A stretch of 17,828 nucleotides of DNA from Octopus sinensis (Eukaryota). The stretch covers positions 1-17,828 of the forward strand of contig NW_021824639.1 in NCBI RefSeq assembly GCF_006345805.1, given 5' to 3'. Under the pieces are notes generated by a model. The model ran no database searches, was not told the origin of the DNA, and was given only the letters and a program-made list of their open reading frames with translations. The translations under genes and the position numbers were made by a program. Positions within the stretch are counted from its first letter, which is position 1. The number at the start of each line of letters is the position of its first letter. Below, piece after piece: positions 1 to 17,828 of this stretch.

Positions 1-17
1 TATCTATCTATCTCTAT

Positions 18-3000
18 TGACGGATGTGATGTCGTTTCAGCTCCGAAGGTAATCATTTATTTTGACTATTTAAAACGTGTATATTGACAAACCAATCATC
101 CGCACACACACCACCCACCACCGAAACACATCAGATTTTTACCCATAACACAAGCAACAACACCACATACTGAAAACATTTTCCGAATGCGGTAGGCGGG
201 TATCAACGATACCTGTCGACGAAAAAACTATACAACACCCTCATCAAAAACGATACAAAAGGAGGAAAGAAGAAAAAAGTGAAAACTTTAAAATGAGTAA
301 GTGACCTCACTTCTTGCCTCTTGTCTCTTCTAATATAGTGTGTAAAACACAATTTCGTAAATGTCAAGTATGCTTAAATTAGGTTGTGTGAATGCGCGTG
401 GCTTGGCGTCGGCTTGGAAGCAAGGTTACCTTCTAACGACATACAGTCACTGGACGTGGATATAGTAGCTATCAGTGAAACACCAGAACTCAAGTAAGCC
501 GCGGCGCCGTCGAGTCAGGTTTGGCAATCAATTTGACATTTATTTTTCTCCTTGTCGCCGAACATGGGTGGTGGAGGTACTGCGGTGCTTTTTCGAAAGA
601 GTCTAAAAGTAAAAGTAAGAGCAATATTCCTAGACCCGGAGGGTAGGCTGGTTGTCTTGGACGTGGATGGCAGAATGGTGTGCATTCCGTCTGATGGCAG
701 TTATGCACCGTCCTTAACGGGTCGGGCGGATTTCTTCAGACGTCTAGAGGTTTTCCTGGGTACGTCTAGACCTTTACTGTTAGTAGGGGATTGAAAGCTA
801 CCTTGGACACGCATCTAGATTATGTGGGAAGGGATAGGAATAGAAGGGGGTGTAAGAGCCTCAAAGACCTGCTCAGACGTTTCCATTTGCTGACAGGTTC
901 CGACTCGACCATCCGAACGTGCCAACGTGGACTTGGACAAACCGCGTCGGATCGTCGAGATCTTATCTAGATAGAATTCTATGCAGGACAGCGGATAGGG
1001 ATAGTGTAGGATGTCCACAATTTAAAATAGTCAGCTACACAGATCACAAATTTGTTACGTGTACGCTCGACTTAGATAAAACACATAGGCAGGGTCCCGT
1101 TTACTGGAAACTGAACACGTCGCTGTTAGCGCGACAGGTTTACAGGAACCGGATTAGCGAGTTAATTAAGAGGCGCTGACGGGAGCGTCGTTAACAACCG
1201 CTGGTGGTACGCCCTGAAAATGGCAATAAAATCGGAATCAATTAGGTTTACCAAGGAATTAGCGATAGAACAAAAAAATAGAGTAGAGGGAGACTTAGTT
1301 AAGAAACTAGAAGAGGCACTTACCACTGGCAGCGCAACCAACGTGCTGGCTGCGAGGATGGCCCTCGACCAACACCTCAACGCCAAGCACGAAGGTTGCG
1401 CGTCGTCAGAGCTAAAATGCGTGCCTTAAGGAACGAAGGGATTGAGCTGCGCGAGAAGGCCCGGGTAGCGGAGGCGCAGCGTGGCAACAGATCAACCATT
1501 CGGTCTCTAATAGATCAACAGGGATGCAGTTTTACTCGAACCCGAAAGGATGTGTGAGGCCTTTCAACAGCACTTTGCTCGACTGTTTGGTGCGAGTGGT
1601 GGGTCGGAACGAGGGATGGATTTCAGTGCCTACCTGACCGACCTGCCGCGGCTCTCGGCAAGAGAAGCGGAGTGTTGTGAAAGTCCCATCACAGGCCGCT
1701 GACGTGTGGGATGCGATGGCGGGCTGTGGCGAGGGATAAGTCGCCTACGAGCTGTATTGTCGAATGCCAGACTTGTTTGGCGACCTCTTGGCATCAGTCT
1801 ACTGCAACTGGCAACAAAACGGGAGAATCCCCGGTTTCGTGAGCCGAGGTGCAGTGACGTTGCTGAAGAAAGACTCAAACAAGGGGAATTTTATAGATAA
1901 TTTCAGGCCCATCACTCTGCTCAACGCAGATTTGAAAATTTTGGCCAAGTAATAGCCGAGAGGTGGCGCTTGTCATTGGTAAACTGGTCGACAGGGCGCA
2001 AACATGCGCCGTGCCGGGCAGAACCATACATGACAACCTCCATCTGATGCGCTAACTTGTGGACAGGGTAGTTAAGGATCCTGGCATGGGTGGGGCGCTA
2101 ATAAATTTGGATCAGTCTAAAGCCTTCGATAGGTCGACCATCGGTACTTGGCGGCCGTCCTCAGGGCTGCTGGCTTCGGTCCCGTGTTCCGCGGTTGGAT
2201 CGCTGCCTTGTATAGCGGCATCCGATCGGTGATTCGGGTGAACGGTCACCTGTCTAAAAAACCGTTTGACATCACGCGTTCGGTCCGTCAGGGGTGTCCC
2301 CTGTCGGCGCTTCTGTATGTATTGACTCTCGAGCCGCTACTGCGGAAGCTGAACGGCGACACTGAGGGGCATCCCACGGGAACTGGGTTGCGGGACGAGC
2401 GTGTCGGCATATGCGGACGATGTCACCGTCATAGTGTCGAGCTACCAGCACATCGAGCTGGTCGCGAGACACTAAGAAAATATGAAACGGTGACGGGAGC
2501 AAAGATTAACCCGGAAAAGTCAGTGGGTTTGCTACTCGGCACCTGGAGAAGCAAGCCCATGCCGTCCGACTGCGGCTCAGTAGTGGGACGCTGGACGGAC
2601 GGACCGGTTAAATTGCTCGGGGTCTGGTTCAGTCCGGACCTCCAAATGGATAAGAACTGGACGAGATCACGAGTAGAGTGGTCGCTCTCAGCCAAACATG
2701 GGCCGAGAGAAAGCTGTCTCTAAAAGGCCGGGCGGAGGTGGCGAACGCGTACATCGCATCCGTCATCGATTACCGCCTGGACCGTTGTACCTTGTCCCGA
2801 CCCACCATCACCAAACTGGAACGCTTACTCTTCCGCTTCCTGTGGAAGGGTGGCGTTCCGATGGTGAGGAAGTCCATTTGCTGTCACAAATCCGTTGAAT
2901 GGAGGACTGGGCATGCCGTGTTGATGATGCGCAGGCATGCGTGGAGACTGCGACAATCTCTGGAAATTCATCGACGACGGTGAACAGGTGTGGGCGCGAC

Positions 3001-4078
3001 TTCCCGCAGCTCGTCTCACTGACCGAACTGCAAACGTGGATAATCAAAGAGCCCGAACTGGGCGATTGGCACCGAGAGTGTCGCCAAGCTCTACAGCAGC
3101 TCTGCCGACCGGGTCAAACTTGTGCAACTTCAAACGACTAAAGCGTTCTATAGAGGACTAGTGGAGGGGAGGTCCGACGACACACTCGGGGCAAACCTGG
3201 GCGTCGACGAGGAATTCCTAACCCGCCTGTTCAGGACAACGTTCGGGCCGGGGCCTATGGATAACTTCCAGAAATCCCTGGCTTGGCGTGCTATCGAGAC
3301 GCCTACCTGTTCGAGAGAAGAGCTACAGACACGGTTCGAAAACCATCACCGGACCGCCCCTGCCCGAGATGCGGTCAGAGCGACGAAACCGTTCTGCACG
3401 CACTCGTGCAGTGTCCATATTTCAGAGCTGTGGTCCTTCGTCGAACAGCTGTTGTCACGTGTAGGTCAGGCTCTCGCCTATCGGCCGAGTCTATCTTGAA
3501 TATTGTTCCACCACCTTCCTTTAAACGGGAAGGGAAAACGGTTTTCATTACGCTGATGGCTATGGCGAAAGAATGTGTGTGGAGGACGCGTTTGAAAGGA
3601 CTGCAAACAAACTCCTTCCTCTCTGGTCAGTCTCTCGTCAACTTTTTCAAGTACCACTTGAAAAGGAGGATGAGAATAGAGAGGAAGGCTTTGTCGAACG
3701 AATGTTTTAATAATAAAAGTGGGTAAAAGTGGCAAAAATGGTCAGTATGAAGACGACACTATTTTAAGCATAAATCTGTAACCAAAAGAGACAACGAGAA
3801 GTAAGGCGACTTACTCATGTGTTCTTTTTCGAATTGCCTGAGGTGAGCTTGGTCTTTTTTGTAGGTTTTCTTTCCAAGACTACACCTAAACTGTGAACCT
3901 TATATATATATATATATATTGCTTTTTTATACACCACACCCCCCCAGTACATCCCTATTGATCAAAGGTTTTTTTTTTTTTTCTTGCCCCACCCATCCCA
4001 CCTCGAAAAGAAAAAATTCTACATTGTATTTCGTCCATTTTTATCTGTGTTTAGCCCTGTGTGGCTACAATAAAAAGT
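18..4078 (+). mobile_element. Tx1-type (L1 clade) non-LTR retrotransposon, copy A; complete but broken ORF2 plus 3' UTR
   Basis: APE endonuclease, RT and C-terminal CCHC motifs in order (next feature). 3' UTR 3781-4078 with AATAAA at 4069-4074, followed directly by TATC repeat; TATC repeat also at 1-16. The 5' boundary is approximate; 18-296 may be a remnant ORF1 tail. Confidence 0.9.
361..3780 (+). pseudogene. Frameshifted ORF2: APE endonuclease - reverse transcriptase - CCHC zinc motif
   Basis: MSSMLKLGCVNARGL from 361; DIVAISET; LLLVGD*; TWTNRVGSSRSYLDRIL; YTDH; WKLNTSLL; NFRPITLLNADLKILAK; LDQSKAFDR; SVRQGCPLS; YADD at 2410-2421; LSLKGRAEVAN; CPRCGQSDETVLHALVQC from 3361. The ancestral stop is probably TAA 3778-3780, by alignment to copy B. 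Confidence 0.92.
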
Positions 4079-4105
4079 TATCTATCTGTCTGTCTGTCTG
4101 TCTGT

Positions 4106-4144
<39 letters not shown>
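4079..4144 (+). repeat. Compound tetranucleotide microsatellite (TATC)-(TGTC)n-(TGCC)n between Tx1 copies A and B
   Basis: Read directly from the sequence. Confidence 0.95.
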
Positions 4145-5655
4145 AGAAGAACTATAACGAGTAGGGTGGTCACTCTCACCCGGCAATGGGCCGAGAGGAA
4201 ACTGTCCCTAAAAGGTCGGGCGGAGGTGGCGAACACGTACATCGTGTCCGTCATCTACTACCGCCTGACCGTCGTACCTTGTCCCGACCCTACCATCACC
4301 AAACTACAACGCATTCTCTTTCTCTTCTTGTGGAAAGGATGCGTCCCGATGGTCAGGCGATCCATTTGCTGTCAACACCCGTTAAAAGGAGGGCTGGGCA
4401 TGCCGTGGTTGATGATGCGCAGACACGCGCTGAGACTGCGACATCTCTGGCTCTATGTAGACGACGGTGAACAGGTGTGGTCGCCGTTTGTGAGGCACGC
4501 TTTCCCGCAGCTCGTCTCCATGACCGAACTGCAGTCGTGGATCAAAAAGAGGCCGAAGAAGGGCGAATGGCACCGCGAGTGTCGCGTTGCTCTCAAGCAA
4601 CTCTGCCGTCCTGGGTCGACCTTGAGTGACTTCAACACAACCAAAGCATTCTTTAGGGGTTTAGTGGAGGGGAGGTACGACGACGAGCTCGGGGCGAACC
4701 TGGACGTCGACGAGGAGTACCTGACCCGCCGTTCGGACGACTTCGGGCCAGGGCCCATGGACAACTTCCAGAGATCCCTGGCCTTGCAGTGCTACCGAGA
4801 AGCGCTACCCGTTCGGGATAAGCTTTACAGACAGGCTCGAGAAACACGGGGCCGACCTGCCCGAGATGCGGTCAGAGCGACGAAACGTTCTGCACGCACT
4901 CGTGCAGTGTCCAACAATTTCCGACCTGTGGGCTTGTGTCGAACAACTGCTGTCACGTGTGGGACGAGTCGGTTTATCAGCTGAGTCTATCGTTAATAAT
5001 GTCACGCCTCCCTCCTTCAAACGGGAAGGAAGAGCTATTTTCATCATCCTTGTGGCTATGGCGAAAGAATGTATCTGGTGGACGCCTCTGAAAGGATTGG
5101 AGACAAACACTTTCCTCTGGTCAATCTCTCATCAACTTCCTCAAGTACCACTTGAAAAGGAAAGTGAGAGTAGAGAGGCAAGTTTTGTCTAGCGAATGTT
5201 TTAAAAAAAAAGATGGGTGAATGTAGCAAGAATGGCACGTATGAATGACGAAGCCACCTTGAGCATGATCCTATGAACCCAGAAATTGAAAACAGAGAGT
5301 TGCTTATTTGCAAAAAAAAAAGAAAAAAAGAAATATAACATGTGACTCCATTGACCGAGGTTACCGTGGTCTTTTCCGTTGGCTTTTCTTTCCACGGGTA
5401 AACCTCACCTGTCCTCCCCTTTACACTTCATATTGACATTTCTGTGATAACGATCCCTATTGATCAATTTTTTTTTTTCCTCTCCCCCTTTTTTTTAACC
5501 CCCCTTTTTTTGTCCTCTTTCTCTCCTTTTACGATCCTTTTGATCGAAACTCCCCCTTCCTTTTTTTATTTATTTTTTTTAAACCTTCAAAAGAAAAGCT
5601 CTACCTTGTAATTTGTTCTATCTGTGTGCAGCCCTGTGTGGCTAATAAAGAAACA
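4145..5655 (+). mobile_element. Tx1-type LINE copy B, 5'-truncated, different subfamily from A
   Basis: Starts at sequence homologous to ~2650 of copy A (SRVVTLTRQWAERKLSLKGRAEVAN...GGLGMP...); CCHC region near 4858-4912; stop TGA 5274-5276; AATAAA 5644-5649, then TATC repeats. Confidence 0.92.
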
Positions 5656-5700
5656 TATCTATCTACCTATCTATCTATAATCTTTCTGTCTATCTGTCTG
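5656..5700 (+). repeat. Imperfect (TATC)/(TGTC) microsatellite between copies B and C
   Basis: Read directly from the sequence. Confidence 0.9.
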
Positions 5701-6228
5701 TCAATCTCTCATCAACTTCTTCAAGTACCACTTGAAAAGGAAAGTGAGAGTAGAGAGGCAAGTTTTGTCTAGCGAATGTTTTAAAAAAAGATGGGTGAAT
5801 GTAGCAAGAATGGCACGTATGAATGACGAAGCCACCTTGAGCATGATCCTATGAACTCAGAAATTGAAAACAGAGAGTTGCTTATTCGCAAAAAAAAAAA
5901 AAAGAAATATAACATGTGACTCCATTGACCGAGGTTACCGTGGTCTTTTCCGTAGGCTTTTCTTTCCACGGGTAAACCTCACCTGTTCTCCCCTTTACAC
6001 TTCATATTGACATTTCTGTGATAACGATCCGTATTGATAAAAAAAATTTTTTTTTCCTCTCCCCCTTTTTTTTAACCCCCCTTTTTTTGTCCTCTTTCTC
6101 TCCTTTTACGATCCCTTTTGATCGAAACTCCCCCTTCCTTTTCTTTTTTTTTTAAACCTTCAAAAGAAAAGCTCTACCTTGTAATTTGTTCTATCTGTGT
6201 GCAGCCCTGTGTGGCTAATAAAGAAACA
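5701..6228 (+). mobile_element. Tx1-type LINE copy C, 3'-terminal ~530 bp, near-identical to 5121-5655
   Basis: Colinear with the end of copy B, differing by a handful of substitutions and homopolymer lengths; AATAAA 6217-6222, then TATC repeats. Confidence 0.93.
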
Positions 6229-6256
6229 TATATCTATCTATCTATCTATCTATCTA

Positions 6257-6346
<90 letters not shown>
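6229..6346 (+). repeat. Compound microsatellite (TATC)n-(TC)n-(TA)n
   Basis: Read directly from the sequence. Confidence 0.95.
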
Positions 6347-6347
<1 letters not shown>

Positions 6348-6437
6348 TGGAGATGAATGGATTTATGGTTAGATCGTATGTGATCTTCTTCTAGCATATG
6401 GCTGTCCACATAGTGGTTTTTAGCCCTAAATATACAC

Positions 6438-6441
<4 letters not shown>

Positions 6442-6496
<55 letters not shown>
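6442..6496. repeat. (TA)n microsatellite
   Basis: Read directly from the sequence. Confidence 0.95.
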
Positions 6497-6501
<5 letters not shown>

Positions 6502-6562
6502 CAATGATAGTTTTGATTGTTATTTTCATATTTGTGTATGTCTATGTCTCTATTTGTGTGTT

Positions 6563-8451
6563 ATCACCATCATCATCATCATCATCATCACCATCATTAT
6601 CATCATTTAACATCCACTCACCATACTGGCATGTGTCGGCTGGTTTGACAGGAGATTATGAGTCGGTGAGCTGCCCCACGTTCCTGTCTGATTTGGCATG
6701 GTTTCTACAGCTCGATGTCCTTCCTAATGCTAACCACCCCAGGTGTGTAACTGGTGCTTTCAGATGCCACCGGCACGGGTGCCACTTGCATGACACCGAC
6801 AATGGCCACGACTACGATTCACGGATGGTTGCCATTTAAATGGCACCACCAACGACGATAATTCCCAGGTGCCAATTTACATGGCACCATCGGTGACCAC
6901 AACTATGATACCCAGGTGTCATTGACATGGCACCGGAAGCGAACAGCCACGGCTATGATGCACGGCTGCCACTTATAGGACACTGGCACGACCACATCCT
7001 TATCGTCACTTGGCCTGACATGTCCTCTCCCGCAGAGAATATCACCAGGGCTCTCGGTCACTTGTCATCTCCTCTATGATGTCCAACGGTTGGAGATCAT
7101 TCTTCATCAACTCATCGAAAGTCTTCTTGGGTCTCCGTCTTCCAAAGGATCCTTCCACAGTTAGAGATCGGCACTTTTTGATACAGCTGCCATGTCCATA
7201 CACAGCGCAAGACCATACCAACGCAGACGTCTCTCTTGCACACCCTATTTGATGTCTTCAATGCTCAGCTTTTCTCTCAAGACTCCTATACTCTGTCGTA
7301 CATGCACACTGACATTTTACATCCAGCGAGGCCTACTGGCTTCATTTCTTTCAAGCCTATGGAAGTCCTCAGAGAGGTCACATCCCATGTTTCACTGACA
7401 TGTAACATAGTTGTTTACACACAGGCATCATAACGTCTGCCTTTCAATCTCAGGGAGACGCTCTTTGTTACCATTAGAGTTAAGATTACTCTGAACTTTG
7501 CACGTCTTAATCTTATTCTTGCAGCTACACTCAAGGAAGAACAAACCTCACTCCTGACTTGGCCAACTAGATAGCGGAAACTATCAACTCCCAGTAGCTT
7601 ACCTACCTGGCAATTGATGGACTCTATTTTCTCTACATTTGTGCTGTTTATTGTACTTGTGCACCTTCCACACAGAAAAACTATTATCCCCGTTAACCTT
7701 CCTCTGATATTGCTGCAACACTTATGTGTCCATACCTTACACTAGGCACATCTTATGAACTTCCTACCTACGCTTTTTCTACAGATCAAACAGTGCCATC
7801 TTCCTGAGGAGATTTGTGAATTGTCCGCTTTCCTACTTACTAAGATTGCTTTTTTTAGATGAGTTTAAGGCTCGTTGATTCTAGTCCTTACTGATATACC
7901 TAAAATTTACCTAGTTCTGAAAGTTATTCGGCTATGATAACAAGGTCATCAGCATTGGGGATCTCCTAGAAGCGGTCATCTTAAATCCCTCTGTTATTGC
8001 CTGGAGGACTCTGATAAACAGGAAGGCGCTGAGGACTAATCCATGATGAACCCCTACTTGTACCCTAATTGATTGCTACACACGATGCCAAACCTCACCT
8101 TACTGACAGCATCCCTGTACATGACTTGTAACGCTCTCACCAACCATTCGTCCATCCCTAGCTTTTGCAGTGACCAGCAAATAAGGGATCGAGGAATCCT
8201 GTCAAAGCCTTTCTCGTGTTTAACAAAGGCCCAGTACAAGGGTTTATCTTTGGCTTGGTACTTCTCCTGCAGCTGCCTTACCAGGAATATAGCATCAGAG
8301 GTGCTTCGCTCTGGCACAAAACCAAATTGCACTTCTTCTGGTCTAACACACGTCCTAATTATTTTGTCTGTGACCCTCTGAGTAATTTTCATTGCTTCAT
8401 CTAATAGTGTGATACCTCTGTAATTCTTTCCGTGCAAGGCATCATCCTCCC

Positions 8452-8455
<4 letters not shown>
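6563..8455 (-). mobile_element. RTE-clade LINE, 5'-truncated and decayed, with (ATG)n tail
   Basis: Minus strand gives NYRGITLLD, QFGFVPERSTSDAIFLVRQLQEKY, GFDRIPR, ADDLVIIAE (~7925-7958), DSFRYL (~7567-7584), MLHVSETW and RRLRWYG. (CAT)n at 6563-6606 is the tail. The 3' UTR motifs recur at 10857+ and 17417+. Confidence 0.9.

Positions 8456-8483
<28 letters not shown>
8456..8483. repeat. (GT)n microsatellite
   Basis: Read directly from the sequence. Confidence 0.95.
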
Positions 8484-8486
<3 letters not shown>

Positions 8487-8629
8487 TTGTAATTATTTGG
8501 AATTTGTGTATACATTTAGAAGTATGCCGCTTAAAGATCTTTCGCTGATTCGGTTACCTCATGTCATCCACAGTTGAGCTATAAGTGACACTGGATCTAC
8601 CTCATGTATTCTGCAGTGTTCGTTCAGTT

Positions 8630-9068
8630 TATAATGACTGAGGGAAGCAGAAAATGGAGTTAACGAGATTTTCATTCATCGCAACGATTGTTTCAATCCA
8701 TCTTGCATCGGGCCCTTGCAGGTAGGATATTGTATAACTGGTTGTTGTACATCCTCCGTTGCAGATGCATGTCATCGGGTGTCTTGTTTTAAAGAAGATA
8801 CCTCTGTAAATATATTCGGTTTCGCTTGGAATGTTGTTGTTGCCAGAAGGCTGTTGTCTCTCATGTTGTAATCCAAGAAGCTCCTAGCAACAACATGTCA
8901 AGTGAAACTGAATATATTTAGTGAGGTATCTTTACATTAAAACAAGGCACCCGATGAGATGCAACACAACATGTATAGTAGCCCACCCGCAAGTGACCGA
9001 TGCAAGATGAGTCGAAACGGTCGTTGTGATGCATATTCTCGTGAACTCCGTTTCCCCAATTCATTATA
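8630..9068. repeat. Long imperfect inverted repeat (foldback); arms ~8630-8851 and ~8880-9068, spacer ~28 nt
   Basis: The reverse complement of the left arm aligns colinearly with the right arm, e.g. AAGCGAAACCGAATATATTTACAGAGGTATCTT vs AAGTGAAACTGAATATATTTAGTGAGGTATCTT; AAAACAAGACACCCGATGACATGCA vs AAAACAAGGCACCCGATGAGATGCA; CCGATGCAAGATG is shared. Confidence 0.88.
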
Positions 9069-9501
9069 TGTATTTATATATGTAACACTGATGTTTATGT
9101 GTGTGTGTGCGTGCGTGCGCATTAGTTTTATGCATGTGGACGCTAACCGGCTCAGCAGTTTTATGAACCCCTTATTAATGTAGCAACGTCAAAAGTAAAC
9201 ATTAGAAATTATAATTCTTCTTTACTTGACTTGATCTGCTAATCATGTGTTTACTCTAGTTCTGTTGCCCTACAACTTACTATAGTGAGGGGCAAATGTA
9301 GGACATCTTAATATGTTTATCATGTCTCTAACACACACATGTATCAGGTTATAGAAGGTCCTTATGGAAGATTTATTTCACTGACAAACATCAAATGTAT
9401 TTGATCAGTTTGATCTAGTACCCAGTAGAAAACTGTAATGACATTGATATCAACCCTGATTTTCATGTAAATTTTCATTTTCCATTTTTACCTCCACAAA
9501 G

Positions 9502-9714
9502 GATTCGGTGAATTTAGAAATTGTGAACAAAAAATATAGGACACCATTGCTTGAAGCTGTTTCGAACGGTCACCTCGGAATAATGCAGCGGCTGATAGCC
9601 AGGGGCGCGAATGTAAATGTTGTCGAACATGGAGGAAATAATTGCCTGCATCTGGCGTTAAAAAGAGAAAACAACTTTCATTCTGAGGTGGAGCACATGA
9701 CCATGTTAGATCAG
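9502..9714 (+). CDS. Internal exon (phase 0-0) with ankyrin repeats; ankyrin + RING (MIB-like) E3 ligase
   Basis: Pyrimidine tract plus AG at 9500-9501; GT at 9715; 213 nt: DSVNLEIVNKKYRTPLLEAVSNGHLGIMQRLIARGANVNVVEHGGNNCLHLAL...LDQ, matching the ankyrin consensus. Confidence 0.9.
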
Positions 9715-9738
9715 GTAGTTTTCACATTTTTGTGACTA

Positions 9739-9783
9739 TGTGTGTGTGTGTATGTGTTGTGTGTGTGTGTGTGTGCATTTGTG

Positions 9784-9814
<31 letters not shown>

Positions 9815-9837
9815 CATTTTGTCGTCTGTGTGTGTGT
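9739..9837. repeat. Interrupted (GT)n microsatellite
   Basis: Read directly from the sequence. Confidence 0.9.
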
Positions 9838-10271
9838 AAAATAGACAAACTGACAGAGAAGACACAGAAAACAGACATTGTTTATATCGCAATTCTCACC
9901 TACCAACCCCATCCTCCATTACCATTTCCTGATCCAGTCACAATGGTAACCCTTAGTTATATTATTATGTAACAAACACTATTCTCTATTCCGTCCCCTT
10001 CCGTCCTCAAAGGCACGACCTCTCCATGGTAGAGAAGGTGATCCATCTCGAATGTTGGCCATACAAACACGGTCATCAAAATTTGAAGGAGAAATGATCT
10101 ATTCAAGACAGGAGATATTATTCTGAATTAACAATGATACTGGGTAGAAGAGAGGTTCATATGATAGACAGTAACATTTATAGTGCTGGGGCCATGATAA
10201 TAAATACATCTTGTCCATTCCATGAAGAATTCTGCCTGAAACAGCTCTCTGTCACATTTCTTTATATAATA

Positions 10272-10597
10272 CTAGCAGCATAGCCCGGCATTGCCCGGGT
10301 ATGTAAGAGCCCCTAGTAGGCAACGACTAATCCCAATCTAGTCCTTTCCCTCTAGGGAACGAAGGTGCGTGTGTAGGTTGCAATATCTTTCTTCACTCGA
10401 ATACTTCTGTGTATACGATGTTCCTAGCTGTCCCTTTGGGCGATAAAAAGGTCGAGTTGCGTCCTCTAGACAGAAGATGTGTTGCATATAAAAAGTTTAG
10501 ATTCTCGACTCCATGTCGAATTTATCGATTTTTTTCAGAACTGGGGGAACTTTTCAAAATTTTCGCTGCGTTAGTTTTGAATTATGACATTGGGCTA
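10272..10597 (-). mobile_element. Non-autonomous Helitron-like fragment (3' end)
   Basis: Minus strand ends CCCGGGCAATGCCGGG (hairpin, 10284-10299), 8 nt, CTAG|T, the canonical Helitron 3' terminus; the distal boundary is approximate. Confidence 0.7.
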
Positions 10598-10856
10598 TTC
10601 CCATATGAATAAAGCTCACTACAGATGACTGACTACTATTCAGGCAGTTGATGGTCATCTGTGTATTGTTGTAATGTCTACTTTGGTGAGAGGAACCTAC
10701 TCTGGCAGCCAGCGACCTCCCCACCTACTGGAATAGTCCATCAGACTAACACTGAACAATTTATCAACTATGCGTTGGTGTTCTGCCTCAACTGTGACAC
10801 CGATTCTTACTTCCCTTACTTCACTTTCTTCATCAAAAGATGTTTCCTTATTAATT

Positions 10857-11445
10857 CATCATCATCATCATCATCATAATGTATCGACTGTTTTCAAAGC
10901 TGGCATGGGTTCGACGCTTTGACAGAAGCTGGTCAGCTGAAAAGCTACCTGGACTCCATATCTCTTTACGCATGGTTTCGACAGTTGGACGTCCTTCCTA
11001 ATGCCACCCAATTTACATAATGTACTGCGTGCTTTTCTGCAGCACCGACACGGATATTTGTATGTGATTTTTCCGAAGCATCAGCACCCATGATCCCACA
11101 AGATTAGGATATCTCAGATGAAGAATGATACAGGGGTCATGACAGTATGCAAGGACAACGACGACTTAGCTTGGCATATCATCTCAAGTACAGCAGACTG
11201 CCAAAAGTATCGCTCCCATTTCATCCCCTCTGTGAGGCCCAACGTCTGACGGTCCTTTCTCACCACATTATTGCACGTCTTTCTGGGTCTACCCCCTCAC
11301 ACATTCCCTCCACAATGAGAGATCACCACTTCTTGATGAAGCTATCTTCATCCATATGCATCACATAACCATACCATGGTAGACTTCTCTCTTGCGCACA
11401 AAATCCGATGCCTTATATACCCTGTTTTTCTCTCCAATCCACTTA
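10857..11445 (-). mobile_element. RTE LINE 3' fragment with (ATG)n tail
   Basis: (CAT)n at 10857-10877; GCTGGCATGGGT and CATGGTTTC...GTCCTTCCTAATGC shared with the 6563 copy; minus strand reads LPWYGYVMHMDEDS, like the RTE C-terminal RLRWYGHV motif. Confidence 0.85.
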
Positions 11446-12199
11446 ATTAAAGAAACATTATTGATCTGCGTGGATATGTCTATGTGGTGTTGATTTAGTT
11501 GTTATGTCTGAAGGCCTTGCTATGTTGTTGCTGTTCTCTTTTCTGGTATAACTTATATTATTTGTGGTGTTATTCATATCTATAAGACAGTCCTTTGACG
11601 AAAATTTTATGCACATTTTGCTTTGGATGTTAATGGCAGCCAAACCGAGGCAAGGATACTAAATGCGTGGTGAGAATGAGACCCGCGATGGTTAAAATTC
11701 GCAAGCTATAAGATGTGGTTGCTATGGCAAAAAGAGTGATTTTTTGATCCCTCTATACGACGTCTCTCTGTCACTCTTTCTTCACCACATCTCTCACTGT
11801 ACATCTGTCTGTATCTATAGACAGAAAGCGATGACAACCGCAAAAGTTTAAATATTCTCGCCACAGGTCTTTTAGAACGGTGAATTAATATCGCCCACCT
11901 CCATCGCACAGTCATAACAGATATTATTAAACAGATATATTGTGTTAATTTATATATATACTGTGTGCATATGTGGTTGGATTTGGCTAAAAATATGCAC
12001 ACCTATGTTAAAAGTGCTAGCGAGTTTGTATTGGAACTTCGAATTTGCTCAATTGAAAGGCATGGACTCTAGGGCAAAATTCCTCATCTTTTAAAATGTG
12101 GCCCGCTTAGACCCGAATGAAATCGGGTTATAATACCAAAACGAGTAAAACAATAATAAACTATTTTAATTCCGAACAAGGCCGGGTATGTATTTCTAA

Positions 12200-12679
12200 T
12201 CTATCAAATGAAGAAGGCGAACGATGATACAAATTGGATTTTTATGTAAAAATATGTGTAATTGGGCCTGGAATGGGATTACAATTTAAAAGAGGGGGTA
12301 ACTTGCGGTGAGAAATTGTTTGAGAGACTTTTGGGGCGCTACTGTGGTCGTTTTGGTGTGAAAATAGGGATTTTATTGATTTTGGGGGACAATTGGGGGT
12401 TTAGATTGGACACCTTTTGCCCGATTTCAATCAAATTTTCAACATGGTAAAGTAGAAGATTTGTAATTTTTATAAATGGGAGATAGATAGATAGAGAAAG
12501 ATAAAAAGCAAGAGAAAGTGAGGGAGAGTCCGAGATAAAGGAAGAGTAAGAGAGTGGGGATGCGAGAGAGAAAGGAGAGAGGAACAAAGAGGGTGAATAT
12601 GGCGATAAGAAACAAAGGAAGCAACAGAAAGTAACAATCACACCCTCACCCACGCGTAGAGCGGGTCACCTTAAGCTAG
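12200..12679 (+). mobile_element. Non-autonomous Helitron-like element
   Basis: 3' end: GC-rich imperfect hairpin 12649-12665, 10 nt, CTAG (12676-12679)|T. Candidate 5' end A|TCTATC at 12200. The 5' end is less certain than the 3' end. Confidence 0.55.
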
Positions 12680-13183
12680 TACTTATATGTACAATACTCT
12701 TCCGTAAGTATTTCTCTTGCTATGGCCATTTGGCTTATCAAGCCAGTTGTAGAGATAGGTTCTTGTTGGTTTGTTGTCTTTCATTATTGTGACATTTCTG
12801 TCCTTATATTTTGTATATTTGACTTGATGTTATAATAACTTTATATTGTGTTTTTATTGAATAGTTTGTGACATTTGTGATTGGCAAGTAAATATTTACT
12901 CATTAAATATCATTGTTAAGCAATAACGTTGACCACTAATGTGCGTTTTGTTCAATATAATGATCATAATTTTGTCTTAATGTAGAACGTAAAGTAAAAC
13001 AAATGATAATGAAAAGTGGACTCAACTAAGAGATGATGTAAGAAATCAACGCTGTGTGATTAGTTTAATCACTGGGGAAACAAACTATGTGTAAATGTAG
13101 TTGAACTGTTGTGTAATTTGGGGCATCTTTAGTATATGTTTGTGTAATCTTTAACTCATCATTTTATATTTCATCATTTGAAG

Positions 13184-13359
13184 TACTTAAAAGATCTGAA
13201 ACTGGGAAAGAAACAAAGGTACTCTGGTGTGGTAGTTGCTTGCTACCTAGCCCACCACGGGGCCAACTTTTACTGTAAAAACAAAATTGGCAGAACACCA
13301 TTGGACCTAATAGAAAAGGAAAATTTAAAAAAGACGTTAAAGACGTTATTCTCACCGCA
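13184..13359 (+). CDS. Internal exon (phase 0-2) with the last ankyrin repeat of the ANK-RING gene
   Basis: AG at 13182-13183; GTAAGT at 13360; YLKDLKLGKKQRYSGVVVACYLAHHGANFYCKNKIGRTPLDLIEKENLKKTLKTLFSP; in frame with the upstream exon. Confidence 0.88.
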
Positions 13360-13894
13360 GTAAGTATTCACTGGCAATGACAAGATAAACCATTACATTT
13401 TCTGTTTTGTATATAACCGTGTTTATATGTTTATATTGTTTTAATTCTACTGATACATTATACTGTCTTAGTGGCTTAAGGAAAGGTTAGACAACAGCAG
13501 TAAGAAGAACAATAAACAATATGCAGATGTTAAGATAATTAAAAGAAAGAACATTATTTTGATTACATTCAAATGATTGGTTGAGTTGACTTTTATACCT
13601 CTCCTAAAATCCCCACCCACCCCTCTCAGTTCCCTATTTTAAAGATAAGGGACTAATGAGAAAATGTAGAAGTAAATAGTGAAGTGATGGAATTTATCTC
13701 TCTACCAACAGATTATTCCTCTGTCTTCTCTGTCCCAGCCAGTCATGTCCATGTGAGCTATCCTGAGAAAATCGCCTACAAACACATACAATTAGTGTAC
13801 ATACATGAATACATACATACATATGTATTTATACATGCATACATAGATACATACATGTATATATATATATTATATACATATATATACATATATA

Positions 13895-14295
13895 GGCGCA
13901 GGAGTGGCTGTGTGGTAAGAAGCTTGTTTACCAACCACATGGTTCCGGGTTCAGTCCCACTGTGTGGCACCTTGGGCAAGTGTCTTCTACTATAGCCGAC
14001 CAAAGCCTTGTGAGTGGATTTGGTAGACGGAAACTGAAAGAAGCCCGTCGTATATATGTATATATATGTATGTGTGTGTATGTTTGTGTGTCTGTGTTTG
14101 TCCCCCTAGCATTGCTTGACAACCAATGCTGGTGTGTTTATGTCCCCGTCACTTAGCGGTTCGGCAAAAGAGACCGATAGAATAAGTACTGGGCTTACAA
14201 AGAATAAGTCCCGGGGTCGAGTTACTCGATTAAAGGCGGTGCACCAGCATGGCCGCAGTCAAAATGACTGAAACAAGTAAAAAAGAAAAAGAGAA

Positions 14296-14297
<2 letters not shown>
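13895..14297 (+). mobile_element. tRNA-derived SINE (octopus-type), apparently full length
   Basis: Pol III A box TGGCTGTGTGG 13905-13915 and B box GGTTCAGTCC 13948-13957; CORE-like CCTTGGGCAAGT segment; internal TA/TG repeat; A-rich tail; flanked by TA repeats. Confidence 0.88.
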
Positions 14298-14365
<68 letters not shown>

Positions 14366-14389
14366 TATATATATATTATATATATAATA
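14298..14389. repeat. (TA)n microsatellite
   Basis: Read directly from the sequence. Confidence 0.95.
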
Positions 14390-15849
14390 TATGGGGGGAG
14401 GAATAAATATTCGTAATGTCAAAATTCTTTATTTAATTTCTAATGAACATAAATGGGATATACACATTATATATTTGCATACATATGCATAAACTAAGAA
14501 TATGCAAAAGAAACTAATAAATATAGTAACTAATGAATTTATATACAATTATAAATATTTAGGGGTGAAAAAAGTATTCGTCCAGAATAAATGTATGATT
14601 TTCTATGCCACAAAATACTGTTAGAATATTTTTTTACTAGAAATTTCTTGTTTATTCCATAATCTTATCAGTTTTCATTTTGATGTCAAAACACTAGCTT
14701 CTTCATTCAGCACTGAGACAACATAAAGTGATATCGCAATAATGGCGAAAAGTAAAGAACTCACAAATTCAGTGAAAAACTTATTATTGAACTGTAGAAA
14801 GTAGGTAAAAGTTACAGGAAAATATCAGAGACACTTTGTATTCCGCTTACTACCATATCTTCATTTATTCAAAGATATAAGGAATCGGGAACTGTTGAAA
14901 ACAGAATAAGATCCGGAGCACCACGCAAGATTTCCCCAAGATCTTTAAGAAAAATGAAGAGAAGAATCGGAAAAAAACGCAATAATCACCAGAAAGGAGT
15001 TTTCATAGAATGAACTGAAGTCACGCTCTCCTAGAAAAACTCCTCTGTTGACTAAAAGGCATAGAGATGCCCGTTTAAAATTTGTTATGAACATAAGATA
15101 AATCTGATACATTCTGGGAAAATGTTCTATGGACAGACGAGACAAAAATTGAATTGTTTGGACGAAATTCGCTTACCCATGTTTGGAGTAAAAACACAAT
15201 TCCTACCGTAAAGATTGGAGGTGTGGGGTGTTGTCTCTGCAAATGGTACTGGCAATTACATGTGATAGATGGTAGAATGAATGCAGAGATGTACCAAAAT
15301 ATTTTGAACAATAATTTATGGGACTCTGTTGAAAAGCTCCAGCTTTGTGAAGGGTGGGTTTTACAACAGGGTAACGGCCCTAAGCACACGGTGAAGTCTA
15401 CCAAATATGGATTGTCAATCACAATATAAAATTATTGTAATGGCCAAGCCTGTCACCTGACTTGAACCCCATTGAAGAGCCCCAACATGCATTACAGATT
15501 TGAAGATAATTTGTCAAGAAGAATAGGAAAAAATTCCTAAAGAAACATGCGAGTCATTGGTGAAGAACTACTAGAAGATACTGGTTGAAGTGGAACTGAA
15601 TAATGGTTATGCTACGAAGTATCAAATCAAAATTATCAGTTATTTATATTCTGTACGAATACTTTTTTCACTCCTAAATATTTATAATTGTATATAAATT
15701 CCTTAGTTACTATAATTTATTAGTTTCTTTTGCATATTCTTAGTTTATGCATATGTAAGTGAATATAGTATTGGTATATCCCATTTATGTTCATTAGAAA
15801 TTAAATAAATAAAGAATTTTGACATTACGAATATTTATTTCCCCCCGTG
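14390..15849 (+). mobile_element. Tc1-family DNA transposon with ~200 bp IR/DR-type TIRs, TA-flanked
   Basis: TIRs ~14390-14592 and ~15642-15849 (GGGGGG..AATAAATATTCGTAATGTCAAAATTCTTT and its reverse complement); TA on both sides; transposase remnant inside. Confidence 0.95.
14742..15624 (+). pseudogene. Decayed Tc1 transposase
   Basis: MAKSKEL; GKSYRKISETL (HTH); RSGAPRKISPR; RKTPLLTKRHRDARLKF; VLWTDETKIELFG (D1); LQQGNGPKHT (D2 mutated); WPSLSPDLNPIE (E); GYATKY. Contains frameshifts, stops and internal deletions. Confidence 0.92.
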
Positions 15850-15986
<137 letters not shown>

Positions 15987-16160
15987 GGGAGAGTTTACGA
16001 AAAAAACAAAAGACGATGACAGGTGGTGTTGAAGGAATAGAAAAAGTCTTTTAAGTTTCGAGCCTTCGCTCTTCTACAGAAAGGGACACGGAAAAAAAAA
16101 ACAAGGATAGAAACAAGGAGAGAAAAAAATGTGTGTAGCGGCTAACAATCTATCATGGCG
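15987..16160 (-). mobile_element. Short interspersed repeat embedded in TA/CA microsatellite, with a hammerhead-like motif (Penelope pLTR-like)
   Basis: Complex sequence island between microsatellites; minus strand 16083-16048 has the layout of a minimal hammerhead. Confidence 0.5.
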
Positions 16161-16170
16161 ACTGACTCGG

Positions 16171-16171
<1 letters not shown>

Positions 16172-16242
<71 letters not shown>
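16172..16242. repeat. (CA)n-(TA)n microsatellite
   Basis: Read directly from the sequence. Confidence 0.93.
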
Positions 16243-16244
<2 letters not shown>

Positions 16245-16344
16245 TGAATTATATTTCTGGAATATATGTTGTTCACTTTGCGTAAATCAGTTTTTGTGAT
16301 GTATCAATGTCATGACATATACTTATTAATATTTGTGTCCATTT

Positions 16345-16412
16345 ATATATATATATGTGTGTGTATGTGTGTGTGTGTGTGTGTATGTGTCTGTGTCTGT
16401 GTGTCTGTGTCT
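16345..16412. repeat. (TA)n-(TG)n-(TGTGTC)-like compound microsatellite
   Basis: Read directly from the sequence. Confidence 0.9.
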
Positions 16413-16557
16413 GCATTTATATACTCACAAATTCGCCCATATGTAATTGTTTAATTGTGGTCTCGCATAATGTTCTCTACTGTAAATATGCACACAATGT
16501 AATATTTGTTATAAATGAATGTTATTAATGGGATGTGTTCATGTCTTTGTTCCTCAG

Positions 16558-16700
16558 ATGTGTGTTTTGTGAAGACGAAGTGGCCACAGAGACGTTCTTT
16601 CCATGTAAACATCTTTCGCTGTGTAAGAAATGCTGTCCCCCAAAGATACCTAAACAATGCCTCAAGTGTGGACAGAATATAACGAGCAAAAATAGTTTGG
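16558..16700 (+). CDS. Internal exon (phase 2-1) encoding a C3HC4 RING finger (MIB/IAP type)
   Basis: Acceptor TCTTTGTTCCTCAG; donor GTAAGA at 16701; CA|A gives Gln, then CVFCEDEVATETFFPCKHLSLCKKCCPPKIPKQCLKCGQNITSKNSL. Confidence 0.92.
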
Positions 16701-17265
16701 GTAAGATCTGTCTGTTTGTCTCTTGGGCTTTATGGTGTGGAATATTGTATTTCATGTTGTGTAGATCCAGTTCTGCCTTAATCAAGCACACTTTTGATAA
16801 AAGATGTTCCAGGTGTATTTTCTCTGTCATATTATGTCTCTCACTACTCCCACTAAACTTTGTTCTTGTCCAATTAGAAGACTTGTCACACTTCAAGATG
16901 GTTACTTTCTGCAACATAAAATTATAAAGAATACTGAATTATAAATGGTGACTAAATACCAATAAATCACCAAGAGAGAATCCTTGTTGATTAGGTGATA
17001 TTAAATTAGATAATTTCAGAATTGTTAGAATTGCTGGATGCCTTAAGAGACAGAGAAGGGTGTTAAGTGTAGTTTATGCTGTTGTGGACCTATTTTGAAT
17101 CGTTACATAGTAATACTCAAGAAATTATACAAATGCTCTCCAAAAGCATGATGGTCACCAGTTGACCAATGATGATAGGATTGTCTAACAATAATAAAAT
17201 ATCGATTATTAATAATGATAAAGAACTTTTTCTCAGTGTTTAAAACATGAAATTGTTTATTTCAG

Positions 17266-17316
17266 AGGGTCCAAAGTGGTCAAAGCCGGAAATCCAGATG
17301 TTAGCAGAACCACCTG
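17266..17316 (+). CDS. 51-nt internal exon (phase 1-1) after the RING
   Basis: Acceptor TTGTTTATTTCAG; donor GTGAGT at 17317; open in the phase left by the RING exon: (E)GPKWSKPEIQMLAEPP. Confidence 0.72.
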
Positions 17317-17416
17317 GTGAGTAGAAATAACTGTACCTAATTATGTAAGACATAAGAAGCAAGGGTTGGTTTCCCGGTTCCCCCGAGGTATATATCTTCC
17401 ATGAACAGGACGGTAG

Positions 17417-17828
17417 TCATATCATTATCATCATCATTATTTATCGTTCACTGTCCATGCTAGCATGAGTTGGACGGTTCAAGGGGTCTGGGAAGCCAGA
17501 AGGCTGCACCAGGCCAGTCTGATCTGGCAAGTTTCTACGGTTGGATGCCCTTCCTAACGCCAACCACTCCGTGAGTGTAGTGGGTGCTTTTTACGTGCCA
17601 CCGGCACGGTGCCAGACGAGGCTGGCAAACGGTCACAATTGGAAGTGCTTTTTAAGTGCCATCGGCACAGAGGCCAGTCGGGCGGCATGGTAACGGCCAC
17701 GTTCGGATGGTTCTTTTACGTACCCCGGCACGGGGGTCAAGCGAGGCTGGCAACGGCCACGTTCGGATGGTTCTTTTACGTACCACCGGCACTGGTATCA
17801 CAGCTACAATTTCCATTGATGTTGATCG
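17417..17828 (-). mobile_element. RTE LINE 3' UTR with (ATG)n tail and internal ~60 bp tandem repeat; runs off the window
   Basis: (CAT)n at 17417-17437; GTCCATGCTAGCATGAGTTGGACGG and GTTTCTACGGTTGGATGCCCTTCCTAACGCCAACCAC are homologous to the other two RTE ends. Confidence 0.85.

Follow-up and report, generated by a model that had tools for sequence, protein, structure and literature searches.

The 3' UTR of avian and turtle R2 retrotransposons carries a pseudoknot, a hinge and a stem loop that are bound by protein and needed for insertion, and compensatory changes within it restore insertion (PMC11601368). The R2 knot includes three base triples (PMC12222951). In telomerase RNA, a U.A-U triplex within an H-type pseudoknot is needed for reverse transcriptase (RT) activity (PMC7583470). 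MALAT1 and MEN-beta RNAs have a blunt A-tract end made by RNase P, and PAN-type ENEs bind poly(A) (PMC7583470). ENEs of transposons are reported from LTR elements, hAT transposases and a fish retrovirus (PMC12501189, PMC13541005), and reviews list them from plants, fungi, slime mould and a fish retrovirus (PMC7583470, PMC13541005).

Among Tx1 families, Kibi and Koshi target the microsatellites (TC)n and (TTC)n, and Keno targets U2 (PMC4494074). Octopus repeat surveys describe L1-Tx1 elements as abundant and recently active, with no structure given in the excerpts available (PMC13282606, PMC8967140). A literature search found no triplex or pseudoknot for any Tx1 or L1-clade 3' UTR; most subscription papers, Tycowski 2016 and Repbase lay outside its scope. 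The LINE copies analyzed here come from a 17,828-nucleotide stretch of Octopus sinensis DNA (contig NW_021824639.1), called the window, and their 3' UTR had been predicted to hold a MALAT1/PAN-like ENE triple helix. We find a pseudoknot to be well supported and a triplex probable in two of three families, and we infer a function.

The LINE copies and their families

Positions 17 to 6231 of the window consist of three head-to-tail LINE copies amid (TATC)n-type repeats, each of them broken or truncated. The ORF2 of copy A, which encodes an endonuclease, an RT and a zinc finger, is frameshifted and stops at 3779-3781, and its ORF1 is mostly absent. As judged by eye against the related locus L087, copy A has an apparent true 5' end (window 17-370) and has lost nearly all of ORF1 before ORF2, possibly by internal deletion. 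Copies B and C are 90-97% alike and belong to one subfamily, so the window yields one comparison and not three.

Other features are present elsewhere in the window. The minus strand at 7000-8440 carries a piece of a different LINE, with an RT-like frame at 8054-8515. By eye, 9530-9715 and 16559-16700 are exon-like, with ankyrin repeats and a RING finger, which suggests that a host ubiquitin-ligase gene spans the right half of the window. A distinct tRNA-headed SINE copy was recognized by eye at 13895-14290, and a decayed Tc1/mariner-like DNA transposon with inverted repeats of about 170 bp and a transposase-like frame (15097-15429) occupies 14425-15812.

L087 is a natural intact relative. Its ORF1 has a CCHC knuckle (PF00098 at E 0.003, below the cut-off), and its ORF2 of 1145 aa comprises an APE endonuclease, an RT and a zf-RVT domain (PF03372, PF00078, PF13966). 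The nearest solved structure to this ORF2 is human L1 ORF2p; the element's protein is thus L1-like, not R2. The nearest named homologue of the LINE ORF2 is in Argonauta hians, at 65% identity. These domains and the targeting of repeats fit membership in the Tx1 group. In an RT tree of 26 rows, midpoint-rooted and built without a named Tx1 reference, the neighbors include Keno-like loci embedded in U2 snRNA genes. Three metagenome loci (L159, L160, L162) are Tx1-like elements of this Keno-like kind, in or adjoining U2 snRNA genes, and a descriptor scan of their UTRs found no knot. More broadly, 80 metagenome loci share 25-42% identity; the 14 with at least 140 nt past ORF2 were scanned, and no such knot was found.

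The octopus relatives fall into several groups. Subfamilies A, B, D, E and H have 3' ends that abut (TATC)n. Family F ends at (ATT)n, family G at (TC)n, and family J at another, non-microsatellite repeat that starts GGAAGCGACACCTAC. ORF2 identity to B is 82% for A, 86% for H, 75% for F, 62% for G and 58% for J; G and J are sisters with support of 100/100 in the 26-row tree. Near-intact ORF2 genes occur in F (L231-L290), G (L319-L350) and J (L494, L523-L552). The genome was queried with UTRs, tail patterns and the C-termini of outside homologues, keeping the best candidates, so rarer families may have been missed. A pattern for the core of the 3' UTR has 4,748 genome matches and its reversed control none, which reflects family size and not selection. 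A tract-plus-tail pattern has 6,943 matches, again with none for the reversed control. With the third stem pair altered, the pattern has 6 matches and the control 10, and nothing new was recovered.

Hairpin, long-range helix and predicted third strand

The original prediction had the positions and sequence of its stems right. Segments 3841-3887, 5357-5406 and 5931-5980 fold as hairpins with a U-rich loop of 21-22 nt, and the downstream partner AAAAGAAAA is present at 4006-4014, 5589-5597 and 6162-6170; this 9-mer also occurs at two unrelated places in the window. The stem, S1, starts 60-80 nt past the ORF2 stop. Three compensatory changes had been claimed for it. The G-C/U-A and U-A/G-C changes are subfamily-wide, whereas G-C/C-G is a private mutation of copy A: G3847 is found in 1 of 40 A-type copies, namely the one in the window, and the other 39 have C. 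In its 3' U tract, copy A also has four U's before CUUU, an arrangement shared by 2 of the 40 A-type copies, and the remaining 38 have five. In 16 hand-picked copies of the (TATC)n lineage, 4 of the 12 S1 pairs have changed on both sides, and the G-C pairs beside the U loop (GG/CC) are invariant (16/16) and are found in F and G as well. Isolated hairpins are not unusually stable (z from -0.97 to -1.8), and that of F, at +0.6, favors a different fold.

The U-rich loop is complementary to a purine tract that sits 40-70 nt before the element's end. The resulting helix, S2, was assessed in the same 16 hand-picked copies, in which 98.6% of cells are paired across its 13 pairs. Immediately past the A4 run, the pair is C-G in nine copies, U-A in four and U-G in three, and the U-G wobbles are intermediates that link C-G to U-A. 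Paired cells and covariation score exceed 500 of 500 shuffles, and the number of two-sided pairs is not above shuffles (79/500). All copies are related and come from one genome, so the cells of the alignment are not independent events. What the sequences establish is that S1 is conserved, that S2 covaries, and that the tract, nowhere terminal, keeps its place ahead of a common tail. The order S1-L1-S2-S1'-L3-S2', with this covariation, corresponds to an H-type pseudoknot topology (Table 1).

Table 1. Positions of the LINE copies and of their putative pseudoknot elements in the window
Feature	Position	Strand	Remarks
Copy A, Tx1-like LINE, subfamily A	17..4080	+	Element ends set by eye from flanking TATC repeats
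Copy A, stem S1, 5' arm	3841..3852	+	Includes private G3847
Copy A, loop L1 UCUUUUUU	3853..3860	+	Predicted third (Hoogsteen) strand; putative role
Copy A, GUA-GG linker and S2 5' strand	3861..3873	+	One U below subfamily norm
Copy A, stem S1, 3' arm	3874..3887	+
Copy A, purine tract (S2 3' strand) and UCUAC	4006..4022	+	UCUAC, possible S2 extension
Copy A, tail	4023..4080	+	UUGU hinge; terminal hairpin 4052-4067; AATAAA 4069-4074; target microsatellite next
Copy B, 5'-truncated LINE, subfamily B	4145..5658	+	ORF2 stop 5274-5276
Copy B, S1 hairpin	5357..5406	+	5' arm 5357-5369; 3' arm 5392-5406
Copy B, inside S1 hairpin		+	L1 5370-5377; linker 5378-5382; S2 5' strand 5383-5391
Copy B, loop L3	5407..5588	+	Variable pyrimidine-rich spacer with small GATC hairpins
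Copy B, purine tract AAAAGAAAAG and CUCUAC	5589..5604	+	S2 3' strand
Copy B, tail	5605..5658	+	Hinge; terminal hairpin 5629-5644; AATAAA 5644-5649
Copy C, short 5'-truncated LINE, subfamily B	5695..6231	+	ORF2 stop 5852-5854
Copy C, S1 hairpin	5931..5980	+	L1 5944-5951; S2 5' strand 5957-5965
Copy C, purine tract and tail	6162..6231	+	Tract 6162-6171; hinge; terminal hairpin 6202-6217; AATAAA 6217-6222; (TATC)n next

Between subfamilies, identity is 76-98% for core and tail and 30% for the spacer, whose length ranges from 79 to 222 nt in the 16 copies. Within the (TATC)n lineage, all that the variable spacer conserves is one or two small GATC-N5-GATC hairpins, seen in the window at 5452-5465, 5533-5544, 6026-6038 and 6110-6122.

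The idea of a pseudoknot predated sight of families F and G, which then showed a loop-to-tract helix. In F the helix is GGGUUUU:AAAACCC, within a loop of the form C-UUUU-(GUA/AUA/AUG/AU)-GGG-UUUUU. In G it is UGGGGUCR:UGACCCCA, an unrelated 8-bp GC-rich helix in the same place, and the loop is UUUG-UGGGGUCRA. Both tracts lie directly before a UUGU motif that also follows the tract of B. The tract is the loop's best duplex partner in the downstream UTR for 7 of 8 representatives. Its duplex energy is reached by none of 500 shuffles for B, E or H, by 8 for A and 16 for G, and for D by 2, but in a different register; the F duplex does not stand out from shuffles (184 and 155 of 500). Cross-family duplexes are often as strong as the cognate ones, G excepted.

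A pseudoknot without triples had been offered originally as an alternative, and it proves to be the conserved core: G retains the pairing with GC-rich sequence that is unable to form a U.A-U stack. We consider it very probable that the pseudoknot forms in LINE RNA. The descriptor of the knot was written after the positives had been seen; it matches 1-18% of shuffled UTRs and misses the single D copy, which has a private change. An Rfam search of window 3600-6400 returned nothing relevant up to an E of 10, and L087, L231, L319 and L394 gave none at gathering scores.

The segment L1, on the 5' side of the loop, reads U-C-UUUU-(C/U) and is parallel to the A-G-AAAA-(G/A) of the purine tract in five subfamilies (A, B, D, E and H). 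Third strands were parsed in 186 copies, 156 of which have a tract and a 9-nt strand. The letters at the variable layer read C.G-C in 59 of 61 young B copies, in all H copies (25 of 25) and in 10 of 14 from old B. Subfamily A has U.A-U there (46 of 47 copies), and E-type copies mostly have U.G-C (7 of 8). U.G-C is a triple tolerated in the MALAT1 triplex (PMC4836648). The extra C of the U tract that had been matched to an extra G beyond the A tract thus recurs as C-G in young B and gives way to U-A in A. Long-range pairing of the two tracts, with a plausible parallel U/C third strand that swaps U.A-U for C.G-C between A and B, is therefore retained from the original prediction. The predicted triples number six or seven in the (TATC)n lineage, four in F and about one canonical triple in G. 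Their covariation amounts to one layer and two or three events. In the (TATC)n and (ATT)n lineages, L1 probably forms U.A-U and C.G-C triples that stiffen a weak A-U helix.

A proposed template handle and alternative readings

A conserved tail of 40-70 nt follows the tract in all 203 inserted copies with a tract (196 by pattern, 7 by eye). This count covers copies anchored by an ORF or by the stem; in 22 others no tract was found, and 7 ran off the locus. The tail runs from the tract through a single-stranded UUGU..UUGUCC hinge, a small hairpin, AAUAAA and about 10 nt to the target repeat, so that tract, hinge, hairpin and AATAAA all lie within the last 70 nt.

These elements can be joined in one model. 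The hairpin loop would pair with the purine tract to give a long-range H-type pseudoknot, and the U/C-rich L1 would lie in the major groove of S2 as a triple helix, stiffening this A-U-rich helix; family G would substitute a GC-rich S2. Knot, hinge and terminal hairpin together would form a handle that ORF2p binds, starting reverse transcription at the microsatellite target. The precedents of the R2 knot and the telomerase triplex favor such a template handle. An R2-like pseudoknot-hinge-hairpin handle with a telomerase-like triplex is the best explanation that we can offer, with the odds of its being right about even. The narrower proposal that ORF2p binds knot and hinge and positions the last ~10 nt on the nicked repeat is, by analogy with avian and turtle R2, slightly favored. 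Where the original prediction had the element protect or present its 3' end, presenting is the likelier. The strongest form, in which a LINE has a MALAT1-grade triplex of six or seven layers in a telomerase-like knot and its RT needs the triplex to seat the 3' end on the nicked microsatellite, is tentative and falls short of an even chance. Family J, the sister of G, has neither knot nor tail, yet it is young and active-looking, which counts against the handle.

The main rival is a role in RNA stability or translation. According to this reading, the pseudoknot and triplex act on the LINE mRNA, slowing 3'-to-5' decay or aiding translation and export by a folding of the UTR that brings the 3' end near the ORF2 stop codon, and ORF2p reads no more than the terminal 45-60 nt. 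We rate it as possible but doubtful. It draws on an abundant tRNA-headed SINE, which resembles the LINE tails in its last 43-57 nt alone, downstream of the tract, and is without S1 and the U loop. The match is equaled by none of 300 shuffles for 6 of 11 LINE representatives; for the others the counts are A 1, old F 1, G 13, F 17 and J 212. A tail without a knot can thus be copied, and a SINE that shares nothing but the tail is classically a sign that the RT site is confined to the tail, which counts against the handle. The SINE also has its own local hairpin just before the hinge and shows no microsatellite targeting; a search for its partner LINE yielded nothing but SINE copies or fragments among the 30 of 120 matches inspected. 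These points weigh against the rival. A partnership of this SINE with Tx1 is possible.

SINE copies were noted at L394, L340, L066, L443 and L460 and in many flanks, some with target-site duplications. We take the SINE body to resemble a Nin/Deu domain.

The closeness of S1 to the stop codon also suits a role in the mRNA, as does a C/G-interrupted U loop together with an A tract encoded in the genome, a combination that is the MALAT1 signature. The MALAT1 triplex stabilizes RNA and boosts translation (PMC7583470), and an ENE raises both the RNA level and the mobility of Evade (PMC12501189). However, the tract is always internal, so that an RNA whose decay stopped there would lack its template end, and in G the knot persists with no U.A-U stack. 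The 5' truncation points, scored by eye in 97 of the first 100 tract-plus-tail matches, do not pile up at the knot: the spacer holds about 23 of the 97, and the next ~200 nt about 16 of the other 74. They point neither to RT stalling nor to an exonuclease-resistant short RNA.

A second alternative is a simple pseudoknot or kissing helix that lacks ordered triples, in which L1 is a pyrimidine linker or a protein-binding loop. We think this unlikely. Family G agrees with it, because S1 and S2 are kept there with an L1 of UUUG and a GC-rich S2. Third-strand matching breaks at one layer in both D, whose few copies have a shorter L1 and a mismatched letter at the variable layer, and F, in which the L1 C is kept though no G-C pair lies opposite; and U's in L1 come cheaply because the whole UTR is U-rich. 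Yet L1 runs exactly parallel to the purine strand in the five subfamilies, and from A to B its letter changes together with the pair. In F, four L1 U's with no Watson-Crick role are kept opposite four A-U pairs, in old and young copies alike.

A classical ENE would instead consist of a U-rich loop closed by a 2-bp GNA-triloop hairpin and would clamp a processed A-tract end or poly(A). This reading, closest to the original prediction, is very unlikely. The two pairs of its upper hairpin (CC-GUA-GG) are possible in every cell of the (TATC)n lineage, and a GUA-to-GCA variant, seen in no fewer than 16 of 61 young B copies and uncompensated downstream wherever copies were readable (12 of 12), is easier to reconcile with a GNA triloop than with an extended S2. 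Against this, the pairs vary on one side only (C-G or U-G), never appear in a minimum-energy fold and have no counterpart in F or G, where the linker G's pair downstream instead. The tiny upper hairpin is thus not a defining feature. Nor is GUAG:CUAC, the other possible apex, defining in the (TATC)n lineage. As a required extension of S2 it was rejected, since all 12 readable GCAG copies (14 fetched) retain CUAC; it fits most copies of the S2 set (98.6% paired in 16 copies) and is a possible, though optional, extension. An alternative local UAC/GUA hairpin after the tract is 83% paired, with three apparent double changes left uncounted because they could be post-insertion mutations. Also rejected was a stem that would enclose the tract (GGAC/GUCC in F, CGAAA/UUUCG in A), as it is not kept in D or in the oldest F copy.

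The 3' end itself argues further against a classical ENE. Conservation of AATAAA means that the RNA may have a poly(A) tail, but no poly(A) of 10 or more follows the tract in the 203 copies, and duplexes of the loop with A20 have energies of -2.6 to +1.4 kcal/mol, compared with -8.7 to -17.2 for the tract. Insertions report only RNAs that were copied, and processed RNAs that never retrotransposed would be invisible among them. ARAGORN found no tRNA-like gene in 7 loci, a search that could miss a degenerate mimic. With its tract internal, poly(A) binding weak and no Rfam match, the element falls outside both the MALAT1/MEN-beta class and the PAN-type ENEs; as judged from its sequence, it is no ENE or MALAT1 end cap.

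Chance complementarity of U-rich and A-rich runs inherited from one ancestor, which the low-complexity UTR, the readiness of the descriptor to match shuffled UTRs and the shuffle-like F duplex might suggest, is extremely improbable and already largely refuted by same-position pairing through different S2 sequences in three families, by U-G wobbles that bridge C-G and U-A, and by a spacer that diverged while the core held.

Significance and comparison with described RNAs

RNA choice in the L1 clade is known mainly from mammalian L1, which reads poly(A). If correct, a triplex-stiffened handle in a repeat-targeting Tx1 element would be a second model of template selection beside R2, and LINEs would be added to the RNA classes with predicted major-groove triplexes. 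If the RT needs the triplex, the element would be a retrotransposon counterpart of the telomerase triplex, with isosteric swaps recorded among thousands of copies. If the role is one of stability, an internal, non-terminal triplex would act on the mRNA of an animal transposon; and if there are no triples, what is left is a well-supported but more ordinary structured LINE tail. Intact natural copies of ORF2 exist, so the question is directly testable. Subfamilies and families A, B, E, H, F and G with the knot, and J without it, form a natural series suited to asking what base triples do, and F, G and J, on different repeats, form another for the target specificity of the endonuclease.

The element resembles Kibi, Koshi and Keno in its ORF2 with APE, RT and zinc finger, its CCHC ORF1 and its insertion into simple repeats (PMC4494074). 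It differs in its targets, which are (TATC)n, (ATT)n and (TC)n, and the available text of PMC4494074 gives no 3' UTR structure for Tx1. With stringent-type LINE 3' tails it shares a terminal hairpin and a tail common to a tRNA-headed SINE (PMC3747384); the upstream long-range knot and the predicted triplex are extra.

KSHV PAN and the transposon ENEs, including that of Arabidopsis Evade, likewise have a U-rich loop, and the latter are found in transposon 3' UTRs shortly past the ORF (PMC12501189). They clamp the poly(A) tail, whereas the partner here is an internal tract and the host a LINE. The U tracts of MALAT1 and MEN-beta are interrupted by C and matched by G in a genomic A tract, as in A, B, D, E and H. 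Closing G-C pairs are shared as well, and so are spare 5' A's with the potential for A-minor contacts. In contrast to those RNAs, there is no long upper stem, the tract is internal and followed by a 40-70 nt tail, and no tRNA-like RNase P site was found.

Telomerase RNA is similar in that it has an H-type knot whose U-rich loop 1 occupies the major groove of stem 2, that a single C.G-C joins the U.A-U triples, as in K. lactis, and that an RT uses the RNA (PMC7583470). It differs in being a separate non-coding RNA with an internal template and two to five U.A-U triples; the likeness is one of architecture, and no homology is claimed.

The endonuclease of R2 is restriction-like and its knot compact, lying within the last 65 nt, whereas the present element is an APE-type member of the Tx1/L1 clade with a long-range knot, whose S1 lies about 150-300 nt upstream, and a spacer of variable length. 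R2 has three triples, compared with up to six or seven predicted pyrimidine-motif triples here, where the handle and its contact with protein are putative. A-clade R2 offers a close likeness: it too is a non-LTR element, with a knot, a single-stranded hinge and a terminal hairpin before the end of the template (PMC11601368). Base triples in the knot, predicted in the octopus element, and an architecture that holds while the sequence diverges are likewise common to both (PMC11601368, PMC12222951).
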